35,943 nt of DNA from a virus. Its lineage: Duplodnaviria; Caudoviricetes. The notes under the pieces are model-generated. The model was not told the DNA's origin. It searched no databases and saw nothing but the letters and a program-made list of their open reading frames with translations. Numbering within the stretch: position 1 is the stretch's first letter; every line of letters begins with the position of its first letter. A program made the translations under genes and the position numbers. The DNA is taken from IMG/VR virus record IMGVR_UViG_3300032219_000995, positions 1-35,943 of that record. One strand, given 5' to 3'. Positions 1-35,943 of this stretch are shown here, in pieces.

Positions 1-1
1 A

Positions 2-187
2 CTTGTTTCATTTTCATTCAATCTGGGGCTAGGCTGTTTACAGCGAAGTTCTGTGAGAATGAAAACCAATAGAGATGATAAAGAGGGTGCTGTATCATCT
101 TTGATGAAATATTGCAAAGCCGGTGGTAAAGTATTGCCGGGATTAGTAAAAAGGCGAAAAGATGAAGCGGCGCTTTATCAGTCTTAA
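2..187 (+). CDS. Lysozyme/endolysin (GH24), 3' partial
   Basis: Frame 2 translates to LVSFSFNLGLG...KYCKAGGKVLPGLVKRRKDEAALY*. The 'SFsFNlG' and 'GGKVLPGLVRRR..E' motifs are typical of the GH24 C-terminus. Not in the ORF track because it is truncated by the window edge. Confidence 0.9.
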   Translation, partial: LVSFSFNLGLGCLQRSSVRMKTNRDDKEGAVSSLMKYCKAGGKVLPGLVKRRKDEAALYQS

Positions 188-203
188 ATAAAAGGTATTC
201 AAG

Positions 204-839
204 ATGACGACTGCGGCTGTGCAAACGTACGATTCTTTGGTCGCTGACATCTCGTCATACCTTGAGCGTACTGACGCCGCAACGCTCCAAAAGATTCCGA
301 CCTTTATCATGCTGGCCGAGCAGGTCATTGCCAGCCAAATTAAGTTCCTTGGAAACTTGACTGTTCAGCAGAGCAATATGGTTGCCACCCAGTCGGTGGT
401 TAATAAACCTGCTCGCTGGCACAAGACCGTGTCAATGAATATTACGGTCAATGGAACTCGACAGCCAGTCCTGCTGCGCAAGTATGAATACTTGAGAGAG
501 TATTGGCCTGACGCTACGAATACTGGCGTTCCTGAGTTCTATTCAGATTACGACTATACCCACTGGCTGGTTGCTCCGACCCCGGATGAAGACTATGCCT
601 TTGAGGTTTTGTACTACGAACGCATTCAACCGTTGGATTCTTCTAATCAGACCAACTGGTTCACCATCTACGCTCCGCAGGCTCTTCTATACGGCTCGCT
701 GCTTCAAGCCATGCCATTCCTGAAAAATGATGAGCGTATGCCGATGTGGCAACAGCAATACGACCTAATTATCCAGACGTTGAAGGCTGAAGATGTCCAA
801 CGTACTGGCGACCGCCAAGCCATTGCCGTGGATACCTAA
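204..839 (+). CDS. Head-tail adaptor / tail tubular protein A-like
   Basis: 211 aa. N-terminal 'TYDSLVADISSYLER..IPTFIMLAE', then 'G.PEFY', 'VAPTPD..Y', 'NWF...APQALLYGSL'. Lies upstream of the nozzle-like gene. Confidence 0.65.
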   Translation: MTTAAVQTYDSLVADISSYLERTDAATLQKIPTFIMLAEQVIASQIKFLGNLTVQQSNMVATQSVVNKPARWHKTVSMNITVNGTRQPVLLRKYEYLREYWPDATNTGVPEFYSDYDYTHWLVAPTPDEDYAFEVLYYERIQPLDSSNQTNWFTIYAPQALLYGSLLQAMPFLKNDERMPMWQQQYDLIIQTLKAEDVQRTGDRQAIAVDT

Positions 840-841
840 TC

Positions 842-2083
842 ATGAGCTATAACTCGCCCTTCACCGGAACCGTGGTGCAGCCGACGGACGTTTCTTACCG
901 TTCTGTTACGCTGTCTGCCAATACTCAACTTCAGTGGCCTATCAATGGTAACGCGACGGATGATTACGCCGCCCGGATTATGCAGGTCACGGCAACGGCA
1001 CCCGGCTTGGAATTGCGTATGCCTCCAGCCAACCAAACGTCGGTTGGTAACGACGCACTGATTCGCAACGTCGGGGCTAATTCCTTTACTGTTAAGGACT
1101 ATGCAGGAACAAACACAATCATCACGATTGCCGCTGGTGAGGCGAAATACATCTACATCACGGCGAATCCGACGGAACAAGGCACTTGGGGCATCATTGC
1201 CTTCGGCACGGGGTCATCGAGCGCTGATGCGGCAACTCTGGCGGGATATGGTCTTCTGGCTGTTACGACAACGCTGAATCAGTCTCACCCAGTTACTACG
1301 TTCGGTTCTAGCGCTACAGCAGACTCCACTTATCGCGCCCAGGCTTACGTTTGGACGGGCGGGGCTGGGACTCTTACGCTTGATAGCGCCTCTACCCTTG
1401 GCAACAACTGGTTTGTCATGGTACGTAACGGTGGTACTGGCGCGCTGACTGTTGCAACCACTGGCGGTCAGTCTATTAACGGGTCTGGAACCGTCACGAT
1501 GCAGCCGAACGATTCGGCCATCATCGTGTGTAGTGGGACTGCTTTCTATACGGTTGGTTTGGGTAAATCGACTCAGTTCAACTTTACCCAGCTTACCAAA
1601 GCCGTCACCAATGGCTCTTATACCCTGACTGCGGTTGAGGCATCCAACGTCATCCAAAAGTACACTGGAACTCTTACCGGTAACGTGACCATTGTCGTTC
1701 CTCAGACGGTTCAGGTTTACTACGTCGTCAACAATACTATTGGTGGTGTTGGTAACTATACGGTAACCCTAACAACCGGCATTGGTAACGTCGCAACCAT
1801 TACTGCTGGCAATCAAGCGACCTTGATTTGCGATTCGGTTAACTTGTTGAATGCAAACACGGTTCTTGCTGGCGCCTCTAACATTAGCCTGAACAATGGC
1901 AGTGTTGGCGCTCCTTCATTGAACTTTTCTAGCGAAACCACGACTGGTATTTATCGTGCTGCCGCTGGTGAGTTTGACATTGCAATCCTTGGGACAAACA
2001 GGCTTGCTTTGACTGCTACTGGATTGGCTATCAATGGCACGGGCAACTTTACCGGCGGCATTTCTGGCGGAACCTTCTCATGA
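842..2083 (+). CDS. Tail fibre/spike-like virion structural protein
   Basis: 413 aa, rich in T/G/N/S with repeated beta-strand modules. C-terminal 'GSVGAPSLNFSSETTTGIY' is typical of phage tail appendages. Confidence 0.6.
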   Translation: MSYNSPFTGTVVQPTDVSYRSVTLSANTQLQWPINGNATDDYAARIMQVTATAPGLELRMPPANQTSVGNDALIRNVGANSFTVKDYAGTNTIITIAAGEAKYIYITANPTEQGTWGIIAFGTGSSSADAATLAGYGLLAVTTTLNQSHPVTTFGSSATADSTYRAQAYVWTGGAGTLTLDSASTLGNNWFVMVRNGGTGALTVATTGGQSINGSGTVTMQPNDSAIIVCSGTAFYTVGLGKSTQFNFTQLTKAVTNGSYTLTAVEASNVIQKYTGTLTGNVTIVVPQTVQVYYVVNNTIGGVGNYTVTLTTGIGNVATITAGNQATLICDSVNLLNANTVLAGASNISLNNGSVGAPSLNFSSETTTGIYRAAAGEFDIAILGTNRLALTATGLAINGTGNFTGGISGGTFS

Positions 2084-4167
2084 CAAAGAAGGTCTTTTCG
2101 CTTGATACCCAACCCGGCATTCAGCGGGACGGTACCGAGTTTGATAAGAACTATCACACTGACGGAAAGTGGGTGAGGTTTCAGCGTGGCCGCCCGCGGA
2201 AGATTGGCGGTTATCGCGCTATTACAACATCTGCTGATGGTATCTCAAGGGGTCTTTTTGTTAACTCAGAAGACGGCCTAAATACTATTTACAACGGTTA
2301 CGATGCCGGCCTTGAGGTTCTCAACATTGACAACAACGGTGTTGGTGCCGGGGTCAATGAAGTTCAGTTCGGTGGAAACATTCTGACCCTAAACACGCTT
2401 GTTGGCGGGTCTCTGTATACCAATGGCACCTATACAAATGTTTCTCTTACTGGTGGCTCTGGAAATGGCGCAAAGGCCACTGTTGTCGTTTCTGGTGGAG
2501 CTGTTACTTCTGTCACCATTACGGCTGGTGGTAATTACTATCTGACCGGAGACACATTGAGCGCGGATGCTGCAAGCATTGGCGGCACTGGTTCTGGGTT
2601 CTCAATTAAGGTTGCGACCGTAAACAATGGTTTTACGTCTAGCAATCTTAACCTCTGGCAGTTTGATGCTGAATACGATGTAACCGGTGGAACTACGTTG
2701 ATTCTTGCCCACCCAGGGCAGAACCTAGCGCAAATTGACGCGACCACAGATACGCCTGTTCTAGCGACTCCGGTTAACAGCCTGATTTCTACCCCGCTTC
2801 GAGACATCAACGGGCCGTCCCCAACGGGAAATACAGTAGAGGTCTCTGGTGGTGTGTGCGTTCTCCACCCGTATGTGTTTGTGTACGGTAACAACGGGCT
2901 AATCAAGAATTCTGCCGGCGGAGACCCGTTTGACTGGAACTCTGCAGACGCCAACGAAGTGAACGTAGCGTCGACAAAGATTGTTAAGGGTCTACCAGTT
3001 CGTGGTGGCTCTAACTCGCCGTCAGGTCTTTTCTGGGCGCTGGACTCTTTGATTCGCGTATCTCTAGCGCCCCAAAGTCTTGGCGTTGCTGGAACCCCTA
3101 ATTTCGCGCCGACCAACTATTGGCGGTACGACATCATCTCAACCCAAACATCAATCCTGTCTTCTCAGTCTGTTATTGAGTACGACGGAATTTATTACTG
3201 GTGCGGTGTTGATAGATTCCTGTTATATAACGGTGTTGTTAAAGAGATTCCGAATCAGTTCAACCAAAACTTCTTTTTTGACAACCTGAACTACGAACAG
3301 CGCCAAAAAGTCTGGGCGACCAAAGTTCCTCGATACGGTGAGATTTGGTGGTTCTATCCTTCTGGTACGTCTGAAGAATGTAACAACGCCATCATCTACA
3401 ACATCCGCGAAGGTTGTTGGTATGACGCTGGGTTCTCCGATGGTGCTGCGCGTTCGGCCGGATACTTCTCGCAGGTGTTCCGCTTCCCGATTAACGCCGG
3501 CGTAGACCTTTCTACCCAAGAAGTCATCTTTAGTTCCTCTATTACTACTGTAAACACCAGCAGTGACATTGAAATGGCCGCGACAAACCAAATTGGGTAC
3601 GGCCAACTTGTCGTTGCGGCAGGTATCCCTTCTGGAGCCTATGTGGTGGCCATAGCGCCATCCGCGACCCCGGGTAATATCACGGTGACACTTAGCGCCG
3701 CTGCGACCGCCTCAGCGACTGTGGTGGCCTCGTTCCAAACGATGCCCGATAAAATTACGCTGTGGCAGCATGAAATTGGAACCGACCGAGTTGTTAATCA
3801 GTCTTTCAATGCTATTCAGAGTTATTTTGTAACTTCTGACCTTGGCTGGATTTCTGGTGGCCCCTATCAATCGCCGGCCCCGACTCAGGGTGGTATCGGG
3901 GATAACTACTGGCTACACATTGAGCGGATTGAGCCAGACTTTATTATGTCCGGTGAAATGACCTGTCAGGTTATTGGTCGACCGTATGCTCAATCTGCAT
4001 CAAAAATTTCTGACCCGTATTATTTTGATGACAATACGGGAAAAATTGACATGCGAGAGCAGCGTCGAGAATTGCGATTGAGGTTTGAAAGTAATGTTGT
4101 TGGCGGTGATTACCAAATGGGTAAAGTACTGCTTAATGCTAACATTGGTGACGTGCGGGGTTATTAA
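2080..4167 (+). CDS. Tail nozzle / packaged-DNA stabilisation protein (P22 gp10 / T7 gp12 class)
   Basis: 695 aa. 'PGIQRDGT...WVRFQRGRPRKIGG' N-terminus, beta-propeller-like aromatic repeats ('EIWWFYP', 'IYNIREGCWY') and 'LRLRFES' C-terminus. ATGA overlap with the previous gene. Confidence 0.65.
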   Translation: MTKKVFSLDTQPGIQRDGTEFDKNYHTDGKWVRFQRGRPRKIGGYRAITTSADGISRGLFVNSEDGLNTIYNGYDAGLEVLNIDNNGVGAGVNEVQFGGNILTLNTLVGGSLYTNGTYTNVSLTGGSGNGAKATVVVSGGAVTSVTITAGGNYYLTGDTLSADAASIGGTGSGFSIKVATVNNGFTSSNLNLWQFDAEYDVTGGTTLILAHPGQNLAQIDATTDTPVLATPVNSLISTPLRDINGPSPTGNTVEVSGGVCVLHPYVFVYGNNGLIKNSAGGDPFDWNSADANEVNVASTKIVKGLPVRGGSNSPSGLFWALDSLIRVSLAPQSLGVAGTPNFAPTNYWRYDIISTQTSILSSQSVIEYDGIYYWCGVDRFLLYNGVVKEIPNQFNQNFFFDNLNYEQRQKVWATKVPRYGEIWWFYPSGTSEECNNAIIYNIREGCWYDAGFSDGAARSAGYFSQVFRFPINAGVDLSTQEVIFSSSITTVNTSSDIEMAATNQIGYGQLVVAAGIPSGAYVVAIAPSATPGNITVTLSAAATASATVVASFQTMPDKITLWQHEIGTDRVVNQSFNAIQSYFVTSDLGWISGGPYQSPAPTQGGIGDNYWLHIERIEPDFIMSGEMTCQVIGRPYAQSASKISDPYYFDDNTGKIDMREQRRELRLRFESNVVGGDYQMGKVLLNANIGDVRGY

Positions 4168-4168
4168 T

Positions 4169-4417
4169 ATGACCGTTCCTGCATTGGTTTATGACCCCAG
4201 ATATCACACGTTTGACTCGTGGGCTTCTCTGATGGTTGAACTCTATTCTGCTCAACAATTAGAAATTCCCTCTGGTGAAGAGAATTGGAAGGCTTGGGCG
4301 TCTGGGTTGAAGGCTATTGAAAGTTTTAACAATGAAGCCGTCCCCGGCCCTTATGTATATAACGACTGGCATGACTGGGCATCTGCGGTTTTGAATGCCG
4401 TGAATCCAAGGAATTAA
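4169..4417 (+). CDS. Small Trp-rich hypothetical virion protein
   Basis: ATG at 4169, 1 nt after the nozzle stop. 82 aa, MTVPALVYDPRYHTFDSWASL...WHDWASAVLNAV. Confidence 0.7.
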   Translation: MTVPALVYDPRYHTFDSWASLMVELYSAQQLEIPSGEENWKAWASGLKAIESFNNEAVPGPYVYNDWHDWASAVLNAVNPRN

Positions 4418-4418
4418 C

Positions 4419-7352
4419 ATGGGAATTTTTGACCGCTACATTTCGGACGCCCGAGGATACTACACGGCACCATTTGGAATGGGCTACGTTGCCGCCCCTC
4501 CTGCGCCATATGTGCCTGTTTCAGCACCAACTCCTGCCCAAATACCTTATCCAACTCCAGAAATACCCTATTTGGTTCCGGAAAACATAAACATCATTAA
4601 CGCGCCACCCCCTGCGCCGTTTGGTGGGCTGTCTGTTACGCAGGCGCCAGGTTCCGGATTGGATTTGCTTAAAGATTTATTGCCACTTCCATCACAAAGG
4701 ATGGGAACGCCTTTTGATGCGCCTGATGGCGGTGTAATTACTGAAGAAAATTTTCCTATTTACGGTCAACCTTCGTCATCGGCAATTCCCAATGATGCCG
4801 GCATGCCTGCTCCGTTCATGCCTATTACTTCAATAGATGATGCTTTTTATGGCCCGTCTTGGGCAAATCCAAACATTGCCAACGCACCATCTCCAACACA
4901 GTTTGGTGGGCTATCTGTTACGCAGACGGCTCCCGCCGCCACGCTTCCAGTTTTGACGCAAGACGCAACGCCGATTGCTCCCTCCGGTGGATTGTCCGCC
5001 GCTGCGCCCGTCACTCCAGCGTCTGCTTATGGTCCCTATGTTCCGGGAGCAACTGCGCCCGCATATGACGCAAGCGCACCGTCAATTAACGTATCTAATT
5101 ACGTTGCTCCGCCGACTGGTCTTGATAGATACGCCACGCCGGGTTCACCATCAAACATCAACCTTCCAGAAGCAACTACCACCGTTTCTGGCGCGCAAAT
5201 CTTTGGCCCTTCTGCGACCGTGGTGGGTGACACCATGTACACGTCAGACGGGAGGGTTATCAACAATCCCATTGTTTCTGACTACCAACAGTATGGCCTG
5301 ACCGCACCTAAGGGAACGCCTACTGTATCGTCTAAAGCTACCGCTTCTATATTTGGCCAGCCAACCACTGGGGCTAGAAGTGAAAGTCTGTATACGGGAG
5401 CTGCGGCTCCTGTGGGAACCGACCCGTTCAGTCAGCTTTATGGACAACAAAACACCAATCCATATGCGGCATTCAATGCTGGACAAGACATCACTCAGCC
5501 CTATGTAACTGCATCTGGTGACCTGATTCTTCCGGGCGGCCGAATCGTTCGTGACCCAACTATTGCTGATTATGAGCAATACGGAATTACTGTTAACAAA
5601 GAATTGGGCAAAGGCTCTTTTACAAAAGAAGAGCAGGGCGTCTACAACCAGATTATTAAAACGGGTAATAGCGCCGCTGACATTTTGTATCAGTCTGCTC
5701 TTGCAAACGGTATTGATAAGAAGACTGCCAATGAAATGGCAGATTCTGTTCGCAATGATTACAAACAGCAAGCTACTGACTATCGTGGCTCCGCTTACCT
5801 TCCGGGTGTTAGCCAATACCAAGACTTCTACACTAAAACTGCAGAAGAGTTTTTGGGCGACATTCCAGAAGAGCAAAAGTCATTCCGCCCAACTGCAGAG
5901 CAACTTTTTAACTCTCTGAGTCCTGAAAAAAAAGCAAATCAATCTGTTGCAAGTATGCAAACATGGTTAAACAATAACCCTGACTACAAGGTTCAGTTTA
6001 CCCCTCAGATGATTCAAGAGATGGCAAACAATGGGGCAATTAACCTTGGCACCAAACTTGTCGGGGTTAACTATGACTCTCTTGCTAAAGACGACCCAGT
6101 TCATCTAAAAGCTATCAATGAAGCTACGAACAAGTTCAACCTTGGTCTCAATCTCATAAACGATTGGGGTCTATTCCAAGGCTCTAAAAACGGCAAGACT
6201 GCAACTGGCGTCTCTGTGCAGATGGCATCGGCTATTGCACAAGGTATGGCTGATGGAATTGTTGCCCCCGAAGACATCAAGGCCATGATGCCCAACCTTA
6301 GTAGTAAGGGTGTTAAAGAATGGACTGAGTTTGCCAACGACATGGCAAAACTTCGCGGTGACAAAGACATCACGACCGCAGACCTGCGAGAAATTGCCAA
6401 GGGCGGCTCTGCGCCCAAGTTGGCGCCCGGAACAGATGACACCTACATTGTCACCACAAGCGGTGGGAAGAAGGGTGGTCAGTACGTCATTCTCAAGAAG
6501 ACCGGCGAAGACAGTTACCGCATTGCTGGTGGTACGTCTTCATTCACTCCGACTGGCGGAAATTTCTGGAGCAAGTACTTTCCAGTGATTGCCGGTATTG
6601 GTCTAGCCCTTATTCCGGGTATGCAGGGCTTTGCAACTCAAGTTGGCACTGCCTTGGGCGCCGGTACAGCATATGCCCCGGTTGTTGGTGGAGCAGTTCT
6701 TGGCGCTGGTAAAAGCGCTTTGTTTGGTGGCGACCCATTGATGGGGGCATTGACTGGTGGCGCTGGTGCTGCAGCAAGTAGTTTGGTTAATAGTGCTTTG
6801 TCTCCAAATGCTTGGCACGCACCAATGGTTGCCCCAAGTGCACTTTCTCTTACAAATCCACAAGTAATTGGCGGTCTCTCACAAACAGCCGGTAATGTTG
6901 CATCTAACCTTGTTGCCGGGAATCCAATTATTCCAAGTTTGGCAAGTGGATTGATAAACACTGGCGTTAACGCATCATTCCCGGCCATATCAACTTCAAT
7001 TCAAAGCGCGCTTCCGGCCGGAACTCCTAACATTCTTGGTAAATCCATTACTGGTGGTTTGATTGGTTCTGGCGTTGGGGCATTGACCGGTATGGACCCA
7101 TTAGCAAGTGGCGCTATGGGGGCTGTTAGTCCTCTGATAAACTATGGTGTACAACAAACTGGCTTAACCGGAGTTCCGGCAAATATGTTTGGCGGCGCAC
7201 TAGCTGGCGCAACTAGATTGGCCTTGCAAAATCAAGACCCAACTTTTGGAGCTGCCGCTGGAGCCTTGGCGCCAATTGTAAGTTACGGATTTGATGCGTT
7301 GGGTCGATACATTGGACTTGACCAACTTGGCCGTCCTGTAAACCGGACCTAA
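4419..7352 (+). CDS. Large putative internal virion/ejection protein
   Basis: 977 aa. Pro/Ala-rich N-terminus with internal repeats and a long Gly/Ala glycine-zipper-like hydrophobic C-terminus. AAGGA RBS. Positioned after the nozzle. Confidence 0.6.
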   Translation: MGIFDRYISDARGYYTAPFGMGYVAAPPAPYVPVSAPTPAQIPYPTPEIPYLVPENINIINAPPPAPFGGLSVTQAPGSGLDLLKDLLPLPSQRMGTPFDAPDGGVITEENFPIYGQPSSSAIPNDAGMPAPFMPITSIDDAFYGPSWANPNIANAPSPTQFGGLSVTQTAPAATLPVLTQDATPIAPSGGLSAAAPVTPASAYGPYVPGATAPAYDASAPSINVSNYVAPPTGLDRYATPGSPSNINLPEATTTVSGAQIFGPSATVVGDTMYTSDGRVINNPIVSDYQQYGLTAPKGTPTVSSKATASIFGQPTTGARSESLYTGAAAPVGTDPFSQLYGQQNTNPYAAFNAGQDITQPYVTASGDLILPGGRIVRDPTIADYEQYGITVNKELGKGSFTKEEQGVYNQIIKTGNSAADILYQSALANGIDKKTANEMADSVRNDYKQQATDYRGSAYLPGVSQYQDFYTKTAEEFLGDIPEEQKSFRPTAEQLFNSLSPEKKANQSVASMQTWLNNNPDYKVQFTPQMIQEMANNGAINLGTKLVGVNYDSLAKDDPVHLKAINEATNKFNLGLNLINDWGLFQGSKNGKTATGVSVQMASAIAQGMADGIVAPEDIKAMMPNLSSKGVKEWTEFANDMAKLRGDKDITTADLREIAKGGSAPKLAPGTDDTYIVTTSGGKKGGQYVILKKTGEDSYRIAGGTSSFTPTGGNFWSKYFPVIAGIGLALIPGMQGFATQVGTALGAGTAYAPVVGGAVLGAGKSALFGGDPLMGALTGGAGAAASSLVNSALSPNAWHAPMVAPSALSLTNPQVIGGLSQTAGNVASNLVAGNPIIPSLASGLINTGVNASFPAISTSIQSALPAGTPNILGKSITGGLIGSGVGALTGMDPLASGAMGAVSPLINYGVQQTGLTGVPANMFGGALAGATRLALQNQDPTFGAAAGALAPIVSYGFDALGRYIGLDQLGRPVNRT

Positions 7353-7362
7353 AGGAAGAAAG

Positions 7363-8598
7363 ATGGGCGATATTAACTGGGAAGGTTTAATGGACGAAAT
7401 TGGAAGCGACATTCCGCTTTCAATTGCAATTGAGCATGGGGGCTCATCTCCATTTAGTGACATTAACTGGGAAGGTTTGTCTGACGCGGTTGGAAGTTAC
7501 ATTCCCTTTCAAGACGTTTTTAATTTAAGTGATTATTTAGGCGACGATTGGCTCAAAGACATTGATTTGGGCACAAAGGGACTTGACCTCTCGCCGGCTG
7601 CAGAAAAAATTCTGTTTGAAAATTTGCCATATATTTCGGACAATTTTTATGGCGATGATGTTGTTATTCCGGGCCAATTGGGTGGCTTTAATCCCGACGC
7701 CCCGCCGATTGGATTTAACCTCGGTCAAGACCCTGGTGTTTGGCTTGATTACTATGGTTACGGCGCTGGCGACTTTATGCCTGATTACTTTAAAGATAAA
7801 GAGCCTGTTGGTGGCGCTCATACAACCGTAGATGCTGTATTGGGGCCATCGGGTCGTCCGCAAATCAATACAACCCCCGGCGGTGGTAGCACAAAATATA
7901 CAGAAGGTCCCGTTAAAGGCCTTCCGGGAAGCCCAAGTGGAACAAGCGTTCGAGAGCCAAGCACAACTAACACAAGCACCACAACTACTGGAACCAAAAC
8001 CACAGGAACCACAGGAACTACTACAGGAAAAGGCTTGAGCCTCGGTGGAGTTCTTGGCGGTCTTGCGGCTGCTGGTCTGTTGGGTAAGGTGTTGGGGCTG
8101 TTTGACAGTAGTGGTTCTGGTGATAAGTACACCGGAATCACAATGCCTAAGCTGTCTGACATTCCTAAACCCGATACCCCGCAGATTGCGCCGGTTCGAG
8201 TAGTTCCCGTTCCTGTTCAGGCTCCCGTCGTGTCGCAAGATATAAAGACCGCTTTGGCTAAAAACTTGGGGTCTACTGAACTTGCGCATGGCGGTCTGGC
8301 TCGCGCAGCGATGCCTTATATGCTTGCCCGCGGAGGCCGTCTAGACTTCCGTCATGGCGCCCCAGTAAGGGGGGAGGGCACTGGTCAATCGGATGATATT
8401 CCTGCGCTTCTCAGCGATGGTGAATTTGTCTTTCCCGCGGATGTAGTTGCTGCGCTTGGAGATGGCTCCAATAAAGCTGGTGCAGATAAATTGTATGAAC
8501 TGATGCACTCTGTTCGAGAAAGAGCAAGGTCAACGGATTCCAAAAGTTTGCCGCCTAAAGCTAAGGCTCCGCTACAATATATGAAAGGGGTAAAGTGA
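7363..8598 (+). CDS. Putative internal virion protein
   Basis: 411 aa. Acidic N-terminus, Thr/Gly linker, hydrophobic 'LGGVLGGLAAAGLLG' segment and C-terminal 'G.GTGQSDDIPALLSDGEFVFPADVV' motif seen in phage virion proteins. Confidence 0.65.
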   Translation: MGDINWEGLMDEIGSDIPLSIAIEHGGSSPFSDINWEGLSDAVGSYIPFQDVFNLSDYLGDDWLKDIDLGTKGLDLSPAAEKILFENLPYISDNFYGDDVVIPGQLGGFNPDAPPIGFNLGQDPGVWLDYYGYGAGDFMPDYFKDKEPVGGAHTTVDAVLGPSGRPQINTTPGGGSTKYTEGPVKGLPGSPSGTSVREPSTTNTSTTTTGTKTTGTTGTTTGKGLSLGGVLGGLAAAGLLGKVLGLFDSSGSGDKYTGITMPKLSDIPKPDTPQIAPVRVVPVPVQAPVVSQDIKTALAKNLGSTELAHGGLARAAMPYMLARGGRLDFRHGAPVRGEGTGQSDDIPALLSDGEFVFPADVVAALGDGSNKAGADKLYELMHSVRERARSTDSKSLPPKAKAPLQYMKGVK

Positions 8599-9587
8599 TG
8601 GACTGGACTCAAGGTGTTGCGCCGCCATCGACAACGATGACGACTGAGAAGACGACCACAGTCCCTCAGTTTTATACCGACTACCTGCAAAACATTGCCA
8701 ACTTTGGTCAACAAGGTGTGACCGGTGGCGGTGTTGCTGGGTTGTCGCCTCTTCAACAGCAGGCATTTGATGTCGCTCCGAATACGGCTTTTGCTGGCTC
8801 CGCTACGACTGGCATGGGTTCGGATTTCCTTCGTACTTCTGGACAAGGCACTGCTCCCTCGATGGTGCAGCAGTATCTGAATCCGTATACCCAGAATGTT
8901 GTTGATGAGATGGCTCGTCTGCAACAGCGGAACATTCAAGAGAGTGTTCTTCCGGGTCTTCGCGCTGCCACTTCTGGTGTTGGTGGATTTGGCAGTCAGC
9001 GTGCCATGCAAGCCACTGGTAACATCATGCGTGACATGCAGGCCGATTTGCTTGGTCGACAAGCCCAAGCCCTTCAGTCTGGATATGGTCAAGCCCTCGG
9101 TGCTGCTCAAACTGATTTGGGCCGCATGCTTCAAGCCGGTCAAGCTGCTGGTCAACTTGGAACCGCACAACAAGGTATTGCACAAGGCGGTCTGAATACT
9201 CTGATGGGTCTTGGCAAAGCACAACAAGCACAAACCCAAGCTGAACTTGACTACCCGATGGCTCAAGCCGCCAAATATGCTGGCCTGTTGGCTCCGTATG
9301 CTGGCGCAATGCCTACTGGAACTACTACTCAAGAAACTGGCGTTCGTCCGGGCGTTTCGTTTGGCCCCAGCCCGCTGGCTACTTTGGGTGGCGTTCTTAC
9401 TGGCCTCGGCGCGTTCATGTATGGTCCGGGTGGTTCCGCTGCTGCCAATCAACAAGCCGGTGTTTCGCAACAGGGATTTATTCCATCGCTTGCTGAAAAA
9501 CTTTTGGGAACAATTAATTACGACAATATTTTTGGCTCTAACGTCAACAATGCGCCAATTATTGAGAAATCTCAACCGGCTGCATAA
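8595..9587 (+). CDS. Putative DNA ejection/pilot protein
   Basis: 330 aa, Gln/Gly/Ala-rich. 'VAGLSPLQQQA', 'YLNPYTQNVV', 'GGFGSQR' and a C-terminal glycine zipper. Confidence 0.6.
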   Translation: MMDWTQGVAPPSTTMTTEKTTTVPQFYTDYLQNIANFGQQGVTGGGVAGLSPLQQQAFDVAPNTAFAGSATTGMGSDFLRTSGQGTAPSMVQQYLNPYTQNVVDEMARLQQRNIQESVLPGLRAATSGVGGFGSQRAMQATGNIMRDMQADLLGRQAQALQSGYGQALGAAQTDLGRMLQAGQAAGQLGTAQQGIAQGGLNTLMGLGKAQQAQTQAELDYPMAQAAKYAGLLAPYAGAMPTGTTTQETGVRPGVSFGPSPLATLGGVLTGLGAFMYGPGGSAAANQQAGVSQQGFIPSLAEKLLGTINYDNIFGSNVNNAPIIEKSQPAA

Positions 9588-9602
9588 TAAAGGTTAAATC
9601 TT

Positions 9603-11039
9603 ATGGACGAACAAGATAGCCAACTTGACCCGTTTGCTCAATCATTAGAGGACAAACAGCAAGCGTTGTTGAAACGGCAAATGGAGTTGCAACAAAGTTT
9701 GCAGCAACGGACAAATCCGTTATTCAACCCCACTTTGATGAAGATTTCTCAGGCTTTGTTGTCGCCGACAAAATCTGGTTCGTTTGGGGAGTCTCTTGGT
9801 ATGGGAGTTCAAGCCCTTATGGAGGGTTCCGAACAAGAGCAGTTGCGCCAACAGAATATGTTGAAGATGCAAGAAGAGCTAGAGCAAAAGAAAGAGGCCG
9901 TTCGTCAGGGGTTGATAAGAAATGAAATGATAAAAAAGACTTATCAAAACAACCCTCAACTCGGTGAGGTTCTTGCTGCATTCCCTGAAGCTGCGTCACA
10001 AATTTTGCCTGCGCTTTTTAAGCCTTCTGAAAAAACAAGAATGCTTACAACGCAAGAAAAAATAAATAATCAACTTGATGAAAATTCTCAATATCAAATT
10101 GACGCCAATGGAAAAATTTCTTTAATTTCTGGTTCAGAATCATCAAAACCCGGATTTGATGATATTGCAATAATGAAAACTTTGCGCATGGACCCATTAA
10201 ATTGGAAAAATTTTACTCCAGATGATTGGGAAAAAATTGCAAATTATAAAGCTGCCCTAAACCCAGAGCAAAGAGCACGACTACAAATAGAAAACGAGAA
10301 TCTTCAATTTAATACTGGTAAAAATATTCCAATCCCTGCGGCAAAAAGTGATTTTTTTGGAAGGGTTCCCGCTCCGGCAACTGGTGCTGCACCATCGGGC
10401 CAAACACCAGCTCAACCAAGAGCGGTTGTTGCGCAAGCTCCCGCGCAGCCGCAGGTTACTGAAACCAAACAGATTCCAATCATTGAGCAAGTTACACCAA
10501 AACAAAAAAGCGAACTGTTGCTTGATAAACCCAATCAAATTACTTCTGCAAAAATAGTTGGTACTAGTTTGAATAAACTAGAACAATCTATTGATATCCT
10601 TTTGAAAAAAGACTCTGGTCTTGAAAAAATTGTTGGTCTTTCTTCACTTGCTCCAAATCGTTATGGCAAAGAAGCTGCTAATGCTCAAACACAACTAGAA
10701 ACATTAAAATCACAACTTGCGGTTCAAGCAATAAGAGATATGCAAGATGCCTCAAAAACTGGAGGTGCGGTAGGCCAAGTTACAAATGCAGAATGGCCGC
10801 GCCTTGAAGCGCAATTTGGCAATCTTAAACAAGCGCAAGATTTTAATAGCATTAAAAAATCTTTGGAAAACATTAAACAAATTATTGCAGACACCAGAGA
10901 AAGAACATTGTCAAAATATGAAATGACTTATGGAGAAGACAGAAGTCTTTCTAGTTATTTGAAGGGTTCGTCAAAAATACAATTTACGGTACCTGGCTCT
11001 GAAGACGCTTTTAATAAACATAAGAGTCGCAATCAATAA
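9603..11039 (+). CDS. Putative ejection protein (coiled coil)
   Basis: 478 aa. N-terminal 'ALLSPTKSGSFGESLG', coiled-coil stretches and C-terminal 'KTGGAVGQVTNAEWPRL'. Confidence 0.55.
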   Translation: MDEQDSQLDPFAQSLEDKQQALLKRQMELQQSLQQRTNPLFNPTLMKISQALLSPTKSGSFGESLGMGVQALMEGSEQEQLRQQNMLKMQEELEQKKEAVRQGLIRNEMIKKTYQNNPQLGEVLAAFPEAASQILPALFKPSEKTRMLTTQEKINNQLDENSQYQIDANGKISLISGSESSKPGFDDIAIMKTLRMDPLNWKNFTPDDWEKIANYKAALNPEQRARLQIENENLQFNTGKNIPIPAAKSDFFGRVPAPATGAAPSGQTPAQPRAVVAQAPAQPQVTETKQIPIIEQVTPKQKSELLLDKPNQITSAKIVGTSLNKLEQSIDILLKKDSGLEKIVGLSSLAPNRYGKEAANAQTQLETLKSQLAVQAIRDMQDASKTGGAVGQVTNAEWPRLEAQFGNLKQAQDFNSIKKSLENIKQIIADTRERTLSKYEMTYGEDRSLSSYLKGSSKIQFTVPGSEDAFNKHKSRNQ

Positions 11040-11056
11040 TTTAAGAAAGTATAGTT

Positions 11057-12754
11057 ATGGCGCATTTTGAAGACCTGCAAGAAGCTCTTGTAAACGCTGA
11101 TAAAGCCGGAGATACCGAGGCCGCAGCAGCCCTTGCGCAAGAAATTCAAGTTTTGATGGACCGGCAAGGCCATCTGACCGTATCCGATGACAAGCAGACT
11201 CAAGAAGAAACTGAGTCCGCTTTAGCTCGGCAGGCGGAAATTGACAAAGAGGCCGAGCAATACAATCCGGCTTCTGAAACAGTTCGTTCGTTTGCTGGTG
11301 GTCTTTTGTTTAATTTGGCTGATGAGATTGAGGCATCCTTCAAGGCTGGTGACTTGTCTGGCGAACAGCGGCAGGCCGCCCTTGATTTGATTCGTGCAAA
11401 GCATAAGAAGTTTGAAGAAAACAATCCGGCCCTATCAATGGGCGCTGAGATTGCTGGTGGCCTAGTTCTTCCCGGCAGCGCTATTGCGCGTGGTGCAAAA
11501 GGTGCAACATCTTTTGCTAGACAGCTTGCAGAGGGCGCTGTAACCGGAGGAATTGCTGGATATGGCGCAGCCGAAAAACCTGAAGAAGACTTAGAAAGTG
11601 CTCTTCAGGGGGCTGTTACTGGTGCCGGAGTAACAAGTGCACTAAGTGGTGCTGGTCGTCTTATTGCGCCAAGATTTTCAGAAGACGTTCGCAAACTATC
11701 TGGCGTTGAATTGACCCCGGGTCAGCTCATGGGTGGGATTCCAGAACAACTAGAACGCGGTGTTGAGCGGATTCCTTTGCTTGGGAATGCAATCTCATCG
11801 GCTAGGGAAAGGGGCATTGAGTCTTTTAATCGTGGGGCTGCTAACAAAGTTCTTAGCAACATCAATCCAAACTTGAAAGTGCCTGCTGGTATGTCGCCGC
11901 AAGATGCGGTCAATTTTGTTGATAAAGAAATCAGCCGCCAATACAACACCAATGTAACCCCTTATCTTAACTTTAACGCTCAAAACAAAGATTTCATTGA
12001 TGACATTGCTCACGTCATTATCAAGCACTCATCTTTGCCTGACAACAGATTGCAAGATTTGCAAAAAAGAGCCAATGTTTTGATGCAAGATTTGATTAAC
12101 AATCCTAAGGGCAATCAACTTAAAGATGTAAAAAGCAAGTTGTCCTATGATGCTTATCGTTATTCCAAATCTCCTGACCCAGCAGACCAAGACTTTGGGG
12201 ATGCCCTGCAAGATATGAAGCGTAACTTCATGCTGCATCTTGCAAAACAAAATGGTCCTATTCATCGTGCTCTAATTCGAGCAGACAAGGCCGAAGAAGA
12301 CTACATCCGCATGGCAGACGCTTTTGCCAGTAGAACTGCTGGTACAGGGTTTACCCCAAAAGAATTGGGGCAATCAATCCGTAAACAGGCGCCCTCAAGG
12401 ATTGCTTTTGCAGAAGGCCGAGCAAGCCGTCTACAACCGTTTGCTCAAGCGGGTGAAAATGTTCTTGGCGGAATGCCAGAAAATCGGTCTTTGAATCTGA
12501 TGGATTTGCTTGCACCAGTTGGTGGCGCTAGCGCGTTAATTCATTTTTCTCCAGAGACTGCAGCAACCGCCCAAACAATTGGTGGACTATCTGCTGCAGC
12601 AATGCCACTTTTGTATTCAAAGCCTGTAACGCAAAGCGTTATTCCTGCTCTGTTGGCCCCCCGCCCACGAGCATTAACACAAGCGGGCGAGGCTATGAGG
12701 ACTATTTCTCCGCTTTCATCTCAGTTGTTTGTAAACCGAGAAGAGCAACAATAG
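11057..12754 (+). CDS. Putative DNA transfer/ejection protein
   Basis: 565 aa. 'AL.NADKAGD..AA..LA' N-terminal motif, 'GLLFNLADEI', glycine zippers and 'LTPGQ..G'. Last gene of the virion operon. Confidence 0.6.
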   Translation: MAHFEDLQEALVNADKAGDTEAAAALAQEIQVLMDRQGHLTVSDDKQTQEETESALARQAEIDKEAEQYNPASETVRSFAGGLLFNLADEIEASFKAGDLSGEQRQAALDLIRAKHKKFEENNPALSMGAEIAGGLVLPGSAIARGAKGATSFARQLAEGAVTGGIAGYGAAEKPEEDLESALQGAVTGAGVTSALSGAGRLIAPRFSEDVRKLSGVELTPGQLMGGIPEQLERGVERIPLLGNAISSARERGIESFNRGAANKVLSNINPNLKVPAGMSPQDAVNFVDKEISRQYNTNVTPYLNFNAQNKDFIDDIAHVIIKHSSLPDNRLQDLQKRANVLMQDLINNPKGNQLKDVKSKLSYDAYRYSKSPDPADQDFGDALQDMKRNFMLHLAKQNGPIHRALIRADKAEEDYIRMADAFASRTAGTGFTPKELGQSIRKQAPSRIAFAEGRASRLQPFAQAGENVLGGMPENRSLNLMDLLAPVGGASALIHFSPETAATAQTIGGLSAAAMPLLYSKPVTQSVIPALLAPRPRALTQAGEAMRTISPLSSQLFVNREEQQ

Positions 12755-12976
12755 TTACTCAGCAGAACGATGCTCTAATGCTTTTGCAACCTCTTTGTTG
12801 AGGGTTTTTACAAAAGCAATACAGCCGGCTCGTTCTGCATCTTGCCCTTTAAGGAAGGCAACTTCGGCTATCTTGCGGCCAAATTCCAAGATGTCTACGT
12901 TATCTGCGTAGACTCCGTCTCGACTCTTGTGCTCGCAGTAGAAGAAGATTTGGCGGATATCGTCGTTGCTAATCAT
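12755..12976 (-). CDS. Hypothetical protein
   Basis: 73 aa with a CAGGA RBS. Last gene of the leftward operon; its stop codon directly abuts the stop of the convergent virion gene. Confidence 0.7.
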   Translation of the reverse strand: MISNDDIRQIFFYCEHKSRDGVYADNVDILEFGRKIAEVAFLKGQDAERAGCIAFVKTLNKEVAKALEHRSAE

Positions 12977-12996
12977 GTTTGATTTCCTGTATCAGT

Positions 12997-13755
12997 TTAT
13001 TGATGTGAGTTCTTGATTTGCCAGTACGAAAGCAGGTGGATAAACATTTCCCAGCCCTGCTTCAAATCCTCTTCTGGCCACTCTTTGACTACCGCCAGAC
13101 CCGGAACAGACCTTGAGACAAAGACGTTCGCACATCGCGCATTAGGCATGCCAAGGCCAACTCGATAGGCGGCCAATTGCATCATGTGTTCGTCATATCC
13201 ACCAATGGTATCCGAGTCAGTGAACTCTTTGGTCTTGATGTCCACCACAATGCCGTCGGTGTACATATCAACCTTGCCGCCGAAACCTAGGTCGTGGGCA
13301 AAGGCTCTCTCAGAAATCCATTCATGCTTGCCAAACGCGTTTTCAATTGCCTGCTGGCAACCCATGACGTGTTCGGCGTGTCCATGTGAGCGGTTTTCGT
13401 AATACGCCTGAACCGCGGCGTGGATTTCCGTACCCGCGTCTGCTGCCGCCTTGCCTTGTTCTTTTGAGTCCCGAATGATGCGCTCAATGTATTGCTCTTC
13501 GGTCTCGTTCTGAATCTTCGGCAGAGTCAGGGCCGCCATCAAGACCTGCTTTTGCAACCACTGCGTAAGAGCCGGTTTGGCGGCCACATTGATGATGGTG
13601 GTTACCGAGGGTACAAGATTCAGTTTGCGCGCATCACGAAGCGTTGTAGGGCGTTGTAGACCCTTTGTTGATTCAACGGTATACATCGGCTCCCCGTCAC
13701 GGGTATACCAATGACCGCCTTCTTGAGCGTTCGGGCTTTTAGCAACAATACTCAC
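12997..13755 (-). CDS. PD-(D/E)XK exonuclease (Cas4/RecB-like, phage type)
   Basis: Ordered motifs: PSVTTI, GTEIH, SE, GGKVD, VVDIKT, QLAAY. Confidence 0.85.
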   Translation of the reverse strand: MSIVAKSPNAQEGGHWYTRDGEPMYTVESTKGLQRPTTLRDARKLNLVPSVTTIINVAAKPALTQWLQKQVLMAALTLPKIQNETEEQYIERIIRDSKEQGKAAADAGTEIHAAVQAYYENRSHGHAEHVMGCQQAIENAFGKHEWISERAFAHDLGFGGKVDMYTDGIVVDIKTKEFTDSDTIGGYDEHMMQLAAYRVGLGMPNARCANVFVSRSVPGLAVVKEWPEEDLKQGWEMFIHLLSYWQIKNSHQ

Positions 13756-14069
13756 TGTTCATCCTTTATAAACACGCCACCTTCAATCATTCGTCCCTTG
13801 CGGTCTTTGATTTCGTTCCAAGCGGCATCAAGACATCCCGGAACGCTAAGACCATAGAAGTGGCAGTAGATGATGAGACAAACAAGAACGTCCCCAACGC
13901 CATCTTCAATGTCGTCAAGTTTTCCCTTTGCCTCACCGTCTGCGATTTCCCCGGCTTCCGAGAACATCTTTAGAAGCTGGGCGCGGGGATTAGAGTGATG
14001 AACAATTCCCCGGTCAATCGCCCACTGGATAACTTTTTCTTCTAGCGCCTCAAAGGTGCCGACCATCAA
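13752..14069 (-). CDS. MazG-like NTP pyrophosphohydrolase
   Basis: 'QWA.DRGI...QLLK..SEAGEIAD...IEDGVGDVLV...CL..AWNEIKDRKG.MI.GVFIK' matches the all-alpha NTP-PPase pattern. Confidence 0.88.
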   Translation of the reverse strand: MMVGTFEALEEKVIQWAIDRGIVHHSNPRAQLLKMFSEAGEIADGEAKGKLDDIEDGVGDVLVCLIIYCHFYGLSVPGCLDAAWNEIKDRKGRMIEGGVFIKDEQ

Positions 14070-14263
14070 TATTCACCATTCAGAGCTTTCATAGCCTCAA
14101 TGGTTGACTCAAGTTTTTTAATCTTGCGATTGCGTTCTGCCAACTGGGCTTCATAGTGATGAGCCATGTCTGACAGTTGCCGTTGATATTCAACATCGCT
14201 GGTCATGCAGCGAACCAATTGCTGGGCTATTTCGTATTGACGTGCCATGAAATCATGTTGCAT
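14066..14263 (-). CDS. Hypothetical coiled-coil protein
   Basis: 65 aa, AGGAG RBS, coupled to the next gene. Confidence 0.7.
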   Translation of the reverse strand: MQHDFMARQYEIAQQLVRCMTSDVEYQRQLSDMAHHYEAQLAERNRKIKKLESTIEAMKALNGEY

Positions 14264-14305
14264 TTTGCTCTCCTAGTTGACCTCAAACTCAATAGCCCAT
14301 CATGG

Positions 14306-14491
14306 CTAAGCCGCTAGAGGTTGAATTGATTGGATTTTGCTTTTGGCGCCTTTCGGTCGACCACGCTTGATTGCAGTGACCTTCGTCGGTTTGGCAATAG
14401 CCATCACCTGTTTGGTCACTTGTTGAATGTCTTCAGCGGTGAATTCAATCTCAACGCCGTTGTGTTTGATTTTTAAATGAAAAGACATCAT
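14306..14491 (-). CDS. Small basic protein with AT-hook-like motif
   Basis: 61 aa containing KRGRPK. Overlaps the stop of the upstream gene. Confidence 0.6.
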   Translation of the reverse strand: MMSFHLKIKHNGVEIEFTAEDIQQVTKQVMAIAKPTKVTAIKRGRPKGAKSKIQSIQPLAA

Positions 14492-14727
14492 TTACCCTTC
14501 TTATTATTTTTAGCAATTTGCCTCTGCTGCCATCCGCGCGGCCAAAGAATGGCTTTTGCTCTCACGGCACCAAGAGACTCCAGTTCGACCTTGCTACGCT
14601 CAATCCCGCCGGGAGCGACGTAGATGTCTTCCTTAGTCCAATGAGGGACCCAAGGCTGATATGTAATCCAATACATCCACGCCATATCGCTGTCGATGAT
14701 TCGATTGCCTGCAATTGGAGTAGTCAT
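14488..14727 (-). CDS. Hypothetical protein
   Basis: 79 aa, starts 1 nt after the SSB-like stop. Confidence 0.65.
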   Translation of the reverse strand: MTTPIAGNRIIDSDMAWMYWITYQPWVPHWTKEDIYVAPGGIERSKVELESLGAVRAKAILWPRGWQQRQIAKNNKKGK

Positions 14728-14728
14728 G

Positions 14729-15388
14729 TTAGAAAGGCACGTCGTCGTTCAAGTCATATTCCGGCAACTGAGCGTTACTTGTAACGCGTGCCGGCGCCGA
14801 GGAATGCGTTGTGAAGCGGCTCTGCCATTCGGGTGACTTCTCAATCTTCATCTTGAGGTTGTCTGAGAAGCTGTTGAACAGCTCCATGTCCGGATTCGAG
14901 ATGGTGAACATCTTTGGCTCGTTGTGAGCCTCGGGCAAGCCACCCTTTTTGATGTTCGGCGGAACCGGGTTGATGGTGGTGATGTTTGTGTACTCCTTGC
15001 CATTGTTACCAATGGTTTTGGCCACAGTAATCATTGCCCAATGACCCAGCACGTTTGCCAGCTCAAAGCCGCGCAGTTCTTCTGCAGTGAAGTCACGGCC
15101 GCGCCAGTTCTTCAGGTCAGCACGAAGCGTAGCGTTCTCGCCAAGACTAACCGTGTAATTTTTGGCAATAGACATCGGCTCGCCCTTCATTGTCAACAAG
15201 GGTTGACCGCTTTCGTCTTCGCTATGAACCTCAAACTGCAGCATGACTTTCGGGAGGTTTTTAACAACACCCATGTACTCGGACTGCTGAGTTCCGAGGT
15301 CAACGATGCGATAGCAACGCGACAGGTGCATGCCCGACGGCACGGGTTTGAAACTGCTTGCTTCTCCAGCCTTCACAATGAATGACAT
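14729..15388 (-). CDS. Phage single-stranded DNA-binding protein (OB-fold type)
   Basis: 'F..VPSG.H.SRCYRIVDLGTQ', 'LR..L..WRGRDFT' and an acidic SSB-type C-terminal tail DDVPF. Confidence 0.75.
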   Translation of the reverse strand: MSFIVKAGEASSFKPVPSGMHLSRCYRIVDLGTQQSEYMGVVKNLPKVMLQFEVHSEDESGQPLLTMKGEPMSIAKNYTVSLGENATLRADLKNWRGRDFTAEELRGFELANVLGHWAMITVAKTIGNNGKEYTNITTINPVPPNIKKGGLPEAHNEPKMFTISNPDMELFNSFSDNLKMKIEKSPEWQSRFTTHSSAPARVTSNAQLPEYDLNDDVPF

Positions 15389-15547
15389 TTATTCGCCCTT
15401 TTTTCCAAGTCCACATGCGTAACGCATAAGTGTTACGTCCTCGTCCGTTGCTTGATTGGATGAAATCCGCCCAAGGGCCTCCTCCATCATTTTCTGCAAC
15501 TCCAACTCAGCCTGATGCCAAGCCTCGTACTGGTCGTCCCGTTCCAT
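15389..15547 (-). CDS. Small hypothetical protein
   Basis: Manual translation MERDDQYEAWHQAELELQKMMEEALGRI...CGLGKKGE* (52 aa). Its TAA directly precedes the SSB ATG. Confidence 0.7.
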   Translation of the reverse strand: MERDDQYEAWHQAELELQKMMEEALGRISSNQATDEDVTLMRYACGLGKKGE

Positions 15548-15658
15548 AAAATATAACTTTCGCTGTTGGGGAACCTCAGATTACATCATCTGTTGCAGAG
15601 TTACAATAGGGTTGAACAAAAAAAATTGTTGATGTATGGTTGGGTTACAGGAGGATGT
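15548..15658. promoter_or_regulatory. Divergent control region between the leftward operon and the Cro-like gene
   Basis: AT-rich gap between divergent starts, with two GTTACA hexamers and a CAGGAGG RBS before 15659. Confidence 0.55.
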
Positions 15659-15874
15659 ATGACGCTGAAAGAATGGTTTAACGATAAGCCTAGAGGCTCC
15701 AAAGCCGCGATGGCAAATTCTATTGGTATTTCAAGGACTTGGATGGCGCTGCTGATTAGCAAGTCAAGACTTCCGAGTGCCGAGCTGTGCAATGCAATCG
15801 ACCTGTACACGAACGGCGAGGTGGCTAGGGTTGACCTAAGACCTGACCTGTTCGGAGAGCTGGACCGTGCCTGA
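15659..15874 (+). CDS. Cro/YdaS-like HTH transcriptional regulator
   Basis: MTLKEWF...GSKAAMANSIGISRTWMALL...PSAELC.AI...TNGEV...DLRPDLF. The 'LRPD' tail is typical of YdaS/Cro. Strong RBS. Confidence 0.85.
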   Translation: MTLKEWFNDKPRGSKAAMANSIGISRTWMALLISKSRLPSAELCNAIDLYTNGEVARVDLRPDLFGELDRA

Positions 15875-16148
15875 ATGTCTTGGTACTTCTAAGTGTGAGT
15901 ACGCGCCGAGGATGGTGACGCTGCAAGACGGCTGTGTAGTTTGTAGCAACTGTCACTTATGGGCTATGGAATGTGAAGCTAAACGTCTGCTGACCTATTC
16001 ATTGCCCGAGCGTCGAGAGGGTTTAGTAGAGCGCGAGAAGATTCGCGGCAAGACTGCATCAGAGATGTTGAAAGAATTCATCGCCAGGATTCACGAAGAC
16101 CGGCGGCAGAAGGCTAAAAAAATTATTGGCGGCGAGTATGAAAACTGA
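15867..16148 (+). CDS. Hypothetical Cys-containing protein
   Basis: 93 aa with several Cys residues (CVVCSNC, 'ECEA'). Overlaps both neighbours. Confidence 0.6.
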   Translation: MPECLGTSKCEYAPRMVTLQDGCVVCSNCHLWAMECEAKRLLTYSLPERREGLVEREKIRGKTASEMLKEFIARIHEDRRQKAKKIIGGEYEN

Positions 16149-16518
16149 AATCATGTTGCCGTGGCCGCCTAGTGTGAATACGTACTGGCGGATGTGGCGT
16201 AGCAGGATGGTGATTAGCAAGGCTGGCCGAGAGTATCGGACCGCAGTAGCCGAGCAGGTGGCGGAGCAGAACGCGGCCAAGTTTGCTGACAGGCCGGTGG
16301 TTGTGGTCATACGGGCTTACCGGCCCGACAAACGAAAGAGAGACCTAGACAACTTGCTGAAGGCCGCGCTTGATTCTTTGAGCCACGCCGGAGTCTTTGA
16401 CGACGACAGCCAGATACAAGACCTAAGAATCTACTGGGGTGGCCACATTGGAGGGTACCTAAAGGTGGAGGTCACCGATGATTTGGTTCAACCTAATTTT
16501 GTTGCTCAACGGAAGTGA
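16138..16518 (+). CDS. rusA: Holliday junction resolvase RusA
   Basis: 'LPWPPSVNTYWR', 'PDKRKRDLDNLLKAALDSL..AGV..DDSQI'. ATG placed at 16138. Confidence 0.93.
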   Translation: MKTEIMLPWPPSVNTYWRMWRSRMVISKAGREYRTAVAEQVAEQNAAKFADRPVVVVIRAYRPDKRKRDLDNLLKAALDSLSHAGVFDDDSQIQDLRIYWGGHIGGYLKVEVTDDLVQPNFVAQRK

Positions 16519-16636
16519 ATTCTGGTTACAATCGTTTGAGACGTACGAAGACTGTAGAGCTGTAGAGCTTGACCTTGAAGAGCGTGGAACAAAAGCGAAC
16601 CTTGTGTGTAGACGAGCGAATGTGGAGCCAGCGTGA
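16478..16636 (+). CDS. Small hypothetical protein overlapping the rusA 3' end
   Basis: GGAGGT RBS. MIWFNLILLLNG...FETYEDC...LVCRR (52 aa). GTGA coupling to the next gene. Confidence 0.55.
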   Translation: MIWFNLILLLNGSEFWLQSFETYEDCRAVELDLEERGTKANLVCRRANVEPA

Positions 16637-16962
16637 GAGAGATTGACCCGAATCAGGCGATTGATTACATCCTGAAAAACTCTGAACTATTTGCTCAGGC
16701 GAAAGCAGAGAGAATCTTTTTGGAAGAGTTTAGAAAATCCAAAAAGGCTTTGTTGATGCAAAAACACAAAGACGAAAGCATCGGCGCTCAAGAGCGCGAA
16801 GCTTACGCACATCCAGAGTACAGAGAACTTTTAGAGGGGCTGCGTGCAGCCATTGAACGTGAGGAGAAGTTGAGATGGGATTTGGTCGCAGCGCAAGCAA
16901 GGGTAGACGTGTGGCGAAGCCAAGAAGCGTCAAACCGCCGCGAAACACGGGTGACGGTGTGA
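16633..16962 (+). CDS. Coiled-coil protein, possibly a UvsY-like recombination mediator
   Basis: 109 aa, all-helical. 'AQAKAERIFLEEFRKSKKALLM...QEREAYAHPEY...VWRSQEASNR'. Confidence 0.5.
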   Translation: MREIDPNQAIDYILKNSELFAQAKAERIFLEEFRKSKKALLMQKHKDESIGAQEREAYAHPEYRELLEGLRAAIEREEKLRWDLVAAQARVDVWRSQEASNRRETRVTV

Positions 16963-17216
16963 AGGTTTGGCCGACATCTGAGGATGCACCGTGCCTGACC
17001 TATGAATACTTGTTGATGTTCTTGCGGACAAGCCCAAAGGTTAAGCATGCAACCGTTGAGGGTCTGTGCGGAACGTCAAAGATTAAGGTCGCGCCTTTGT
17101 ACGTTTGGATTGGCCGAATCGAAAAGGTTTGGGCTGACATCGTGACCGGCACCCTTTACACAATCAACGGGGCTTGCCTGTCGTCAAGTAAGCGCAGGGT
17201 TGTGAGCAAGCTATGA
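16959..17216 (+). CDS. Hypothetical protein
   Basis: Probable GTG start overlapping the previous stop (GTGA). Contains 'VWADIVTGTLY...GACLS'. Confidence 0.55.
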   Translation: MKVWPTSEDAPCLTYEYLLMFLRTSPKVKHATVEGLCGTSKIKVAPLYVWIGRIEKVWADIVTGTLYTINGACLSSSKRRVVSKL

Positions 17217-17503
17217 ACTATCGCAACCGAAAGCTACTAGATGCCGCCAGGGACCAGCCCTGTATGCACTGTGGGATTCAGGACGGAACTATTGTCGCAG
17301 CGCACTCAAACTGGTCGCGTCATGGCAAGGGTATGTCTATCAAGGCTCACGATTGCTTCATCGCCTTTCTGTGTAGTAGTTGTCACCACGAGATTGACCA
17401 AGGCTCTAAACTTTCAAAGGTTGAGCGTCAGCAGATGTGGCAGGATGCCTTTGAGAAGACCTTGCTACATTTGTGGCAGACGGAAAGGCTGGTAGTTAAA
17501 TGA
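17213..17503 (+). CDS. YbcO/DUF1364-like zinc-finger HNH-type nuclease
   Basis: 'L..AAR..PC..CG...TIVAAHSN...GKGM.IKAHD......CSSCH..ID'. Confidence 0.8.
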   Translation: MNYRNRKLLDAARDQPCMHCGIQDGTIVAAHSNWSRHGKGMSIKAHDCFIAFLCSSCHHEIDQGSKLSKVERQQMWQDAFEKTLLHLWQTERLVVK

Positions 17504-17877
17504 GAATCTCGGCCGTCATGAGGAACCCTAATGCTCCGCATGTGGACTTCACGCCGTTTCTAGGCATGATTGAATCTAATCCGAAGTTCCTGCCAAGCAA
17601 CCTAGACATGGTTCTGGAGCGCAACGGGAACTTTCTGATAGCCGAGTGGAAGCGCCCTGGCGAGGGTATCAAGGTTGGTCAGATGATTCTTTTGGAGGCT
17701 CTGGCTAGAGTGCCGGGCTTTGTTGTCTTAATCATCACTGGTGACACAGACAACGGCTTGAATGTATATGAGGTGCAACGCATAAGCTCTGACGGAAATC
17801 TCAAGTTTGTCTGTGACTCGCCAGAGGAGTTGTTAGACCGAATGCGTGAGTGGTACAAAAAAGTGAGCGGGCCGTAG
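17500..17877 (+). CDS. PD-(D/E)XK-like putative nuclease
   Basis: 'NLDMVLER...FLIAEWK......GQ..LLEAL' fits a D...ExK...Q restriction-fold pattern. Confidence 0.6.
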   Translation: MRISAVMRNPNAPHVDFTPFLGMIESNPKFLPSNLDMVLERNGNFLIAEWKRPGEGIKVGQMILLEALARVPGFVVLIITGDTDNGLNVYEVQRISSDGNLKFVCDSPEELLDRMREWYKKVSGP

Positions 17878-17889
17878 CCCGCTTTTTTT
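17867..17889 (+). terminator. Intrinsic terminator, probably bidirectional
   Basis: GCGGGC-CGTA-GCCCGC followed by T7, with an A-run upstream. Lies between convergent genes. Confidence 0.8.
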
Positions 17890-18148
17890 ATTGACGGCCT
17901 GCGTAATCTTCATCCTCATCATCAAAGCCGTCGTCGTCATCAAACTCTTCGTCGTCGTCTTCTTCAATGTCAATCTCAACGGCGTGCCAGCTTTCGTTGG
18001 TCTCTTCCGGCTCGCTGTCCATACATTCTTTGATTGCTTCAGATGCGTTCTCGGCGTCGATGAAATACTCGAACCGAACGATGTTAGTAATGTTCCATAG
18101 GGGCATGGCAGTCTCCAATGTTATGGCGCGGATGCGCTGTGTAATCAT
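17888..18148 (-). CDS. Small highly acidic protein
   Basis: Up to 86 aa (start may be the internal MPLW). C-terminus EIDIEEDDDEEFDDDDGFDDEDED. Confidence 0.7.
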   Translation of the reverse strand: MITQRIRAITLETAMPLWNITNIVRFEYFIDAENASEAIKECMDSEPEETNESWHAVEIDIEEDDDEEFDDDDGFDDEDEDYAGRQ

Positions 18149-18186
18149 AAAGTTATTGTGTGAACATCACACTACAAAAAAATATG

Positions 18187-18215
18187 TTGACTTCAGAATA
18201 GAAGTCCATTAGTGT
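18187..18215 (+). promoter_or_regulatory. Sigma70-like promoter with overlapping palindrome
   Basis: TTGACT-17 nt-TAGTGT. The GACTTC-N6-GAAGTC inverted repeat at 18189-18206 overlaps the -35 and spacer. Confidence 0.6.
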
Positions 18216-18222
18216 TCGTCCT

Positions 18223-18565
18223 GTCTGGGGTGGCACCTAGACACCGAAAAAGGAAGACCCCAGTCTATTGATAGGGGCTTGTGTGGCACTGCAACACGTA
18301 CCTTTTTCCGTGTCGTTGTGTTGCCCAAGCCAAGGGCCAAGCCTCTATCAGTACACTGGGGTTTTGCTTTTGGAAGACCGCTAGACTTGTCGGCGCGATA
18401 CGGCAGGGGTCTAGGGATACACGCACTGTGGGGTTAGATTTGAGATGCGTGGGAGGTGGCGAAGCCAGAGCCTCTAATCGAACGTCTGGCGGGTGCTGTT
18501 GGCTCCGGCGTGGGTAGACAGTTGAAGGCACTTAGGGATTAGGCTAGGTGCGTTTCACCAGCATA
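18223..18565 (+). ncRNA. Structured non-coding element (candidate ncRNA or origin)
   Basis: 5' hairpin GTCTGGG-GTGGCA-CCTAGAC, then a ~110-nt hairpin (AAGACCCCAGT..TATTGATAGGGGCTTG / CAAGCCTCTATCAGTA..ACTGGGGTTTT), then a G-rich stretch with no credible ORF. Confidence 0.5.
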
Positions 18566-18588
18566 GGTAGATATAAATACTTATATAT

Positions 18589-18792
18589 ATGGAGAGTGTT
18601 GTGGATAAGAATCAAAAGATGTTTACAGAGTTTCGTCCGAGTGATTACAGAATGGCTCGGTCGATGAGAGAGGCTTACGGGTGGGATGCGCCGCTGTATG
18701 TTAAGGAAGCGGAGCATCCTATTTGGGAGAAGGTTTGCTTCGGCGCTGCGGTTGCAGCTTTGGTGATTCTTACTTTGACGGTGACGCTATGA
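18589..18792 (+). CDS. Small membrane protein
   Basis: 'YRMARSMREAYG' plus a C-terminal hydrophobic helix. Start uncertain. Confidence 0.6.
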   Translation: MESVVDKNQKMFTEFRPSDYRMARSMREAYGWDAPLYVKEAEHPIWEKVCFGAAVAALVILTLTVTL

Positions 18793-18926
18793 AACTGACT
18801 GTTCTGAATCTCTGGCAAGACTTTCCGATTGGGATGGAACACATGAAGTTCTGGTTGAACGCCGAGAAGACTGTTGGTTGGTACTCGGTGACGGTTTGTG
18901 GATTCTGCTTCATGTTGATGGTGTAA
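18789..18926 (+). CDS. Small hypothetical protein
   Basis: ATGA-coupled to the previous gene. MKLTVLNLWQDF...(45 aa). Confidence 0.5.
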   Translation: MKLTVLNLWQDFPIGMEHMKFWLNAEKTVGWYSVTVCGFCFMLMV

Positions 18927-19007
18927 CAAAAGTTTAACTCACATAGATGGTTTGTGTGAGATAGTTGCTTCACGGCACTTGAGCCGGACAGAGAAAAGGG
19001 GACTGAG
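18921..19007 (+). repeat. Repeated leader/promoter element, copy 1
   Basis: GTGTAACAAAAG...GTGAGATAGTT...CACGGC...GAGCCGG...RBS, shared with the copies at 23072 and 24264. Confidence 0.7.
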
Positions 19008-19301
19008 ATGGATATGACATTGAACCTTACCCAAGTCGATGAACTGGGTGTTTTGCTTGCACAGATTGCTGACCTTACTTCCAAGGCTGATGCAATCAAA
19101 GAGGGTCTGAAGGATGCTGCAACAGCTCCTGGTGGCAACAACGTCTTTGAGGGTAACTTCTACCGCTCGACTGTTGTTGAGTCCAACCGTTCAACCGTTG
19201 ACTACAAATCTTTGATGGCTGAATTCAACATTCCGGCTGATGCTGTAGCTCGTTACACGAAGACGACTGCAGTGTTCTCAGTCAAGACTACTTCACGATA
19301 A
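19008..19301 (+). CDS. Hypothetical protein (cassette 1 cargo)
   Basis: 97 aa. N-terminal helix 'VDELGVLLAQIADL..KADAIK'. Flanked by the leader and a hairpin. Confidence 0.8.
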   Translation: MDMTLNLTQVDELGVLLAQIADLTSKADAIKEGLKDAATAPGGNNVFEGNFYRSTVVESNRSTVDYKSLMAEFNIPADAVARYTKTTAVFSVKTTSR

Positions 19302-19305
19302 CAAC

Positions 19306-19321
19306 AGGGGCTTCGGCCCCT
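19306..19321 (+). terminator. UUCG-tetraloop hairpin (terminator or processing signal)
   Basis: AGGGGC-TTCG-GCCCCT immediately after the stop. The U-tract is weak. Confidence 0.6.
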
Positions 19322-19333
19322 CTGGAGAGCGAA

Positions 19334-19642
19334 ATGTTGGAACACAGAAAACAAGTCTGGTTGAGCTACGAAGTGTGGTTTGAAGATGACATAGCCCATC
19401 TGCTGTTAGGCCGGGAACCCCTTGCGCCGTTTCTTGCAGGCAAGCCGGACAATTGGGAAAGTTTGTTGTGTGCTGCTAAAGAAGCAGTTCAAAACTCGGG
19501 CCTCGTTGGTAAAGACGCATATCACGGGGTTGAGTTTAATCCGCAAGAGGTTATTGCATGGGCTAACAAAAACAAAGAATGGCCCTTGTTCCCATTTTTA
19601 GAGAATGCAGAACATCAAGAAGCTGTTGCGATTGGAGACTGA
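19334..19642 (+). CDS. Hypothetical protein
   Basis: 102 aa, GGAGAG RBS. Confidence 0.7.
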   Translation: MLEHRKQVWLSYEVWFEDDIAHLLLGREPLAPFLAGKPDNWESLLCAAKEAVQNSGLVGKDAYHGVEFNPQEVIAWANKNKEWPLFPFLENAEHQEAVAIGD

Positions 19643-19643
19643 C

Positions 19644-19847
19644 ATGGCTGGTTATACAGTTCGGACCTTTCATGCAAACGGGCAATGGGTAAAAGTTACC
19701 CGTGACAACATCAATAGAGAGTATTTCTTTGCTAGAGGATATGAAGGCGACGATTGGGCCAGTGACGTGGGTAAGGCTCCGTTCAAACGCATAAAAAATT
19801 GGGCAGATGTAATTTATTGCGTTATCAAAATTATGAGGAAATCATGA
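19644..19847 (+). CDS. Hypothetical protein
   Basis: GGAG RBS, then MAGYTVRTF... (67 aa). Confidence 0.6.
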   Translation: MAGYTVRTFHANGQWVKVTRDNINREYFFARGYEGDDWASDVGKAPFKRIKNWADVIYCVIKIMRKS

Positions 19848-19996
19848 ACTCATCCTTTCACGAGGCTCTAGTCAAGGCTCTGAAAAAACTTGGTTGGGAA
19901 GACTCGAAGATTGATGACTACATAAAAAATTTAACCAGAAGTGTTGACTCCAAGTAATCTTTTATCGTAGAGTTACATCAACACGAGGGGGACGAG

Positions 19997-20197
19997 ATGG
20001 ACTATCAATTCAGAAATGCAGTTGGGACCGTTGAGCAGTATTTGTTTACCGATGCTGGCTGGGGCTACCTTGAGGCGATTAAGTACCTGAGCGAGCATCC
20101 AGACTTTGACAAGGCACCGAAGCACGTCAAGGACGTTGCTTACGACATGTATCACGAAGGTGCCTTTGACGTTGACTACATCTGTGGGCCGTTCTGA
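19997..20197 (+). CDS. Hypothetical protein
   Basis: 66 aa with a GAGGGGG RBS. Upstream TTGACT...TAGAGT promoter-like sequence. Confidence 0.7.
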   Translation: MDYQFRNAVGTVEQYLFTDAGWGYLEAIKYLSEHPDFDKAPKHVKDVAYDMYHEGAFDVDYICGPF

Positions 20198-20198
20198 C

Positions 20199-20408
20199 AT
20201 GAGGGCCTACTGTGACTACATAGCTCACCTGTGCTGTTCGTTGTTGAAGAACCACGACGCGCAGGGACTTATCTACTCGGCCGGTCCTGTTCGCCTAGAC
20301 CTAGACCCGAATGGTGCTTTTAACAGTACTACTAAAAGGTTTGATGTGACTGACATCAACGGCCGGAAATACACCGTGACTATTGAGGAAAAAGAAAATG
20401 TACAGTGA
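20199..20408 (+). CDS. Hypothetical protein
   Basis: MRAYCDYIAHL...DVTDINGRKYTVTIEE. Starts 1 nt after the previous stop. Confidence 0.65.
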   Translation: MRAYCDYIAHLCCSLLKNHDAQGLIYSAGPVRLDLDPNGAFNSTTKRFDVTDINGRKYTVTIEEKENVQ

Positions 20409-20676
20409 TTGGTCAGAGTTTATTTTGCGTGACTTGTTGAGGGGTAAGGCTCGGTTGGTTGCTGACCGCTGCTTTGTCCTCGATGAGACCAGTTCATCAA
20501 TCCGGCTTGGTATGTCTGCTCTGTATCAGCCGTTGCTTGATGACGAGGTTGTGAAAAGCCTTAACAAAGAGTTCCAGGAGAACATCAATCCCGATTGCAA
20601 GGTGAGCGTTGAGATTGCTGAACAGCCAGACTTTTTGCCAACACCAATTCAAGAACGAATGATGAGGCGTCAATGA
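20398..20676 (+). CDS. Protein resembling DNA polymerase III tau (DnaX) C-terminal domain V
   Basis: 'DW.....L.G.AR.VA..C......I.L......L......L...........VSVEI......TP.Q.R' follows the tau domain V pattern as judged by eye. GAGG RBS. Confidence 0.5.
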   Translation: MYSDWSEFILRDLLRGKARLVADRCFVLDETSSSIRLGMSALYQPLLDDEVVKSLNKEFQENINPDCKVSVEIAEQPDFLPTPIQERMMRRQ

Positions 20677-20963
20677 GTGAAATTACTTGGTACACCGCAA
20701 AAAATATAGAAGGCCAAAAAAAACTGCCTAAGTGGTTCAGAACAACTGGACTGTCTGATGATGGAGTTGTTTACATTCCAGCAGCAGCTTTGGGGGATGA
20801 GAACTTTGTTTTCTATTCGGCGCTGTTTGATGGCACCAGTGTGGCTATTGATAACGAACGTTTGTACATCAACACCAAATGGCTAGTTCAGCAGTTTCCA
20901 GACTTTGCTAATGAACTTACATCTTTGGAACAAAAGATAAAGGCTAAGGCTGCAAAACAATGA
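20673..20963 (+). CDS. Hypothetical protein
   Basis: 96 aa, ATGA-coupled, GAGG RBS. Confidence 0.7.
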   Translation: MSEITWYTAKNIEGQKKLPKWFRTTGLSDDGVVYIPAAALGDENFVFYSALFDGTSVAIDNERLYINTKWLVQQFPDFANELTSLEQKIKAKAAKQ

Positions 20964-21090
20964 CCGGAAACATCATTAGCATTCGGTTTAAGTTGTTTGG
21001 CCGACGTTTTTTCTGCCGTGTGTTTTGGTCAGAAACGCGTCATATTAAATGTATTCCGTCTTTTCTTTTTGGTTATGCAAGGAAAGCAAC

Positions 21091-21276
21091 ATGAACCGCG
21101 ATGACATCATCCGTATAGCGGGTCACAGAGAAGTGCCGCCTTGGGTTATGAAGTTGGTGCAAGATTGTGTTGAAGCCGAGCGTGAGCAATGTGCTAAATG
21201 CGCTGAGACATACGCTTACATGAGTGACAACTTCAACGCGTTGGCGGCGGAAATTCGAGCAAGGGGAGAGAAATGA
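21091..21276 (+). CDS. Hypothetical protein
   Basis: AAGGA RBS. MNRDDIIRIA...AEREQCAKCAE...AAEIRARG, a pattern common among small phage accessory proteins. Confidence 0.7.
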   Translation: MNRDDIIRIAGHREVPPWVMKLVQDCVEAEREQCAKCAETYAYMSDNFNALAAEIRARGEK

Positions 21277-21417
21277 AATTTGGCGTGTTGAGTTGTGTTG
21301 AAACTGACAGTGAACTCATTGTTAGTCTTCGTGTTGATGAAGAGGCCCGTCAGTATTTGATAAGCAGGGGCTTTTGTGCGTTGTTAGAAGATGTAATTAA
21401 AAAAATTGAGGAAAGTG

Positions 21418-21600
21418 ATGAACGAGAAACGCCAGAGGGCATTTGATGATTGGTGGTTGTTACATGCAACGCCTGAAAGCCGGACCACACCCAGTGCAAT
21501 TTGGGAATCTGCATGTGACTGGATGAAGCAAGAGCTTATTTCAAAGTTTGAATCAAATCATGCTCGGGTTAACAATCGTCCGAGCGTATTCCCCGAATGA
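21418..21600 (+). CDS. Hypothetical protein
   Basis: MNEKRQRAFDDWW...IWESA. Its 3' end overlaps the convergent phosphoesterase gene. Confidence 0.5.
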   Translation: MNEKRQRAFDDWWLLHATPESRTTPSAIWESACDWMKQELISKFESNHARVNNRPSVFPE

Positions 21601-22710
21601 TGAATGGTAAGTAATACATTGGGCGTCGCGCTGGCTTCTATAGCCGGCGTTGTGCGCCCAGAGGTCTGACGGTTGAAGAACTCGATGAGTCTCAACTGAC
21701 ACGCCCGGAAGGTCTTTAAGGGTCTTGTGGTGGACGTGACCGAGGTGTGCATACCTGTGTGTACATTGTCCCCACATCACCGCCTGGTCAGAAGCCATGA
21801 CGCCTAACATCTGTTCCATCTTGACTGTGTCGCCATGAGTGGCGGCCAGCATGACTGACCCAAACTGCATGTAGTAAAACTTGTTGGCAGAAGTCTCAAT
21901 GTGGACGCGAGGTTCATTCTCGTATGCGACCTGCAGCCAAAGGGACAGGTCTACAGCCGAGTAGTCGTCATGATTCCCGATGATGTTCCAGACGATGACT
22001 TTGTCATGTTTGCGCAGGCACATCTGAATCATTGACCGCAGGATGCGGAAGCCTACCTTGCGGACCTTCTGGTAACGTCCGTCGACGTCAAGGTGGTGCG
22101 AACTTCTGAGCGTGACATTCCTGCCATCATCAGCGTGAAAATAATCACCAAGGTTGAGAATGAGGGCTGTTGTCGCTGATGGGGAGCGCTCAACTAAGTC
22201 ATCGTGGGCTTTAGTGAATAGTTGTTCTGCTAGTTCAAGGTCGTGGTCGTGTCCAACTTCCTCATGCCATGACCTTTGGCCGACGTGAGGGTCCCCGTAC
22301 ACAAAACAGTTGAGTAACCGGCTGTCTGGCTGTTGAGTGCCAGGATTTGTCGGAGCCACTCGGACGATGTCGTCTTTGAATGCTTCAAGAAAGGCTTCTT
22401 GGATTTCGCGCGCGGTTTGTTTGTCTTGCGTAGACTTGACCCATTGTCCAGCAGCTTGCCCGTCTTTGTTGTAGTATGTACTCACACCCCTCACAACAAA
22501 GCCCTCGGGAACTGTATGGACCATGTCATGCTCTGGACTGAGACCTCGGCGAGCTGCTCGAATCTTCAGTCTTTGCAGTGCGCGCTCCAACGAGCGTCTG
22601 TTGATGCCTAATTCTTTTGCCGCGGCGGTTTGATTACCAAATTGCTCAATCGCATCAAGAATTTCGTGGTCACGAACGGTCGCAAACTCTCTTAAATGTT
22701 TCATAAACAT
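21553..22710 (-). CDS. Calcineurin-like metallophosphoesterase with N-terminal HTH
   Basis: Ordered metal-binding motifs GDPHVG, LGDYFH, GNHD, THGD, GHVHH. N-terminal 'GNQTAAAKELGINRRSL' is a Fis-type HTH. Confidence 0.85.
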   Translation of the reverse strand: MFMKHLREFATVRDHEILDAIEQFGNQTAAAKELGINRRSLERALQRLKIRAARRGLSPEHDMVHTVPEGFVVRGVSTYYNKDGQAAGQWVKSTQDKQTAREIQEAFLEAFKDDIVRVAPTNPGTQQPDSRLLNCFVYGDPHVGQRSWHEEVGHDHDLELAEQLFTKAHDDLVERSPSATTALILNLGDYFHADDGRNVTLRSSHHLDVDGRYQKVRKVGFRILRSMIQMCLRKHDKVIVWNIIGNHDDYSAVDLSLWLQVAYENEPRVHIETSANKFYYMQFGSVMLAATHGDTVKMEQMLGVMASDQAVMWGQCTHRYAHLGHVHHKTLKDLPGVSVETHRVLQPSDLWAHNAGYRSQRDAQCITYHSSFGEYARTIVNPSMI

Positions 22711-22806
22711 ATGTTCCTAAACAAGTTTATGGATTTACGCTTGCTTCTAGCGTAATTAAGCACTAGCAATATTGCAGTTTTAGTATCAACTTCACAAGGA
22801 ATCACG

Positions 22807-22983
22807 ATGGAAACGTATGACTGGTCGTACTATTTGATTCGAGCAGAGCATGAACTCCGCGATGCCGCAGAGAACCTCAATCGCCAGAAACTTTCCGAGG
22901 CCGACGACCAGCTTGCTCGGGTGCTAAATCATTGCCGCATGGCGCGCATTTACATTGCAAATCAAGAGAATAAGACTGTATAA
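22807..22983 (+). CDS. Small helical hypothetical protein
   Basis: AAGGA RBS. METYDWSYYLIRAEHELRDA...(58 aa, manual translation). Confidence 0.65.
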   Translation: METYDWSYYLIRAEHELRDAAENLNRQKLSEADDQLARVLNHCRMARIYIANQENKTV

Positions 22984-22984
22984 T
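22955..22984 (+). promoter_or_regulatory. Sigma70-like promoter for the tRNA
   Basis: TTGCAA-18 nt-TATAAT ending 5 nt before the tRNA 5' end. Confidence 0.6.
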
Positions 22985-22989
22985 CGAGG

Positions 22990-23064
22990 CGCGGGGTAGT
23001 GGAGAGGTACGCACGTCAGCCCCATAAGCTGAAGACGCAGGTTCGAATCCTGCCCCCGCAACCA
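22990..23064 (+). tRNA. tRNA-Met(CAT), initiator (fMet)-type acceptor stem, atypical anticodon arm
   Basis: Acceptor CGCGGGG/CCCCGCA with a C1xA72 mismatch, discriminator A and encoded CCA. T arm GCAGG-TTCGAAT-CCTGC. Anticodon arm TCAGC-CCCATAA-GCTGA. Confidence 0.9.
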
Positions 23065-23071
23065 ATGGATT

Positions 23072-23150
23072 GTGTAACGTAAAGTTCATGTCCAAAGCCG
23101 AAAAGTATGCGAATCTTCTCCTACGGCACTAGCGCCGGATGGAGAGTCAG
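23072..23150 (+). repeat. Repeated leader/promoter element, copy 2 (diverged)
   Basis: GTGTAAC..AAAG...ACGGCACT..CGCCGG..GGAGAG before the ATG at 23151. Confidence 0.55.
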
Positions 23151-23324
23151 ATGAAATACGAAGTTTGGTACAACGGTGTAGACAACAGATTCATGGCCCG
23201 GATGTTGGTGGGCAGCGAAGAGGTTGGTCCGATTTGCTCTGGAGACACATCAACCGATGCTGTATTCCTGTTGGGGATTGCGTACGGTAAGAACCCAGAG
23301 AACTTTGAGCCGGAGAAATCATGA
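23151..23324 (+). CDS. Hypothetical protein (cassette 2 cargo)
   Basis: GGAGAG RBS, then MKYEVWYNG... (57 aa). Confidence 0.65.
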   Translation: MKYEVWYNGVDNRFMARMLVGSEEVGPICSGDTSTDAVFLLGIAYGKNPENFEPEKS

Positions 23325-23452
23325 GCGCACTACTCGCGATGTACGTGGTTGCATTACAGAGCTGTACTGTCCAAGACTACTTTTTCCCACAACAGATGTT
23401 GAAGTGCATGACCTGCTGCGAAGACGGTAAGTGCTGGGTGATTTGTCAATGA
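23321..23452 (+). CDS. Small Cys-rich peptide with hydrophobic N-terminus
   Basis: GGAG RBS, ATGA-coupled at both ends. MSALLAMYVVALQSCTVQDYFFPQQMLKCMTCCEDGKCWVICQ. Confidence 0.6.
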   Translation: MSALLAMYVVALQSCTVQDYFFPQQMLKCMTCCEDGKCWVICQ

Positions 23453-23700
23453 CCCAAGAAGAGACAGCAGAATTCATCCGTCGAAGCATTCAAGAGCGGA
23501 CCGAAGAAGAAGACCGTGTCCGACTGTGGGAGATTGGATACATCATCATCTGCGCAGTCATCATTGCGACCTTCAGTGCAATCGTTTGGAAACAAGAGCA
23601 GGCTAGAATCCAATACGAAGAAGACTGCCGAAGTAAAGGGTCTTGGGCCGCAAAAGACCCAGACGGTAACTACTTATGTGTTAAGATACGGAATGACTAA
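23449..23700 (+). CDS. Single-pass membrane protein
   Basis: Transmembrane segment 'IGYIIICAVIIATFSAIVW' followed by C..KG.........Y.C. Confidence 0.65.
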   Translation: MTQEETAEFIRRSIQERTEEEDRVRLWEIGYIIICAVIIATFSAIVWKQEQARIQYEEDCRSKGSWAAKDPDGNYLCVKIRND

Positions 23701-23875
23701 AGACGAACTTCTTTCGATGGCGCTCAAGGCTCTCAGCGAGGCTTACCCCGCAGAGCACCCGCCGTATGTCCAGAACCAGATGCGTGCTGCTATCAATGCA
23801 ATCCGTAAGCATCAAAGCATGTCTGACCAAGACGCTTACGATGCAGCAGTAGACATGGCCGCCGAGAAGCAATAA
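23693..23875 (+). CDS. Hypothetical protein
   Basis: MTKDELLSMALKAL...AAINAIR (60 aa). Overlaps the previous stop. Confidence 0.6.
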   Translation: MTKDELLSMALKALSEAYPAEHPPYVQNQMRAAINAIRKHQSMSDQDAYDAAVDMAAEKQ

Positions 23876-23914
23876 TATTGCGCTGCAGCATTTATTAACT
23901 TAACGGAGGTCGTT

Positions 23915-24058
23915 ATGAACTACCAAGACGTTTTTGCCCAATGGTCGGCAGCTTGCCGCGACATCGTTGTTACTCAGTTTGGCTATGCGATGGACGCGTG
24001 GAAGAACGCCGAAACCAAGATGCAAGCCAAGCCCGACTGGATGTGGTGGAAGAAGTAA
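23915..24058 (+). CDS. Small helical peptide
   Basis: GGAGGT RBS. MNYQDVFAQWSAACRDIVVTQFGYAMDAWKNAETKMQAKPDWMWWKK (47 aa). Confidence 0.7.
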   Translation: MNYQDVFAQWSAACRDIVVTQFGYAMDAWKNAETKMQAKPDWMWWKK

Positions 24059-24150
24059 GTTAAAAAGAGCGTGGGCTGGATACGGGTTGTCTTTCGAGCG
24101 GATTAACACGAACCCGGTTCACGCTCTTCCTGTTTTAGAGTTTTTAGATG

Positions 24151-24249
24151 GGGTGGTTAAATGCGCATAAGGTTGGTTACCTATAGTGCGCTCCCAGCGG
24201 CAGGGTATCTAGTCCTAGGTGGCCTAACCAGCCGACGTTGCCGCCACCC
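24151..24249 (+). ncRNA. Candidate structured RNA with loop-loop pseudoknot
   Basis: Closing stem GGGTGG/CCACCC, inner stems GCGCA/TGCGC and GCGGCA/TGCCGC, and complementary loops TGGTTA and TAACCA. Confidence 0.5.
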
Positions 24250-24263
24250 TTTCTAAACGCTTT

Positions 24264-24351
24264 GTGTAACAAAAGATTCACGCACACAGGGATTGCATGT
24301 GAGATAGTTACATCACGGCGAACGAGCCGGGCAGCGAAGGAGAGGTTGAAC
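24264..24351 (+). repeat. Repeated leader/promoter element, copy 3
   Basis: GTGTAACAAAAG...GTGAGATAGTT...CACGGC...GAGCCGG...AAGGAGAGG, closely matching copy 1. Confidence 0.7.
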
Positions 24352-24624
24352 ATGGATTCGGTCGTTACTATAAAAGTTAGCAAGACAATAGAAAACGAAT
24401 ACGCAAACAGGCTTCCAAGCGAATTGCCGCTAAAAAAGCTAAAAGCCGGAACCTGCAAGCTAACGCTTGAAGAAGCTCAAGCCGTTTTAGGTGATGCAGA
24501 ATTTAACAGCAACACTGAATGCCAAGACGTTGGGCCTTATGGAATGCCTCTAAATGTATTCAACTCATACAAGGCTTTGGCAAAGCAGGTTCAATCCGCT
24601 ATCAATAAAATAACGATTGCTTGA
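24352..24624 (+). CDS. Hypothetical protein (cassette 3 cargo)
   Basis: Strong RBS, then MDSVVTIKVSK... (90 aa), followed by a hairpin. Confidence 0.75.
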   Translation: MDSVVTIKVSKTIENEYANRLPSELPLKKLKAGTCKLTLEEAQAVLGDAEFNSNTECQDVGPYGMPLNVFNSYKALAKQVQSAINKITIA

Positions 24625-24630
24625 CTAAGT

Positions 24631-24654
24631 GGGACTTCGGCCCCCTTGTTGTTT
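24631..24654 (+). terminator. UUCG hairpin terminator
   Basis: GGGAC-TTCG-GCCCC followed by CTTGTTGTTT. One stem mismatch. Confidence 0.5.
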
Positions 24655-24663
24655 ACCAAGAAG

Positions 24664-24699
24664 TGATACAATTAGGTTATCTCAATTAACGAGGTAACC
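24664..24699 (+). promoter_or_regulatory. Extended -10 promoter and RBS-occluding hairpin upstream of terS
   Basis: TGnTACAAT at 24664-24672. The stem GGTTATCTC/GAGGTAACC covers the GAGGT RBS. Confidence 0.55.
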
Positions 24700-24701
24700 C
24701 A

Positions 24702-25208
24702 ATGGAACAACCTCCGCAAAAGAAATCCGGCCAGCCGAAGCGTATTGGCCGTCCCTCTAAGTACACACCAGAACTAGTCCAAGAGATTGCCCAGCGACTA
24801 TCTGAAGGTGAGCCTCTTCGACAAATATGTCGTGACGCTCATATGCCTGAATGGCGCACAGTTTACGATTGGATGTATAAGGATGAATCGCTTTCCGCAG
24901 CCATCGCGAAAGCTAGAGAATTAGGGCAAGAAGCCATTGCTGAGGATATTCTTCGAGAGATTAACGAAGAGCCTGAGCGCATATTATCTGAGGGTGGTGG
25001 GCGCATTGATTCTGGATATGTGCAACTGATTCGTGCCCGCGCAGATATTAAACTGAAGTTATTGGCCAAGTGGAATCCGAAGCGTTACGGTGACCGCATT
25101 GCTCTTGCCGGTGATTCTGAAGCGCCTGTAGTCGTACAGAACCAGACCACTGATGAAGTCCGCGAGATGCTCAAGATGATTGAGATGAAGGTGCGCGGAG
25201 TTGATTGA
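24702..25208 (+). CDS. terS: Terminase small subunit (Sf6 gp1-like)
   Basis: 'GRPSKYTPEL...I..RLSEGEPLRQIC....MP...TVYDW...ARE.G' and 'KW.PKRYGD'. Directly upstream of terL. Confidence 0.92.
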   Translation: MEQPPQKKSGQPKRIGRPSKYTPELVQEIAQRLSEGEPLRQICRDAHMPEWRTVYDWMYKDESLSAAIAKARELGQEAIAEDILREINEEPERILSEGGGRIDSGYVQLIRARADIKLKLLAKWNPKRYGDRIALAGDSEAPVVVQNQTTDEVREMLKMIEMKVRGVD

Positions 25209-27465
25209 ACTGGCTGACAAACTGCACAAGTTATCAGAGCACGAGCAGGTTGCTGTCGCCGCTAGAATCAAATGGCTTGCTGGTGCGCATAAGTATCAAG
25301 TCCCTCCACCGCTTGAGGTGGACTACACAGTATGGATGATGCTTGCAGGGCGGGGAGCGGGGAAGACCAGAAGCGCTGCTGAAGCCCTTTGGTGGTGGGC
25401 ATGGACTCACCCAGAGTCACGATGCCTAGTGCTGGCTCCTACATCTAATGACGTGAAGTTCACCTGTATGGAAGGTCAGTCAGGATTGCTGTCTGTAATC
25501 CCGCAGGCTCTTATCAAGGACTACAACAAGCAAGACCACCAAATCATCCTGACGAACGGGTCTAGCATCCGTGGTATCTCAGGGGACTCATACGAGCGTC
25601 TACGGGGGCCACAGTTCCACTTCGCCTGGTGCTGCCTTGGCGGAACAGGAATCTTGCTTCCTGATGGCTCTGAGAAGCCTATAGAGCAGGTTAGCATCGG
25701 CGATGTAGTTCAAACTCGACACGGCCCTAGAAAGGTACTAGCCGCAGGAGTCTCTGGTAACACCAATGAGTTGGCAACCATTACTGTTGGGTCAACGCGA
25801 TTGACCACGACTATTGACCACCCTATACTTATTGATAATCGCTGGGTTAATGCCGGTGATATCAAAATCGGAGATAGGGTATGGATAAGGTCAAATACGA
25901 CGGAGTCACTTGGCACAAAAGACCAAGCGGTCATTTCCACAATAAGCGCCGAGGGTATTTGCACAGATACATCTGGGAGCAAGCCAACGGAAGCATTCCT
26001 AGCGGATACGTCGTACATCACAAAAATCACGATGCCGAAGACAATCGGCTCGAGAATCTGGAATGCATGTCTGCGCACGAGCACATGGTTCACCACGCTA
26101 CTGGGCGCGCCACATCGGATGCTCAGAAGAGCGCTGCGTCAGCAGGAATGCGGAATAGGTGGAGTGCCCGACCATTCAAGCCCTGCGTCTGCAAACAGTG
26201 TGGCAACGAGTTTGAATCCAGAGCCGTTACACCAAGAGCGTTCTGCTCTTCAGAATGTACAGAGCGATGGCGCTCCAATGCATTCGTTCCAGAGGTGCGA
26301 AAGTGTGAGTGGTGTAGTGTTGAATACACCGCAGTCAAGCGAGTTCAACGATATTGCAGCAAGTCCTGCCGATGCAAAGCCTTTGGAAAGATTCCAGCCA
26401 GAGTTCCAGATGGCGGAGGTCGTCAGCGTCGAAAGGTCTCCGAATCAAACAACCTATAACCTAACCGTCGAGGGCGAACACGAGTTTGTTGCCAACGGCA
26501 TCGTGGTTCACAACTGTGACGAGCTAGCAGCCTTCCAGTACTTGAGAGACGCATGGGACATGATGATGTTCGGTCTGCGTCTAGGTGAACAGCCGAGAGT
26601 TATTGTTACTACTACGCCGAAGCCTAAAGACCTAATCCTTGAGTTAGTAGATAGGGAAGACTGCATCGTCGACCGAGCATCGACCTATGAGAACATCAAG
26701 AACCTTGCGCCGTCCTTTGCACAGCAGCTAGAACAATATAAAGGCACGAAGCTCTATGAGCAGGAAGTCCTCGGTCAGATTGTCGACCTCGAGGATGGCA
26801 AGGTGGTCAGCCGTGACATGTTCCGCCTGTGGCCTGCTGGTAAGCCCTTTCCAAAGTTCGAGTTTATTGTCCAGTCTTACGATTGCGCGTTCAGCGAGAA
26901 GACTCACAACGACCCGACAGCCTGCACGACGTGGGGCGTGTTCAAACCTCTTGATGGCCCGATGTCTGTATTACTGATTGACTGCTGGGCTGAACACCTG
27001 TCGTTTCCTAACCTCAAACCTAAAGTGATTGAAGAGTTCAGGGTGTCGTACGGTGAGGGCAAGGACGCGAAGAAGCCCGACCTGATTCTGGTTGAGGATA
27101 AGGCCGCTGGCATCTCTCTCATCCAGGAACTTCAGAAAGCCCACCTGCCTGTGCGTTCATATAATCCTGGCCGCGCCGATAAAATGCAGCGCCTGCAAAT
27201 CGCTGCAGCTATCTTCGCCGCTGGACGAGTGTGGTTGCCTGAATCCCAAAACAGGAAGGGATTCGTCAGAGACTGGTGCGAGGGCTTCCTCAGCCAGATT
27301 TGTAGCTTCCCTGATTCAGAGCATGACGATTATGTAGACTCTGCATCACAAGCCGTTAGATTGTTGAAAGATATGGGGTTCCTTGATATAGACCCCGAGC
27401 CGAGATACGATGACGATGATTTAGTTGATGCTAAACCCGCAAAGGTGAATCCATATGCCATCTAA
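25201..27465 (+). CDS. terL: Terminase large subunit, intein-containing
   Basis: Walker A 'AGRGAGKT', Walker B restored as FHFAW/CDELAA after splicing, coupling motif 'VTTTPK', nuclease motifs 'SYDCA', 'VEDKAAG', 'HDDYVD'. Non-ATG start, position uncertain. Confidence 0.95.
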   Translation: MIELADKLHKLSEHEQVAVAARIKWLAGAHKYQVPPPLEVDYTVWMMLAGRGAGKTRSAAEALWWWAWTHPESRCLVLAPTSNDVKFTCMEGQSGLLSVIPQALIKDYNKQDHQIILTNGSSIRGISGDSYERLRGPQFHFAWCCLGGTGILLPDGSEKPIEQVSIGDVVQTRHGPRKVLAAGVSGNTNELATITVGSTRLTTTIDHPILIDNRWVNAGDIKIGDRVWIRSNTTESLGTKDQAVISTISAEGICTDTSGSKPTEAFLADTSYITKITMPKTIGSRIWNACLRTSTWFTTLLGAPHRMLRRALRQQECGIGGVPDHSSPASANSVATSLNPEPLHQERSALQNVQSDGAPMHSFQRCESVSGVVLNTPQSSEFNDIAASPADAKPLERFQPEFQMAEVVSVERSPNQTTYNLTVEGEHEFVANGIVVHNCDELAAFQYLRDAWDMMMFGLRLGEQPRVIVTTTPKPKDLILELVDREDCIVDRASTYENIKNLAPSFAQQLEQYKGTKLYEQEVLGQIVDLEDGKVVSRDMFRLWPAGKPFPKFEFIVQSYDCAFSEKTHNDPTACTTWGVFKPLDGPMSVLLIDCWAEHLSFPNLKPKVIEEFRVSYGEGKDAKKPDLILVEDKAAGISLIQELQKAHLPVRSYNPGRADKMQRLQIAAAIFAAGRVWLPESQNRKGFVRDWCEGFLSQICSFPDSEHDDYVDSASQAVRLLKDMGFLDIDPEPRYDDDDLVDAKPAKVNPYAI
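25630..26514 (+). mobile_element. Intein (295 aa) in the TerL Walker B motif
   Basis: Block A 'CCLGGTGILLPDGSEKPIEQV.IGD.V', block B 'TIDHPIL', block F 'TYNLTVEGEHEFVANG', block G 'VVHN' followed by the +1 Cys. Confidence 0.95.
25881..26459 (+). CDS. HNH homing endonuclease with Cys4 zinc-finger repeats, overprinted inside the intein
   Basis: 'YLHRYIWE...G.IP.GYVVHHKNH...DNRLENLE' HNH core and two CxxC...[FY]CSxxC repeats. Own GGAG RBS and ATG. In the -1 frame relative to terL. Confidence 0.9.
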   Translation: MDKVKYDGVTWHKRPSGHFHNKRRGYLHRYIWEQANGSIPSGYVVHHKNHDAEDNRLENLECMSAHEHMVHHATGRATSDAQKSAASAGMRNRWSARPFKPCVCKQCGNEFESRAVTPRAFCSSECTERWRSNAFVPEVRKCEWCSVEYTAVKRVQRYCSKSCRCKAFGKIPARVPDGGGRQRRKVSESNNL

Positions 27466-27634
27466 TAAGCCAGTCTGGGATAAAGCCCGGCCCAAATCAC
27501 TCGGTGAATCAAAGCCGCTGAGTCCTAAACAGAAGTCGTCCGCAAAGGCCATGGCTAAGTCTGCTGGCCGACCATATCCAAACCTAGTCGACAATATGCG
27601 CGTTGCTAAACGTGGCTCTGGTCGCGGGCGGTAA
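27455..27634 (+). CDS. Small basic protein
   Basis: MPSNKPVWDKARPKSLG...AKSAGRPYPNLVDNM... (59 aa, manual translation). Fills the gap after terL. Confidence 0.7.
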   Translation: MPSNKPVWDKARPKSLGESKPLSPKQKSSAKAMAKSAGRPYPNLVDNMRVAKRGSGRGR

Positions 27635-27636
27635 TC

Positions 27637-29292
27637 ATGCCTACCAAGGAGCAGTTGTTAAACGAGTACCTACTAGCCGCCATGGATAGTGGCAAGGTTA
27701 GGATGAAGTCGCCCAAAGCAGGTAAGGGCGGCGAGGCTCTGATGACTGCTGCTGAGAACGTCCTGCCGTTTGTCAGTGCCGCTAAGTCTGCCCTAGAGGG
27801 TGACTACAGAAACGCGATGATTCAAGCCGGCCTAGACGTAGCCCTGCCGCCCGCTGTAAAGGGCGCTGCTGCATTGAGCGGTAAGTTCCTAGCCCCTATG
27901 CTTGCTGGGGCCTTGTCTCCCAAAATGAGTAAGGCGGAATCAATAGCTGCTGGCCTGTATCACGACATTGGCGGCGGATTGAAACTGCAGAAGCCTGTAA
28001 GTGAGGTACAGGTCAAAGTCAAGGAAGACCCCAAGGTCAATATGATTGAGCGCAAGACCATCAGCCCCGAGAGTATGCAGGGTGGTGTTGCGTTCCCTCT
28101 GGTTGGTGACCGCTCTGCCGCTGGTCGTATCTTAGAGGAGTTGGAAGGTGCGCCAGTCAATGTACGTCTAGAGGGTGGGCCAGAGTTCATGCGCGCTAAT
28201 CCCGGCATGGCTTGGGCATCTGGTAAGGGCGTTTTAAAATCTTTGTCTGACCGAGTTCGCCAAGGCGCAGAGTCTGGCGGTGACGTGTATGGCGTATATA
28301 CCGCCATGGGTCCGCAGTCAGTGGACTTCAACACAATGGTGACTGAGGCTCTGCTTAAACAGCTTGATATCAATGCATTGCGCAAGAAAGATATTCAAGC
28401 ATTTGACCGCGCCGTTCGCTCAATCAAAGGTCAGGGCGGTAAGTTTAAGGCTCCTGATTTTCCTGGCATTGAAAATCCAGAGATTCATTCTCTTTTGATG
28501 GAAGGCCCAGGTGGTCAAAGAGACGCCTTTGTTAAGGCAATGGGCAAGGCTCAGTTCCAGAAGTCTGGATTCCCTGATGTGATTGCTGCCCGCGTGGGTG
28601 TTACTGACCCTGCATTGTTAGATATACCGCGAGGGTCTTCTGGATTCACGGTTGCCAAGATGGACCCTGCTGGCCGCGTGCTTGAAGAGTCTGGGCATAC
28701 GACATACCCGTTTGACCTTGCTGGTGAATACGTCGGTGGATTTGAACGTCAGATTCCGCACGACATTATGTTTCATGACCCAATTGAAGCAAAACGTATT
28801 CTAGGTTCAACTGCCACTGGCGCGCATAAATCTTTGGAGTTAAATGCGCCCCTGCAATATCTTGACCAAGAGTGGCTTGACCGCGTAATGAAGTATTTGG
28901 AAAACCAAAAAGGTCTGGAGCAGTTGAAGGCTAAAGGCGGCAAGGTTGAAGCCAACGCATTTCCGTATGGCCTGCGTCACGACTCTGAGCTGCCAAAGGG
29001 CAAGGGATACTTCGGCCCGATGACAACCTCATCTGGTGACGTTATGACCGAGTACTCATCGTCTGATGATGCTGGGGACTACCCGCTAGTTGTTCCTACT
29101 TTGACCGCGGATGAGATTAGAACTCTCCTATCAAACGGCGAACTCACAGAGCAAATGTTGGAGAAAGCCCAAGGCTGGGCAGATGCTAGACGCAAGATGG
29201 GCAAGAGTCCGTTTGCTGGCAGCGATGAACTTCGGTTGCCGGTTCCTAAGAAAGCGGGCGGCTCCACTACTAAATCAGTAAAGAAGAGGTAA
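27637..29292 (+). CDS. Modular hypothetical protein, possibly virion-packaged
   Basis: 551 aa with three segments separated by K-x-GG linkers. C-terminal module 'YGLR.D...KGKGYFG...MTEYS...PL.VPTL...A...A..R...GKSPF'. Confidence 0.7.
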   Translation: MPTKEQLLNEYLLAAMDSGKVRMKSPKAGKGGEALMTAAENVLPFVSAAKSALEGDYRNAMIQAGLDVALPPAVKGAAALSGKFLAPMLAGALSPKMSKAESIAAGLYHDIGGGLKLQKPVSEVQVKVKEDPKVNMIERKTISPESMQGGVAFPLVGDRSAAGRILEELEGAPVNVRLEGGPEFMRANPGMAWASGKGVLKSLSDRVRQGAESGGDVYGVYTAMGPQSVDFNTMVTEALLKQLDINALRKKDIQAFDRAVRSIKGQGGKFKAPDFPGIENPEIHSLLMEGPGGQRDAFVKAMGKAQFQKSGFPDVIAARVGVTDPALLDIPRGSSGFTVAKMDPAGRVLEESGHTTYPFDLAGEYVGGFERQIPHDIMFHDPIEAKRILGSTATGAHKSLELNAPLQYLDQEWLDRVMKYLENQKGLEQLKAKGGKVEANAFPYGLRHDSELPKGKGYFGPMTTSSGDVMTEYSSSDDAGDYPLVVPTLTADEIRTLLSNGELTEQMLEKAQGWADARRKMGKSPFAGSDELRLPVPKKAGGSTTKSVKKR

Positions 29293-29295
29293 CGA

Positions 29296-31839
29296 ATGGC
29301 TGAAGAGTTTCCTATCGACCCGAATTATGGTCGTTTCGTTGATGGCATTAAGCCTACTGAAGACGGCGGTGCTGAGGTTGAGCTGCCTGATGACATGAGC
29401 GACATTGAGGAGCTGCCAGACGGTTCTGCCGTGGTTAACCTTGAGCCGGAGTTCACTGGGCCTAGTGATGACGAGGACTTCTACGAGAACCTCGCTGAGA
29501 CCTTTGACCCGTTTGAACTTGACAAGGTAGCCATGCGCTACGTTGATTTGATTGAGAAGGACAAAGAGGCGAGGAAGCAGCGTGATAAACAGTATGAAGA
29601 AGGTCTCAAGAGAACAGGTCTTGGCAATGATGCGCCCGGCGGAGCGATGTTCCAAGGTGCGTCAAAAGTCGTCCACCCTGTCATGGCGGAGGCATGCGTT
29701 GACTTTGCCGCCCGGGCATCAAAGGAGTTGTTTCCGCCAGATGGCCCAACGCGTACAAAGATTATTGGCGAAGTCACGGACGAAAAGACGGAAGTAGCCG
29801 AGCGCAAGCGCGATTACATGAACTGGCAGTTGACCGAGCAGATTGAAGAGTTCAAAGACGAACTTGACCAGATGCTGACCCAACTGCCGCTCGGTGGTAG
29901 CCAGTACATGAAGCTCTGGTACGACGACAAGAAGCGTCGACCGTGTGCTGAGTTTGTGCCGATTGACAACATTATCCTGCCGTTCGCCGCGACTAACTTC
30001 TATACAGCGCAGCGCGCAACCGAGATGCAAGACATCACGGAATGGGAGATGGAGCAGCGGATTGCCTCTGGCCTCTATCGCGACATCAATATGATTCGCG
30101 CCACCATGGAGCCGGAAGAAACCGGCCCGATGAAGGCCAACAACAAGATTGAAGGCAAGCAATACCAAGACGGCATTGATGGCCTGCGCCGCGTCTATCA
30201 CGTGTACACCTATCTGTCGTTTGATGAAGACAGCTACACGAAGGGCGAGTCAGCGCCGTACATCCTGATGATTGATGAGCTTGAGAACGAGGTCATCGGT
30301 CTTTATAGAAACTGGGAAAACGGCGACGAATCCATGAACCGTCTGGATTGGATTGTCGAGTTCAAATTCATTCCATGGCGAGGCGCTTATGCAATCGGTC
30401 TACCGCATCTTATTGGGGGGCTTAGTGCTGCCCTTACTGGCTCTCTGCGGGCTTTGCTTGATAGCGCTCATATCAATAATGCCGCGACCATGCTCAAGCT
30501 CAAGGGCGCTAAGGTTTCCGGGCAGTCTCAGCAGGTCGAAGTAACCCAGATTGCTGAAATTGAAGCAGCGCCAGGCGTTGACGACATCCGTAAGGTCGCA
30601 ATGCCGATGCCGTTCAATCCGCCGTCTGCTGTCCTGTTCCAGATGCTGGGATGGCTCACAGAAGCCGCCAAAGGCGTTGTAACGACTTCTGAAGAGAAGA
30701 TTGCTGATGCCACTAGCCAGATGCCTGTCGGCACAGCACAGGCGCTTATAGAGCAGGGCGCAGCGGTGTTCTCTAGCATCCACGCCCGACTGCATGACTC
30801 GCAACATCGCCTGCTGAAGATTCTGCAACGGATTAACCGCTGGTACCTAGATGAACAGCGCAAGGGTGATGTCGTTGCTGAGCTGCCGATTAAGCGCGAT
30901 GACTTCAAGCGCAATACAGACGTTATTCCAGTCTCTGACCCGCACATCTTCTCTGAGGCTCAGCGTGTAGCGCAGGCTCAAGCGGTTCTTCAGTTGGCCC
31001 AACAGTTCCCGATGCTGATTGACCCGAAGGTCGCGGTCGGTCGGATTCTGAAACAGTTGAAGGTGCCGAACGTCAATGAGCTGATGCCGAACGCTGGCAA
31101 GGCTCAAGAGCGCAACGCTGCAGAAGAGAACGCCGCCATGACTCTGGGGCAGTCTGCTTTCGCGTATCCGCGTCAGGACCATCTGGCGCACATCATGACG
31201 CACCTGAACTACGCGATGGACCCGAACCTAGGGGCAAGCCGCCTGATGGCTCCGCGCTTCATCCCGCAGGCTCTGGAGCACATTAAACAGCACATGCTGC
31301 TCTGGTACACGCAGACGATGGAGAAGTACGCCACGCCTGATGCGCCGAACATGAAACTCGGTAAGTACGAAGACACCAAGTTTGCTAAAGAGATTGACCG
31401 CGCGATGGCTATGGCGTCTGAGCACGTCAAGCTGGATACCCAGCAGACGTTCACTCAGGTGACTGCGATGGTTGGCCAGTTGGGCGAGATGATGAAGCAG
31501 TTCCAGCCGCAGCCGCCGATGGATGCTGAATCGCAAGCCGTCCTACAAGCTTCGATGGCTGAGACCCAGCGTAGAGCGCAGCGTGACCAAGCCGACATGG
31601 CTCTGCAGAACCAGAAGCTACAACTTGATGCCGCAATGGAATCCCAGCGCATGCAGGCTGAGAACCAGCGGAATCTAATGGACCGTCAGATTGAGGTGGC
31701 TATGAACGCCGAGAACAATCTGACCAAGGAACGCATGGCTGCCGCCGATTTGACAATTGAGGAAGCCAAGTTGCGTAAGGAGCAGTACGAAACTGCTGTT
31801 GGTTTGAATAACGCTATTCAGCGTGATTTGGGGGTGTGA
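29296..31839 (+). CDS. Portal protein (P22-like, long helical C-terminal barrel)
   Basis: 847 aa. 'GASKVVHP..AEACVDF.ARA..ELFP..GP', 'YMNWQL', 'LPLGGSQ..K' and a Gln-rich coiled-coil tail. Lies between terL and scaffold. Confidence 0.88.
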   Translation: MAEEFPIDPNYGRFVDGIKPTEDGGAEVELPDDMSDIEELPDGSAVVNLEPEFTGPSDDEDFYENLAETFDPFELDKVAMRYVDLIEKDKEARKQRDKQYEEGLKRTGLGNDAPGGAMFQGASKVVHPVMAEACVDFAARASKELFPPDGPTRTKIIGEVTDEKTEVAERKRDYMNWQLTEQIEEFKDELDQMLTQLPLGGSQYMKLWYDDKKRRPCAEFVPIDNIILPFAATNFYTAQRATEMQDITEWEMEQRIASGLYRDINMIRATMEPEETGPMKANNKIEGKQYQDGIDGLRRVYHVYTYLSFDEDSYTKGESAPYILMIDELENEVIGLYRNWENGDESMNRLDWIVEFKFIPWRGAYAIGLPHLIGGLSAALTGSLRALLDSAHINNAATMLKLKGAKVSGQSQQVEVTQIAEIEAAPGVDDIRKVAMPMPFNPPSAVLFQMLGWLTEAAKGVVTTSEEKIADATSQMPVGTAQALIEQGAAVFSSIHARLHDSQHRLLKILQRINRWYLDEQRKGDVVAELPIKRDDFKRNTDVIPVSDPHIFSEAQRVAQAQAVLQLAQQFPMLIDPKVAVGRILKQLKVPNVNELMPNAGKAQERNAAEENAAMTLGQSAFAYPRQDHLAHIMTHLNYAMDPNLGASRLMAPRFIPQALEHIKQHMLLWYTQTMEKYATPDAPNMKLGKYEDTKFAKEIDRAMAMASEHVKLDTQQTFTQVTAMVGQLGEMMKQFQPQPPMDAESQAVLQASMAETQRRAQRDQADMALQNQKLQLDAAMESQRMQAENQRNLMDRQIEVAMNAENNLTKERMAAADLTIEEAKLRKEQYETAVGLNNAIQRDLGV

Positions 31840-31840
31840 T

Positions 31841-32020
31841 ATGGCAATTGATGTCAAGCAAGAACAAAGCGAAGAAGTGAAGCAGCATCACCGCATGGCC
31901 GCTGGCGCTTGGATTGAGGGCGACGCCCTTCAAGAGCGTGGCTCTGCAACCATGCCCGAGGCTAACTCGGACCATGGCAAGTTTGAGAGCGGTAAGGGCA
32001 TTGATAAAAAGAATGCATGA
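31841..32020 (+). CDS. Small hypothetical protein
   Basis: ATG 1 nt after the portal stop. MAIDVKQEQSEEVKQHHRMAAG... Confidence 0.7.
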   Translation: MAIDVKQEQSEEVKQHHRMAAGAWIEGDALQERGSATMPEANSDHGKFESGKGIDKKNA

Positions 32021-32202
32021 AGTCTCTATCTGACCTCATAAGCGCTGTGAAAGCGCGTCAAGCCGAGATAGCCGTAAGCCTTGCGCGGGGAACTGCGGGA
32101 GACTTTGCGGCCTATCAACGCTTGGTGGGGGAATACACAGGGCTGGAAACAACCCTGACCATTATTGACAACCTGTTAAGGGAAGACGATGACTATGAAT
32201 GA
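32017..32202 (+). CDS. Small helical head-module protein
   Basis: 61 aa, 'L..G.A.DF..YQRLVGEY.GL'. Directly precedes GroES. Confidence 0.75.
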   Translation: MKSLSDLISAVKARQAEIAVSLARGTAGDFAAYQRLVGEYTGLETTLTIIDNLLREDDDYE

Positions 32203-32617
32203 GCCGGTAGCGTGTAATGACGCTGATTTGCGGGATGCTTTTCCTGCTGTAGACCCCGGTGCTAAGCCTCTTGGTGCGCGTATTTTGGTTCAACTGCGCC
32301 GCACTAAAAAGAAGACAACGAGTGCTGGGATTATTTTGGTAGAAGAAACCCGCGAAGCTGAGAAGTGGAACAACATGGTGGCCAAGGTTATTGAGATTGG
32401 CCCGTTGGCGTTCAAGAAGCGCGACACGATGGAACCGTGGCCCGAAGGCTCATGGTGTGAAGTGGGTGACTATCTGCGTGTACCTAAGTGGGGCGGTGAC
32501 CGCTGGGAGGTTGAAATCCCCGGTGAGGAAGAGCCTGCGCTGTTTATGGTGCTAAATGACCACGAAGTGATTGCAAAAATCACTGGTAACCCGTTGACTA
32601 TGAGGGCATTTGTATGA
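32189..32617 (+). CDS. groES: GroES-like co-chaperonin
   Basis: 'KPLGARILV......KTTSAGIIL', 'KVIEIGP', 'VGDY....KWGG', 'LNDHEVIA'. Start may be 32195. Confidence 0.88.
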   Translation: MTMNEPVACNDADLRDAFPAVDPGAKPLGARILVQLRRTKKKTTSAGIILVEETREAEKWNNMVAKVIEIGPLAFKKRDTMEPWPEGSWCEVGDYLRVPKWGGDRWEVEIPGEEEPALFMVLNDHEVIAKITGNPLTMRAFV

Positions 32618-33600
32618 GTGACGTTAAGGATGATTTGCAAAGCCTGGCCGTCGTAGAAGAAAAAGACGGTTCGGCAACGATTGATTTGCCTGATGGTATG
32701 GATAATCCCCAGGCAGAAGAAGAAAAAGAGGAAGTTGAGGCTGCTGAGCAAGATAATCAGCAAGATTCTCAAGATAATGAAGACTATCCTGACGATAGTG
32801 ATGCCGTTCGTGAGCAAAAGCGCCTAAAGCGTCGTGCTCGCAAGGAATATCACAAGCAAGTTCAGACTGCTGAGAAGGCTGAATTGCAGCTATTGCGTCG
32901 TCAGGTGTCAGAAATGGCCGAAAAGATGGCTGTTCAAGAGAAAAAGTCTCTTGCATCCGATTTTGCGCGCCTTGATAAGACAATTGAAGACCAGCGTGCC
33001 CGTATTAACTTTGCCAAATCAAAAATTGCTGAGGCAACGAATAATCAAGACGGCGAATTGCTGGCTTCTGCTCAAGAAATGTGGTTTGAATCGCGTCGCA
33101 ACCTAGAAGTTTTGGAAGCAGCGAAGAAACGGCAGATTCAACAGCAAGAAAGCCCGGTCCAAACTGCTGCAGACCCTGTATTGCAGCGTCATGCAAGCGA
33201 ATGGATGGCCCGAAACTCTTGGTATAACCCTGCCGATAATAATCCTGACGTAAAAGTGGCGTTGACGATTGACCAAGCCCTTGCAGAAGAGGGTTGGGAC
33301 CCGCGTAGTGCTGATTATTGGGACGAATTGGATAATCGCTTGCAAAAATACCTACCACATCGGTATACTACTGATGTAGTTGAGAAATCTACGCAACGCC
33401 GACCGAGGAATGTCGTGACTGGTTCAGGTAGAGAAAGCGTTTCAAATAGTGGCAGCGGTGGGCGCAATACTTTTACATTGTCGCCAGAACAAGTTCGCGC
33501 CATGAAAGATGCTGGCTTTTGGGATGACCCAGATAAACGAGCAAAAATGATTCGTCGTTATGCTCAAGAGGCACGTCAAAACAACGGTTATAGGGGTTAA
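32614..33600 (+). CDS. Capsid scaffolding protein
   Basis: 328 aa. Acidic N-terminus, long coiled coil, 'W..RNSWY', 'DYWDELD.R', 'LSPEQV'. Lies between portal and capsid. Confidence 0.7.
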   Translation: MSDVKDDLQSLAVVEEKDGSATIDLPDGMDNPQAEEEKEEVEAAEQDNQQDSQDNEDYPDDSDAVREQKRLKRRARKEYHKQVQTAEKAELQLLRRQVSEMAEKMAVQEKKSLASDFARLDKTIEDQRARINFAKSKIAEATNNQDGELLASAQEMWFESRRNLEVLEAAKKRQIQQQESPVQTAADPVLQRHASEWMARNSWYNPADNNPDVKVALTIDQALAEEGWDPRSADYWDELDNRLQKYLPHRYTTDVVEKSTQRRPRNVVTGSGRESVSNSGSGGRNTFTLSPEQVRAMKDAGFWDDPDKRAKMIRRYAQEARQNNGYRG

Positions 33601-33602
33601 AA

Positions 33603-34139
33603 ATGGATTCTCGTCTGAAGAAGTCTCTCTCTGCTGGTGGCCGTGAATCGCGAGCTAGTCTTGACTATGACCGCGCCGCTCCGGAGGAACAGTCTGCTCT
33701 GTCTGATGAACGTCGCAAGATGTGGAAGGATGAGTGGACACAAAGTGCGCTGCCCAATGCCCCGACTATTCCGGGGTGGCATCTTTGCTGGTTATCAACA
33801 ACCAACAGTTACGACAGTATTGATAAGCGAATCCGTCTTGGCTACGTTCCCGTGAAAGCGGATGAGTTGCCTGGCATGGAAAATAATCGCGTAAAAGCTG
33901 GCGAACATGTGGGTTTTATCGCGTGTAATGAAATGCTGCTGTACAAGATTCCTGAAGATATCTATCAGGACGTTATGGCTCATTTCCACCATGAAGCTCC
34001 GCTTGAAGAGGCGAACAAGATTCGCGTCCAAGCAGAACGAATCCATGGCCGCGATAGTTCAGGGCGCAACCTTGGACAAGTTGAAGGCGAAGGATTGGGC
34101 GATATTGATAAACCTCTTCCTGCACCTGCTTTCGTGTAG
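33603..34139 (+). CDS. Head-module hypothetical protein
   Basis: 178 aa, 'LP.AP.IPGWHLCWL...RIRLGY.PV...MLL.KIP'. Confidence 0.7.
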   Translation: MDSRLKKSLSAGGRESRASLDYDRAAPEEQSALSDERRKMWKDEWTQSALPNAPTIPGWHLCWLSTTNSYDSIDKRIRLGYVPVKADELPGMENNRVKAGEHVGFIACNEMLLYKIPEDIYQDVMAHFHHEAPLEEANKIRVQAERIHGRDSSGRNLGQVEGEGLGDIDKPLPAPAFV

Positions 34140-34168
34140 GGGAGAACCCAAACTTAAGGAGTTAGACC

Positions 34169-34765
34169 ATGTCTGCAACATCTGCTCCGTTTGGCTTGCG
34201 CCCTGCGTTCCACCCGAGTGGTCTGGACCGCGCTCAAGCGCTTGCTGGCGGTATTGTTTCGGCTTACGCATCTGATATTTTGAAGGGCCAACCGGTCAAG
34301 TATGACACGGGTGGCACCATCGTTCCGGCCGCTGCTACTGAAGCGTTTGTCGGTGCTTTCGCTGGCGTCGAGTGGACTGATACCACTGGCCGTCGTCGCG
34401 TCTCGAACTACTGGCCGGCTAACACTGCCTACCAAACCGGTTCGTGCGTGGCTTATTTCTACAACGACCCCAACATCGTTTATGAAATTCAAGCTGACGG
34501 TACCCTGACTCAAGCTGCTATCGGTGACGAAGCTGACCTGAGCAACACCACTGCTGGCTCCAATGTTACGGGCCTGTCGCAATGCACGCTTTCGACCACC
34601 CTTGCTGGTGCAAACGGTCTGAAGCAAATGCGCATTGTTGACCTCGCTCCGTATCCGGACAACGCTTGGGGTGATACGTACGTTATCGTCCGTGCCACCA
34701 TTTCTCAATTCCAATTCGGCCAAGTTCGCGTCTCGGGCGCTAACTACACGCCGGTTGCTGTTTAA
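34169..34765 (+). CDS. Capsid decoration/stabilising protein
   Basis: 198 aa, 'APFGLRP', 'VGAF.GVEWTD', 'DP.IVYEIQ'. AAGGAG RBS, strong codon bias, directly before the major capsid gene. Confidence 0.65.
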   Translation: MSATSAPFGLRPAFHPSGLDRAQALAGGIVSAYASDILKGQPVKYDTGGTIVPAAATEAFVGAFAGVEWTDTTGRRRVSNYWPANTAYQTGSCVAYFYNDPNIVYEIQADGTLTQAAIGDEADLSNTTAGSNVTGLSQCTLSTTLAGANGLKQMRIVDLAPYPDNAWGDTYVIVRATISQFQFGQVRVSGANYTPVAV

Positions 34766-34778
34766 GGAGGGTTGAAAA

Positions 34779-35693
34779 ATGGCAGCCCCGATGCGCAGTA
34801 CAGACTTTCGTTCAATTGTTGAGCCTATCCTCAACGAATGTTTCGATGGTGTCTATGACCAACGTACCGACGAATGGTCGCGTGTTTTCCGCGAACAAGA
34901 AGGTATCCCCCGCAACTACCACGAAGAGCCGGTTCTATACGGCTTTGGCGCGGCACCGCAACTGCCTGACGGCACGCCGGTTTCGTACCAACAAGGTGGT
35001 GTGCTGTTCCTCAAGCGCTACGTTTACAACGTGTATGGTCTGGCCTTCGCCCTGACCAAAGTGCTGGTGGAAGACGGCGACCACATCCGTATCGGTCAAG
35101 TCTACGCCCGTCACCTTGCTCAGTCGCTGATTGAGACCAAGGAAACCCTGTGCGCCAACGTGCTGAACCGTGCGTTCAACGCCGCCTACCCGGGTGGTGA
35201 CGGTGTGGCCCTGAACTCGGCCTCGCACCCGATTGTTAACGGTACCTTCAGCAACCTGCTGACCACCCCGGCTAACCTGTCGCAAACCTCGCTTGAGCAA
35301 ATGCTCATCCAGATTCGTCAGGCTGTGGACAACAACGGCAAGAAGATTCGTCTGGTTCCGCGCCAACTGGTCGTGGCCCCGGGCAACATCTTCCAAGCTG
35401 AAGTTCTGCTGAAGTCGGTGCTGCGTGCTGGTAACGCTAACAACGACGTCAACCCGATTAAGTCGATTGGCTTGCTGGACGAAGGCGCTGCTGTTCTGTC
35501 GCGTCTGACTTCGCCGACCGCTTGGTGGGTGCAGACCGACGCTCCGGAAGGCATGAAGCTGCTGATGCGCCGTAAGCTGGAAAAAACGATGGAGGGAGAC
35601 TTTGAGACTGATTCAATGCGTTATAAAGCCACGGAGCGTTATGACGTAGGTTTCACTGACCCCCGTGCCATGTATGGTACCCCCGGTGTTTAA
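34779..35693 (+). CDS. Major capsid protein (HK97 fold, Mu gpT-like family)
   Basis: 304 aa with an AAGGAGG RBS. 'YGLAFALT....ED', 'GGDGVAL.S.SHP', 'PRQLVV', 'DFETD..RYKA.ERY..G..DPR..YG..G'. Confidence 0.9.
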   Translation: MAAPMRSTDFRSIVEPILNECFDGVYDQRTDEWSRVFREQEGIPRNYHEEPVLYGFGAAPQLPDGTPVSYQQGGVLFLKRYVYNVYGLAFALTKVLVEDGDHIRIGQVYARHLAQSLIETKETLCANVLNRAFNAAYPGGDGVALNSASHPIVNGTFSNLLTTPANLSQTSLEQMLIQIRQAVDNNGKKIRLVPRQLVVAPGNIFQAEVLLKSVLRAGNANNDVNPIKSIGLLDEGAAVLSRLTSPTAWWVQTDAPEGMKLLMRRKLEKTMEGDFETDSMRYKATERYDVGFTDPRAMYGTPGV

Positions 35694-35719
35694 CGTTTAA
35701 AACGGCAAAAAAGCAAACC

Positions 35720-35943
35720 ATGGCACGCGATGCAGAAAACGCAAAACGCTTAAAGCGCGAGTGGTATCTGAAAAATCGCGAGCTAACCAAGGCTCGTGCA
35801 AAAACATGGGCCGAGATTAATCCTGAGCGCAGGAAAGAAATTCACGAAAAAAATCGAGAGATTTATCGTGAACAACACAAGGCTTACAACAGGTCATGGT
35901 TTGCTGCAAACAGTGAAAAGCGTGCTGCTTATGAAGCCAAACG
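35720..35943 (+). CDS. Probable free-standing HNH-type endonuclease, 5' partial
   Basis: Basic helical repeats 'REWYLKNRE', 'WAEINPER', 'WFAANSEKR' typically precede phage HNH domains. The catalytic domain is outside the window. Confidence 0.5.
   Translation, partial: MARDAENAKRLKREWYLKNRELTKARAKTWAEINPERRKEIHEKNREIYREQHKAYNRSWFAANSEKRAAYEAK

Follow-up and report, generated by a model that had tools for sequence, protein, structure and literature searches.

The folded core of domain V of the DNA polymerase III subunit tau (DnaX) has no known tight partner, binding of the alpha subunit residing in the tail that follows it and binding of DnaB in domain IVa, where it was mapped to residues 430-496 (PMC1888800). 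In tauC14 (499-625), an engineered E. coli fragment that holds the folded core without the alpha-binding end, the rigid part comprises residues 509-609 and mobility rises from residue 612 (PMC1888800). The fragment is non-toxic in E. coli and, in the available text of the two reports, failed to bind alpha in NMR, gel-filtration and SPR experiments (KD above 1 uM; PMC1888800, PMC1888804). According to Jergic et al., domain V with its tail has an affinity of about 260 pM for alpha and kills E. coli, and deletion of 11 or 18 C-terminal residues abolishes this lethality (PMC1888804). A second contact, made by core residues 530-535 and 562-566 with the fingers of alpha (657-667), was described by Fernandez-Leiro et al. 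for a DNA-free state (PMC4703070). Su et al. found no conserved surface on the core, as far as the accessible part of their report goes (PMC1888800), and domain V goes unmentioned in the accessible part of a 2026 review (PMC13220808).

Host-type domains and look-alike targets also occur in conflicts between phages and bacteria. The orphan antitoxin-like AdfN is reported as a phage counter-defence gene derived from a host-type domain (PMC11825919), and Ronin as a case of bacterial decoy immunity (bioRxiv 2023.04.06.535777). Both resemble the decoy function proposed below in that a domain is borrowed, or a target imitated, for use in such a conflict. They differ in having known systems and assays; for the candidate decoy described here, PADLOC and PHROGs gave no match.

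Here we describe a gene in a 35,943-nt stretch of DNA from a freshwater phage (Caudoviricetes; IMG/VR record IMGVR_UViG_3300032219_000995, referred to below as the window) that encodes a stand-alone core of tau domain V (tau-V).

A tau domain V core encoded by a phage

The tau-V ORF runs from ATG 20398 to TGA 20676 on the plus strand and carries W5, the series L14-x-G16-x-x-R19-x-V21-A22-x-x-C25 and, near its end, T82-P83-x-Q85-x-R87. Nine residues follow TP before the stop, and both the 92-aa frame with these motifs and its termination just after TP are as the original prediction had described them. The features of the locus are collected in Table 1. A scan for promoters and terminators gave no signal over chance level.

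Table 1. Position and evidence of features at the phage tau-V locus (window coordinates).
Feature	Coordinates	Strand	Evidence
Phage tau-V gene, 92 aa; free-standing domain V core of tau (DnaX), corresponding to E. coli residues 520-608	20398..20676	+	homology, profile, fold; purifying selection
GAGGA, RBS-like, 8 nt 5' of the ATG	20385..20389	+	sequence; putative function
Codons 12-17, equivalent to tau 530-535, alpha-fingers patch 1 (DNA-free cryo-EM); 2 of 6 identical to G461 DnaX	20431..20448	+	residue mapping; PMC4703070
Codons 45-49 (PLLDD), equivalent to tau 562-566, alpha-fingers patch 2; 4 of 5 identical to G461 DnaX, variable in the G461 clade	20530..20544	+	residue mapping; PMC4703070
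TP motif with the beginning of tau helix 6 and the conserved stop; tau 609-643 lacking	20641..20676	+	allele comparison, mapping
Upstream accessory ORF, 69 aa, overlapping the tau-V start; an 81-aa ORF is the direct neighbour instead in 4 of 8 relatives reaching upstream	20199..20408	+	
Downstream accessory ORF, 96 aa, overlapping tau-V by ATGA; adjacent to it in only 2 of 8 relatives extending past the stop	20673..20963	+	
Repressor-like gene with DUF7696 and RusA directly after it; site of DUF1376 and DnaB-like helicase genes in most relatives, both absent	15566..16518	+	

The ORF is a genuine gene of the phage, and its product is a homologue of the folded tau domain V core. The similarity lies beyond chance, because tau domain V (PF12170) was the top Pfam family, DnaX proteins were matched and the score with a tau-V profile exceeded that of every shuffled sequence. 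Among 24,736 Pfam families PF12170 ranked first (E 0.0047, model positions 23-105 of 142), with a score of 17.5 bits that lies below the curated cut-off of 28.8 bits, and the sole NCBIfam match was DnaX PRK07994 (E 0.00081). A control profile, made of 33 tau-V domains fetched with a bacterial fragment (P0004) and holding zero phage rows, scored the ORF at 28.3 bits against a maximum of 6.0 for 2000 shuffles, and the ORF was its only strong match among 659 frames of the window. When phmmer was run against 1.84 billion representative proteins, three matches were returned: a near-self fragment of the tau-V gene, a DnaX fragment aligned in its tau-V part without gaps over 85 aa (E 4.4e-4), and a plectin repeat protein (P0003), which was judged spurious as a homologue. 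Matches were found in 31 of 401 genomes sampled from the order of a beta proteobacterium MAG (G001) and in 6 of 401 sampled from the phylum of a second genome (G002). The best bacterial match was the Burkholderiales-type DnaX of genome G461 (37% identity over residues 3-92, E 7.7e-15), encoded in a dnaX-ybaB-recR context. The same protein gave 0 phmmer matches in the PDB, and in the ESM Atlas the top clusters were unnamed, the nearest named ones (DnaA_N-like_STI and PolC-N) being leads only.

AlphaFold2 with a 69-row alignment gave a model with pLDDT 80.7, which leans on the tau-V rows in that alignment. The predicted fold is that of tauC14, with helices around a three-stranded sheet, and the top three Foldseek matches of the model (5FKU, 2AYA and 5FKV; TM 0.76-0.82) were all tau domain V. 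VIA-align placed phage residues 2-92 of the model on tau 520-608 of 5FKU chain E with a Z of 11.6 and an rmsd of 2.1 A for 89 residues. The next structural neighbours, DnaA domain I (Z 6.5) and DciA (DUF721; Z 5.1), are KH type-II-like and related in topology but match much more weakly than tau, at scores within the background range of the tool, and neither family was listed for the phage protein in Pfam at E up to 10. A single-sequence AlphaFold2 model (pLDDT 67) gave nothing in a PDB search, and a fold search of BFVD gave no match at E 0.001. The tryptophan equivalent to W523, the Leu core and the TP motif of tau are kept in the phage protein; the core also carries substitutions, such as D12, and most of helix 1 is lost. 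Taken together, sequence, profile, tree and fold support the identity originally proposed for the gene, a tau domain V core that stands alone and has no alpha-binding tail, and the profile and structural (Foldseek) matches to tau domain V on which that proposal had been made to depend were both found.

Absence of the tail and of the upstream domains

In sequence and predicted fold the phage protein resembles tau domain V (PF12170; PDB 2AYA, 5FKU/5FKV chain E), but it is phage-encoded and stands alone. The AAA+ domain, the collar and domain IV were all sought in the same polypeptide and are lacking; the upstream frames are closed and unrelated. Absent are everything before about residue 519, including domain IVa, the DnaB-binding part of E. 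coli tau, and the 35-residue alpha-binding tail (609-643), and with the latter the conserved C-terminal 30 residues by which the family binds alpha. Only one tau-V match is present in the phage record. Its closest experimental proxy is tauC14; unlike that engineered fragment, the phage protein occurs naturally, comes from another lineage, is subject to selection and extends less far at either end.

The stop lies at the same codon, equivalent to tau 608, in all eight relatives that reach it. A profile of the tail recovered both bacterial controls and had no match in the window or in loci L002-L010. Nine of 11 metagenome loci were alleles of the phage gene (96-100% identical). Since most loci are such near-identical alleles, the stop is shared by 8/8 and the tail profile is negative, the truncation is not an assembly artefact, and the missing tail claimed in the original prediction is borne out. 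The phage gene is thus a true tau domain V homologue that lacks the functional feature of its family. One Logan contig covered the tau-V region without differences and may be the source sample. Two further, weak metagenome matches, L011 (30 aa) and L012 (27 aa), were not scored by the profile used (A1) and were dropped.

Selection, origin and distribution

The tau-V gene is under strong purifying selection, with a pN/pS of 0.047 over 10 alleles (45 pairs; 40 synonymous against 9 non-synonymous variant codons). It is a small, patchy gene in a variable early region, and among the alleles the neighbouring genes are swapped exactly at its ends. One allele (L007:1984-2259) has TAA at codon 2, counted among the nine non-synonymous codons, in an otherwise intact frame and may be a pseudogene or an assembly error.

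In trees the phage protein grouped with seven DnaX sequences (support 100/99 and 99), adjoining G461, on a long branch (1.55-2.57), and its non-core positions were 34% identical to the nearest DnaX. The seven belong to genomes of 1.7-2.1 Mb with GC-rich dnaX loci. Nesting inside this 7-genome donor clade was not established by the AU test, in which monophyly of the hosts alone was not rejected (p-AU 0.174). Five residues of the phage protein (R11, K17, D23, R24 and R36) are shared with 71-100% of the seven nearest DnaX and with 0-17% of 59 others. The GC content of the gene (0.47) matches the phage rather than the nearest tau-V (0.65), which argues that the capture is old. These data point to a small-genome, GC-rich lineage of Burkholderiales type, presumably a current or past host, as the probable donor; the capsid gene of the phage was found in 0/5 candidate genomes of the donor clade.

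The phage tau-V is a rare accessory gene. It was found in none of 50 long records of the phage family, picked by length out of 162 loci and including 22 that are at least 90% complete. No other viral homologue was obtained from IMG/VR with the phage protein or a 4-row alignment as query, and no tau-V from 50,697 GenBank phages with the phage protein, P0005 or the G461 domain. A plasmid search returned one chromosomal-type dnaX, and there was no RNA holder of the gene among the matches listed. A tau-V profile search of proteins of 49-174 aa listed at least 120 matches; of 123 that were scored, 113 had the tail and 10 did not, the latter being the phage gene (two) and, as judged by eye, cut or frameshifted pieces of bacterial dnaX (eight). 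The same search also gave many short C-terminal DnaX ORFs. In L072:242-1902 (G461), L044, L048 and L060 dnaX is split between frames, at what may be assembly errors or slippage sites. The literature surveyed, in which coverage of subscription papers is thin and supplements lie outside, describes neither a phage stand-alone tau-V nor a tau-directed toxin.

Replication genes of the phage family

The phage is a member of a large family; about 2400 IMG/VR stretches match its capsid patterns, the best 80 of them at 93-98% identity. In 35 of 37 related loci with enough flank, which are not all independent of each other, a DUF1376 gene and a DnaB-like helicase gene follow the repressor gene. Both are absent from the window, from L006 and from L186/L187. 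The latter two have the same layout and are probably one phage (record G805, 48.7 kb), whose whole record has neither gene anywhere. Neither the window record nor its closest syntenic relative has a DnaB-like helicase, and the same holds for the complete record G781. A family-A polymerase was found in none of five records, that of the window included. Sub-lineage members keep RusA, an exonuclease and a gene of the NGO0469 family, which in the window (14729-15388) passes the NCBIfam cut-off for 'phage replication initiation protein, NGO0469 family'. The original prediction, that no phage polymerase or helicase is visible, therefore holds for polymerase A and DnaB-like helicase in a record estimated to be about 64% complete; G805 has tail-fibre, lysis and unknown genes in the part that is missing from it. 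Three observations speak against a simple reading of 'no replication genes': the NGO0469-family match is present, G781 is also without helicase, and G805 is without tau-V. At the place of tau-V, after the conserved upstream neighbour, G805 has what by eye is a DNA cytosine methyltransferase-like gene (L187:2079-3425, minus strand).

Possible functions

That the phage keeps exactly the core of tau under strong selection suggests that something binds this core. Our leading reading, of a kind that the original prediction had offered as well and that stays plausible, is, tentatively and at a probability of about 0.4, that the protein is a putative decoy for a protein that recognizes the core on host tau. 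The attacker would be a defence protein of the host or a prophage, or the replisome inhibitor of a rival phage. Having been captured from a Burkholderiales-type lineage that would be the present or a past host, the core may be expressed early, together with the neighbouring small genes, and would titrate the attacker so that host Pol III stays working on phage DNA. The phage presumably depends on the host replisome, probably on host DnaB and Pol III, and would thereby gain from protecting it. Tailed domain V is lethal in E. coli, whereas tauC14 is not, so it is the loss of the tail that would render such a decoy harmless. That the protein ends at the boundary of the rigid segment of tauC14 is as expected if the surface of the fold, and not the grip on alpha, had been selected. 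Also consistent with a decoy are the low pN/pS of a gene whose downstream neighbours differ, the retention of the five donor-lineage residues, and the lack, in the window, L006 and the G805-type loci, of the helicase that most relatives carry. The absence from all sampled family records fits as well, patchy presence being typical of conflict genes.

Several observations weigh against a decoy. No partner was identified, the literature surveyed, in the parts accessible, names no binder of the folded core, and the surface of the core is not conserved in the available text of Su et al. (PMC1888800). Divergence from the nearest DnaX exceeds that of a close mimic of a current host, and given the long branch the mimicry may be loose or lost; the host itself is putative, the capsid gene not having been found in five candidate genomes. 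No extra copy of tau-V that could be a bait-type defence was seen among 251 genomes of the order, in which, with at most 20 candidates scored per genome and the unpublished G593 and G428 included, 229 had a single match, 21 had none and one had two, of which the second sits at a contig end. G805 lacks the helicase as well and yet has no tau-V, so the gene is dispensable for that lifestyle, and one allele has the early stop.

A wider conjecture, which we consider doubtful, is that the tau core has been captured by phages repeatedly, as the point of attack in a replisome conflict yet to be described. In it, a defence effector or a protein of a rival phage would bind the core and so halt Pol III, and the tail-less copy would be a counter-decoy by which a phage that has lost its own helicase keeps the host replisome running. 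If so, the phage core used as bait would give the first partner of a domain without a known tight ligand. The 92-aa protein is a ready bait or competitor, and the partner might turn out to be a novel anti-phage system or replisome contact.

It is rather unlikely, in our estimate, that the domain is an old capture repurposed as a scaffold, whose present ligand would have nothing to do with the partners of tau and might be RNA, a protein of the phage or some other target in the host. The long branch, the full amelioration in GC, the substitutions in the core and the loss of most of helix 1 would all fit such a history; however, no domain and no new tail have been added, and the surface residues specific to the donor clade have been kept. 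Even if merely repurposed, the gene would still be a clean case of a replisome domain taken over by a phage from a donor lineage that can be identified.

Alpha is the sole known neighbour of the tau domain V core, and both patches that contact its fingers (657-667) are retained in the phage protein, the second better matched to G461 DnaX than the first. A free core might therefore compete weakly for this contact and alter the release or recycling of polymerase to the advantage of the phage. We regard this as unlikely, since tauC14 neither bound alpha in three kinds of assay nor proved toxic, and the free core would have to prevail over a tethered domain held at about 260 pM. Prediction of a complex with the fingers-to-tail region of G407 DnaE (28-row alignment) scored 0.00, which is evidence neither way.

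The structural neighbours DnaA domain I and DciA, and the lack of DUF1376 and DnaB-like helicase genes from this lineage, could be taken to mean that a KH-II-like fold helps to load host DnaB on phage DNA. Such recruitment is quite improbable: the Z scores concerned are of background level, sequence and fold point instead to tau, whose DnaB site in domain IVa is absent here, and in G805, without helicase and without tau-V, the gene is dispensable.

Homology to an alpha-binding domain, and the existence of phage replisome inhibitors, of which Twort Gp168 is reportedly one, would favour a dominant-negative inhibitor acting like the tailed domain in E. coli, or an adaptor between alpha and DnaB, the original prediction having entertained an adaptor that modulates the host replisome. 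Both are very improbable, and the adaptor is not supported by the comparison with tau: with tail and domain IV missing, sequestration of alpha or bridging of alpha to DnaB is not to be expected of the core, loss of 11 or 18 C-terminal residues already ends lethality where the phage protein lacks 35, and tauC14 is harmless. That the gene is a neutral remnant of a transduced dnaX fragment, as the stop at codon 2 in 1/10 alleles might hint, is scarcely credible in view of its pN/pS, its own start signal, the exact conservation of start and stop, and the lack of flanking dnaX sequence.

Other features of the window

A tRNA-Met (CAT) gene lies at 22990-23064 (plus strand). The large terminase gene (25201-27465, plus strand) contains an insert of about 295 aa that is missing in relatives and whose ends, by eye, look intein-like. 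Antisense within the early plus-strand region, at 21553-22710, is a gene for a 385-aa phosphoesterase-type 'DNA repair exonuclease' (phrog_704) with a 74% counterpart in G805. A segment of 77-85 bp occurs at about 18921-18995 and again at about 24264-24344 with about 78% identity, before or at the start of two early ORFs, and is possibly a promoter or recombination site. In the head cluster, the ORF at 32189-32617 (plus strand) has a counterpart position in MW202545 that is annotated as chaperonin 10 kDa subunit.
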